DNA from: Spizellomyces punctatus DAOM BR117
Lineage: Eukaryota
DNA: 64,000 nt
NCBI GenBank assembly: GCA_000182565.2
Contig: KQ257452.1
Strand: one strand, 5' to 3'
Position 1 is the first letter of the stretch, and each line of letters opens with the position of its first letter. The notes below the pieces were generated by a model. That model searched no databases. It worked only from the letters and a program-made list of their open reading frames with translations, and was not told where the DNA came from. The position numbers and the translations under genes are program-made. Of the stretch, positions 1 through 64,000 are shown in pieces.

Positions 1-2
1 CT

Positions 3-716
3 CATGGATCTTTTGCTACCGCGCATTGTCGAGGAAGGATCGTAACGGCTCCCAAAAGCGAGGATGAGATTGATGCAACTCCTCTTCGTGACAATGAGAC
101 TGATTCTGAAGATGAGAACGTGCAACTCGACCCAGGGTGTGGAAAGGAATACACGCAGGAGTGGGTAAAAACCAAAATCTTTGCGGGAGAAATTCCCACC
201 TGTGAAAATTGCTCAGGATTGATAAAACCTGATATCGTCTTCTTTGGCGAATCTCTTCCGGAGCGATTTCACAGACTTATTGCCGCAGATTTTCATAAGT
301 GCGATCTAGCCATCATCATTGGCACATCCCTCCAGGTCGCCCCATTCTCCCACCTGATCAACATGGTCCCTCCACAGATCCCACGTCTGCTCATCAATCG
401 TGAGATCGTGGCCGTAGAAGAGTACTCTTCCACCCGTGGGTTTGATTTTGTAGGTGACAGACACAAATATAGACGTGACGCAGTGTTTTTGGGTACATGC
501 GATGAGGGTTGTGAGAAATTGGCGGAGTTGCTAAATTGGGGAGAAGACCTAAAAGCACTCATAGAGAGGGAGAGCAAGATTTTGCAAAACTTGCAGTCGG
601 GTGAAGCTGCCAAGAGTATTGCTGAAGCAATCGGAGAGGCTGTAGCTGTGAGCGATGCAAAGGAGGAAGAGGAGTTGATACGGGGAATGGAAAATCTCTT
701 GAAGGAGAAGGTATGA
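3..716 (+). CDS. NAD-dependent deacetylase, sirtuin class I (SIRT2/Hst2-like), 3' part; gene begins before the window
   Basis: Frame from nt 3 reads HGSFATAHC...CGKEY...PTCENCSGLIKPDIVFFGESLP...IIGTSLQVAPF...PRLLINRE...FLGTCDEGC, the canonical sirtuin motifs. Confidence 0.95.
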   Translation, partial: HGSFATAHCRGRIVTAPKSEDEIDATPLRDNETDSEDENVQLDPGCGKEYTQEWVKTKIFAGEIPTCENCSGLIKPDIVFFGESLPERFHRLIAADFHKCDLAIIIGTSLQVAPFSHLINMVPPQIPRLLINREIVAVEEYSSTRGFDFVGDRHKYRRDAVFLGTCDEGCEKLAELLNWGEDLKALIERESKILQNLQSGEAAKSIAEAIGEAVAVSDAKEEEELIRGMENLLKEKV

Positions 717-927
717 GGGTTGCGAGTTTTGCCCTTTGACACGAGAGTTAATTTAATAAGAATTTGTGCACATGTATCTACCGATGGCGCCCCATGTTTT
801 CACGACTGTAAATGACCCCAACCAGTAGCTCTAATCCAACATGAATCTATCTAGCCATCCAGAAAATGAAATTCCGCAATAAATATCAACATGGAAATTT
901 GACCCAAAAAAGCGCCACTATGCAAAG

Positions 928-3234
928 CTATGCTACCACCTCCATCAGTTGCTGTGCACCATCGGATTTCGGCTCTTTATTTTTTGGTCTTGTCCTGTGC
1001 ACCTCACAGACAAACCTGGACTTGCTGTTCTTTTCCTCAATTTCCACAGTCGCATCCTGAGCCTTGTTTTCCCCAACCGGGTTCAAAGCACCTCCTGTAA
1101 ATTTACAGCACGCCTTGCAAAGGCCAAAAGCACACTTGACGGATGCGACATTTGCACAAGTTTCGGTGGGGCATATGAGTACCTTGCCCTCTTTGATTCG
1201 GCGGGCTGGGTTGCGAAGTTGTCATTGGCCTAATGTCCGACATTTGATAGAGTGCACTTGGCTTCAATTCGCACCTTTCTTGGACAGATTCTCTGCAGCG
1301 CCGTTGGCTCCAGTACCGCAATCTGCCGACCTCTTCTTCCCACATCCATTCTGAACCACTTCCTTCGACACGGCTTCGGGATCCGTAGATGGCGTCTCCT
1401 CCTCACCACCCGCAGTAACATGAAGAACAGAAGGGGCAATTGGCCCATTTGTGGAACCTTCTGTCGTGCTCGAGAAGAGTTCGGGATCATCACTCTTATC
1501 CTCAGATTTCGTCTCTGCTCCTTTCGCATCTTCCCGAATAGGCCCGTTTGCTTTTTCGTCCACGGACTTACTCTTCAATGTCCCGTCCACCCGGAAGTAG
1601 GGTTGCAAAACCCAGCTTGGAAGCTTGCGAAAGCCGCTCTCGTCAGTTTCAAAGACTTCTGGCTGATACTCTTCTGCGCCACCGGATATGGCCTAGAGAT
1701 ATCCTCAGATTTAACAGCCAGACAATCCATGCATCATGACTGGAATACGTACAATTAATCGGTGTTTCAACTCCCTCACCGAATCAATAAAATCCTCCAA
1801 CTTATTTGCTTTCGCCAACTGTGTACGAATGTCTGTGTGCTCTGACAAGCTTTATATGATGCATAGATGGTAGGCATCAAGTTTAGACATGACTTGCAGT
1901 GCCTAGGAATGATGCAACGAAGAAAATACCATGGTTTGAACATCTTGAAGAGATGCCCACGTATAGCTCCTAAAGGAGCGCTTTTTGGTACGTTCTTACA
2001 TATTTGTAAATACTATGAGAGAAAGAGCGAGCGGTTCAGATTGGGAAGGAAATATTGTCAATAACCAGTCGTTGTTACCTCTTCTGCCAGCTTCCACGAT
2101 GCGTAATGCTTGCCCGTAAATAGTGCAGGATTATACAAGTTCCCCTCTATGAAAAATCATTTAGTAAATTGTCACTAACTATGTTGGGCACTCGGTAGTC
2201 TTTACCAGCGGTCATGACCCCATCGACACCAGTTGCGGTGAGACACCGCTCAATGTCCTCAAAATAAAGGATGTTACCGTTAGCAAACACTGGTATAGAT
2301 ACGGCTTCCCTAAAGAATAAAGCTGGATGAGGCCTCTCCTTGCGACACTATGGGGTCCCCAACAAATGTCCTTACTTGACTCGTCGTATTTGCTCCCAGT
2401 CAGCAAGGCCCGTCTTGTGTCCTTTTTGCTCCCGTACACGACCATGAACAGTGAGCAACTACAGATAAATGCGGCGGGCGTCAGACTATTCTGTTGGTGC
2501 CTTCCTCATCTAACTCTACGCACCTGACAGCCCGCTTCCTCAATCATTTTCGCATATCGAATAGTCTTCTCAACATCCGGGAAGACCCTAATCTTGCACG
2601 TAACAGGTACAGCAAGTTCTTTGTCTAAGGTTCGCACTAAGAAAGTGAATTGCATGATCAATACAAGGTTTCCGCTTTTCCTCGGCTTCTATCCAATTCG
2701 CAACGAGCATATACCCATCTCGGCAATAAGCTCCCATTCATCCTGCAAGAAAGCTCCATATCTCCCACGCCTTGCGATATGTTGGGGACATCCTAGATTG
2801 ATATCGACAGCATCACATTCATTTTCAACCATCTTTGCAGCTGCGAGGAGAATTTTTGGGTCATTTGCACAGAACTGTATATTGATGGCGATGAGCAAGT
2901 GTACGAAACGAAAACCAGAAATGAATAGATTACCTGTGCAATCAAAGGTCTGTCATGCTCCCCCGTCTGCCAGTTTTCTGCCCTATATTTCCCGTCCGGT
3001 TGGCTGAATAGTCGAGCATGTAGCATTGGGGTGTAACAGAGCTGGGCACCATATCGGTTCGAGAGAATACGCCATGCCTAAGGGCCGAGATAAGTTCAGA
3101 ATACCTTGGAATTAGAGTGCGCACAATCGTCTTGAGCTTACATATTCTGATTGTTCGACCATAGGAGCCACAATGTACTTGGGACTTTTCAAGACTTTTT
3201 CGTAAAACTCATAACCTTTCAGCTTGCGTGACAT
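928..3234 (-). CDS. DUS1: tRNA-dihydrouridine synthase 1 (multi-exon)
   Basis: Spliced exons give [66 protein letters not shown]. The C-terminal Cys-rich [23 protein letters not shown]...CEVH motif resembles DUS1L. ATG at 3234, TAG at 928. Confidence 0.93.
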
Positions 3235-3520
3235 GATTCTGGTGAGATATGGTAGCTCTTTGGTAGATGGTATTCTGTTGTAGTGTGCAATGGTAGGAAT
3301 AAGCATGGAAAAGTGATCTCGACCTCTGGAATCAAAGAATGGCCCTTTTGCTGCAGGATTGGATCCGTCCTAATGGTTTGAACCACTTTGCCAGGACATT
3401 GCACTTGTTCGTCCCGACATCGCATGGTTTCGTCTGCGATTGAAACAGGCTACTCGTTAATGCCGATGGCGGGCGCATGCTCGGAGTGGATCTGTCAGTT
3501 CTGATCCTTTTCGACTCAGG

Positions 3521-4456
3521 ATGCCGTCTACGGTCGCGCACGCCTTGGTCACGTTCGGAACCGGTCTGACCTTACATGCCCTAAGTGCCTACCGCTTCAC
3601 TGCGCTTCATGTCTTTCTTTTGACTCTGCATGCCACCAATGGTCCAGATATCGGGTCGGTCGTTGAATTTTTACTTTCCGGGATAGCGCCTGCGTTTGGC
3701 ACGTTCTTTATGAACGTTGTCCATTCCCCATTGGGGTATCCCTTCACACTCGGGCTGTTATGGACGAAGTTGGGCGTGTTCATGAGTGAGCGAGACATTC
3801 GTTGGGCTGGACGATCGTCTTGGTACTTGCAGGTAGTGCTAAGGCCCGACGCATGGAAAAAGCTTCCGCAAGGTTGCCTGGATGAGGATGTACAAGAGAG
3901 AAGCGAGCGATCCTTAACATTCTTTCGTTCTTGGCTTATCACTTTGGCTGGCGCATTGATGCACTTTCGTTGTGACACGATTTATGAAAATAATGGACAA
4001 GATCCGCTATACAAATGGATACTGTCCACTGGATACTGGCTTCCTGGTGCTAATGACGTTATCTACCCCTCTGTCGCAATCGCTTTTGTCTGCACCTTGG
4101 GCGGATTGCTGGGATCATTTGCGTTTATACACACCTCTCTACGAACAACGCTGCCTCTTCCTCTCCCTCAAAGACTGGTACAACTGTTAGGTGATGCACA
4201 GGGGAGAGCAATAGCGTCTGCCGGAGTAGCACTTTGTCTTGCTATAGGATATGTCGCTTTCGTTACGGCCAGACTTTCAATCGACCCTAGGATTCCTGCA
4301 GTGGGCGAGGAGGCCGATCTTGGTGTGATCTTATTTGAAGCGGCCACGGGTATTTTACCTTTGGTACTATGTGCTTGCTCGTGTCCGTATTTCCGCGAAG
4401 GGAGAAGTCCGGTAGTACATGAAGACGATACTGCCTTAGAGGATCGAACGAGTTGA
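3521..4456 (+). CDS. Intronless polytopic membrane protein, YdjM-like putative metal-dependent hydrolase
   Basis: 311-aa ORF with several hydrophobic segments and spaced H/D motifs: VAHA, NGPDIG, VVHSP, GALMHFRCD. Confidence 0.7.
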   Translation: MPSTVAHALVTFGTGLTLHALSAYRFTALHVFLLTLHATNGPDIGSVVEFLLSGIAPAFGTFFMNVVHSPLGYPFTLGLLWTKLGVFMSERDIRWAGRSSWYLQVVLRPDAWKKLPQGCLDEDVQERSERSLTFFRSWLITLAGALMHFRCDTIYENNGQDPLYKWILSTGYWLPGANDVIYPSVAIAFVCTLGGLLGSFAFIHTSLRTTLPLPLPQRLVQLLGDAQGRAIASAGVALCLAIGYVAFVTARLSIDPRIPAVGEEADLGVILFEAATGILPLVLCACSCPYFREGRSPVVHEDDTALEDRTS

Positions 4457-4898
4457 TAGAGATTTGGACAAATACCTCTCCCATAAAATGACTGAGAAAG
4501 ATCGTTCAGTGGGCGTTACCCTCAAATACACCAAAACTCAAAGACCTCAGCGGAAGGCAAACTCAAGCTCCTGTTTGGTTTCTCCTTTATCACAGCATCC
4601 TCGGATTGCTTTTAGCGAACATCTTCTGCTACAATTGTATCTATTTATTTAAATATATTCACTTTAGTTTTCAGTTTCTGCTATTTCTCGTTCAATACGT
4701 TCAATGGGCCTCTCAAACAAGTGCCACTACCAAATGGCCGCTGGTTCGCAACAGTGTTCAGTGTACACGTGATCTGAGGCTTTGGCCACGGCCTTCCTGA
4801 CCATTGGCAAGACCAGCGATCTCTCGCGCATGTCAACCAAACCATCTCACATTCGCATTTACAACCTGGCTCTGTGGCGATAGGCATTCTCTCACGTC

Positions 4899-6118
4899 AT
4901 GTCCACTGCAAGTCCGTTTACCCTTACCGACGATGACGTCGGAAACCCCTTTGCAGATACTCCAACTTCTCAGCCGTACCAGACTCCATCCTATATTCCG
5001 AGCAGCACGACCACCTATCCAACGTCTACAAATGCCGAAAACTTAACGGCCAGGGAAGAAGAGCTTCGCAGAAGGGAAGCTGAACTCAACGAGCGCGAGG
5101 CGACACTACGACGAGAACAGGAACAAATGCGGCAGGCTGGGTTCCACCCGCCAAACTGGCCGAAATTCTATCCACTCTTCTATCATGATATTGATGTGGA
5201 GATCCCTGAGGCTAATCGAAAAACGGTTTTGCAAATCTATCGCTTATGGTTAGCCACTATGGTACGATCAAGGCCCATCTGCTCCATCATATATTCTTAA
5301 TCGTCTCAACAAGTCTTTCTCAAGGTGTTACTGATTTGGAATATGATTTCGTGCTTGATGCTACTTGTTTCACATCCACGGAATATGAACAATGTGGCTA
5401 GTGACTTTGGGGTCAGTCTCGTGTATGGTATGTTTCCCCATTTTGTCCATTGTTTTGGCCTGGGTTCCGCTATGTTTGTATCTTATCCCCTATCTTAGTT
5501 TTCGTCATCGGAGGTGCGTCGTTGTACCTATGGTATCGACCCATATATATTGCTTTTCAAAGGAATACGGCATTATACTTCTGTAAGGTTTTCTTTTTGT
5601 CAGTTTGTTAAGAAATCTGAGACTGAACTGTATTTAAATATTGCAGATATCTTCCTGTTGTTCAACGGATTACATGTTGCGTAAGTTGATAATCTCTTTT
5701 GGGATGGTATGTGTAAGACAAACCTGATTCACATTCTGATACTTTCTAGATTTGCCTTTTACATGGCGGTGGGAATTCCGGGGTCTGGTAGCGGGGGATT
5801 CATCAACCTATTAGGGGTGCTTACGGACGGAAAAATTGTTGCTACAGTCTTTTGCGTTGTTGCCTTTGCTGGATGGATATTGGATGGACTGTATTCACTG
5901 TGGATGTGGAAAGCCGTGCATGGTTATAACAGGTCCGCCGGGCATACATTGGAAAGTGCGAGAAACGAGGCTGTAACTTATGGGGTGCGATCAGGCGCAG
6001 CACAGGTATGTCAGTCTCTCCAACCTTTAATGAATATGCGCTAAAAATCAATGGCGGTTCTGCGCAGACTGCGGCAAGTGCATACGTCCGTTCTGAATCT
6101 GGTAATTTCACTGTGTAA
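4899..6118 (+). CDS. Secretory carrier membrane protein (SCAMP family), multi-exon
   Basis: N-terminal NPF, coiled coil REEELRRREAEL, PPNWP..P.FYHDI..EIP, E-peptide LWYRPIYIAF, GIPGSGSGG, about four TM segments. Confidence 0.92.
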
Positions 6119-6877
6119 AGAGTAGGATATATAGGTACAGCATAGTGTAGGAGCATAGTATAGGAAGACAAATCAATGTAGAGTGTGTTTTTGGCGTAAA
6201 TAGGTCAACCGGATGGCAGTACCAAAGGGCTTTTTTTTTCAATTTGGAATCATTTTCAATAAATAGTAAGGTTGCCCTTAGAAGCTAACAAGCGGGCAAT
6301 ATGGCGATCTCAATCTGCTGTCAAACAGAACATTACCATATGGTGTCAGTCATAGTGCGACCGTGTAATCAACATACGCAACTCACCATGCAGCCTAGTT
6401 AATTCCAGTTCGGTAAATGGTATGAAGGGGAGGCGGCAAGGCGGGCATGCGCATTGTTGTGCCAATCCTGGGGAGAAAGGGCAAAGGTAAATGAAATCAA
6501 GGGACACTGTCATTATCATATTGTAATTTCGATGAAAAGCGTGTCTACGTGCATTTAGCTTCAGCGGGCATATCGGTGCGGATCTATCTTTTCGTTCTTT
6601 CTTTTCATCGCCGTGAATTCCCAGTTGGATGCCTTGTTGCAACTAACTCTGTGGGACGATTAATTGAAGACAACGTCAAGTCTCAAAAGGAATCTCCAAA
6701 AGGACAGTTTAATCCAATACGCGGGTAAAGGAACGCGACCGCGACGGAACACGCTTACCTACACATCGACCGCCAACGCGCGTTTCGCTGCGCTTGCCAA
6801 CACGCTTCCCATCTGGCCAGACATTGTGCTCAAAAATCAAGGTTTTGCGTTCCGTCTTCTCGCTGTGGTTATCTAGA

Positions 6878-8266
6878 ATGAGCCCAGCATCTGCAGCATC
6901 GGCAAATCAAAGCCTCGGGCAGCAACTCCTTTCGCCTCATCTCGCATCTGGCAACAGCATGTTCCCAAGCCCGGCTGGAACACCTCATCTCCTTATGGAC
7001 AATCGGCAACGACTACTTCCTTGCCATGCATTACCATACCATTCCCAGCAGCACCAGCACCATCAGCATCATCCTCGCTGCTGGAACTCTGGCCAGCATC
7101 GGTGTAGGAGCCTCAATGTCTCGCCAGTCGGAACTCCCGTAGTACCTTGGGCCACTCCTGCCGCTACACCGGGGAATCTTTCTCCGTGTGACGGTCCCAC
7201 TCCACAGGCGTCTCCACTCGCTTCTCCCAGCTTGGTACCCGCTTCTACGAGGTCGGCGCCCGTACCGAGGTCGTCGCAAGCTGCCCTTGCTCTCAGCCTT
7301 CTTCGCGTACAACAGAGTAACAGGAGAAGACTGATGCTTTTGAGGGAATTCTCCATGAATACACCTGAAAGCCATGCCGAAGCTTGTGAAGAACTCAAAG
7401 ATTGGTGTAATGATCGCAGGGCGTACGTACCCGAACTTGCAGCCGACTTAGATTTGACACTGAGGGTACGCGCAGCGTTTCTCAAAATGAATGAGGAAAC
7501 TTTCAATCTAACATTCCATATTTTGGACTGATGATCAGACCGCAACTGAAAGGGCTTTGCTGCCTGGTTTCAGCGTGGAAGCTGCCCTGCGCATATTTAA
7601 TGTTGTCGCCCGATACAGGGCCCTTATGCTCCCTTTGGCAGCTGGTAAGTTTCCTGTAACAGAGTACTCTGGAACGTGAAAGTGTAACAGATGACCTTCT
7701 GCTGAATAACAGAAAACTGTCGTCTTTACACGGACTGCTTGCTGCATCAGCAAAGCTTTTCTCTAAGTTTTGGTGAACATAACATTCCGCTCTCGTATGA
7801 TGACCCCCTCATGTCGGTCCACGAGAATCCCGAAACGCCTACCGAGAACAACGATCCGTCGTGCAGTCCTACGAACCCTGTTCCTTCAGGGCACTCTTTG
7901 CTGCAGAGCTGGAACTTTAGTTCTGGCCCTGCTGTTCCAGCAGAATCTGATCTTAAGAGTGATCCTCAATCGCCGAGCGCAGCCAGTCCCACCCAATCGG
8001 AAATGTCCCTGTTGGAGGACCAGGCACCCGGTACACCCGGAACTTTCCTGGGTTTTCTCAATGCTCAGTGTGCATCTGTTGAGGGAGATATGCAACAAGG
8101 TTCCTCAGGTTCTCAACGCCCATCATCTGCTGGTTATAATGACAACGCGATGAACTATGAAGCCTACGTCGATCTATCGGCCGCCAAAGCCATGATGACT
8201 ACAACCAACGCAGCTTTGTTAAACTCCGATACGGATGTTGGAATGGATATGAGCGTCATGAATTAA
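6878..8266 (+). CDS. Protein with a ZMIZ1 N-terminal-like helical domain between low-complexity regions (3 exons)
   Basis: Introns at 7466-7538 and about 7645-7712 join RVQQSNRRRLMLL...ACEELKDWCNDRRAY...LTLR|TATERALLPGFSVEAALRIFNVVARYR... in frame. Confidence 0.7.
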
Positions 8267-9255
8267 TGGGCCACTCCAACATGGACAACCGGGCAAATCG
8301 AGAATTGTACATAACTCCGTCCAACACTTATTTTATTTCAAACCTTCCGAAAGAAGTAGACGATGATAAATATCGCCAGCGAAAGTCACGTTCCGTTCGA
8401 CGCTTACCGTAAACTTTACGGCGTGAGGCAGACATTCTGGGGTGACGTGCTGGATATACACTATAGTTAACTTTTATCTATTTATTTTGCCTTTATTTAT
8501 TTATGAGAGCGTCCAACGGGTCGTCCAAGTGGCGATCACGTTCTGAGAAGTGGGCCTGGGGACGTCCTGTAGTTAGTTTTGTTAGTTGCCTGGTCATTCT
8601 TTAATATGTATGTAAAATATGATATCCTTAATGTCGGAAACTTAGAAAGTCTCTCACCAGCTCCCAGTAGCCCGAACGACGACAGAATGCCGCCAGAAAC
8701 GTTGGCCTTTTCAATTAAGAAAGGCGACCTTATGTAAGCAAACAACCAAAGATAACTCCGCTGCACCGCGCTCAAACGGCCTTCAACACCCGATAATTGT
8801 CAGGATAGCGTTTTGTTCGGTGGTGCACCACATTACCTCGTCAGCAGAGTTTCATTCGACAGTGACCCTTGGCAATAACTGAATTCGACGCGCTCTCTAC
8901 TCGTATTGTTCACTTTCCCCGCGCCGGGCCAACGAATTGCTGAACCAGATAAACGTGAGTGTCAAATTGGAAAAGAGTCTCTGATACCCTGCATTTTAGC
9001 GGGAAAGTGAGCGAATCCCAATTTTGGCAAGGGATAAAGAATAGAGGTAACGATTTTTTTCCGATACTCTGGGGTTGGAGGTGATACTGGTCTGGTGATA
9101 TGTGGATTGATTTTCTTGGGAGTTTCCACAAAAAAATGGTTGAATGCTGACGTTGTTCTGTGCCCTGACGTCCATTTACTATTAAAGGCTCCCTCGAATC
9201 CCATTGTACTCAGCCCGTCTTCCACAATTTGTATCCACCGCTGCAGCCCACACAA

Positions 9256-11572
9256 TGTTTCCGTTTGCTAGACGTTCCACACAACCATCGCATTTGCAGT
9301 CAAGCGACTCGCCGTCTACTTCGAAAAAGGCTTCTCTGGTGTCACCTCAATCGAACGATATAGTAGAAACCGGACTAGGGCGTGAAAGTCCAGGTAACGC
9401 AAGGGACGAGCGACCTGCAGGAGACCAGGAGGTGATGCCCGATCCGAACGTAATCGACGGCTGGTTTGATGAGATTATGGTAGGTTTTATGACCTGTATT
9501 GTTTTGTCGAGTTTTTGTTCTGACCACCCACCTAGGAATCACTGCTGCCAGAAACTTCTGCTCAAAAATATCCGCATGACCGGGCAGCTCAAATCAAACT
9601 GGACGCAGAGTCGAAATGGGCGTTGGTCCGAGCATACCGCTCGAAATCCTCGCTTTTCGATGAAAAGGCCGGAAAAGGGACGACACCAACTGGGCCCAGA
9701 CAACAGCCGTCCTCTCCTTTAGATTTTACCATGTTTTTAATGGCATACGTTGGGGACGGTGATACTGTATATACGGCCGATGAAACTTTGCTGAATATGA
9801 TTAGAAAGTTGAGAATCTGTGTGGCGTGTGAGCTGGTTGGGTAAGTCAACATTATACTTGCCGAAACCCGAACAGCCTTAATAATTCAAAATTTTTCTTG
9901 ACAGCTGGACGGAAACCTTTTTACAATATGATGGGCTTGTATATCTAACAAATCTCATGCGAAATATATCAGACAAAGCAGAAAAGTATGTAGCATTCAA
10001 TATGTTATACTACCATGCAGAGATATGTTGATATATCTCCGTCACATCAGGTCTCCTCACGATTGGACTCTGCATCTCGAGCTCACTCGCACACTTCGCA
10101 CACTCTGTTGCACTCAACCCTTCCTTTCGTACCTAATGAATTCGGGCAGCATTCTGTCACACCTCTGTCGGATTCTTTTCGGTTGGTGGAAGCAGCATCA
10201 CCATCATTCGGATCACTGGGACCGATGCATAGGAAGGATCCCGCAGGTCATATCGCCAGAAGAATCAGGAAAATCCAAACCAAAGCCCCGTTACCAGGCT
10301 TGTTCAGAGATACCCGAGCCCTCGATACTAAAAGATTCATCAACACGACCTCCCATGGCAAACCGGCGAGTGGGGCTGGAGGTTCTATCTTTGGTGATTG
10401 AGCATGGCGGATGGAAATGTGTGGTTATGGCTCTAGATACCGTTGCCGGTGCTAGTTCAGTACTAGAAGGGGACATTATCGGCTGCCGCGATTCCAATGA
10501 GTTTCTTCCAACGCCTGTTACCTTCATGCCTTGGATCAGCGTCACCCATCAAGTAACACTAAATCGGCTGCGTCATTGGGCAGGACTCACTGCGCGTGCC
10601 CATTCTATCTACCACACCTTGAAGCATACGATGGCATCGTCAAAGCACTATCGCTACAAAAATGTACCGAAAACCGTGCCGGCATTGGAGGAGGGGGACG
10701 GCGTCGAAGATGCAGATGTGGTGAGATACCTGAAAGCTAGCATTCGATTCGCGGTGGTGCTTGTAAGCCCTGGAAACAGGCCGAATTCTGAGAGTCCTGC
10801 ACACATCAGAAGGATCTTGGATGTGGCGGGGTGGAACAAAACGTTACAGGTATGCTCCTCCTTAACGACTTGCGCAACTGTATATTAAGCGCATCTTGCT
10901 TCTGCTGCATAGAAACTCAAGCAATCGCCGCATTCATCGATTCTCGCCACAGTGGAGAGATATATGAGAGAAAATATTGACGATGCGTCTAGAACTGAGG
11001 TGCAGGCTGGAACAACGCAGAACCGCCTTAGCCGGCCTCAGAGCATTACGTCACGTCATCGTCCCGTGCTTCCCACGGCAATTCGACCAGCTACCAGTCG
11101 TGTGCGCTCCCAGAGATCGCAGCCAGGCCTAGCGTCCAGAAGAAAACACGATGCAGCAACCAGGGTAGCAGCACAGGGATCAAGTGGTGTCGTAGGAATA
11201 AGAAGACCCGGAAGGAGACGCGTCGTGGTCGCAGGAAGGTCCCATGGGCATGGCGAGATAAATGAACACAGTCTCACTTCTGATGAAAGTGATCCTCGAC
11301 ACACTCTACCAAATGTGGCCGCCGCCGCTGAAAATCCAACGACAACACCAGAGCCTGAACCAGAGGACAATATCTCGCCTAGCACGACAGTAGCCGACGG
11401 TCCGAATCAGGAACAAAGTGAATCATCATCCTGGAATAATGTATCTGATGGAGAAGACACTTGCAGTGACGACACAAGTTCTAGCGAAGGAGAGTGGGAC
11501 TTTGGTGCAGCAGAAGGTCCCGGGCACGATGTGACACCGGCGGCGGAGGAACCATCTGTTAATGCGACTTGA
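9256..11572 (+). CDS. Formin-type GTPase-binding/armadillo (GBD/FH3-like) protein without FH1/FH2, multi-exon
   Basis: MPDPNVIDGWFDEIM|ESL..., LDAESKWALVR, LRICVACELVG|WTETFLQYDGLVYL, LELTRTLRTL follow the Drf_GBD pattern, then a disordered acidic tail. Confidence 0.65.
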
Positions 11573-11796
11573 TATATACATACGCTCACTACGGCACATA
11601 TATTTATTAAGTCTTATCCAAGTTGGAATGTATTGTGTTTGTAAATCTGTACAAGAAGGACAAAACTACCGCGAAGACCATTGGCGGGGACTTGCTTACG
11701 TATCTAGTTCGATCAACTGTTGCCATGGCAGGCCTCCCGCCCAGGGTGGAAGTCCCTCCTGCCTACCAGATCTCCACACAAGGACGCTCTTCAGCA

Positions 11797-12588
11797 ATGA
11801 CCGACCACGCTGAAGAGCAAGCAAACGAACTGGAGGCCCTTCGGTCCATTTTTCCTGATGAATTCGAAGAACTTGATGTCGGTCCGCCCGCCGCATTTCG
11901 AATACACATCAAGCCAGAAGACACCCCAGAAGATGTTGCCCACCTTGACCCATCACTATATCTCACAATAACCTATACAGAAACATATCCTGATACCCTC
12001 CCCGAACTGTCACTAACAGACGTTACCGGTCTTACAGAGGAGGATACACATACCCTCTTGGAAACGATCAACGAATGTGCAACGGAATATGTTGGAATGG
12101 CAATGGTCTTCACGCTTGCAACGTCGGCAAAAGAAACCTTTGAGCGACTGCTCCAAGAGCGATCGGAACGTATGGCCACGGAGGAAGCTGCCCGGATTGC
12201 GGCGGAGGAGGAGGCAGAACGACAACGGCACGCGGGAACTCGAGTCACACCGGCTACTTTTGACATATGGAAAGCCAAGTTTCTGGAGGAGATTGCTGGT
12301 ATATTGAAGCAACCTAAAGGGGAAGAGCTGCTAACACCAGCTCAACGCGCAGCAGCAGCTGTGGGTGGGCTATTGGAAAGTTTGAAGGGTGGGAAAGGGA
12401 CGAAACTGACGGGGAGACAGCTGTTTGAAAAAGATCAGTCTTTGGCGAAGAGTGATATGGCTTTCATCGAGGAAGGAGACGTCACTGTTGATGTAGAATT
12501 ATTCGAGGGGATGGAGGATTTGGATCTTGACGACGAGGATGAGGAAGAGAACTCAGTCTTGGCGAATTTTAGAGATGCAGACGATTAG
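11797..12588 (+). CDS. GIR2: RWD-domain protein Gir2/RWDD1 (DFRP2)
   Basis: EEQANELEALRSIFPDE, YTETYPDTLP, GMAMVFTL, HAGTRVTPATFDIWK, KLTGRQLFEKD; intronless. Confidence 0.93.
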   Translation: MTDHAEEQANELEALRSIFPDEFEELDVGPPAAFRIHIKPEDTPEDVAHLDPSLYLTITYTETYPDTLPELSLTDVTGLTEEDTHTLLETINECATEYVGMAMVFTLATSAKETFERLLQERSERMATEEAARIAAEEEAERQRHAGTRVTPATFDIWKAKFLEEIAGILKQPKGEELLTPAQRAAAAVGGLLESLKGGKGTKLTGRQLFEKDQSLAKSDMAFIEEGDVTVDVELFEGMEDLDLDDEDEEENSVLANFRDADD

Positions 12589-12772
12589 ATACCGGTTGGG
12601 AACACACGCAGCAGTCTTCGGCATTTTTTGTCAAGACAGACACAATTGCTGGGCTTTGTGTGAGGAAGAGGGGCACAGTGGGACTAGATTCCGGTTTTAT
12701 CGAATCACAATACAGACATCATACGCAGAGTCGATGATGTCAATTTCATGCAGCTGTGTTCACAGCAAAAAT

Positions 12773-14382
12773 CTATCGATACCAGTCCCGGAGCTTCTCA
12801 CAGTTTTGCATCTTCATCTCCTGGGCTGCTCGAAGCTTTTTCTCATCCACCGTAAACCATCCATTTGCTTGTGCAATGCGGAAGCGCTTGATCTCTTGTT
12901 CTTGAGCGCAGAGATGCTGAAGGTTGCGATGCCACTAGGTACATATTTGTAAGGTATGTAATCCGCAGCACGTGTCGCATCTTCAAAAGGCATACCTCGG
13001 TTTCAACATCCTGCTCGTACTTCTGCAACTTGTCATGCCTAGCTTTTGAGCCATCCCATCTGTTCCATGCTTTTGCGTTAACAAAGTATGGGACGCTCCG
13101 TGACTCGGTGGCCCGGCGAAGATTGTACTGTGGGGAGGTTGCGAAAGAAAAATTCGGTTCTGGATCTCCTCCAGGGAGGAGGCCCGAGAACAGAGCCGAT
13201 AGTAATGGGAAAACGAACAATACAATGACAGGGAGGAGATGGAAGAATTGCAGAACTTGGGCCTGGCCAGCTGTAGGATGATGTTGATGTGCGTGCGGGT
13301 TACGCCGGAATGATTGCGTACGGAATCCAGGGCCTGTAGTAAAACTGTGCATGCGAATTCCTAGATTCAAGAGAACTTGTGAAAAGGGGCTCCTTGGCAC
13401 TCAACCCCTTAGAAATGACCCCTTACCTGACCCTCCCATGCCCCCCATGTCCCCGAAAAACATATTGAACAAATCCTCCGGACTGATCTCACTTTCAAAT
13501 GGTGATCCGCCAAATCCTTGCCCGCCAAACCCGCCGCCACCACCGCCTCCCCGTGAAGTTTCAGAATCTACTCCAAATCGATCATACTTTGCACGCTTAT
13601 CGGTATCCCCCAGAACCGCAAAGGCGTGTCCGATTGCTGATAGTTTGGAAAGATTCATTACCCTGTTTTGATACGATAGGACTGCGTATTTGAGTTGTCT
13701 TACCTTTAAAAGCATCGTCTGTCCCTGGTGCTCCACATTTATCAGGATGGAATTGCAAAGCCAACTGTCCCCACACTGTTAACTGCAAGGCAGCAGAAGA
13801 TAGGAACCGTAGAACTCGAATAACCCACCTTTCGATACGCCTTCTTGATTTCAATTTCTGCGCATCCTTTCTCCAGTCCCAAGATAGCGTACAAGTCGCC
13901 TTTGGCTTTACAAGCTTTGATTCGCTTTATACCCTCAACCTGATCCGGTGTAAAGGGACGAGACGGACCAGCGTCTTCGCTGTCAGCACTGTTTGCAGAT
14001 GCCAATGAAGTTGCGCGTTTCCGGCTTGTCGCTGCCGAAGGTCGTGCGCTGGAAGAAGTGGAGGAGGATGTTGCTGAGGAGGCGTGTGCGTGCTTTTTGA
14101 GAAATGCCAACTGTTTGACATGGAATGTTAGAGCGTGGGAAGGTCCAGTCACAAAATAACATAGGTAAAATATGCTTCAGCTGCAACGGCAGATGATATA
14201 CTACGGATCTGCCTAATGGGCACGGTCTAAACAATAATGCTTACCCAGTCAATGCCTTCCGCAGTCTCGCAGAGTGCTATACTCTTGTTTGCAAATTTCA
14301 ACGCCGCGTCTGTGTTGCCGCTCTGGAACTTGTCTTTTGAGATTTGCAGGCAACGTAAAGCCTCGTCTTTGTTCATAGACAT
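12773..14382 (-). CDS. ER-membrane J-domain co-chaperone (DNAJB12/14, Hlj1-like), multi-exon
   Basis: MNKDEALRC N-terminus, J domain with LALQFHPDK...AFK..IGHAFAVLGD, G/F region ISPEDLFNMFFG, TM segment, DUF1977-like C-terminus. Confidence 0.93.
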
Positions 14383-14507
14383 TGTTTGTGAAACCCGATT
14401 GGGATGAACCTCAAAATCTGGGCCGGTTCGCGATCGCTGCAAACGTCGTTCAATCCCACAAGCAAGTGACAAACAGGAATCCGGCCACATCTGGCAAATT
14501 ATGGCGC

Positions 14508-14515
14508 TGACGTGG
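14508..14515. promoter_or_regulatory. UPRE/CRE-like TGACGTGG element upstream of the ER J-protein gene
   Basis: Exact TGACGTGG about 125 bp upstream of the ATG at 14382; motif match only. Confidence 0.3.
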
Positions 14516-15440
14516 CGCGTGGCGGAAACTCAGATAACAATGTTCGTCTTTTGCGACTGAAGACTTTTGGAAATTTGGAAAAGCACAAGACGACAAACTA
14601 GCCCAAAGTATGCTATGGTAAACAAGCTTCTACTATGGGTCTTGCACGCGCAAAACGCAACGGTTGGTCTAATGCAGACTGTACGACAAGTGGTGGTTGT
14701 CAACATGATTTGCATCTTGACGTCGGGGCAGGTAGCAAGTGGGAAGATATTTCAGATGCTAACAGTATGGGGATGTACAGACACACCTGTAACGAGGCTG
14801 CAATAGGAGCTTGATTGCTTGGTTGGTAGTACAGTTTTGGGTCGAAAGAGGAGGTAGCTTTTGGCCCGCCCAAAGTCAGCTTGAGCGAGTTTGCAAAGAT
14901 CGACGATGATGGAAACGCAAGAGAACGAATCCTTGTAGAACAAGAATACCACTGTCTCCTGTGGCAAAAAGTAACTGTGCGCCCCTGTCATCCTTGGTAT
15001 TTGGAACCGAGCTTTACGACTTGGATGTAGCAAACATTGTGATTCTGGCGTGAGTGCTTTGCAACTGGTGGTAAGACTCAAGCCATTTTGTAAACGCCAA
15101 GACTTTTAGGCCTGTCGAACAGGAATGCTGTGTCGATGTCTCATGGGCCGTAGTTTATCCTCCAAACTGAAATTCCTCCAGCTCTGGCGATTGCGTAAGC
15201 AAACCGCGTGAGCTTAGCTGACTTAGCTTTTTAAGCGAACGTGAGCCCTGGTGGGAAGGAAAGGCCAAACCAAGGCGGCGTCAGGATTTCCAAAGTCATC
15301 CGTGTGCAGAGGGGGCTCGTTGTGGCCGGATTTTGCTAAAGTCCTATAGGCATAAACTAAAATAGGACCACTCTGGTAAAGAGTGGGGCCCAAGTACAAG
15401 CACAGGGCTGTTCCTGTTTCCGCTTGTGCAGAATTGCTGA

Positions 15441-18400
15441 ATGGATCACGCTCAAAATACTCCCTGGCAGCAAACGTCTGCCTCCCAAACCCCGTCCTCT
15501 TCGGCCGCTTCACCTTTTGGTGGCATAATGTCAACTATGACTCCATATGGAGCCCCCACAAGTGTGCAGGCGCTTCTTTCTGCCCAACGAAATGTGCTAT
15601 CCTCCGCTCCACCAAATCAACCGCCGCAGTCGCAGCAGTTCTACACTTATCAGCTGCATCCGCAGCCTCTGCAATATCTCGTCCCGTCGACGCTGTCAGG
15701 CGCCAACTCTTCCGTATCCTTTCCTGTAACGATAACAACTCCTTATGGTAAGGGCAGCACATCCGCTAGCATAAAAAACTAGGACTGTTTTCATTTGATG
15801 TGAGACAAAGATAAAAATGCTGACAACCGGAAAGCAATCCAACTGTACATGGTTGTGGAGCATTATCGGAATATATCAAAATTCTGATTTTCTCAATGAT
15901 ATCACAAACACTGTTCGCATGCCAAGGTTCTAGCAACCGTCGGGTGCACATCGTTAACAACAGCAAAGAAATTGATTTTCGTCGTCACAAGCTGATCCTA
16001 TGATGTGCCATTTTCGCAGAGAATTCCTCAACTTACCTAAGAAAGAAATTCAGCCCAGAACAAACCGATTTCATGAGAAAGAAATTCGATGAGAATCCTA
16101 AACCTTCTGATCAGATCTATAAGGAAATTAGCCAGACTGTTGGTCTTTCGGAGAAACAAGTAGTGTGCACAATTTCTGAGATGGGTTGGTATGGGATTCG
16201 TGTAGCTAAATCTGTCTCCCGGCAGGTCAAAGACTGGTTTGTGCGAGAGCGAACGAAGAAGAAGAATGCGAATAATGCCGTGTCAATGCCTACACCAGCG
16301 GCAACTCCAGTAACGATACCAGCGCCATCAGCTATAGCCTCTTCATTTGGACCAACGGTGACCAATCCAATGAGCCTTGGGCACTTCCCGTTCAACCCTA
16401 GCGCGACTACGACATATAACCCAATCGTCCCCAACACACCTGTTGGAGTCTCCGTGGCCCAACCAGTGGCAAATGCTCCTTTTATTTCAGCAGTAGCAGC
16501 CCAATATACTCCAAGTAGCAGTATACCGACAGTGCCGCATCCCTCAGCAATTGCATCCTCTTCGACCAGTAACTCATCACTGGCAGCGCCGACCGTCAAT
16601 GCATATGAGGCATATACCCCACTGGGAACGACCAGCCAAAACACTACGGTTGCCGCACCAACAAGTAGCACGAACGTCTCGATGTCTGCACCGATGCCAT
16701 CGGGAAATTCCGTATATCCAACATATTCCGCGTTTCCCGTCGCTGCAGCAAGTGCAAATATGAATGTTGTACCAGCGACGAATGCAACTCATGTGTCTAC
16801 AATTTCGCCCCAAAGTGTCAATACATCTGCTGTCCCAACAGATGGAAATCTAGTACTACCATCGGGAATGACCGTCAGTGTAAACAGTCCATCAACAAAT
16901 CCAATCTTGCCATATAGCATACCGGCTGCCACCAACAGCGTCGATGTAGACTTCAAGTCCCGAGTAGCGCAATTATTGGAGACTCACAAGTATCTTCAAG
17001 AAAGACATGGTTGCAATCTTCCTTTCTCTGCCATGTATCCTTCTCTTTGGGCATCCGCCCTACCGTCGACATTTTCGGGAGCTCAGAGCATGCCTCCGAA
17101 CAATTCAATGCCTGGTTCACTGAACGGGTGGCAAACAACTGGTGTGCAACCATCAGCAAGGGAAACAAATGCAACAGAAGTTGCTAGAAGTGAGCCACTG
17201 GAGACGGAGACTTTCCAGCTACCTGAAGACGGCGGCATGCGTGCAGATTCTCCTGTGTCCGAAGATGTAAGCAGCTCGGCAATAGATGTGAAGAGTAACG
17301 CACATACTTACTCGGTATGGTTTATAATAGGAAGGATCAGGGGAGACTCTTTTGGCACCTTTTCTGACCGAAGATGGACAAGTGAAAGATAACTCTTCCG
17401 CTCAAACACTGGCGAAGCAGTTGGCGCGAGCCACGGTCTGGCAAGAAAGAATTCCGATATTAAATGCTTTTGAGAAAACCTCAAACAAAGAAGTCTTTGC
17501 GAGGTAAGCTCCTTTTACAATTGTACTGTGACATCGATCTTTTTTAATGACGCTCTGTCGTCTATGTCAAATAGCTTTTTGAAGAGGCAAGGATTAAAAA
17601 CAATGACCAAAATGTTACTGAAGGCCAAAGACACAATACACGAGAACAATGTGGCTACCTGTGCTATTGTGGCGCTCAAAGTCCTTCTCAAATTGCCGGT
17701 AGAGTTGAGTGATTTGCGCGAGATGAAAACAGGGAAGCTGGTCAAGTACTTTGCATCCATAGACGCTGGGATGCAATCCCCTGGTAAGATCGGGATCTTA
17801 CGCCGATGTTACTATACGTGTCGCGCTCATGACTATTTTGTTTGTCTTTGCCAGCCGTCCATGACGCTGCTGGGTCTGTAATGCGCAGCTGGCAGGCGCT
17901 GATCGGTAAAGCAAGCGCCGACAAAGCTGACGAGAAAAAGCGTATCAGAGATGATTCTAGTGGTGGAGCAGCCAAGAAGACAAAAGTGGTGGACGGACCG
18001 AAGAAGGCCCCTGCAGAGGCGGACCGTAAAGTCGTTCAAGCTGTGGATAATTTCGACATCTTTAAGTCGCTATCACATGCAGCCTTACCAAAGATTAAGA
18101 AAGCCGAAAAACCGGTTGCAGCAAACTCGGATGCTCCCGTATCAACTGAATCAGTGAAAGAGACTACCCCTGTAGATGACATGGCAGAATCCAGGTGCGC
18201 CTCGTCGGTATACCAGCGAATTTGTTTATGGACATTCATTGACCACTTGTCTTTTCTTGCAGTCCTACATCAACCGCTAATTCTTCGTTACTCATTGATG
18301 CTGACAAGATACCCAGCTACCGCAGCACTAACGAGAAAAGCGAAGAAACGCCAGCATCGGTAAATGAAGCCAAGCCAAAAAAGAAGCGAGTTAGGTTTGC

Positions 18401-19820
18401 CGAAGCGGACAAACTTGTTTCGGTGCGATATTTCGAGAAATTCGAGCCAACTCAGGAGGAAGAGAGAGAGGTGGGTAATACTTATAGTGCCACCGAGTCA
18501 CGGATGGGCGCTGATGACTGTTTGATATATTTTGCAGGCGTTTAACATTACACCACATGAGCGTGGTAACGCGCGCGATTTCGATCGCCAAGAGGGGCAT
18601 AGAGCGTTCAGACGCGAACTAATAGCATCAAGAGATTGGGTAGCTCCGTCTGGTGAGTCAGGGTATATAGACGTCACTCCTGACAGGATACTAGGGACTC
18701 ACACCAGCTTCACCTTGACCTCCAGTCATCAGCTGGCCAGTTTCCTATGAATGGGGCCGCGACTCCACGGAAGCCACAGCGCAGCAAGACCGTGTACGCG
18801 GAATTCTCAGCGCCACGTACTTCTCGGAGGACCAAATTCCGTACTCTCCTGCTGAACCTCCAGAAGAACAGGAAACTAGTGCGGTGATCCCACCAAGGAT
18901 CATTCTGGTGGACGATCAGCAGAGTGTGGTACGTGCAACGCATCCCGGGAACGTAAATAAGTTGCTAATCCGACTGTGGCTCTTTCTTAGAATCCAACAT
19001 TGGACGTCGCAGGACAAGCGACGGATCCCAATGTTGCTATGAATCTAGGTACAAGCAATCTGGATGTAAGCGGGCTTTTGAATGCGCTGTCATCACAGCA
19101 GCCGAGTGTACTGGGTGCGATTGCTGGGCTACCAGCGCAGAATGTTGCACCCGTACCGAATCAGATGGACCTTGGGACCACATTGTTGTCTGCACTCAGT
19201 TCCCTTAGTATGCCCAGCGCGCTACCACAGGCGTCATTGCAGCCCGACCCTAACGCACCGATTAACGCACAAGCAATTCTAATACAGTCGCTTCTTTCGG
19301 TGAGTAACATCATTACGAGGAGTTCAAACGATGGTTGCTAAATCGTTGCGTCATATAGCAATTGGGTGGCCAGAATGCGGTATCTCCGGCGAGTATCCCA
19401 AATCCCGTGGGCTTACCATTGTCGTCTTCCCAGACCGAACAGCCACATCAGCAGCGACAGCTTCTAAATTCCCTCACTTCACAATTTGGACAAAACAGCA
19501 CCCAATCTCTGTCACAACACGTACAACCACAACAACAAAACCAAGGGCAGAATGGACGTCCTAACTCGCGATGGGGTCCACGAGGAGGACAACCTGACTC
19601 GATGCACCGCTCTCATCGAGGCGGCCACCGACCGGGTCCTTACGAGCGGCCTGATCGGGGACGTGGAGGGATTCAGCAAGGGCGTGGACGTGGTGGCGTA
19701 ATCAATCATCGTGCACGCGGAACCAAGAGTTGTTTTTTCTACACACAGGGCTATTGTAGAGCTGGAGAAGCCTGTACATTCCGACATGACGTGCCTCCAG
19801 CGTCAGAAGGTGGAACGTGA
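15441..19820 (+). CDS. PP1 regulatory subunit PNUTS/PPP1R10 orthologue with an N-terminal homeodomain (homeodomain, TFIIS-N, RVxF, CCCH), multi-exon
   Basis: Homeodomain RKKFSPEQ...GLSEKQ|VKDWFVRERTKKK; TND LAPFLTEDGQVK...LKLPVELSDLREMKTGKLVK...MRSW; KKKRVRFAEADKLVSVRYFE; NARDFDRQEG; C-terminal CFFYTQGYCRAGEACTFRH. Confidence 0.88.
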
Positions 19821-22305
19821 ATAATTGTGATTATGAAAGCCGACGTATTGGAACCACGCAAAAAGGATCGTCCTTGATGGTAATTTAGTATGATATGTAT
19901 ATAAAGTACCCCGTTTGCAGCCAACGGCTCGTCCGCCTGTAGAACCCTCCTCTCCACTATCCATTACATTTCACTTGATCAGTGGTCCACGCACCTGATA
20001 TTATCTTTTCAAACACTGTCATCAGTCAGCAGTCAGCATCCTCACAACAGAACCAGTGTGTAATAGACAATGTTCAGTCTCTAGTCCAAAAGTATCATGT
20101 AGCGAACGAAGACAGCACAATCAAGAAAGGTTGCAAATGCAGATAAGAGTGTCGGACTTATCACGGATTTGTCGCATCATGCTCTGTATAAATTTCCGTA
20201 TGTCAGAAACAAAAAACATGTCATTTTGTATCGGCATAGTCGGCATTTCCAATATGGCATAATTTGCATGACCAGCGTTGCAATAGTGAGCGACTTGTTC
20301 GCTGATATCAGTGTTTTCAATGTACCAAAATTTATTCTGTAGTTATTAAATCCATAGACGAACTAGCAGATTGCCTCTAGTTTGGTTGTTAACTCCAATA
20401 CGGTTTTGTCTGTATTGGAAGTAACAAATGTTCATAAATAATGCTTGTGCAACATGTCCGAAGATGCCGCGCCACATCGCGCTCGGACGTATGTAGGTGG
20501 AGACCCAAATACCTGTTGACTACAAATCGAGATTTGATATCTATACATAAGAATGCAGGCAGATTGAGTTCAGATATATGTGATACCCAATGCCCGTCGT
20601 GCTCTTGGTTGGCCTACTATTAATAACAGTCGCATCTCTTGTGAGACGTCCTGTGAGAGTCGATGGAGACAAAATATATCACAATGTACCAGGAAGGAAT
20701 GTCCGCTGCATTAAATGCGCCAAGCCGTATAAAGAAACGCAAAGCGGCTAAAGGCCTCTCGACGTGTCGCTCTCAAATGTCGACAAAGGTACTTTGTCTC
20801 AGCCATTTCTGAGGGTACGTCGCATTGCAAGAGTAAATGTTGTTCTGATTTTGAGAGTCGAAAGAGAACCATGCATTTAATGCAAGCACAGATTTACAAC
20901 AGGGTTTCCTATTTCCCCGTCCTTTCTGGACTTCCTCATTCTGCTTGCCGCAGGATTCTTCCAACTTTCTATCCCACCCACCAGCTGACCAAGGCCGGGA
21001 TTGTGGATAACTTTCAATTTGCTGGCCAGTGCGGCGTAGTCTCGTTGGTGGCCATATTATGTTGACATGCAATTGAAAGTATTGAATATTGCATTCATTC
21101 GTTACCTTCACTGTTTTTATCATACAAACATCCAGTTTGGATGCTGTGGTGTATAAATAGGCGCTTCTGGATATTCTCCCATGTGTCAATGAGCCTTATA
21201 ACCGCTTTGCCATGACAAGCGCAACTTTGTCTGAAGACTCTCGTCCACACGCCCGTTACATCGTGCAGGATGATGATGTGGAAGTGGTGATTTTGGATGA
21301 TGGCCGACTTTATACTTCACAAGGAAACGGTCGAACGATTTGAGCCAGACAGTTCTGCGGTGTTGGTAATTGACGAAATATCATCCAGAACTTTGGCATC
21401 ATTGGCACTACCTCTCTGCCTAAGCTACTGGAGCTGCTCGAGGAGTGGCTTCAGCTTGCTTCGGTGTTGACCAATGTCGCGGTAGCAAGGACAGCCAGAT
21501 ACCGGATACAGTAGAGGATCTCCAGGACATCGAAATACAGCGTGACAACACCAGAAGACTGCTCCGGTTTCCCAATGAATGTTTTCAGTGTTTCAAAGTT
21601 TTGGCTGTGACCAGCGCAGAAGTCTCTGAGAAACACTGTTGACTGCCGGGAACATTTATCTCCATGCCGCTTGATGTCCTCGAGTTTCAATATCGTCGAT
21701 CTTATTCGTTGAAAAGGATGACCCGATGCAAACCTCTTCGATCCTTACGTACAAGCACAACTAACGGTTGTTTTTTCACTCTATCTGCTCCTCAACTTCT
21801 TTTAGTAATGGGCAGTATCATTAGTGCATCATCCAAGAATTACAGCGTCTGCTGCTTGCTGCATTACGCTTACTGAAAGAAGCAGAAAAGGTTGGGTGTT
21901 TGGGTGCGCTGGAATCTGTCCAACGCTATCAATGCTACCAACAGGATAGTTTTGGCATTGGTATTCAAACCAAGGATGACGACGGTCTATTGTGGTATGA
22001 ATGAAATACGTGCAATATAGCTTGTTCCCTTGCCAGTGTGGAGGGAGGGTGTTTGGGCGTAGGGACTGAACGTCTTCTCCGTTCAGATGTACACGCATCT
22101 ATGTGCTAGTATGCATGCAAACCGCTCATGTCCACACTCTCCAGCTTTGTGTTTCAAGTGCTATTTGACATCATCCATTGGCCCTTTCTTTATCCACCCC
22201 TTCATCCAGATGGACCATATCTGAGCAGGTTGAACGACGACAAGTGTCCATAGCAGGTGACGTCGCATAAAGTACGCTTATGTAAGCACTAAGTGCGCGT
22301 TATAG

Positions 22306-22337
22306 TGACGTCAACGCTCGACCCAACGCTATAAAAG
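22306..22337 (+). promoter_or_regulatory. CRE palindrome (TGACGTCA, 22306-22313) plus TATA box (TATAAAAG, 22330-22337)
   Basis: Exact motifs about 100-135 bp upstream of the ATG at 22440; a second near-CRE TGACGTCG lies at 22258. Confidence 0.55.
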
Positions 22338-22439
22338 CACCCAGCTGGTCGTTCATTCGTACTTGCTCACATAGCAAACAAATCCAACACTATCACACCA
22401 TCATCCAGATTTTTTAAAGCGGTCACCAAAGTAGTTACC

Positions 22440-22667
22440 ATGTCTTCGAAAAACGACAACCACAACGCCTCGTCTACCGACTCCACCACAGAAGGCATGA
22501 CCACCAAGCCGGGCGGAAAGCACCTCGCAGCCAGTGCATCAAAGTCAACATCTCGACCCCACAACAAGGACCCCAACGAATACCCTCCCAATGTGAGATC
22601 AACTGGTAATAATCAAGGCACTGGGAAATCACAGACGCATAAGGCGGGAGTTAAGGGACGGTCTTGA
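22440..22667 (+). CDS. Small hydrophilic protein (hydrophilin-like), 75 aa
   Basis: ATG in good context (ACCATG), upstream TATA and CRE, S/T/K/N/G-rich sequence with almost no hydrophobic residues. Confidence 0.6.
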   Translation: MSSKNDNHNASSTDSTTEGMTTKPGGKHLAASASKSTSRPHNKDPNEYPPNVRSTGNNQGTGKSQTHKAGVKGRS

Positions 22668-22969
22668 TCATTCACTTTGTACCGACGTTTGAAATATTCA
22701 AGGACATGCACAGTATGTAGATTCTCTATGTGTTGGACTGGAGGGCTCTTTGTAGCTGTCGTTGCTTGATTGTAATATATACCACATTCTTGTTGAGGGT
22801 GTGAGTTTGTAATATATGTGGTTAGCCATACAAGATATTTGGTCTTTCCAAAAACCCAAAATTTATTTCCATCATCAGAACTTTGCATAGAACGTTATAT
22901 AACTTGCACTGACGCAGCCATCAATGCTCATCACAGTCAACGGTGGGACGGTACGTGCTCGACACTACT

Positions 22970-24414
22970 CTAAAGTCTATGTGACATGGCGTAGTTACCG
23001 GTAACTCCACTATTTACGCTAACCTCTGAGACTGTTTTTGCCAACTGCCGTACATCTTGCTCCGTCGCAAGTGCTAGACAATGCCATGGTACCATTCCAG
23101 AGGAGTTTTGATCGCGTCCTTCTTTCTTGAGGTCTTCTTGATCATTGGTCTTTGACTTCGCTTTTGGCATCCATTTGCGAGTCTCAGCTCCCGCTTTCTC
23201 CTTGCCCTTTTTGAACTTGAATTTTAATGGGTCCTGAGAATGGACGAGTGTCCACCCATCTTCAAAGAAGGCATCGACTACCACATAGTCGCCTCGACGA
23301 AGATTCATTTCGTCGGGTTGCTCTGGCTTATGTGCAAATACGGCTTTGCAAAGAATGCCAGCCTCTCTTGGTGGTCGCCATGTAGAGGAGCCGCCAGCAA
23401 ATCGTGGAGGCGGGCCAGTGTACGTGCGGACGGCTGGCTTTGGCACCGTGGTCTCCAGGTTGCTCTGTGATGACGAACTAGATCGTGACTTGGCGGAGGT
23501 CCCACTTGGGCTTTTGAGGTCTTCCAACGTTCCAGATGAGAATAACAATGGGCCATCGGAGTATACGGACTTGTTACTTCCACCATACTCTGTAGATCCA
23601 TTATCGGATACATCCGATCCTGTTTGCGGGTCTCTCGATTTCGGTCCTTTTTTGACCGCTTTCGCCATCCACTCTTGAACTTTTGTCCCTTTCTCTTGCA
23701 TCTGCTCCGAGTCTCTACCAACCTCCCATGCTTTTCCCTTTCTTTTGCTTCGCATTACGCGTCGATGTCGTTTGAACCACACCAGGCCACCCATACCGAC
23801 AATGACGACCGCTGCCGTTGCTGTAACTGGGCCTACATAACTTGGTACACCTCCCCCGTTATTGGCCGCTGTGGTCTGGCAGGAACCAATGTCATTGGCT
23901 AGGAAGACATTCGAAAGCGAGCCCATGGCACCGTCAGGGGACGTCAGTGTCCAAGGTCCTTCATTAGCAATAACAGCTGAAGATGGCACAGAGTAGGTGT
24001 ATCGACTTAAGCTCCACTCCACAGGTGTGGTTGTGACGTTACAGCGGCTTCCTGCGGGTGTCTATTTAAGTTGTCAGTGTTATTTTCTTTCGCGGTCACT
24101 TCCGCCAAGTTGCTCCTACTTACCGCTAACTCGAGCATCAGTCTTTGGGCTGCTGCTGGCCGTAGGCCTTCCCACGTTATTGTTACTGGTTTTTCTCTTT
24201 GAAGATACCATCCCTCCGGCCCACCGGCCAGAACACCCCGGCACGCAAACGAAGAGGCATCGACCTTGTGCTCCACAAACCCAAGCCCTGTTCCAGGCGA
24301 GTTAGGTGGGACTGGGACAGCTTCCGCTCCAGTCAGGACTGATATGGCAATCCAGAAAAGGCACACTGGGAGGAATGAATGAGGACGGCATTGGAGTACT
24401 AGTGTGCTGGTCAT
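22970..24414 (-). CDS. Type I membrane protein with cytoplasmic SH3 domain (2 exons)
   Basis: Signal-like FLPVCLFWIAISVLTGAEA; a GTAAGT...AATAG intron joins ELA|TPAGSRC; TM VTATAAVVIVGMGGLVWF followed by KRHRR; SH3 AVFAHKPEQPDEMNLRRGD..V..FFEDGW...GMVPWHCL. Confidence 0.8.
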
Positions 24415-25190
24415 TGCGGCGTTGGTCGCCGTCGTTCTCAGTACACAAGGATAATTCTTTGGATTACTTGCGGAGGGTGCCCAAGAGGGATAACGTAACG
24501 GCAAACCTCCCCTTGCACCGCCGCTCATTTCGCACACTTCTTTTGTTGAACGAAGCCAGCCGTTTCGTTTTTGCTTATCTGAACTCCACCTTCATTGGAT
24601 TCTGCATTCCAACCACATTAGAAACCTGCCGATCAGGCCATGAACATAAACAAAACACACTTAACAGAGTACAGAGTAGTGTATTTCTGTCTTGACCCGC
24701 TGTGGTGACGCTGGGGCAAGTATTAAGTCTATAAAGTCCACTCTTTTCTTCTTTTTCTTTTCACTGCTCAATCTCGCAACGAGTGCTCATTGCAAGGTTT
24801 CCGTCCTGATATGAGGGTATGGTCTGGAGCGATACAGCTCTCCTTTGAATCTGCACCTACTTGGCAATCTCTTATTGTAAACATACCTAACGTTTATCGT
24901 TCTTGTCAATAATGGAGCTGCATGCTGACGTCCTTTGCAGCCGGAAGTTAAAGGTGCCCCTTCTTGAGATAACTCAATGCTCCAAAAGTTGGCTGGTGAA
25001 GAGAATAAAACCAGTTCTAGTGTCAAGTGTGGGGAGTGTGCTTCTGCGCACAAAGTCATGCGACTAAGCCACGGTCAGCCGCGCTCACCTGACGCAATTT
25101 ACCTTAAAAGAGTATTATTAATTCAGCGCGCTTCTTTCTCGCCCCCGTCCTTCCAGATCACCCTCGTCGTCACCCTCTTAACTTGAGAAG

Positions 25191-26336
25191 ATGCATCCGA
25201 GCGACACGGCCGCGCCGACCGCGGAGCAAGGGCTAGACCAACAGCAACAACCCATTGAAAATGGAGCTGATACTGGGAAAGACGACCGACCTTCCGATGA
25301 GGAAATTCTACGCTACGAACGAGCTATCAAAGAAGCCGAGACTGGCGCCTCACCGTTGATATCTGATATCTTGGGGATGCAAGGATTGGAGAAGGTTTGC
25401 GTTGCCTCTTATTTGGTTGGCATGAATATACAAAGGAGCAGAATAACCAAGTATGGTCTGTAAAGGAATTCGCCAGTGGACTGGAAATATTTCAGAGAAA
25501 AGTCAAGGTATCAATGCATTTTTGTGTTGCGCGCTAATAGGGGATAGTCCAATGATCCGTTCACTGATGCGATAAATTAAATAGCACCTTTCACAAACCT
25601 GCAAAGGAATGCGAACAGTCAAACGCGACGGAAACTGCTTTTATCGGGCTCTCAGTTTCCGCTTCTGCGAATTGTTATGGGAGCGACGGGGTACGCCATG
25701 GGCCCAAGCTGCTCTTGCACGGGCAGCTAGTACAAAAGACATTATGACTGAGATGGGTTATGACATGTCTCTATTGATCGATTTCTGGGAACCTTTCGAG
25801 ACGGCTTTGAAGCCCCAAGAGGATAGCAAGACTCTGTTGGAGATATTTCAAACCGAATATGTTAGTGATACCATTGTGTGCTACTTGAGATTGGTGACAG
25901 CTGCAGTCCTGAAAAAGGTAGGTGAATTGTGCATACTGAACTACATCGGAATCGTGTTGCAACTTTACGTGTTGATTATAGTATCGAGATTTGTTTGAGG
26001 CGTTCATTTTGGATAGTTATCCCTCGCTAGATGCGTTTATAGGTTCACAAGTGGAGCCGAGTAAGTGATACATATGCAGATCTTTGCAGTCACAGGGTAC
26101 TTGACCAATTCTGCTTTAAAGTGAATATTGAAGCCGACCAACCACACATCGTTGCCATTTCCAACGCCCTTGGCATCACGATCAGGATTGCCAACTTAGA
26201 TCCTACTCCTACGGATGCTGGAGTAAACTACCACGAACTTTCGCCAATGGAACCTTTGGAGGTACCTGGTGATGTGCCAGAGGTAGTGCTGTTGTATAGA
26301 CCAGGGCATTATGATGTATTATACCCATCAGGATAG
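25191..26336 (+). CDS. OTUB1: Otubain deubiquitinase (peptidase C65), multi-exon
   Basis: RTVKRDGNCFYRA (catalytic Cys), VCYLRLVT, EADQPHIVAI, LLYRPGHYDVLY (catalytic His). Confidence 0.95.
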
Positions 26337-26491
26337 CCCGCCCAAGTTTGCAATGTCGCGTGGATTTTGTTGCTGTAGTTTGCAATTTGGGCTTGTACAT
26401 ACAGATGCGGGTAAAGAGACAAATCGGGAATCTATTAATACACTAGGCTAAGTTTCTAGCTATACTTAACCTAGCGAGCCAAGGCACAGGG

Positions 26492-28037
26492 TTACTGCGA
26501 ACTCCACGTCTTTATCGTTTCATAGCCACTCATAGCTACCATGGCTCCTGAGCAAGCAAAGACGAGTTACAGCCAAAGTACGTTCACAGAAATGAGATAA
26601 GTAGGTTAACTTACCAGGCACAGTAACCAATAATCTCAATCTCAAGCCCTTGTAAAAGCCCGCCAGCCCCTCCTTAAGATATATACTTTTTGCCAAATAC
26701 CAGTAACCACGTCTAATTACTTCGGCATCCGCCGGACAACTTCTATCTAGCAGCTGATGGCGAATTCGAAGGATTTCAAAAGGATTATTTGCACAGACAG
26801 CACACAAACCAGCGAATCCGCCACTGATGCCGTTGACGATATGATCTCGATTTGGTATCCGTATACTTCGTTTTCTCTCAATAGCAGCCAGTACGCCATG
26901 CAGGAGGGGTTTGCTGTGTTCATAGGATCCCCACTGGACAGCGGAGGCTGGCGCATACGCTCCTATGTCTTAATAGCGTGTTGAAGGCCGTTTTCCGAGA
27001 AATAACAAAAGATAAACTACAAACGTACATGCAAGATATCCGCGGTAGAATCCCCGAAGTCCTTCGCTGCGCATGATTCTTTTCGCAAGATCTAAGTGGG
27101 TGCCAAACAATCAAAAGCCAGCTGACCCTGGGCAAAGATTTATTTGCCGCTTCGAAACGTAGCGTACCTATTGGTCCTGCATATAACCTTACCGCGAAAC
27201 AAAAAATCACCACCGATCAATCGTCGTTAACGAAATAAACAAATCACACCGCCTTCTTTCACTAATTCAATTCACCTCGAATTATGGTTGAACCCATTGA
27301 GGTTCTGCACTTGCAACCGCTGAGCCACCACATCAGCAGGGACATAAAACAGTCCGGCCGATATTTCCGCACAAGCCCCTTTAACCAACGTAAATCGGTG
27401 ATCTCGCTTGATCTGACTCAAAACGTTAGGATTGGCGCTCTCATACCAGCAATAAAACCTCTCAAAAACACACTCTTCTCCAACGTTTCTTTTGCCATTG
27501 ACTGTGCACACACATCTTGGGCCGTTTCGTAGGCAAGATAATACATTGCTTGTCCAGGAAAGGAACCGACGACTGCTGGCGGAAGGCCACGCCAGAATCG
27601 GGCGATCCCTAAATGTATGGATCTGTATCTTGCAAGGACATCCGAAAACGGAGAGTGTTCGATTACTCACCTTCAGTTTTGGCAATCCGCCATATAAGTC
27701 TAAGAATATTAGGTTCTCGACCAAAAGTTGCTTCCTAATCCATTATAGTATAGGGGATAAGGAAAACTCGCTTGCAGGAACTTCATGACCTTCTGAAAGC
27801 TTCACTTACCCGTTGCGACATGATTAATGTCTTGATGGTATCCAATGGAAAGAGACACGAGTCCACTCCCAAAATGAAAATGGAACCAAAGGCGGCATAG
27901 CGCGAAGAATCCATATCGGACAAATTGATGCGCTCTGGTGTCGAAGCTGCTGTCGTAGCTGCAGTAGGTGAAGGGTCCATCTGTGGTAGTTGCATATTGG
28001 GTAATTGTAACGGTGTCGGGTGCGTATCTATGGCCAT
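26492..28037 (-). CDS. Mitochondrial carrier (SLC25 family, SLC25A44-like), multi-exon
   Basis: Three carrier signatures FPLDTIKT, VPADVVAQRLQ and NPFEILRIRHQ; EGLAGFYKGL. Confidence 0.9.
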
Positions 28038-28575
28038 GTTTGAAACGGAATGCAGAGCGATGGTATGGGCCAGTATTTACTGGCAGATCACATTGTAAAC
28101 TACTATTTACCGAGGTTGTTGCAAGTTACTTTGATGACATCTCGCTATTTTAAGCGTCTAGCGGGCATTTTGATTACGGAAGGCATTGACACGCGGTGAT
28201 CGCAGGAATAGAACATGCCGGCCATGGTCCTCGTATAATCGTGTTCTCTGTGTTGAACACGGTTAATACGAAAGATGTGTACAATCGCATTGCTTCGCAG
28301 TGAAGGTGAGCTCGAGTACAGTACTGAGGCAAAGGCATCAATGAAGGTATATTTTCCGGAGCCAATACTTTGATTTCATCTGAGGAACTATCACAACATG
28401 ACTTTGTAACAGTGATCTCCCAATGTATGCAAGCAAAAAGTATATTCGAAAGCGCACTCTCTACTCCACGTATATCGCTGTTTTTAAGCTCGTGTAAAAC
28501 AGAAGCTATATGTATCAAAAAATACAAAAGTATATACATAAACCCGAAAAGAAAAAGGACATATATGTCGTAGCT

Positions 28576-31155
28576 TTATCCATCCTTCTTTTGCCTAGCA
28601 CTGCCCCCTTTCTTCCTCCACCATCCCTCTACACCACTCAAACGCCCTAAGAAGCCCAACACCGCTTCTTCCGCCTCCCCAACTCGTTCTTCGAGGACTC
28701 CAACAGCATAACGCACTCTCAACACCTCGTTCTCCACCTGTTCCACCTTCTCCACCAAAGCCTTTTGACGATTTTGCAGTTCGGTTATGGACGATTTCAG
28801 AGCAGCAGTCTGGGTTATATGGGTTTCGGTGTGAGTGGACAAATACGAGGTGTTCGTTGTAAGGGTCTTGAGAAGCGGTGGGATCGTATCTCCCAGTGCG
28901 TGCGAGAGGTGATGGAGGCGTCGAATTAACGCAGCTCTCTGGGAGATTAAGCGCGGATGAAGTGCGAGGGAAAGGGGTGGTATTGGAGATGTGGATATCG
29001 GGGATGAGGGGGCGGCAATGGGGGATGGAGACACGGCTGGAGATACACCGGCGGAAGATTCACCGCCTCCGCGGGACCTATCAGACGGCGCACCTTCAAT
29101 TGTTCCCCTTCGTCGAAGTGAAAGCGACGTTGGCGGTAAGGGCGGTGCTGCCAGGTCATTCAAATCCGTTGCCCTGCTTCCAAAATCAATGGAATGTCTC
29201 CCCAGTGTTCTCTCCCCACTTCGGCTTGTAGTTCCGTCACGTTTTTTGCTCAACTTTTCCAGTATGTTCATCTCGGTGCGTCGCACGCTGTCTAACGATA
29301 GAGCACGTCGGTGAATTGACGCGCGTTTGCCGCCAGATAGCCCGTCCGCAGGGGTAAGGGCAACCGGTGGTCGGCTCCGTTCCACAATATTTTCAACGAG
29401 GTCTCGAGCCTCGTCGTGTACATCCACATCATGACCTTGCGTTGAAGGGATGACCGTAGATACTTGCCGAGTGGCATTCCCGGACTCGGGAGCGTTTGCG
29501 CTGACATCAGCCTCACCATCGACGCCTTCATCATGAATGCCACCAGCTTCCTTGACAGTATGTGCCAGTTGCTTCATGCCTTTTGTTACCAGCTTCGACT
29601 TTTCCACTATGCCGCCAAGAGTCCGCGAGGTAGAGTCCTTTAGGCCGCGAAGCATACGAGCTGGTGTCGCCCGAAACTTTGGATGTTGCTGATTTTCCTC
29701 ATCAAGGTCGTCAATGGGCAACCCTGGCGGGGGCGGTTGTGCACTGATACTAGAGTTGACCGGGGCTGGGGCAGTTGAAGTAGCACTTAGTGGATCAGTA
29801 CGAAGCGGTAGCGCCGGTTGAGGGAGAGTGGCCACCGTTGGCGAGATAGGTGAAGTACCCGCCATTCTCGGTGATGGGGTCTGGGCATTAGGCGATGGGG
29901 CAGTCGGGACAGTCAAGTTCATGTTGTCGGTTCGCTTTTCTTTTTTCCTGCTCTGCTGTTTCTCTGTACGTTTTGCTACTCGTATCCAGCTATTCAGGAA
30001 ATATTCCAAGTCGTGTTCATTGCTTCCTGGACCAGCTATTGGGCCTTGTCCATCACTATCATCACCTCGACGATGCGACGCGGTAGGAAAACCGGTTATA
30101 TCTTCAATCTTGGAACGTAGAACGTTTACTGTAGATGAAACTGCTGCAACGGCCTGTGCCTGTGCTGGAACCCTCACGTAGAGAGTCTCAATCCTGTTTA
30201 TCGTCTTTCGATCAAACACATGTGTCACTCGCAACCCTTGTGACTTCTGAAAGTGCTTAATCTGTCTCGCTAGTCCGTTGAGCTCGTTTCCCATCTTTAC
30301 CGCGTATCCTAAGGCGCCTAGTTTTTGCTTCAACCCTTCCACTGTGCGTAACACGACTGTGACCAATGGCGGATCGCACCAATTACCGGGCTCAATCTCC
30401 ACATCATTGAAAGGACCAAATTCATTGTAAAATTGCTTCAAAGCAGCACTAGTAGAATTGCACATCAGACCATCCGCATACTCTGCATTGAGGAGTGCCA
30501 GTAAAACCAACGCTTGCTGCACCATCCTCCCCACTGTGAGAACACATTGGTCAAAAGGGAGCTGAGGACTTTGCTGGGTGCCAGTAATGCGATAAAACTT
30601 CTCACAAACTGCTTGTGATGGGGGCCGAAAGGAGAGGAGCGACCGTTCCCCGCAACCGAACCGACGCAAATTAATATTGAGAACGAGTGTGGCAAGGTGC
30701 GCGTCATAGTCTCCATCTGGAACAGGTATACATGGACTATCGGGGCAAATGAGCCCAGTGTCTTGCAAAAGGAGAACGGAACTTGATCAGGCTACCCACC
30801 TTGAGGCTTTACTGAACCATTCTGGATTTCCCACCATCACCACCCCAAAGCCAGTCTCGCGCATCTGCAGCCTGTCCACCTCCAGCTGCGCAAATGCCTT
30901 TTGAATTTTTACATCGTACTCTTCCCCTACATCGCCACTGAATTCTGCTACGGCAAACAAGGCCACATGTTCAGTCCTTCCGGTGTAGACAGCAAATGTA
31001 TTAAAAATGCGTCCGCGGTTGACAACCCAGTCGACATTAACGTAGAGCTGATAGCCTGAGAGAGCAAGGCAGTTGTTAAATACTGTTATATTCGAACCAC
31101 TTTGTGAGAGATGAGTAAGTGTTTGGCGTTCGCCGGAAAGAAAATGGCGAGACAT
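28576..31155 (-). CDS. STB6/STB2-like (Sin3-binding) protein, 2 exons, C-terminal coiled coil
   Basis: LSGYQLYVNVDWVVNR..VYTG, IPVPDGD...NINLRRFGCGERS, DGLMCN match the fungal Stb6 N-terminal region; intron at about 30738-30799. Confidence 0.8.
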
Positions 31156-31694
31156 CTAGCCCTCAAGAGCGTCGACGACGGACTTTGAACGATCGATCTG
31201 CGCCAATGGCCCATTCGCACAGTCATGAAAGAAACAACCAATGGAATAACCTCCACATGCTCCCACATGACTTGCAAAAAATCGGCGGACTATAAAAGCC
31301 CTCCTCCCTCGCTACCTTTCTGTTTTTTTTCTTTAGGAAGTTATTCGGATTCATATCTTATTGAATACGGTAACCCACTATACAACTATTAATCTTATTA
31401 AAGGTGCTACTTTCATGCGTTGGCCTTTCTCTCCACAGGTCAATCGCTTCCATGCCACTTGAGAGGAACGTCTGGGCTCATTCTGAAGGGGATATCTCAT
31501 GGTCGAGAGGCCAGATGGTTATTCCCTATTAGCGATCCCTACATTTGGATACGTTTTGGTTGGCGTATGGCAACGTGCAAGCAGAGGTGCGGTCTGTCAA
31601 CATGGGATTACATGGAGCTACTGCCTGTTGGCCCATTCTTGTGCGTAGGTCATGATGTTTCCTTGACCAGACGGCGCAACCCCATCTGCATTTG

Positions 31695-31748
31695 CGCAAT
31701 TCTTTTACAGCCTGTGAATATCGCAATTCTTTTACAGCCTGTGAATAT
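31695..31748. repeat. Perfect 27-bp tandem duplication
   Basis: CGCAATTCTTTTACAGCCTGTGAATAT x2, downstream of the UBTD stop codon. Confidence 0.95.
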
Positions 31749-31827
31749 CACTTGAGGACACTTTTCTGCCAGCAGAATTGTTATTTGTGCACCAGGCCCA
31801 AATGTCGTGTACATACGTAGTATCCTG

Positions 31828-32715
31828 CTATACTTCAGGGATCAGCATCACCTGGATAACTCCTCCCTCCGCCAATTTGAGCTCCTTCACAGCGGTTATA
31901 TCTGCAATTGGTCTGCCCAAATAAAAAAACTTTAAACAGACTCGTCCGCCCTTGCTAGCCTGCGGGTTCAACTCTGCTTTCTCTTCCACCAACGCACGCA
32001 ACTCCTTTATGGTTTCCTCGCCCGTAACGGAGAGTTTGATATCTTTCCCGGAACTCAATCGCGCAACCAAGGTCTTTTTCGGACGATGTGACGTCGGGGA
32101 AGGTATTATTACCTCCTCTGCTTTAGACGACGGTGCCTCGCCCTGAATTTGGTTCTTGTATTCGCTTGCTCCTTCCTTGTCTACAATGAGATTCTTTGGC
32201 TCTACTATGCACATTACTGGTATCACATAATTGCTCCCCAATTCGTCATAGCAGCCGTCGGAAAGGTTACCGGTTGGAACTGTGATATTGGCGCTATCAA
32301 CGATGGCTTGGGCTAAATCCATGGAAGGTGATTCGCATGCGGCCCGTAGTGCTTGCCATATTTCCGGGCGGCCCTGCCATCGCAAACGTCCTGGGTTTGA
32401 GCCTATCGGGCGAACCAAGTAACCGGACGTCGGAACCTACCGAATATGCTGGTTGAGTATCCCAAAAAGCATCTCGTTGTCTCTGCAATTCTGTCCTCGT
32501 CATCGGTGTCTCCGAACTCCAAGCGAGTGATTTTTTGTCGACTAAAGGTTTGTTCCCTCCTTCAAAGCAGAAATAGTTCAACGTCAGTTGCCTCCCTCCT
32601 TGCACGCTCGTCGCAGACCTACCCACTCACCAGTAGGGACACCGGTCACTCCTCCATTATCGGCCCTATTCCGTTCCTGTTGCCCGTCCTCGTCTCTGGA
32701 GAGACAGGAACCCAT
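31828..32715 (-). CDS. Ubiquitin domain-containing protein UBTD1/2 (DC-UbP), multi-exon
   Basis: MGSCLS acylation-type N-terminus, QRDAFWDTQP, GRPEIWQALRAA, PTGNLSDGCYDELGSNYVIP, C-terminal UBL (FFYLGR...GVIQVM). Confidence 0.92.
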
Positions 32716-33044
32716 GGCCCAGGTGTTGTGTACACTGCGTTACGCTAAGAATGATTCACCTCAAAATGGCCGTTATTCAGAACTGACCACGGTGAATACC
32801 AACTGTTGATGCTAATCCAAATTGGAGGTAGGTTCTGCAGGCTCTGGGCAAAGTCCTCCCAGTTTGAGTTCCTGTTTTTCCGTGATCTTGCCTTGCCCTT
32901 GCTCGGATGCAAGGGCCGAGGCCGATTACGTGATGTGACTCAGTTCAGTGGCAGCTGCTCGCCTAAGCGACACACGCAAGCGCAACCGCGTCCAGCTGCG
33001 ACGTTCCGCCCACCTCCTTCGAACCTAAAAACGAACGATTCAGC

Positions 33045-33644
33045 ATGTCAAAAGGAACATCCATAAAGGACGCTATCAAAGCATGGGAAGAAAAAACCAA
33101 TGAAACTGCGGCGGAAGCAACAAAAGTCAAGCTGACCTCATGCCAGCCCTTCATTCAAAAAATGGACGCATCACTCGCCCAACTCACAAAAGTCGAACAG
33201 CTCGCGTTATCAACAAACCAAATTGAGAAAATCTCTAATCTCCAAGGCCTACCCCACCTTCGTATTCTCTCTCTCGGTCGAAACAGCATCAAGAAGATTG
33301 AGGGCTTGGATGCAGTAGCGGACACCCTGGAGGAATTATGGATATCCTATAACCAGATCGAGAGGTTGAACGGAGTGGAAGTGTGCAAGAAGCTCAAAGT
33401 CATATATGCTAGCAACAACAAAATTAAAGACTGGGCTGGCTTGCAGCCATTGGCATCGCTGCCTGCCATAGAAGATGTCTTGTTTGTTGGAAATCCGCTA
33501 GAGGAGAAAGCTACCGCGGACGGAATATGGGTGACAGAAATGGCCAAGAAATTTCCAACTCTGCGAAGATTGGACGGAAAACCAATTATCAGGGAGGATG
33601 ACGGTGCAGGAGGGGAGGATGGGGACGGAGAGAAGGCCGACTAG
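33045..33644 (+). CDS. DNAL1: Axonemal outer-arm dynein light chain 1 (LRR)
   Basis: TSIKDAIKAWEE, IQKMDASL, LSTNQIEKISNL, LRILSLGRNSIK, TLEELWISYN, FVGNPLEE, LRRLDG; intronless. Confidence 0.96.
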   Translation: MSKGTSIKDAIKAWEEKTNETAAEATKVKLTSCQPFIQKMDASLAQLTKVEQLALSTNQIEKISNLQGLPHLRILSLGRNSIKKIEGLDAVADTLEELWISYNQIERLNGVEVCKKLKVIYASNNKIKDWAGLQPLASLPAIEDVLFVGNPLEEKATADGIWVTEMAKKFPTLRRLDGKPIIREDDGAGGEDGDGEKAD

Positions 33645-33833
33645 ATAGATGCACGGATGCCTTGGACTGTTACGTTGCTCCAAATTCGATCTTGCTCATG
33701 TATGTTTAAACGATCGCTGTAATGCGTAATCTTTTGAAAACATTTTCGTATAGAAAGGGCTGAAAAATTAGGTATTTTGCTATAATACAAGAATTAGAAG
33801 GATATTGTACAAAAATAAATCCTCGCCATATAA

Positions 33834-35096
33834 CTAGGCGCGTCCCCGGCCTGCGGAGGGGCGGACCAGCATCGTTTGAGATCGTGATAGCTTGGTTGTC
33901 TCAGCAGGCTCAGCTGCCGATGATACCAGCTGCCCATCATAGCCAATGCTACCTAACCGCCCGCGAATCGCTGAGGCAACCGATCCTCCTAAACTAGATG
34001 CGACCGACTCTGGTACCTTTCCCTTCTCTGGTAGAACACTCTTTGCCTTGAGACTGGCCAGTACAGCCTGTGCGGTGTTGTCTTCACCTTCTTTCCTTTG
34101 AAGTTGGCTATCACCGCTGTGCACATCTTTCTTCTCAAAGCTTCCCTCCCCACTTCCCATCCAGCTAAAGAAAGCCTTAGCTTGATCAAAGAGGCGCTCG
34201 TCAAATGATCTATGACGAGGTCCGCTCTCAGAATCCGGAGTATTTGGAGGTGATAAAAGCGTCTCTGACGGTTGCAAAGATGAGGATCGGGGTTGCGGGC
34301 TAACAGGATGACTTGACCCCATCCCTCCTTGTGGTGGATTCACTTTTACTGGCGCCGCGGACGACTCGGCGATAGAATAGTAAATGTCGGTCAAAAGAAC
34401 GTTGAATGCAAGATCCACGTTTCTGTTTTCAGATGCGGAGGTTTCCATGAAAAGGAACCCTTGGGCTAGCGCATACGCTTGAGCCTCATGTGTCGGCACT
34501 TGGCGTTCTGATTTTGCCCGATCGACTTTGTTTCCAACAATCATGATGACCGGCTCTATTCCCTTGTTTCCTTGCTGTGTGCAAGTGATTGTTGAGAACA
34601 CGTGTACACGACCAAATTGAAATCCATCCGTGCGTACCTTGCTCTTGAAATCTCGAACCCACTTCCGCACTGCGTTGAATGAGTCCATGCTAGTAACATC
34701 GTAAACAATGATTGCGCCCGTGGCTAGGTTCCAATACGATTGTATGATAGATCGGAATCGCTCTAGGCCCGAGGTGTCAACAATCTGCACGTACGATATG
34801 GTTGGAAAAATCCAAAGCATGAGCAAGTTTGATATGACCAGAGTGCAAAAACTAGAGGTCTTGTAGTTACGTCATCCAGCCGATTAGACGCATACCTGGG
34901 CTTTAATTATCTTTCCCGAGGCAATCTTGACTGTTAGAGTCCCAAAATCGATCCCGGCTGTTGGCTTCGAACTTGGGTTGAACGGCTTACCAAGAAGCCG
35001 CTGGAACAGCTGTGACTTGCCGGCTCCTGAGTCTCCAAGGACCATGACCTTTATTATCGTCTCATTGAGTTCTCGCTCATTTGTAAAGGCCCACAT
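33834..35096 (-). CDS. Divergent Rab-family GTPase with long C-terminal extension, multi-exon
   Basis: G1 GDSGAGKS, G2 PTAGIDF, G3 VDTSGLE, RFRSI, G4 NKVD, G5 ETSA; first in-frame ATG at 35096 (the ORF track uses an upstream TTG). Confidence 0.88.
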
Positions 35097-36016
35097 ATTT
35101 CCCCTTTCGTGCACTCTTGATATGTTTGGTTCACTCGACAATCTACGCAAAAGAGGCTCGCTACGAGGGCGTCTGTTACGACAAGTGGCCTGATGAGGAG
35201 GAATCAAGGCGTTGACGGCTGCCGTAAGAGTAGGGAAAGGCAGATGTTCAGTATTGGTCCCTCCCCTTGCAGACAAGCCCTTGCATGAGGTCCTTTTCTA
35301 TTCAGAGGCTGAGCTCGTTTCGAGCCAGTGCGCAGAGCAATTTGGAAAAGGGTTTCTTTGGGTGGCAGTGCAAGCGGCTTATTGCATTTCATTTTACATT
35401 CAATGCATTCGAATGCACACATCGTCAGCCCATTAAAGGGTTCAACAACTCTTGCTTGCTTAGAGTGTGCTTGGTGGTTAAAGGTGTGCTTCAAGGGCAG
35501 ATCCCACCATTGAGCGCTTGCTAGAGTGCATTATACAGATAGCAGTGATCGAATTGCAGCCCTTTTTGTCTACTCGGGGGACGTTTGGCCTTCTTCCGAA
35601 CGTATTAACACGCCCAGATGTATTGACACTTCCTGTTGATGCAAAAAGACATTACCCATTCGTTCTGCTATTTGCTCGCAAGTTAGCCAGTAATCCAAAC
35701 CCTGCAACATCTCCTAAATAGAATCCAAAAGGGCAGAACTGCAAATGCAGAGTCATGTGATGTTACCCGTGACTGAGCGGTGGGGGGGCTTCATTCATCA
35801 ACGCAAATACACACAATACCACTGGGCTATTCCCTCCTTTTTTCTCCAAATCGCACATGTTGGACATTGTCATCAGCGAATCACTTTGGCTCGCCGGTGT
35901 TCAGAAGTCTTGCAGTCCTCTTCGTGCGTCTCCTTTTGTATTTAGTATTCGCATACCCACAGTAATGTTGAAAACCTACGTCGTTGCGTCATCCACACAA
36001 TCACCACAAACCCAAA

Positions 36017-37404
36017 ATGTCCCTTGCGATAAATCACCAACGCTCAAGCTCAGCCGTCTCAACGGTGGTTCAACCCTCAAGCTCACCGCGCACGCAAAAA
36101 CTTGAAGACAGTAATATTAACAGCAACGGGAACACCACCTCAGGTCAATCCCACTGTAAGTGTGCCAGTATATGTAAAGCCAGTTTAAGACTCTTGCCTT
36201 ACCCTCACCCTAGCTGCAAAGAAGCGCCAACGATGCTTCAGTGCAAATAAAGGTATATTTCTGTGGATGTCACTTACCGGTATTTGTCTTGTCTTTTTGA
36301 GTACACTCATTGATGCAACATTCTTCATCCTTTTTAGCTCATCCTGAAAACAACAATACACACACCCACCAGAAAACGGCATCCCCTCAGCAAGTTCGCT
36401 TTCCCGGAAACCAAAACAAGACTCCGGGCTCCCCTATGCGCAAAGAAAAACATACAGCTCAACAGCCTCGCCCTGACCGGCAAGAGCAATCTGCTCGCAA
36501 GTCGTGCAATTCAAAGTCGGAACGTTCAAGCACTGATTCTCGACCAGCTCCACCCACTGTAAAACCGTCACCTTCGACTTCTCCCAAGCAACGCGGCCTA
36601 TTGGTAGAGCCAGGTTCAAAGGCTACTAGCAACTCTGAATCAAACGCTAACAGGAAGCGCCGCAGTAAACGGTCTTCCGCTTCCCGTCAGCAACTGACTG
36701 ATGATGGAGGAAAATGCGACCAGCAGTACGATCAGCGAGCAACGCCCCTTGTACAACAGAGATATTCGAATACCACGCCTCAAAGACCGCGCAGGCTGAG
36801 CGCTCCAGATTTGCGTTTACAACATCAAGATCAGCCTCTTATGGATCCGCACCCCGCCGACACGCAATCAAATCAAGCTACTGGCAGCCTGTATGCTGGT
36901 GCAACTTTTCAGAATTCTCCCGCCGCGAGCGCGTTACCATTGCCAGTATTCTCTGGCCGCTGCGGACCCAAAGGTCCCGTGATTCCAATGGCGTCGTCTG
37001 CCGCGACGACCGAGTCCTCCTCATTGCCGACACCCTCTTTCCATCCGCCTCTTTTACGCGGCCCTTCCCGCACCTTTTCTCATGAAACTTTGAACATGAC
37101 AGGCACTCCATCCCCACGCCGGTACATGGAACTTGATCAAGAAATGTTTAACATGGACGATGATGCAAGAATCAACGACGAGGAGCTCCGCAAAAAGTCT
37201 AGAGATCTTTTATCACTCCTCACTGGAGCAAAGACTCCAATAAACGAAACAATTAAGCCTGCCGACAGGCACACTAGACCTATCCCGTCTAGACCTTTGT
37301 CACACCCTCTTCCTTTGGCGCCTCAGGACGAGCAAAGTATGTTGGCTCAGATCAGCCAGGACTTGAAGCAAATGCTGAAAATCAATGGTCCTTGTGGAAA
37401 TTGA
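36017..37404 (+). CDS. Edc1/PNRC-family mRNA decapping coactivator
   Basis: Disordered protein with YAGATFQNSPAASALPLP (YAGxxF plus LPxP Dcp1-binding motif) and C-terminal helical Leu motifs SRDLLSLL and SQDLKQMLKI. Confidence 0.8.
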
Positions 37405-37602
37405 TTGCATGAATCAGATGGATGGAAATAATTGATGGAGATATTGCTATTGGGATGATCACGTCCCTTTTGTTCATTAAAATATACTAGCTGATCTCTG
37501 AAATTGGTCCGCTGTGGTTTGCCTCTAAGGTCTTTGTGAAGCGTGAATTTTTCAGTCCAAAAAAAGAGTGCACTTGTATAGCCATATCACCCCACTGTGC
37601 AA

Positions 37603-38536
37603 TCAATATCCCTGGTGTACAGTATCCAATTGTTAGATGATTTTGATATGTACGCTGCCAACCCGACTTGAGCACTTACACAACATGAATTTGTCTTCTT
37701 TGCTGTCTTGTAAAATGCTTTGGATGCACTCGACAACGCATCAGATTGTGTAACCAGGTCGTCCAGTTTTTCTCCTCGCGCCAATAAAGACTCCATGGTT
37801 TTGTGCTAAGATGCCAAAAGTTACTCACGGCCATCGACCTAATCATAACTCTAGCATTCCAGGTACCCACCAAAACGATTTTGGTTTCATCCAATTCCTT
37901 TTGCACCTTCATAAAAGGATCTGCGCTTTCCGGATCCTGAGCTTTTACCAAATGTTGTCTCAGTTCAGGATATTTGGCAGCTGTTGTGGTAGGGTTCATT
38001 GTGGCCCACTTGTCCCGGTCAGGAAACTTTGCTGAGAATTCGTCGACTAGCCGGTTGAGAAGGGAAAAGGCTGTCCGGGTTGGATACGTATTGTCTGCGA
38101 CGAGGATGCCGGCGAGACCGTCCCCGCGTACATATATGTGACCAAGGAAGTCTGGAGTGACGTACACAAGATTTCGATCAGTATGCTGCCATTTCAACCG
38201 GTTTTGGGCTCGTCCTCAACTGAGCTTCTCTGCAACAACTTGCAAGGGTTCTTTTAAGCTTCTACAATAAGATACTCACTATCTTGTTCGATCTTTGATC
38301 TCTGACCATTAGGCGTCCGCTCAACAACAGTTTTCGTGAAAAAGTTGATGAACTCTGTTATACTACGCCAAAACCAAAACTCTTAACTGACCCATTCAAC
38401 TCAAACCAAATTCAGGCTATCATACAACTCACCTCCCCCGCTGGAAGAACGAAAAACTTGCCAAGTCCTGCTCAGACGCCAGGATTTTAACGGGCGAGCC
38501 CTTCTCAGCTACTGCTAGCGCATACACTTTAACCAT
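37603..38536 (-). CDS. YKT6: Longin R-SNARE Ykt6, multi-exon
   Basis: [67 protein letters not shown]; last exon uncertain. Confidence 0.95.
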
Positions 38537-38772
38537 TCTTTGATGTCTTGACGTTGCAAACGAGTTTTGCACGCTACGTGGAGCCCTCTGTCCATTGTAA
38601 TGCCGCCTGACACGGTGGAACGAGCGTGACTGAGCCAGGTATATTACGTAAGCGAGGCTGTAAGTGAGGAAGCGTTGCCATCTCAACGTCGGAAGGTGAA
38701 TGATGGCCAGAAGGGCTTCGAGCATCAGTGCTTTTTGTTTATTAGATCTTCACAAAGACATTTATTGCAGCC

Positions 38773-39191
38773 ATGGACTTTAGCGGACTGTCAGACATGG
38801 AGAGGTCTCGTATGAATGCCTTCATTGAGCAAAAGCAGGTTGGTGGTCTCGGTGCTTTTGACTTCCCACTACTTGTCAATCTGAGCAATCATGTTGTAGA
38901 TGAAGGACTTTCTCCGCCTGTATGCCAACTTGGTAGACCGTTGTTTTGCAGATTGTGTAAATGATTTTACATCCAAAGCTTTGAGCTCAAAGGAGGTTGG
39001 TGCTCTGTTATCATGGATTTACATATTTTGTGGGTTATGCTCAATGTTTGTGCTGTTTTTGTCAGGATACCTGCGTAAACCGATGCGTTGATAAGTTCAT
39101 AAAACATTCGGAGCGTGTCGGGTTGAGATTTGGGGAGCAGAATGCACTGCTGCAACAGCAGCAGCAACAGCAAATGATGGGATCGCAATAA
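38773..39191 (+). CDS. TIM9: Mitochondrial small Tim chaperone Tim9 (3 exons)
   Basis: [27 protein letters not shown]...[23 protein letters not shown], a twin CX3C motif. Confidence 0.95.
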
Positions 39192-39464
39192 TGACCGTTG
39201 TGTAGCATGAGAAATCGGGGCCGTGCTTGCTCGCTGTATAATACTGCATCGTGGTGGTTTGCATGGCGTCCGGACCATTTCCAGTCGAATTCGAGCATGA
39301 GAGCTCTTTCTGTCGGTCTGGACAGGCCTCAGCTAGCTAGATGAACGACGAGTGGTTAGTAAGAGGAGGAGCACATTACGAGTAGGAGCATATTATCTTA
39401 TATACAGTTGATATACATTAGCGGCGAGGGGGCCGTCAGTAGTCTTAATTTACAATTATGTGCA

Positions 39465-41129
39465 TCAGCTGGCGCCGTCCGATGCCAAATCTTCCATAAC
39501 TAGGCGCTCGGCCAAACGAACAAGGTGTTTTGATGGACGCTACGATGGCATATTGTTTGAAAAACACTCGACGGCTGCGGATGTTGCCCCATCTACTCAC
39601 CTGCTTTTCAGAAGACTGCCATTCATTGATCTGATCCACTACAGCTCTAGCCCTCGCGATGAGATTTTCAGTTGTGGGAACTTAAAAAAAAGTGTGCACA
39701 ATAAGTTGTACGAACTATGGCTAACCGATTCAAGCACACGTACGATTGGCTTCAAGTTCAGTTGGCGGCTTTTGCGGTTCGCCAAATTGATATACATGGA
39801 ATGGTAACAACCGATTAATTACGTCGTCAACAGATTTGAACGGCGATAGATCTGGCTCTCGGGCAGCTCGTTGATCGGCCACGAGAGCTTCATGGACCCT
39901 ACAAGAGCGGTAAACCATACATTCCGAAATTTCGCGTCAAAGATTTCTCATCAAACTACCTTCGCTGGATCTCCTGTTGATTTTTTACTTCTTCTAAGGT
40001 AGGTTCGGGAGGCCGGTACGACGACGCTAAACAGTAACGTTATCAGCCATAACTTACAATGGATTTCTAATGTTGAACATACCCACCAACAAGTGGTGGA
40101 TGTTGTACGTCGGTGTAGCTCGTCTTTGGCGGCCTGCCGCGTGGCCGCTTTACAGAGCTGGTGGGAGATGGAGAAGCGGACCATTGTCGCTTCGGAGTCC
40201 CATATATTAGTGGTGACGTCGATCCTGAAGCAAACGGGGTGGGTGATGATGGGAGACCAGTTGCACGGACTTTTGCTAGAATATTGTCCCGGAGTTGTTG
40301 CGTAGCTTGAGAGAGACTAGGGCGTACTGCCGGTCGAGGGGTTGTGGGATACGACGCTACTGGCTGTGCTTGAAGAGGGTTCTGTGAGAAGTGTTGAAGC
40401 TGCATCTGTGGTATCATTTGAATCCCCCCTCCGAACGGGTACACGATAGGAAGCATCGTGGGCAGAAGCGATTGCCCTGCGGATTGGCCAGCAGGACTTG
40501 AGCTGGGAGGAGTTGACCAAGCTGTGGCGGCAGGATAGATACTTTGCCAGGCGGTAACATTTTGCGCGGAACCATTCGAGGAACCACTCAACATTGACGC
40601 TGCCGCACTCAAAGCTGTCATCCCCCCAAGGTTTCCCAATCCACCAAAGGCTCCCAGTGGTGGCACAGGAGTTCCCGCAGCGGGTGGGTGATTACCTTGT
40701 CCTGTGGCGGCGAACTGAGCGTGCTGGCTAGATAAGGCAAGCTGCCCAATGAGCAGCTTTCGTTGTTCTGATGTCATGCTATTGACGTCAGGGATAATTT
40801 GATTGAGCGGCCGGACCGTCGGAGCTGGACTGTTGATCTTTGGGGTGGAGGGAAGCGGCTGCGGTTTTGATATCGGGGTAGATTGGTTTGGTGCTGCGCT
40901 TAATGATGTAGCAAAACCCGTTGTCGCTATCGGAGTTGTTTTGCCAGGAATAGCGATCTGTGTCCCTGCTGCAGATGTTGATGGTGCTTTTGTACCATTG
41001 CTGTCTTTTCCACCAGCGGCAGCTTCCACGGCCTGTAATAATGCATACTTGGAGTAAAGTTAGGATAACTTGATTTGGCACAGCGTTTCTAGGTCATACC
41101 AATGCATGCGAAGCGTCCTCATCCGCCAT
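39465..41129 (-). CDS. GLTSCR1/BICRA-domain protein with AT-hook, multi-exon
   Basis: DQRAAREPDLSPFKSVDDVINRLLPFHVYQ fits the GLTSCR1 domain; KRPRGRPPK is an AT-hook; last exon RPSKHLVRLAERLVMED. Confidence 0.75.
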
Positions 41130-41655
41130 GACAGCGTGTTCCTTCAATGCCCTTTGGAGCCATCAAACCAGACAGTCCTATGGCAAATCACGTGATTTGA
41201 ACAGTTTCCAGCAGAGCAAAGATGCGTATCGCAACAGTATGGTGAAAAGGAAAGGGAAATTAACCCATAATATAAAGCCCTGGAAATGAAATAGCTTGAG
41301 CCGAAGCGCCCTTAGAGTCTGGACATTGTGCATCCACAATGCGGCGATGGCCACAGGCCACCCAGATTTGTGGATTTCGATTAATGTTTTAACCAAAGAA
41401 TTGGCCGAGAGAATTCAATGATGCGATTCATTTGCAATGGTGCGCTTTCATGCGATCTATGCTACATGCTTTTCTCTTGAATCCTCAAACCCCAGACCCA
41501 TGGCATGGAGCGACCTGATCAGAAACGCGTCGTTTGCTTACTCCATGCGCGTTCTCAAATGCACGACCAGTCTTCCATACCACCGGCATCCATATCTCAG
41601 CGTGTCATTCAACTTGGCTTCCGACTAGGTTTAATTTATTACGAACAAAAGAAAC

Positions 41656-44600
41656 ATGATTCCTGCTCTTTTCGGAGCCAGGAGCCGTGAATCTCTTCAG
41701 AAAGTGCGAGAGGATGAAGAGTATCGCGTAAGAGTTCGAGGCATCTTCCAAGCTTCACTTTGCGACTTTCTACTGATCTTCATGGCGAAATTTTGCCACA
41801 ATTCTATTCTAGACAGCCTGTTCCAAGCTTGTGGCAGCGGGATATCGCTTCTCTCCTGCTTCGTCCTTGGGAAAATCCCCATCCCAAAGAAGCGTTGCTA
41901 CACCAGTGAGAGCCCCGTCGCAAAAATCAGCTGCGAGTTTGGAAAATGTACCAGAGGAGCCTGTATCGCCATCTTCTCACAAACCATCCTACTTTGGCCG
42001 CCGCAAACCCAAGTGTATGTGTATAAGTTTCAACTGGGGGCGCGATCATGATGGCTTAATGAATTTGTTTGCATACTGACAGCGTCTACGACATATATTG
42101 CAATGCGAGAGAAAATTGGCCCTGTGTGCATATCGCTAAAGTCCTTGGAGAGCGAGAAAGACACTATGCTAGCTTATGTTCGCACTAAATACGTATGTGA
42201 ACGAGTTTCCCTGTTTGTTACCCTTATGTTCAATTGTTGCGCTTGCAGGGTTTCAACGTCCATACCTTCATTGAAGAAAAGATAGAAGAATACCCAGCCG
42301 CCGTGGCTGCACTTCGCGAGTACTTACGTCTTCCATATGTCTTGTGCGGGCTCCGGGAGGATAAGGTCCTAGCGGCCCCACATGGCACAGCCCAAGAGAT
42401 GGACTTGATTGATGCAATGGGTGTAGAGATTGTGAATAGCGCACATGCTGTCAAGAAGCGAGATCTGGATAATGCCCTCTTGGAACTGGATGCCCTTCGG
42501 GTGCGTACTGTTATTGCGTTGCGGAAGGATAGTCTCCATTGAATCTCAAGCACTACGTAGATGCGAAAACTTGATCACGTTGTGATTGATATCATCTTAG
42601 CCCAACGGGACGCAACAGCCTGTATGTCGGCGGTATTTCCTTTTGTGCATCCAACTCTTTGAGCTTACGCTCACCAGCTCGTGCATCCCGGTATATTAGC
42701 GCTTTTAAACTCATATGATGGGCAAAATGGGTTCAAAGTACCTCTTACCCTTGGTGTAAAGGCGGATGAGCTAGTCAAGCCCATGGATGACTCGCGAACT
42801 TTTAGAGATCTCGGTTGGTAGCTACCCGGACCCTGAAGTCCGACAGACCCAATAACTGGCTTGAAATGTAGGGCTCATATTTCAGAAGATGAAATCAGGG
42901 CCACCTCGCAGTTCGAGCAATGTGGAGATCAAGGTATTCATTATTCCTTTCGGTGCAAAATGCCGCACACACTTATCCTGTCGACTTTGAAGACGCAAGC
43001 AGCTGTGATTGACAAGTCAAAAGTCACTCAAGCCATTTACGAAATATTTGAAGTCGAAAAGAGTAACTTGAAAAGGTTGAAAGTTCTTGAAACCGTGAGT
43101 GATCAATCCGCATATTATTTGGATCATGTAAAACCACATACTCAGACTGTACTTATTTAGCATTACAATGAACCCGTATGGAAGAATTGGCAAGAAGCAG
43201 ATTTCGCAAGCCCCAGTTTTGCTAGAAGCGGCTGTCCAACAGTCCGCAGAATCATAGAGCAATCGGAAAAGTTGCTGCAGGAGCTGGGAAGTCCATCTGT
43301 TTCTGTAGAGCGCTTTTGCACCGTGTTCATAGACAAGGTAAGTAAGCACCTTTAACCCCACTTATAGGTCCTGCGTTGAAAGTTTCCAAAATTCAGGCGC
43401 GCGAGTCTGGAGACTTTTATCTCGCGTATCGGGATTATATTGACCAGTTCGACTATGCACATCAGTGTTTACCAAAGTCCCCAATCTTCCACGCTTTCAT
43501 GGAGGTATATCATTAGCCGCAAGTAACATCTTACATTGACTAATGAGAATAATAAAGAAACTGCGTCAAGATCCTACGACAAGCTTCGATACGTTGCGCG
43601 CCTTACCTGTTCAAAGACTACCTCGCTATGTTATGGCTCTTCATACCATTATGCTGAATACACTGACGTCCGATCCAACCTTTCCCCTTGCGATGGAAGC
43701 CCACCGGGCCATGGATGAGGCGACACGAAGAATTGATGAACGTCGACGTCAATATGAAGACTTCAAACTTCTTACAGAGGTGGATCACAAGTTGAACCTC
43801 GGTGGTGCGGTAGGAACTTTGATATCGTCCACTCATGAGCGGCCCTGTGCTAACCTACTACGTACAGATATCGAGCGCACAAGTCAAATACAAATGCGAG
43901 CTGCATGTTGAGGAGATAAACGACAAAAAAATCCGTCTTCATAAACGCATCTTCCTTCTATTCAGTAATCTGTTACTGGTGCTGGAACGCAAAGAACAGC
44001 AGACGAATAACCTTGCACGAAAAGGAGCCCGTGAGAAAACTTCTGAACGACCTCCGTACATTATTGAAGCCATGCATCCGGTGGCGAGTATAACCGCAGT
44101 GGACCAACACGATAAAGGTATATATCATTCGAATAGTGTTTAGATTAGTATGAGCTAGCTCACATTTTCCATCTCGCTACAGAGTTCAAGCTCATTTGTT
44201 TGACTAACGGCCCACATCAGCGTCGAGTGGCCTCCTACGAAGCAGAATCTAAAGAAGCAAAAGAGTTTTTCCTGCGTGCCTTACGAGATATTGAGGTCAG
44301 AGCGAAGCTAGAGGGTGAGGCACAACATAAGGCTTTGAATTCTGCAACATCCTATTCTGAACTTCCATTTTCGGGCGGGCAGCCAACAAGCTCAAAAATG
44401 AGCCCTATGCCGACCGCTTTGATGACTTAGATGTGTACTACAATATCATGAACGCCAGCGAGTTGAACAAAAAATTATTGGTGAGTTGCAGCTGCATGAA
44501 CTATCTTGAAGTTTTCTCTTTCTCAATTCTTGAATATGGAAGGGATCTGTTGGCGTTGTGGTACTTGGGGATCATCAGTTGTTTGCTGACATCTTGTCGC

Positions 44601-47600
44601 GAAGCAAAGACAGTTACTGTAGGTACACTTGAACAACGAAGTGGATCCCGTTCTGGTTGGGAATCTCAATCAATAATCCTTTAGATGCAATGGGGTTTTT
44701 AGAAACCAAAGATATGGAGGCACGATTAACATTTGCGGTTCATGAAAAAGCGCTTAACGCGCACGGTGATCCATTAAACCCCCAAAATGTTCCAACATGG
44801 AATGATCCTGCGAGCGTTCAGCAAAAACTTCTTTCGCAGGGTGTGTACCGTTGTTATCTAATTCCATCGTTGTGGTGAAGATGTTCACGCAGTATTCGAT
44901 CACGTATAGCTAGCAAAATCGCCTCATTCTTATCGCACGAAGGACCGGATCCGGACCGGTTTAAAACGATAATGGAACCTGCTTTACGCGACGTTTGCGA
45001 AATCTACTACAAAGTTCGTCGGCCTTCATTGATGCACTCGCGCTCCTTCTCGTCCACCTCCTCTCTTCTTTCCTGGGCGTCCCGCAGCAGCGTTAGCAGC
45101 ATGGCCAGCGTGACCAGCATAACCAGTGAGAAAAACGCAAACCTAACTCGACGCCCATCCACAGTCATGCGCAGGATTACAAACGCAATGAGAAGACCTG
45201 GGCCAGATGCTTCTGGTGACATTCCCTACAGAGCCGGCACGCCAGAACCTGGTGGTACATACTCCGGAAGATCTCCTGAGAGACGAAGCCGAATACCTGT
45301 CATTCCGGGCGCCGCACGTCCGTTTGGACCTGATCGGACCTCACCACAAAAGAACGTACCGCCCCTTCCCCGCGGTAATTTCCAGCGTCTCTTTCTTCGG
45401 GGGAAAAGCGTTGCTCCGTCACCCAACGAGAAACGTGAGTTGACACCACGCGGCTATGCTCATTTCTCATCTTAGTTAACTTCAACTGTTAAAGTTGTCC
45501 CAATTCGTGTTCTGGAGGTGCTTCTGAATTCAGTGGAGGAGCGAGGTAAGGATATCACGCTCTCTAATAGAGATGACTATTTTAACACCAGCACACCTAT
45601 ATAGGTCTGAACTGTAAGACCCTTTATCGCGGCGGCGACACGCACGATATAAACAAGATTGTGGAGGATTTAGGTATGAAAATGCCCTTTCTTCGCCTGC
45701 CATCATGTATTTAACGCCCGAATAGTTCTAAAAAAGCCACGCGCCGAAGCTCTGTCACGCCATATCGAAAAGATCCCACCAGAACGACTGGCGCAGATAA
45801 CCAAGGGTTACATTGCGACAGCCAACAACGGGAATCTGTTATGGCCAAAAGAGACTCTTGCTGAGATACGTGGATCAGCAAGTAAGAATATTTTCTTTGT
45901 AGGCCATTAGCGTAATGCATGTCGTACCAATCACTGGCATAGGAATGCAGCATCGTAGTCATATTGATGAGGACTTTATCGAAGCAATTAAATTTCCCAT
46001 TCGCAACCTACCCCTCACCAACCAACGAGCGTTAGCCATGGTTTTCCTCCATTGGCAGGGGTAAGTAAGAAGGGCCTTTGTCTAGTAAATCAGAGATTAG
46101 ATTTTACATTTTTCATGCAGAATATCACGTCAAGCACACACTCAACTGGACGCACGTAAGCTGGCCGGTGTCCTTGCCCAGACGGTGATGCGGGAAGAGA
46201 CTGGGTGGGCCATAGCGGCAACGGAATGTATCATCGCCAATGCCGACAAGCTGTTTGACAACATAGAGGGACATGTGCCGGTGCGACCAATAACTCCAAG
46301 GCGCTCCGAATCTATGGTATTTGATAAACCTGAACACTGTAGGTTTCTATATTCTTCGTAGTCCGCATATCCTAAAAATTTCTAACTTCCGCAAAATAGC
46401 AACGACCCAACCAGATTCGCTACAGCCAAGCGATCACGAAAGCGACGTCGCGCAACCGCAGCATATTGAGCTTCCAACAAATGTCACTGATCAAGAAGCT
46501 GATCAGGCTGTGGCAGTCAGCGCTCCTGGCTCTGTCAGTCATTTATTCGAGACTTCTACACCATCAAGTGATCTTCAAGTGCAATCAACCGAAGCTAATT
46601 TTGAAAACGTTCACCCCATCGTTCCCGAGCAGCATATGCACCACGACCAATCAGAGAGATCGGAGAGTCAAGCACCCATTGAACAAGAGGACGGCGAAAT
46701 TGTAGAGTCAGTAGCACCCCGAGAGGACAGCGACCACAACATCTCGCCGGAAATCAGTGCAGAAATTGTGCCGCAACAACCTGAACACAGTATACCTGAA
46801 CTCAACATGGGACAGCCGGTACCGAAGGACGTTGACGATCTAACGGCAGCACACGAAGAACAAGACCGAGTGCATCCATCCGAAACAGAGCCGGAACATG
46901 ATGAAAACGAGATACCAGCCGACAAGGTTATGCTCAGCCCGGCAGCTCAGGCGACCGAGGAGACCCCATCAAGTCCTGCTAGCCTAGTAGATCTTAAGGG
47001 TTCGACAGGCCTACTTAAGCAGCTGAATGAAACTACGGATTCAAGTTCTACATTGGTTGTGAGACGCTGCGCCTCACTGCAGGAAGGGGACTTCGCTGAG
47101 GTATTTGGATTCTTATTTAGCTGGCTGGAATTGCCTAATCTTTGATGCTGACATATTTCCAAAGTCGTTGTACTTATCACGTATTGAACTCGCCAACAAG
47201 AGTCTTCGCCTTGCAAAGACAACGTTAGAGAGTAAAAAATCGGTCTTAGAAAAGGAGCTCTCGGATTTGGGGGAGATTCCGGCCCTGGTTACCGCGGAAG
47301 TACATGAAGGGGCAGGCGAGAACCTGGATACGGAACAATTGTTGGTTCACCTGCCTGAACTTAGTGCCGTTGTGGATGTCGAACGCCTGAGACCAGACTC
47401 GATCGCGGATGAGTTCAAGTTAGAGATGGCTGCGTTTGTTAAAGGAGGAAGTAGCATGACTATCGCCTCGCAGGTACTTGCGTATGAGTTACAAATCGCA
47501 CCAGGAGACGAATAACTCGTTGTTGTCTTTAACTAAAGAAGTCAGATGAAGACTCCCATACTGAACAATCGACTAATACTGATCACCTGTTGAAACCAAA

Positions 47601-47619
47601 TGATAGTGGTACGTTATGA
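41656..47619 (+). CDS. Large RhoGEF (DH-PH) protein with a downstream RhoGAP-like domain and acidic tail; many exons, start and one junction uncertain
   Basis: DH: AIYEIFEVEKSNLKRLKVL...LPVQRLPRYVMALH; PH: KRIFLLFSNLLLV...SKEAKEFFL; RhoGAP-like: VPIRVLEVLLNSVEERG|LNCKTLYR...NLPLTNQRAL...LDARKLAGVLAQTVMR...IIANADKLF. Confidence 0.75.
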
Positions 47620-48154
47620 ACCCTGAACTATCATGAGTTAGCTGAGATGTCAGGGCTCATATCGTTCGTAATAGTAAAAGGAATTGTCTCCTCCCGATCT
47701 GCACCATATCTTTCCTTAAATCCGCTTCCATTGAAAGCCACCGGCAGTCCGGTACGTTTGCATAAATAAATCGTGAAAGAGAATTTACCATGTTATCATC
47801 TTGCTGATCTGAGTATCGGTAAACACAGATGATAGCAGCCTTGATTGAAGAGAACAAGAAACTCCAACAAGAAAACCTAAAGTGCATACGGGTACGTGCA
47901 AGTGCTTTTTTCCATTTGTAATAAAAGTTCATTTGCCTGACCAATTACGCATTGGCTTTACAAGGAGGTATCTCGCCTAGAACAGCAGAAATCTGCACTC
48001 CGCATAGGCCTGCAATCCAACGCCGAAGACATAGCTCTGCCTGCCGAAAGCTAAATAATTCCGGGTGGGAAATGCAAAATAGAATAATGATATGCAATGA
48101 ATATAGATTAATGAATAAGTTATATATACACACGCCCACTGTCTTTGTACAAGC

Positions 48155-49134
48155 TCAATAATCTTCCCCTGGAACATTAAAGCACTGGTTAGAACGGGAA
48201 TCCAACGGGTAGAATCTGCCCTAGCCGTCTGCTTACGGTCACTTGCATCTCCTCCAAACACATCGACATCTTCGTCGTAGTGATCAACCAAATAGTCGTT
48301 TTCTTCCTCGTACATTTCTTCGTCGTACTCCTCTTCTGGTAACGCTTCATCGTCATCATCAACATCTGCCTGCAAGTATCACACATGGAGTTATTAGTAT
48401 TTTGGCGTACCGAGCCGGACCCACGCGCAAGTGCCCTACATTTCCCTTGGCACTGGCCTCTTCTTTCTCCAAAGCATCCAGAGCTTTGAGGTCGATGTCT
48501 TTCTTAACAAGTTTGGCACCTACACGATATCGGACAGGTACCATCTGTTAGCCAGCCCCCTGTCGAGTGGATCAGGTACTGGACAAAATCACGTTGCACA
48601 CTCACTCGTCTTGGACTTCGATGGATCCTTTACTCCGTGAAGTTCTTCAGGGAAAAAAGCAAGATCTGTCGGGACTCCAGTCAAAGATTTATTCGCCTCC
48701 TTCGTCCGTTTGCGAAACCGATCTGAGTATCTCTCGATATCTAATGACAGCATGTCAATTTTCCCCGATCGCTAATTCCTGAGGTTTTACAATTTTCACT
48801 CTACCAGGCTTCGGAGGTGGGACATCAAGATAATATGGTAGCTCCCGAAGGCTGTCGAGAAAGACCTTCCACTCGTCGACCATGTACTGTTCGGGGAGGG
48901 TCATTTGTTTGAAAGGATGGGGTTTGTAGTCCTGCAATCACTTGCATGTTTAGCAAGTTCTCGTGGATATTGGTCTCTAAGGAATCGAACAGGTACCGGA
49001 AAGAGCGGAGTCTCCTTGTATGTTACTTCAACATCTTCCCCCAAGTCAGGTCCCCGGCCTCGTCCAAACCCTCCCCCACTGCCCCCTCCTCGCCCACCTC
49101 TCCAACCACCACCGCCTCCTCCTCTTCCACTCAT
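48155..49134 (-). CDS. RPC31: RNA polymerase III subunit Rpc31/RPC7 (POLR3G), multi-exon
   Basis: MSGRGGG RG-rich start, TPLFP, ELPYYL, IERYSDRF, FFPEEL, acidic tail EEENDYLVDHYD. Confidence 0.9.
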
Positions 49135-49333
49135 GAGTTCGACAGTCTGGAGTGGAACAAGAACTGGATGCGTGATAGCAAGTCGTTAACGAATATCTAT
49201 TGGGATAGTTCACTTTGCTCTACCGTGATTCGAGCCGGTTCTGCTGCGTTGTTGCTGTTGCCACGGTTACCGGACCAGGATTAGTGTGGTGCAGATCTCT
49301 AGTGCTGACAGTAACTCATCAACCTAGGCGGCA

Positions 49334-49891
49334 ATGGAACACTTTGAAAAGGGAGTCGTGACAAAGGCGGGCCTAAATGGCACGGGCCTTAGGGTTCTTA
49401 TTGGTCTGTAACTCTTTCATGGTATACCGGGACTATGCCATTCTGACACCTCTTGCTCTACAGTGCATACAAGATGGAATCTTCCAGTGGTTGAGGCCCT
49501 TGTCAAGGGAACTGTTAATACTCTTCAAGCGCATGGTGTTGAAGCGACGAACATTGTTATAAAGGACGTTCCTGGAGCCTATGAACTTCCTTTTGCGTCA
49601 CAGTCTCTCCTTCAGAGTGCAAAAGTCCCTTTCGATGCCTGTATTTCCATCGGCGTGCTTATCAAGGGCTCAACCATGCACTTTGAGTATATAGCTGATG
49701 CCACAAGTCAAGGACTGATGCGAGTGGGGCTAGATACGAGAATCCCTGTGATCTTCGGGGTCTTGACTTGTTTGACAGAGGACCAGGCCTTTGAGAGAGC
49801 TGGACTTGGGCGGGGCCCATCCAAGGGACATAACCACGGTGAGGATTGGGCTCAGGCTGCCATTGAGATGGCTCTTTTGAATAGAGGATAG
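49334..49891 (+). CDS. RIB4: 6,7-dimethyl-8-ribityllumazine synthase (2 exons)
   Basis: LRVLI|VHTRWN, VPGAYELP, GVLIKGSTMHFEYI, PVIFGVLT, HNHGEDW. Confidence 0.97.
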
Positions 49892-50024
49892 AGCCGGTGA
49901 AGGTACGACATTATATATCATTGACGGTGCTACTATATCAATGGCTATTTTTACAAAATCTAAAACCATGTATGTTCAAAGTAATGTGGTTTGCCTTGTT
50001 CACTTCTTGTACTTTCCAACTTGC

Positions 50025-51703
50025 TCATTCGCCACGCTTCGTATTAAATGCTTGAAAAAGCCCATATCTGAAAGGGAATTGTCAGTATTGTCAGCGTGCC
50101 AGTGAAATTGTCATTGTAGTCCACGTACAAGCATCGTAATAGTGCCTTGACATCCTTCCGGACTAAATCTAATGCAAAAGGTTCTTATCTTGGGTCAGCC
50201 TTCTGAATATTGCTCGAATGCAACCTACCAGTAGCATTTATGCGAGTAATGTCGATATTAAGATCCAACATCATGGATAGGGCAAACCGGGCATTCTCGA
50301 TCTAGGCGATCTAGTGGTTAAACGCTTTGGTCTTCCCACTTTCACGGTCAGTTCAGATCAATGCATTGCGGAACACAAACCTTTTCTGCAAGGGTGGTTG
50401 GACTGAGAGTATAGTGGTGGAGGGGGACAAAGAAGTTCCCCAGCGTTCCAATGAGAAAGATCAAATATATTCCTTCCAATTTAGTCAAGCTGTTGATGCG
50501 GATGTCGAGACCTTCTAATTGAGAATTGACAAATTCTAGCAGCAGCTGTTGTCGCTAGGTTGTTAGCACCCTTCTGGGCATTGAATGAAAGCTCTCGTTC
50601 TCACCTTCGTTACTTTATCCATCTTTTCCGGTGTTTCAAATAACTTGTCAAGCGCGTCAGGCTCATATTGAGGACCACCTGTTAGAAATTGGGCAGACAC
50701 AGATTAGAATGTTTGCATTAGAGCTACTTGGCAGGCTTACCATCAACATCTGGTGGTAGAAGCTCTATCTGCGACATTCTAGCGCTGCTGCTACGAGAAA
50801 CGCCTTTGATTTCCTCGGGAGTAATTTTATGGACAGTTGTCTTGTTTTTAACTCCTCCAGGTAGTTCCTTTTGAGGAACACGGTGAGTGGCTTATGAATG
50901 TACTGATTCTTCCAATAGCATACCTCTCGTTTGATAATTGCCATTGATATCCCAGGGGGTAGACTGTAAGGACATCCCAAAACTTGTGCCAGATCTACCA
51001 GAAGGCAAATGATTGATGATATATCCTTGCTCATGATGCCTGAGATTGAGACGATATGTAAATTTGCCATCCACCGTCTGCGCCATGCTGTGCCGTACCC
51101 TCAATTGTCCACCGTTCCCGGTCTTGCCTCACTTTCAAATTAACCTCCACGAACTTGATGACATGAGCAAGGATAGCTACTTTGCTTCTTTCTGACTTTG
51201 CAGCAAGCATTTGCGGATCAACAACCTGCTCTCCGGTTATTTGACCTTTATTTGCAACGGATTGAGTATGTCGCCAAGGGTTTGCCATGGTGTGCTAAGG
51301 GGGGTCTACAGAGGCATACCCAAGAAGGCGGCCAAGATCTGACCATCGTCCATATCGGCTACAAGGTCACGGACAGTCATTGAATCGTTGATGACGTACG
51401 AATTTACCCATGCCGTAAGACTCTAGCTTGTTTTCTGGGCGTTACTACGCAGATCGCGTGTGTAGAGAATCCCAAAGAAAGCTCACTTGGATCACCCTCT
51501 TAACGTTCGGATCCCCTTTTGAGGTTGGGTGCATCTGATAGGTTGTAGTAACATCTGCAGCATCGCTTTATCAGTTGATCCACGCGCGCTTAACGGTGAA
51601 CAGCACGGGCTGATGGGAACAGACCAGGGCGATACGGAGCGTCTGCTCGGGCAAGCGCATCTGTGGCACCTGTGAGTTTTGGATTACTTGCACTTTTCTT
51701 CAT
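50025..51703 (-). CDS. Parvin homologue (two CH domains), about 10 short exons
   Basis: Spliced: HPTSKGDPNVKRVIQ|SLTAWVNSYV...DLVADMDDGQIL; ERWTIEG|IMSKDISSIICLLVDLA..LPPGISMAII; PDALDKLFETPEKM; EGIYLIFLIGTLGNFFVPLHHYTLSP; DLVRKDVKALLRCLYGLF. Confidence 0.88.
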
Positions 51704-51961
51704 ACTCCAATGGTGAGTGGTAATTGCCCAGGATACTGTTGCGAGCAGGTTTGCTGGCGGAGTGGATTAGATAACACCAGCTAAGCCTCAAGTTGGTGTG
51801 TCAGGCCTGTTACCGCGTGGCTGTTATGGACTTTGCAATCTGCCATACATCCCGTTAACGTCCCATCTCAGTCCATTTAAGGCGCCTCGAAAATAGAGAC
51901 GCTAGTGTTTTGTTACCTCATCGACAACACATAGTCAGTTTTCCATTTTGAGCGTGCAACA

Positions 51962-52883
51962 ATGTCCGAGGGCTCAGAAATTTTGGACACCTATCAAAAA
52001 GAGTATGATACCCTTCACGAATCGTTGTTGAGCAAAGTCGAGACTATCGGCGCCGCAACTGGAGGTAGGCTTAAATTGGGATATGATAGCGTGCGGTGGA
52101 GGTATCAACTCCACCTGCACGTCTTCGCATCAGTTAGCCGGTGTTGCTCCACTATAATAACCACGGCATCACATTTTCGACGCTTGAATAGAACAAAAGA
52201 AACTGCTATATAACCAAGCGGAGCGGGAGCTCGAAGAGGCTGATGAAATCATCTCCCAAATGGAAGTGGAGCTTGCCTCCCTCGCAGCAGCAACGCGAAT
52301 GCGTCTTGCGCCCCGTGTCCGTTCCTTCAAAGAAGACGTTAAAAAGATTCGGAGAGATTTGCAAAAGGCCACAGGAGGTTCTGATCGAGACCAGCTACTG
52401 GGTCGCGGTGGACAACATGTAGTAGACTTTGAGGTTTCAAGTATGGACCAGCGCTCTAGACTGTTACAAGGAACGGAAAGGTTGCAGGAGGGAAGTCGGC
52501 GACTTGAGGATGCGAGGCGATTAGCGTTGGAGACAGAGTCCATTGGGATCAGCACATTAGAAGATCTCAACAGACAACGAGAGCAGATTCTGAATACACG
52601 AGATAGGCTTTCAACTGCCGATACATGGATTGCGAAGAGTCAAGGTGTCCTACGAGGAATGCAGCGACGGTGAGTTTTAACAGCGAATAGTTTGCCTGCG
52701 AACCCTTTCGTCGTAGCATGGGTCATGAGATTTTTATCTGCTACTGTAGCTGGTTCGCATGAGTCGGTCTGACATTTTTTCGCTTTTTTCCACAGCTTAA
52801 TGACAAACAAGTTACTTTCGTTTGGTATCATCATTATGTTGATAATCGTCATTTGCGCCATTATCTACCTGAAGTGGTTCTGA
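51962..52883 (+). CDS. VTI1: Qb-SNARE Vti1, 3 exons
   Basis: ELEEADEIISQMEVE, DQRSRLLQGTERL, ALETESIG...DLNRQREQI, C-terminal TM. Confidence 0.95.
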
Positions 52884-53175
52884 GTGTAATTGCTTACAAC
52901 AAAAGGTCTGGAGTGGGACAGAGAGCAACGTTTTCTGTCGGTGGTTTATGTTCGTATGATAATAGCATTTCGTCTTGCCGTCTGAATTATAAGGATAACC
53001 AAGCGTCTGTCATGCAGACCTAGCGTCATAATATCAAAATACGGCGATAGAGCACTATTGAATGGATACGACAAACTTGAACGGTACTGTGAATGACGTC
53101 AAATAACTCAAACCATATCTGCCCGAGTCCTGGCCTCTATATACATAGATATCCATATTCCAGTTGGTCCTTCTA

Positions 53176-54810
53176 TTATGCTCCTTCAGATGAAGGCAGT
53201 GACAACCCATTGATCCGCTTAGCCATTGATGTATACATCATGGCAAAGAATGAAGTTATATAAGGATAGGTAGCCCCAATTCTGATGATGGTGTGACTTG
53301 TTAGCTCTGCCCTCAGCCGTCGAAATGTTCAACACCTTACCGATTATGAATGCCATACTCTTTCGCCCCGTGTCGTAACCTTCGCATGAGAAGTATTATC
53401 AAGCCCAGTTTAGCCGCTTGGCGTGTCCATATAGTTCGTTTTCTGAACCAGAGCGAGGCCGCCAGTCTCCCGGATTCTGAGGTCCTTGGGGAAAGCCACC
53501 ACCACCGTATTTGACGCATAACAAAGTCAACTGCAGTACGTAAGGGCATGTCGACAACAGTGGTATTGGCCGCCCAGAGACAAAAGAGAAATAATCTAAG
53601 GGAACGATGCAAGCAGGAACGTGAGTTTTCATATATATCTGAGGCTACTTGCGATGATAACATATGATATATTAACATACGTTGAATCCAGGATGAAATC
53701 CTGATTGAACTTGCTCCTGTAAAGTTCCTAGCGGGATAGTACATATTCAGCACTTTCAATTTGGGATAAGCTATCATAGCGCAGCAATTGGCTTACCCCG
53801 ATGACGGTTGACTGTCGTCGAAGTATTTCTCGCTGTCGATTTAGCTCTTGTCGATACTGCGGACAGGCGTCAGAGCCAAACAATGAGCATACTGAACAGT
53901 GAATATACGAGAGTGAGCACTTTCTTGTCATACTTCTTTCATTGTCGTTTCTAGGAGGCTCCTGGTATTATCCAACGCCGTTTTTAACCTTTCAGCAGTC
54001 TTCCGTTGTACAGCTACCTCGACGGACAAGAAGTCGACGGAGCCCTCCAGAGTCGCGACAGTATTCTGAAGCTCGAGAACTTGCTGCCTACCCTTGAGGA
54101 CGGCTTTTTGTAGATGTCGATTTTTGGCAAAGTTGGACAGATTCACCACATAATTAACCGATATGAGTTTTGCGTTCATCTGGTTTATCTCTTTCTGGTG
54201 ACGGAAAGCATCACTGAGTTTGGAGACGAGGGTGTCGTAAGAAGGTAACTGGCCATCTTCGTCTTTCAAATCTGTTAAGTACATGAGTCAGGATAACAAA
54301 TCTCCAATAAATGGTGAAAAGCTTGTGGTAACCGGTCTTTGGTGAGGTACCCACCAACTTCATAATCGTTTTCCATTACCGTTCGTAGCTGGACAACGAT
54401 GTCCTTTGCATGCTCTAGAAGAGCTTTGATCTGCCCCGCATTTGCCCCATCCTCGTCGTCACCGGTTATTATTCCTTCAGCCCAAGCTGACGATCTTCTT
54501 AGGTCAGTAGTAATGTCATCGAGCTTTGCCAGCGCGGCAGCGGACGAACGCCGCGCTAGTGGCCCGGAGGGTTGGACCTGGGCTACAGAGCCTTCTGATG
54601 TAGACATGCTACAGCTGTTTCTCATCTGGCCCTGCGGGTTAATTTGCAGGAAGGTGAGCAGTTCTGGTGACGCTCTGGTGGCTGATGCCATCATCACAAA
54701 CCGTTCCTCTGGTTCCTGGATCCAAGGGTGCCAGATCCCGTTGGTCACACAGGGGCCAGGAATGCTTGGTAACCCACGACACTGGGATTTGTGGGCCAGA
54801 AAGAACTGTC
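53176..54810 (-). CDS. Uncharacterised coiled-coil protein with C-terminal hydrophobic segments; 5' exons unresolved and probably further upstream
   Basis: Spliceable ORFs with heptads (VLELQNTVATLEGSVDFL...ELNRQREILRRQ) and hydrophobic stretches near the C-terminus; no family recognised. Confidence 0.55.
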
Positions 54811-56016
54811 AGTCTGCAGATGGATGCAGCCACTGGATCGAATGAAAAGAAATGCAAGAGGCCTCCCTCGATTTAGGCAAATGAACTATGCACAAAAGAT
54901 GCTCCATCATGAGAAAACGGGTCCAATATGTGTGGCCATGAACAGATTGCAATTACTATCCCTTGCGGCATCTATGAGAGGAATATTCTGCAGCGGCCAC
55001 TGGCATGACGCTAAATGACTCAATATATTTGACTCAGTTTTTCTATATAAACCTCTTCTTCTTCTTCCCTCTTGTTTCTTTATCCCTCGACTCGCAAGCA
55101 TCTGCCAGCACTCAACTCTCAAGTCCATCATGAGAATCCTGCTCTGGTGCCGAGGACCTCGTCCGCCCGACAAATACAACATAACCCCTTGCAAATGCTG
55201 CTACCACTATACTGCTACGATCGCAGGTATATCTTTATGATTTTTCCCACGCGCATATTCCCAGTCTAATTCTGATCTACCTTAGTATCTGAAACATCCT
55301 CCAAGAATTTCGGAATCAAAGGGCGAGTAGGATTTCTCTCGTGGTGGTGGGCGCTAGTTACCCGGTTAGAACAACCGTAATATATTGCATGTGTAATTGG
55401 GCCTAGTGGTAGTTTGTTACTTGTAAGGAGTTAAGCTAGTTGGCTTTTCCGGGCTGGTTGTCGCCAGTCCAGTGGTTCAATCCACATTGGTGTATTGTTT
55501 GTAACATTAGTTCTTGCCAATACACTATCGTTAACATCTCATCTAGAATGCGTTGCTTCCAGGCGATATTGTCTTGTGGAGGCATACGTCATGTCTTTGT
55601 ACTCATCGAGCATATGGGAGTTAATTTGTCACAATGGAGCTGATGAAGCTAGGCGCTCTCATTGCTAGAGTATCAGGGAACGTCAGATCGACTGGTGCAG
55701 GAGATGAATGCGAGGATGATTGATAATGTTGGTGCATTTGGGGCAAACTGCAGAATGCTGTCTCCGCAGCAGTGCTACCCTCTGCTAGACGTAGAGGTAA
55801 CTGATAACCCAATCTACTAACTGTTCGATCTGAGCCGGCAATGATCGGCCTAACCAATGCTTAGTGGCTCCGAAGTGTATGAGCAGTTTGGGGAGCTCGT
55901 CATTGCATGACTTCCTGAAAGAAATAGAGCTCTTGAGAGCAGAGGATGAGATCCTTCGGGGATCGCTGCCTACGTGATCGTCTGGTTTACTAGCTATGTT
56001 ACCGAAATGTACAATT

Positions 56017-57021
56017 TTATGCAATATTTGCCAAGTAGTCTTTGATCTCTGATCCACTCAGTTTCTTAAACTTGCCGACTTTGGATGTCTGACCGTCGAA
56101 AGAGACCTCCTCCACCAGCTGTGCAATACCAATTTCGATGGTTGATTCAGTCATTTGACCTTCGAAGCCTTCTTTCAGAGTCAGGATGGCTGTGTGTACT
56201 GCGTCCTCAATTTCCATCGATTCATTGTATCTACGGGTACGACGTGCATATTAGAATCTTGTTCAAACCCAGCACCATTCCGATTTTTTGCGACTACTTT
56301 ACCTCTTCTCCAGGAATGTCTTTGCATTAACCATGTTTTTCCCTATCGCGCTTGCCTTCCACGCCCAGTAAGATCCTGATGGATCTACCTGGTACAGCGC
56401 TGGCCCAGTCTCGTCGAATCCAGCAATAAGAAGCGACACGCCAAACGGGCGCACACCACTAAAGTAGAAAGTTTGCTGTTAAGACGCAGTCCACCTCATT
56501 GCGCTACACGAGCCCGCCATCTCAACCAGTCCGGTACGACGCTAACCTAAAACTCACCCGCTCTGTGTAAATTCCTGCATAACGCTTGCAACCTCTTTGA
56601 CCAGCATTACGGTGGGCGGCTCCTCATGGTACACTCGTTTGTATTCTTGCGCACTCTTACGGGCCTTATCCACCAGTACACGAGCATCTGGTCCCATTCC
56701 TGAATATACCATGCCAATGTTCGAGGAGATAACGGCCACTTTCTCCATCGTCGAGTCGTCAACAAGAAACGAGGGAGTTTTCTTTTCAGTTGCGATCACG
56801 ATACCGTTTGTGGCTGTTTACGCGGGAAGTCAATAAAACACATAGCACTGCTGCAAAGGACTAGCTTCAACCGAGTCCACACCGAGTAATATTTATGATA
56901 ACGAACCTTTGATGCCAATGCTGGTAACACCTTGAGCAACAGCGTTGAGAGCATACTCGATTTGCACGAGTTTTCCGGACGGAGAGAATGTTGTGAGGGA
57001 GAAAGAGTAACGGTCGGCCAT
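56017..57021 (-). CDS. PRE8: 20S proteasome subunit alpha 2, multi-exon
   Basis: [68 protein letters not shown]. Confidence 0.97.
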
Positions 57022-57222
57022 ATTGACAGCTCAGAATGTGCCGAAGATGTTGTTTGATGGACGGGATCGTCGTGTCGTTGTAGTATGTCCAGTAACCACC
57101 TCGCACGCGTGTCATATTGCCTTGGACGATGATAATTTATCGCCAAAGTTATCAATATATCGACAATAGAAACGTAATATGGACCGGACTTCGTAGATCT
57201 CAACTCAACATCCGCTACTGTC

Positions 57223-59158
57223 ATGGCTTCAAAGTAAATATGCAACGTCTCGTACGGCTGCTGATCAGCTGTCCCAAAACTAACTAGTGTATAATGTTGT
57301 AGGTGGTACTTCCTTGACCAGTCTGAATCTGATTACTTGTCATCTTCCGGTTGGGAAAGGACAGACCCTAGCCGTCCGGTATCAGATGCCAGCAATTCGT
57401 CGGCCGTGGGAGCGCTCACTGAGGAACTTTACACTACTGACACTGATGCTAATAATTCGGAATATCCGAGCGCCCTCTCCCGGGCCGGGTCATCGTCTTC
57501 TTCGTCAATGTTGTCTGAGGACGAGAATCAAGGAGCGTCTCCTACCCCCGGTCCGAGCGCTGATAAAACAGAGCTTGAGATCCTGCCGCATACTCTCACC
57601 GCGAAGCGACGCCGCCAAGCTGCTGATACCGAAGTGGCGGATTTCCGGAACATTGTCATATCTATCGCAAACGAAGCTTTTGAAGACACGACACGCCTTG
57701 CGACAGGTGAGCCAGAACGATTAGGTTTGAGATCATCTACTACCGAAAGGTTAGCGATCGCGTTGCGCACCCGAACCGTCTTCGTTCTTCTATGAAGGTT
57801 TGGTCTGTTGATGCTCTTCTCCGGCAGGCTTGCTCTCTGGCCCTTACCGCCCCGCTGTGTTCCCCGGTATGTGCTCCATGTGACGATTATTTGGAGAGGA
57901 GTGGCAGCCAATACATTACACTTCAGATTACGGTCATTCGTTGATTTTGATGATGTTGATATCGAATCGCCCCCTTTTGACTCTGAAAACAATGGTCTTC
58001 CCAACTTAGTAAGTCACTTCACTGTTCAGAGTTCCGCTGCGGTATTCTTAAAAGTGAACGTAGTTTCAATCAAATGGCATCCAGCATGGCTCAACAGAGC
58101 CTTCAAATTTGGCCCATCAAATCAACAACGGAGAAGAGGCACTTGACGGGGAACTACAAGTTCTAGCAAACGAGCTTTGGTATTCCGAATGGTTAAGAGA
58201 ATGCAAGGTACAAAACCGATCATCTTCTCCTGTATCCAGGTATGTGACGCCGACTTCTATTACTAGCGTCTACGTACGAGTCTTAACATTGCGTTTTGCA
58301 TTTAGCTCATCCGATGGTCATCCGGTCTGCCCTCGGCTTGGACAGCTACACAAGCAGTTGTTGCGGAAGGAAACCGCCGGCATGATACTACAGGTCTTAC
58401 GAATGGTAGCTCAAGTCCGCGCAGTCAACCTGTAGGGAGCGACTGGATCTTGTGTGTGAGGCGTCCAGCTAACACCTTGGTTCTCGCTCTCAGGGAAGGA
58501 AAACAATTCAAACGTCGACCTGCGCTTTCTGATTGGGAGAGTGTGCTAAATGCTGCCGCGATTTGCAAAGTTCCTGACTCGTAAATATCCCATATACCAT
58601 GTCCAATTTAGAGTGCTATTGAGAAGGTCATCATTGTGACATGCTCATCCTTCTTCTATAGGGTACTAGCAAATGCTCGACGCAGACTGGAGCGCTTATA
58701 TCAACCAAAAATACGGAAAGGTAGTCAAAGACCACAAGGACCTTTCCTATGCTCTTTATTGTTCTAATTTCACTTTCAAAAAAGTGCCGCGAAAACGAAG
58801 ACGGACGCATAAATGTCTGGATGTGCATGATCAACTCGATGTCCTTGAATCAGAAGAAAAGCTGCAAACCAACAACGACGAGCACATCCGCGAGGGAGAA
58901 GAGGAACCTGGCAATGATGTGCGGATTCGCCGGAAAGGAATTCGGGGACCCCTACCTCCTCCAGGTCATGCCTTATTTTCGAATCCGGTGTTGAGCTGGG
59001 CAGAATTCCGACAGATCAAAACGCCACGCGTTCATGTAAGACCAGTCATCAAAAAAGAGAAGGAGATACAACTGAGTGAGGAGTTTGTAAATAGTAGTGA
59101 GGATGAGGATGATGATGGAGGTACGGGGATGCCTGAGGTGAAATCAGAACCTGTATAG
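57223..59158 (+). CDS. Possible Rrn9-like (Pol I UAF) protein, multi-exon
   Basis: ALWPLPPRCVP and DWESVLNAAAI...VLANARRRLERL resemble Rrn9-type motifs as recalled; gene structure is clear, identity is tentative. Confidence 0.5.
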
Positions 59159-59552
59159 TAGACGACACGAGACCATAATAGAACACAGCGGATATAATCA
59201 TATTGAACCGTCATTGTGGGACGTCCTTAGATCCTAATAAAGTATCAGACAAACAGATGCACATACTTGTGAACAAGACAATACGATAATAGTTTTATCA
59301 ACATTGCCATGGGCATGGTGGTCAAAAGTCTCAACAGTGTAATATAAACAAACGTTTCCGTCTCCACCTGTATTCATGGATGTATGACTCATATCAGCGC
59401 TCCCAGTCCTTTCACACTGTTGATCTCACCAGCTGCTCCCCCGCATGAAGAAAGCCATCGCGACAAGGAGGCAACTCATGTAGTCGACCACTTGTGTGGT
59501 GGCTGTTAATCAGCGTATTGAAAGTCTTCTTGTGATTTCCACGCTCGACACC

Positions 59553-62500
59553 ATGGCCGCAACTCACCAACATGCAACGGCGTTAAGTGACAGTGAGGAT
59601 GGGCGGCTCGTCTTAAAGTATGAACACTTCGCATATGGACGTCCGCCGATGATGACTAGGTTCTTACCTCTTGTATTCATCGCAGCAAATTTACCTTGTA
59701 TGAGACTAGGATGGTAAAGATGCGTGTGCAAATATATTCCGTTCTTATTACATGTTCAAATTCTGGCCACCTTTTCGGTTGCCTTTCCAGCGCTTTTATG
59801 TAGTAGGGTCAAATCAAAGCGACGAACGATTTCGGGTGTTGAAGATTGACCGTACGAGCGGCAGTGAACTGAATGTCATTGATGATGAAGTCGTTTATAC
59901 CAAACCGGAGGTTATGGACCTTTTGGGGATGATTGAGAATGGAAACAAAAATTCTGGTGGACTCCATAAAGTTGCTTCATTCTTTGGGATTGTCGGTGTG
60001 TACCCACATACCCTTGAGTGCTTGTCCGTTGTCCGTTCAGCCTGGACTAATTGTTGTGCAGGCTTCGTACGATTTTTAGAAGGTTATTACATTATCTTGA
60101 TCACTAAAAGGAGTGCAGTAGCATTGATTGGGGGACACTATATATATCATATTGATGATACCATGCTCATCAGCGTACCTGGCCCTGGGGCTAAGTTAGA
60201 ACGAAAACCTGATGAAGCAAGGTAGTGTTATGGTCGCGGCGGGCATCTATGCGTATTGTTTTTGTATCTCATCTTCGATCATTTCAGATATCTGCAAGTA
60301 TTCGGTCAAGTGGATCTCAGCAAGAACTTCTATTTTAGTTACACATATGATATCACGAGAACATTGCAGTGGAATATGAGTCTTCCCCATGGCCGGGAGC
60401 ATTTTGAGTACAACGACATGTTTGTATGGAATTCCAACTTACTGCGAGCGGGATTTGACTCACTGCGATCTGATTGGGTCTTGCCAGTTATCCATGGTTT
60501 CGTAGATCAGTCAAGTAAGTACAGCAACTCTTCTGGTCAACAATGCTTTCCTCACATCCAGCCTCTCAACAGAGATATCCGTATTTGGGCGCAATATTTT
60601 TGTCACATTGATTGCTCGACGGTCCCGATACTTTGCTGGTGCCCGTTTCTTAAAACGTGGAGTAAATGATAAAGGCTACGTGGCGAACGATGTTGAAACG
60701 GAACAGATTGTCTATGATGCCACAACCACCTCATTTTATTCACCTCAAGGCCGTTACGGGAACAAACCTGCCTATACGTCCTTTGTGCAACATCGTGGGT
60801 CCATTCCCTTGTTCTGGAGTCAGGAGACAGCCGCTATGGTTGCAAAGCCTCCGATTCAGCTGAATGTCATTGACCCTTTCTTTTCTGCGGCTGCGCTTCA
60901 CTTTGACAACATGTTCAAGCGTTATGGTGGTCCAATAATTGTTTTGAACCTCGTGAAAAGCAAGGAGAAGAACCGCCGCGAGTCCATTCTGCTGGATGAA
61001 TTCACAGAGTCTGTCTCCTATCTGAATCAATTTCTCCCACCCGAACGAAAGATCAAGTACATTGCTTGGGATATGGCACGGGCGTCGAAAAGCCATGATC
61101 AAGATGTGATAGGTGTATTAGAAGACCTTGCAGAGCAGGTCCTTACGACGACGGGATTCTTTCATAGTGGGGCGGAACCATACATAAATGCCCTTCGCAG
61201 GGCCAAAGCGGCGGGCGAGGATGCTCCGGTTAATCGCATACTAGGGCGACGGCAGAACGGCGTCGTAAGAACCAACTGCATAGATTGCCTGGACCGTACG
61301 AACGCGGCACAGTTTGTTATTGGAAAATGCGCACTTGGACACCAATTGTATGCACTCGGAGTTCTTGCCCACCCAAGCGTTCCATTTGATTCGGATGCAA
61401 TCAATCTTTTGAACGCCATGTATCACGATCACGGAGATACTATTGCGTTGCAATACGGAGGCTCACATCTTGTTAACACGATGGAAACTTACCGGAAGAT
61501 TAGTCGATGGACGAGTCATTCTCGAGATATGATTGAAAGTATCCGACGTTACTACAGTAACTCGTTCACGGATGCTGAGAAGCAGGATGCGATCAATCTT
61601 TTCCTGGGTCACTATGTTCCCACAGCAAACAGCAACACCCCTCTATGGGAATTAGTATCCGACTACTACCTGCATAACGAGGATCCCCGAAAAAAGAGTC
61701 CTTTGCGCAGGTTGGTTCTTACCTCATAGGGTATGCAGCAATTCCCCTGTATATTGATAGCTTTGGCAGCTACACACGTTGGTTCACGTGGGGAGCCATA
61801 ATGCGGCACCCGGACGGTTCGTCGATTCAAGTCGGACCATACCTACCTGGTGATGGATATTATGTGGAGTACTACCGTCCCAAGCTCTACACCTCGTTTG
61901 CCAAGCTATTTGCCTTTAACATGATTAGCACCTGCACTGGGTACGGGCCACTGCAGCTTATATTTGGCAGAAAGTAAGGCGCTCACGAACAATGTAGCTT
62001 AGCATCCAAGGACGAGGTTTTAGATCATAGCCCCTTCACTGTCCGTTTAAATCCCACACAAGCAAACCGGTATGCGGCTGTGAACTAGTTCAATTTTGAA
62101 GTTTTTCTGGATGTTTCTCACCGGATCTTCTATTGCAGCTATCTTATGATTTACAGGTATGGCCCTGCTGCTCACCGGGCCGTGAACGGAACTCGCCCTC
62201 CGTTGACCATTGATAATTGTACTGATTCATGCTCGGATGTGCCCTCTTCAATCGGGACCTCCAGCTTGAACATAGGCGGCGTGCGTCGATGGTTGAAACT
62301 CACCAATCAAGAACGAGAGACGCCTACGGAAAGCGGCAGAGCAAGTGAAACACGCGACACTGATGAGCATGTGAAAGGCAAGACGGGAGCCAGCAAAGAA
62401 GCTTCAGCCCCGTGGTGGACAACAAGCGCTTTAGCTTCGCGGTTGTTGGATCCACAGGTTCCAGGTAGCGAACTGAAAGAGTACAAACGGTGGGTATTCT

Positions 62501-62961
62501 CCCAGCGATTGTCGTGGACAGTGTGGTGGCTGATATCTCACGTTCTCCAGCTACATTCACCAATTCAAACCCTCAACCACCCTTCTAACACCCACTGTCG
62601 AACAGGATGTGAGAACACAATCTTCTCATCCTGATTATTCCATATTTGCGGAGTATGTTGGTCGAAGGCTTGGGGAACAATTAGATGGCACATCCCCGGC
62701 GGATCATTTCGAGGTCGACTCTCGCGACGAAGCTTTGTATACTACATATGTTGAAAAGTCGGGGAAGACGAGCCACTACGTTGGTTCCGGTGTACAGAAA
62801 ACGGATCTGCCCAGATACGAGGTGAGATGAACGGCCACTGTGTATATCTTGATTTGTTTGATGATGCATATTAACCAGCACTATGGCAGGCATATGCAAA
62901 ATGGTTGTCTACAGGAAAGTTTGTGTCCTCGCGATCCAAACCGGTCAAAGGAATGGCGTGA
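59553..62961 (+). CDS. FIG4: Polyphosphoinositide phosphatase Fig4/SAC3, multi-exon
   Basis: [48 protein letters not shown], catalytic [25 protein letters not shown]. Confidence 0.97.
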
Positions 62962-63278
62962 GCAATACCTAGTCATTTATGTACTTTTTTTATATTTATT
63001 GAGAGCATCGTTTGCATCGTTTTGTCTCTTGGCGGACAGCAACCCAAAAGCCACGTGATATACATCCTAAAATTTATCAATGCGCAGCTTCAACATTTTT
63101 TTAATCTGCGGCACGTTTCCATGATCGAATTTACCATAAACTCTTAACTTTTGTACAGCCAATTATGTAGCAAGTTGCACAGCTGCAAGGCTGTGCTTTT
63201 TATTTTCTGTTATTGCTGGAGGTTGATTTCTCCACACACAAGGACTCTGCCTTTACCATAACACACACTCCCGCTACA

Positions 63279-63956
63279 ATGAGCGAAAAGAGTAATCCTC
63301 CTCCTCCCGTTCAGACCACAGACCCGTCTCCCCCCGCATACGATGGCCATCCCCAAATCCCTATCGCCGCGCCTTTACAACCTCTGCCACAGACCACCGG
63401 AGCCGCTGTTCCAGCCGCGCAGCCTGTTCCATTCATGCACTCTGTTCCACCTATCAACGGAGCGTCTCATGGCACTCCTCCATTGATGTATCCTCCGCAA
63501 CCACCCCAAGTCGCCGTTCCCGGTCAACAGGTACCTGTGATGCTACCAAACCAGCCTATGTACGTCGCCCAACCCCAACCCGGCGTCCAGTACGCCATGT
63601 ACCCGGCAACCGTGGCACCAAGTGTATCAATCGCTGTGCAGCAGGGCCTTCATTTTGACGAGAGCAAGCCGCAAATCATGGTTTGCACAAGATGTCAAGA
63701 AAATGTCACAACAAGGGTTGCTATGGAGGCTGGTCCTTTTACATGGTTAATGGCCGGTCTCATTTGCGTTATTTGCTGCCCTTGTGCATGGATCCCGTTT
63801 GCGTCTGATACCTTTCAGGTGAGGAAAAAAAGCATCTTTTGTTGGTTAACTACATATCGGATTCTCACGATACATTTTCTGTCGTCTATAAAACAGGACA
63901 AGCATCATTACTGCCCGAAATGCAACAGCTCCTTGGCAGTCTTCAAAAAGATGTAA
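63279..63956 (+). CDS. LITAF-domain protein (2 exons, in-frame intron)
   Basis: Pro-rich N-terminus with PPAY, CTRC...hydrophobic CCPCAWIPF...HYCPKC. Confidence 0.92.
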   Translation: MSEKSNPPPPVQTTDPSPPAYDGHPQIPIAAPLQPLPQTTGAAVPAAQPVPFMHSVPPINGASHGTPPLMYPPQPPQVAVPGQQVPVMLPNQPMYVAQPQPGVQYAMYPATVAPSVSIAVQQGLHFDESKPQIMVCTRCQENVTTRVAMEAGPFTWLMAGLICVICCPCAWIPFASDTFQVRKKSIFCWLTTYRILTIHFLSSIKQDKHHYCPKCNSSLAVFKKM

Positions 63957-64000
63957 ATTACGTTTGGTTGAAGGACTTTTGACAAGTCAACGTGGATAGA

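Follow-up and report, generated by a model that had tools for sequence, protein, structure and literature searches.

The complex of PNUTS, PP1 and WDR82 acts as a central switch in the pausing and termination of Pol II, and its placement on chromatin is still debated. Metazoan PNUTS (PPP1R10), the scaffold of this complex (PTW/PP1 or PPW), carries a TFIIS N-terminal domain (TND), an RVxF motif with a hydrophobic dock, the stretches W..P and S.E..Q..RE..L...F/Y....P.SP.EP, an R/G-rich tail and a C-terminal CCCH finger. The fungal counterparts are fission-yeast Ppn1 and budding-yeast Ref2 of the CPF/DPS phosphatase module, which the accessible portions of the papers describe with a TND-like fold and an RVxF motif. 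According to the same portions, the RVxF of S. pombe reads KSVSW, and its WDR82/Swd2-binding region has a WPL/I motif and a charged helix.

In plants, LUMINIDEPENDENS (LD), which combines an atypical homeodomain with a TFIIS domain, has been proposed as the equivalent of Ref2/PNUTS. The publications give APRF1 (WDR82) and TOPP4 (PP1) as its partners and report that PNUTS finds LD as its best BLAST match in Arabidopsis, and that homologues of PP1 and WDR82 are purified together with LD; they agree with the original prediction, which had described LD as having an atypical homeodomain next to its TND and as the PNUTS counterpart. Mukherjee et al. (2009), in the text available, found LD in land plants only, with none in green or red algae, and gave W48F and N51X as the substitutions of the LD-class homeodomain, a class that also has the codomains LD1, LD2, LD4 and LD5. 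The equivalence of LD and PNUTS rests on weak sequence similarity.

Here we describe SPPG_02096 of the chytrid Spizellomyces punctatus DAOM BR117, encoded in a window of 64,000 nucleotides (the whole stretch of DNA analysed), which we regard with considerable confidence as a PNUTS/PPP1R10/Ppn1 orthologue with an extra N-terminal homeodomain, most likely acquired by the time of the fungal ancestor and apparently lost in Dikarya. It shares with metazoan PNUTS all the parts listed above in the same order, and differs from it by about 500 extra N-terminal residues (the homeodomain and a disordered linker) and by an RVxF motif that reads RVRF instead of TVTW. In comparison with Ppn1 and Ref2, known here by partial description, the differences are the homeodomain, which is not among the features described for them, and the zinc finger, which those texts state for mammalian PNUTS only.

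The fungal family to which SPPG_02096 belongs combines an LD-like front (a homeodomain without Asn51, and the TND) with a PNUTS back (RVxF, WDR82-type motifs and CCCH finger), and we think that it offers a bridge for testing the LD-PNUTS equivalence. Model yeasts and animals would then represent an apparently reduced form of the fungal/opisthokont protein. Spizellomyces can be transformed, and it provides a genetically tractable setting for studying the role of a homeodomain in a phosphatase scaffold.

Gene Model and Transcript Evidence

The gene lies at 15441..19820 on the plus strand, where an 11-exon model with ten GT..AG introns gives a single frame of 1168 aa followed by a stop. Its translation is, letter for letter, the 1168-aa NCBI protein SPPG_02096 (P0001), labelled "uncharacterized protein". 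The parts of the model are as follows:

15441..15747 (+): exon 1, residues 1-102 plus one base; low-complexity N-terminus
15748..16019 (+): intron 1, 272 nt; donor GTAAGG at 15748, acceptor ..CAG ending at 16019
16020-16159 (+): exon 2
16160..16225 (+): in-frame intron, 66 nt, splitting the homeodomain
16226-17266 (+): exon 3
17267..17330 (+): intron, 64 nt, interrupting the linker; donor GTAAGC at 17267, acceptor ..TAG ending at 17330
17331-17503, 17575-17783, 17855-18194 (+): exons 4-6
18263-18470, 18538-18652, 18726-18928, 18991-19299, 19359-19820 (+): exons 7-11
19821..19924 (+): 3' UTR; poly(A) added near 19924

Splicing at 15748/16020, through the in-frame intron and at 17267/17331 had been proposed to keep one frame open, and all these sites are present in the model that reproduces SPPG_02096. 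The seven further introns are also GT..AG and measure 59-73 nt. Intron 1 is about four times as long as the other nine (59-73 nt) and contains no known RNA family, since an Rfam search of 14800-20400 gave 0 matches at E<=1. Exon 1 holds the sole start codon ahead of the complete homeodomain, and the junction of this exon recurs in the model of S. 'palustris' (P0002). Other acceptors were considered for exon 9: those at 18708 and 18733 introduce stops, and the one at 18741 is in frame, yet removes VISWP from the conserved WPL/I stretch.

It could be argued that gene prediction has merged an adjoining homeodomain gene and PNUTS gene. The RNA data leave some room for such an artefact, because run X7 has a strong 3' bias, with a depth of 0-1 over the gene body and no splice joints listed, and it shows a separate pile of reads at 15200-15843; the linker between the two parts is, moreover, of low complexity. 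The contigs of runs X1-X3 are colinear with the genome, introns included, and are therefore uninformative on splicing. Against the artefact, exon 3 alone is open over 347 codons in the homeodomain frame, from the interior of the homeodomain up to a point 64 nt short of the TND exon, while by our own arithmetic a random sequence of this length would be free of stops with a probability of about (61/64)^347, or 6e-8. Moreover, different annotation efforts predict the fusion in 19 fungal proteins, some of them with linkers of a few dozen residues, and X7, within its 3' bias, has neither a read pile nor a poly(A) end between the homeodomain and TND parts. The pile at the end of the gene (depth 41-49, + strand, 19708-20000) includes a loose end of A's behind 19924. 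We consider a merged model highly improbable. The reading as one gene joining homeodomain, TND, RVxF dock and CCCH finger, already put forward in the original prediction, is borne out by the full layout in a single 1168-aa frame.

PNUTS-Type Domains and Motifs

Downstream of the linker, the following features were located:

17349..17916 (+): PNUTS-type TND with preceding helices, residues 503-644, exons 4-6
18387..18434 (+): putative PP1 dock, RVRF at 779-782 and downstream VRYF at 791-794
18637..18859 (+): putative WDR82/Swd2-binding region, from the fungal alignment, the abalone PPP1R10-like protein and the S. pombe description
19731..19787 (+): CCCH zinc finger, C-x7-C-x5-C-x3-H, residues 1140-1158, at the extreme C-terminus and preceded by an R/G-rich stretch

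At the level of sequence, the TND, PP1 dock, WDR82-like stretch and CCCH finger stand in the order of animal PNUTS. BLASTP against the abalone PPP1R10-like protein gave three colinear matches, covering the MID block (2e-12), the TND (1e-7, residues 13-141 of the abalone protein) and the RGG stretch with the CCCH finger (4e-4), and it is on these matches that SPPG_02096 is taken as a PNUTS orthologue.

The protein was compared by phmmer with 177,635 PDB sequences. Its TND matches the human PPP1R10 TND chains 9ci7, 7lqt, 6vti and 6zv2 over some 130-140 residues, with E-values from 1.1e-5 to 2.7e-4, and among the best 60 of 121 PDB matches (E up to 10) these four chains are the only ones that do not concern the homeodomain. 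The Pfam model Med26/TFIIS-N scores 15.3 bits, below its cut-off of 20.6, though the whole profile is spanned; of the 30 other family members that were scanned, 16 exceed the cut-off. Thus, the predicted TFIIS-N domain falls short by the Pfam profile and is backed by the PNUTS chains.

The expected PP1-docking motif KKKRVRF..LVSVRYF is present in the sequence at residues 776-794 (18378..18434), and its K, V and L columns do not vary among 11 fungal sequences. When a fungal-only MID profile was run against the same number of PDB sequences (177,635), the best match was the PNUTS peptide 4moy/4mp0, a weak one (E 0.087, 29 residues), in which the fungal KrKrVrF..L..i.lFE is paired with the PP1-binding peptide of PNUTS; none of the solved WDR82-PNUTS chains was matched by this profile. 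The putative WDR82-type region is formed by WVAPSVI at 840-846 (spanning the intron 18653..18725), the charged helix STEATAQQDRVRGILSATYF at 858-877 and IPYSPAEP at 882-889. Its W and P columns are invariant, and the pattern S.E...Q..RER..L...Y.....IP.SPAEP is kept both in the fungal alignment and in the abalone PPP1R10-like protein. WVAPSVI and STEATAQQDRVRGIL also fit the motifs reported for S. pombe PNUTS 565-644, a comparison made with a partial description. As for the predicted CCCH finger, all Pfam CCCH models remain below cut-off in SPPG_02096 (the best, zf_CCCH_4, with 20.2 vs 29), whereas the pattern itself is present and orthologues such as P0006 and P0100 score above cut-off.

We think that SPPG_02096 would act as a largely disordered scaffold of a nuclear PP1 phosphatase module, which would dephosphorylate Spt5 and the Pol II CTD and promote termination. 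RVRF/VRYF probably serves to bind PP1, and the WPL/I region to bind Swd2/WDR82; the TND may bind TIM motifs of elongation factors and the CCCH finger may touch RNA.

The Homeodomain

The N-terminal part that distinguishes this protein from animal PNUTS comprises:

16040..16267 (+): homeodomain, residues 110-163 (Pfam); an intron splits it at profile position 44/45
16235..16252 (+): recognition-helix core WFVRER; aligned with engrailed, it retains W48, F49 and R53 and has Arg at the place of Asn51
16268..17348 (+): linker, residues 164-502 (about 339), rich in S, P, A and T

The homeodomain that had been read from the sequence is recovered by Pfam Homeodomain (PF00046) with 47.5 bits against a cut-off of 22.9, over profile positions 4-57 of 57. 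Exon 2 alone covers positions 4-44, ending exactly at the intron. In the PDB, phmmer finds an engrailed chain at 2.1e-7 and DUX4 at 1.2e-6. Asn51 is the key DNA-contacting residue of homeodomains, and the canonical set of W48, F49, N51 and R53 is incomplete here. Among 22 distinct homeodomain rows of the family, 21 have the same Arg at this position, so that the domain must be classed as atypical, and W48 is kept in all family rows seen. The linker that follows cannot be aligned between phyla.

One might suppose from the conservation of the homeodomain over five phyla, and from some relatives that are named only 'Homeobox domain-containing protein', that the protein is mainly a sequence-specific transcription factor whose PNUTS-like parts no longer recruit PP1. 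Nevertheless, it is precisely the RVxF dock, the WPL/I stretch and the charged helix that hold invariant columns of the fungal alignment, and no other PNUTS-like Spizellomyces protein appears among 162 phmmer matches. The replacement of Asn51, given what is generally known of homeodomains, also argues against canonical site recognition. This alternative is, in our opinion, very unlikely. For the phosphatase scaffold that we prefer, the homeodomain might provide chromatin targeting, as originally suggested, even with Arg in place of Asn51: it may establish a low-specificity contact with nucleic acid or protein that helps to place the phosphatase on chromatin, rather than recognize TAAT-type sites.

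Distribution across the Family

The family was searched by phmmer over 1.84 billion representatives, with 162 proteins at E<=1e-3. From this and a word-indexed search with the TND exon, 151 proteins were taken, of which 77 have at least one of the family blocks, TND or MID, and 57 of these have both. Source records name some of the matches as PPP1R10-like (among them Haliotis, Calicophoron and Ciona) or as PPP1R10/CAT53 (Basidiobolus, Daedalea and Botryobasidium). A family HMM detects the homeodomain in 19 of the 77, all of them (19/19) named fungi; it lies ahead of the TND in the 19 cases, and the TND ahead of the MID block in the 18 that have one. By Pfam Homeodomain, 15 of 32 family proteins scanned are at or above cut-off, 3 are sub-threshold and 14 lack the domain. 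Of the genera that were looked up, five belong to Chytridiomycota, Glomeromycota, Mucoromycota, Mortierellomycota and Basidiobolomycota. Homeodomain-PNUTS is the common form in non-Dikarya fungi and is not peculiar to Spizellomyces. The literature covered, which excludes subscription journals, yielded no description of this architecture.

No homeodomain was found in the scanned relatives from basidiomycetes, ascomycetes, animals, Rhodelphis and protist-like organisms, which include three Dikarya proteins and three animal PNUTS proteins; the latter (0/3) agree with the earlier statement that animal PNUTS has none. The Pfam domain is also absent in four non-Dikarya fungi: B. dendrobatidis, B. 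salamandrivorans, Nowakowskiella and Physocladia (P0091). The family-HMM match of B. dendrobatidis arises partly by construction, because this protein is in the training alignment. Truncation of the gene models may account for some of these absences; in Physocladia, homeodomain and TND occur together in another protein, P0196. Podila humilis has a short linker, with the homeodomain at 14-68 and the TND from 92.

A 31-row tree of TND+MID brings the fungal rows together (SH-aLRT 85), and in it the basidiomycetes that have no homeodomain are nested among homeodomain-bearing lineages; the supports are SH-aLRT values from a quick search, and 10 of 28 inner branches are under 80. The fusion is real and old within fungi, with an apparent loss in Dikarya. 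That loss is plausible since the fusion is usual in five non-Dikarya phyla and absent in 3/3 Dikarya proteins scanned. Therefore, we regard it as most likely that homeodomain-PNUTS was already present in the fungal ancestor and disappeared later in Dikarya.

Relation to LUMINIDEPENDENS

A more far-reaching proposal is that the fusion predates the split between fungi and plants, so that LD and the fungal proteins are orthologous, with separate losses of the homeodomain in animals, in Dikarya, in green and red algae and elsewhere. Both LD, as partially described, and SPPG_02096 are largely disordered and have an atypical homeodomain ahead of the TFIIS-N domain ('LUMI'), and the order in the latter, HD 110-163 followed by TND 503-644, matches the layout described for the LD class. 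Besides sharing a homeodomain of typical length in front of a PNUTS-like TND, both have lost Asn51 (N51X in the LD text available, Arg in the fungal rows), and the BLAST ranking and co-purification reported for LD point in the same direction. Moreover, the nearest named Atlas cluster of residues 1-310 of the Ambispora protein is 'Homeobox protein LUMINIDEPENDENS' (0.84, 187 shared features), which we take as a lead only. If true, LD, the fungal proteins and animal PNUTS would be a single orthologous family, and the homeodomain without Asn51 would from early on have anchored the phosphatase to nucleic acid or chromatin in a non-canonical way, and been lost repeatedly.

On the other hand, the likeness to LD is one of published description, and LD is not among the phmmer matches examined (of 162), where no non-fungal family match has a homeodomain, nor among the Atlas rows shown for the TND+MID part. 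Word-indexed protein searches with the TND exon, a 12-protein full-length alignment and an 18-sequence TND alignment did not return it either, although the 12-protein query gives no evidence of absence because it missed its own members too. The partial descriptions report W48F for LD, whereas the fungal family keeps W48, and they mention neither RVxF nor a CCCH finger, both of which SPPG_02096 has. Rhodelphis, the three animals and the protist-like relatives have PNUTS-like proteins without homeodomain, so that an ancient fusion needs many independent losses.

We therefore consider an ancient fusion possible but rather unlikely, and hold as equally doubtful that the PP1 termination scaffold of ancestral eukaryotes was a homeodomain-PNUTS, with the fungal proteins linking LD to animal PNUTS. 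The original prediction had left the choice between an ancestral form lost in animals and yeasts and a convergent fusion; its loss in yeasts, or Dikarya, stands as plausible, while the distribution seen leans to two separate fusions, fungal and plant, given the missing homeodomain in those relatives and the restriction of LD to land plants in the source available. On the fungal side, as a further lead only, in an Atlas cluster that comprises 68 proteins and is commonest in Mucoromycota, 82% carry Homeodomain and 72% Med26.

Gene model and transcript evidence

The reading frame at 15441..19820 on the plus strand belongs to a single protein-coding gene of 11 exons. The model was rebuilt from GT..AG sites and frame continuity, and it is the sole combination of sites that gives one stop-free frame together with the conserved residues. 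The three splice events of the original prediction were recovered exactly.

Exons of the gene, placed from GT..AG sites and frame
15441-15747, plus strand, exon 1
16020-16159, plus strand, exon 2
16226-17266, plus strand, exon 3
17331-17503, plus strand, exon 4
17575-17783, plus strand, exon 5
17855-18194, plus strand, exon 6
18263-18470, plus strand, exon 7
18538-18652, plus strand, exon 8
18726-18928, plus strand, exon 9
18991-19299, plus strand, exon 10
19359-19820, plus strand, exon 11

The 1168-aa translation is identical to P0001, the NCBI entry SPPG_02096 ('uncharacterized protein', Spizellomyces punctatus DAOM BR117). Spizellomyces sp. 'palustris' has a 92%-identical protein, in whose model the in-frame homeodomain intron is left unspliced. 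Nine introns measure 59-73 nt and intron 1 (15748-16019) measures 272 nt; no Rfam match was found in the latter. Next upstream lies a minus-strand DnaJ-like gene, so that exon 1 is not part of another gene. This neighbour (about 12850-14380, several exons, J-domain string DLYAILGLEKG...) is divergent from the PNUTS gene, with start codons ~1 kb apart.

In three small runs the contigs pass straight through introns, which is a genomic-type signal. RNA run X7 (426 reads of 60 nt) reaches a plus-strand depth of 41-49 at 19708-20000 and shows, at 19924, a loose end of poly(A), so that the 3' end of the gene is supported. In the same run the gene-body depth is 0-1 and no splice joints are listed. 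These data are compatible with one continuous transcript, and the single-gene case rests on the open frame and the orthologues. A second pile of X7 reads lies at 15200-15843, far from the 3' end, with plus-strand depths of 5.3 at 15200-15360 and of 3.7 and 7.4 at 15522-15843, reaching ~100 nt into intron 1, and a minus-strand depth of 5.4 at 15361-15521. It may stem from the 5' UTR and exon 1, from a divergent or antisense transcript, or from internal priming where the sequence is A-rich, near 15775 and 15812.

Domains of the encoded protein

The homeodomain occupies residues 110-163 and scores 47.5 bits against a Pfam cut-off of 22.9. The translation of exon 2 alone matches profile positions 4-44 and ends at the intron, which therefore falls at homeodomain position 44/45. 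The best solved structures in a PDB search were an engrailed chain (2.1e-7) and DUX4 (1.2e-6), in agreement with the homeodomain originally proposed. Alignment with engrailed shows that W48, F49 and R53 are retained and that Asn51 is replaced by Arg (WFVRER). Within the family, by which we mean proteins carrying the PNUTS-type TFIIS N-terminal domain (TND) or the middle block with the PP1 dock and WDR82-type region, 21 of 22 distinct homeodomain rows share the Arg at position 51, and the Apophysomyces row has Gln there. Asn is the commonest residue (104, with Arg at 39) in 257 non-family rows from the same search, which were chosen by likeness to the window protein and are not an unbiased background for this position. 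Many homeodomain-only matches are proteins with 6 to 15 or more divergent homeodomains in long arrays, often with a residue other than Asn at position 51 (P0009, P0015, P0017, P0018, P0120, P0126 and P0133 among them).

The TND, PP1 dock and CCCH finger that had been proposed downstream were all recovered. Four entries for the N-terminal domain of human PPP1R10/PNUTS match residues 504-652 (1.1e-5 to 2.7e-4), and every other chain in the 60 PDB matches listed is a homeodomain; the generic Pfam Med26 profile is covered at full length at 587-640, yet its score of 15.3 is below the cut-off of 20.6. The PP1 dock, with RVRF and VRYF, is found at residues 776-794 (KKKRVRFAEADKLVSVRYF), and its K, V and L columns are invariant in an alignment of 11 fungal relatives. 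For a fungal-only profile, the best PDB match was the human PNUTS peptide that binds PP1, as crystallised in 4moy/4mp0, a weak one (E 0.087, 29 residues), in which RVRF aligns with TVTW and VRYF with the YFYF stretch. The WDR82-type region follows, with WVAPSVI first, then a charged helix (STEATAQQDRVRGILSATYF) and then IPYSPAEP; its columns W, P, R, P, P, E and P do not vary in the same fungal alignment, and the three features are also present in an abalone PPP1R10-like protein. PMC13710762 places WDR82 binding by S. pombe PNUTS in a region with a WPL/I motif (565-EIIWYKPVPIKF-576) followed by a charged helix (599-PEATSEIEREKN-610), and this description fits the WDR82-type region of the window protein. 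A C-x7-C-x5-C-x3-H finger closes the protein within its last 30 residues, downstream of an R/G-rich stretch.

Orthology with PNUTS

Searched with phmmer, 1.84 billion representative proteins yielded 162 matches at E<=1e-3. Family HMMs for the four blocks were mapped onto 151 proteins, taken from the phmmer set and a word-indexed search; at least one of the TND and the middle block with the RVxF motif is found in 77, both are found in 57, and the CCCH tail is present as well in 38. Names were looked up for 30 relatives, which include PPP1R10-like proteins of Haliotis (abalone) and Calicophoron (fluke), with Ciona and Clavelina from a later search. UniRef labels the relatives from Basidiobolus, Daedalea and Botryobasidium as PPP1R10 or CAT53, and a Rhodelphis protein is also among those named. 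BLASTP against the abalone protein gave three colinear matches.

Colinear BLASTP matches between the window protein and the abalone PPP1R10-like protein
TND: residues 504-640, abalone 13-141, 1e-7
Middle block: residues 751-911, abalone 455-615, 2e-12
RGG and CCCH end: residues 1109-1158, abalone 815-876, 4e-4

The Atlas feature search with residues 495-915, whose matches taken alone are leads, pointed to basidiomycete TFIIS-N/CCCH clusters (0.93 and 0.85) and to a chordate 'Protein phosphatase 1 regulatory subunit 10' (0.83). Judged by its sequence, SPPG_02096 is a real homeodomain-bearing PNUTS orthologue. The proposal of one gene joining a homeodomain to PNUTS is upheld. Its product is present in databases as an unnamed protein, and no description of it was found in the searchable literature.

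Distribution in fungi

The predicted fusion is general in early-branching fungi. The family-HMM homeodomain occurs in 19 of the 77 family proteins, all of them named and all fungal. It precedes the TND in every one (19/19), and wherever a middle block is present it follows the TND (18/18). The independent Pfam Homeodomain profile was at or above cut-off in 15 of 32 family proteins scanned, just under it in 3 and absent in 14.

Pfam Homeodomain in the 32 family proteins scanned
At or above cut-off: Spizellomyces (two), Fimicolochytrium, Chytriomyces, Entophlyctis, Phlyctochytrium, Chytridiales sp. JEL0842, Physocladia P0196, Funneliformis, Racocetra, Ambispora, Endogone, Podila (two), Basidiobolus
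Just under cut-off: Powellomyces (truncated model), Apophysomyces, Blyttiomyces
Absent, fungi: both Batrachochytrium species, Nowakowskiella, Physocladia P0091, two named basidiomycetes, one ascomycete
Absent, others: two unnamed proteins, three animals, Rhodelphis, one EukProt protein

The five bearer genera looked up belong to five phyla (NCBI taxonomy). At the two extremes, the linkers between homeodomain and TND have a few dozen residues in Podila humilis and more than 400 in Basidiobolus; given this spread, a shared annotation artefact is very unlikely. For 31 rows (named proteins plus four unnamed, leaving out other family matches), the TND and middle block were used for a quick maximum-likelihood tree rooted on Rhodelphis. 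An animal-containing group (7 rows, SH-aLRT 89) stands apart from a fungal group (23 rows, 85), in which the two basidiomycetes lacking the homeodomain nest among Glomeromycota and Mucoromycota that bear it (group support 94); support falls under 80 on 10 of the 28 inner branches. Most simply, the homeodomain would have been gained once, in the fungal ancestor or earlier, and then lost in Dikarya.

Two species have more than one model. In Endogone sp., three isoform models with one locus tag (P0010, P0181, P0182) differ in their N-termini, and part of the homeodomain is found in P0182 only, which hints at alternative starts with or without the homeodomain, or at uncertain models. Physocladia obscura has two family proteins on separate contigs, P0091 (955 aa, TND and middle block, without homeodomain) and P0196 (439 aa, homeodomain and TND), which may represent paralogues or else an assembly that is split or duplicated.

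Relation to plant LUMINIDEPENDENS

Plant LUMINIDEPENDENS (LD) is described in PMC7616277 and PMC12704789 as an atypical homeobox protein that contains a TFIIS domain. According to these papers, LD is the top BLAST match of PNUTS in Arabidopsis, co-purifies with APRF1 (WDR82-like) and TOPP4 (PP1), and occupies chromatin without a typical homeobox motif. These sources back the LD background of the original prediction, including its proposed role as PNUTS counterpart. Mukherjee et al. (2009, PMC2775110) describe an LD homeodomain whose length is typical and which carries W48F and N51X, and they report a range from moss to flowering plants only, not green or red algae.

By these descriptions, Asn51 is lost in LD and in the fungal family alike, which favours a common origin of the two, as does, as a lead, an Atlas search with Ambispora residues 1-310, which matched a cluster named 'Homeobox protein LUMINIDEPENDENS' (0.84, below the tool's line of 0.9). 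However, W48 is retained in the fungal family, LD is absent among the Atlas matches listed for the TND-plus-middle part, and PNUTS-like proteins without a homeodomain occur in Rhodelphis, animals and unnamed relatives. We regard a common origin as rather doubtful, and think that independent fusion in fungi and plants is fairly probable. Homeodomain-PNUTS would gain interest if the link to LD were one of orthology.

Proposed mechanism

At the sequence level, the four PNUTS modules and the homeodomain are present and conserved. From established PNUTS/Ppn1 work, RVRF/VRYF would dock PP1, and the WPL/I region and helix would hold WDR82/Swd2, itself a bridge to the cleavage-polyadenylation machinery; the TND would bind TIM motifs of elongation factors, and the CCCH finger may touch nascent RNA. 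The homeodomain would more likely provide a low-specificity contact with nucleic acid or protein than act as a TAAT reader, because of its Arg51 and the LD binding sites without a homeobox motif.

A second in-frame acceptor at 18741 lies 15 nt downstream of that at 18726; its use would drop VISWP from the W-x-x-P-x-x-I stretch, a possible alternative splice that would change the putative WDR82 contact.
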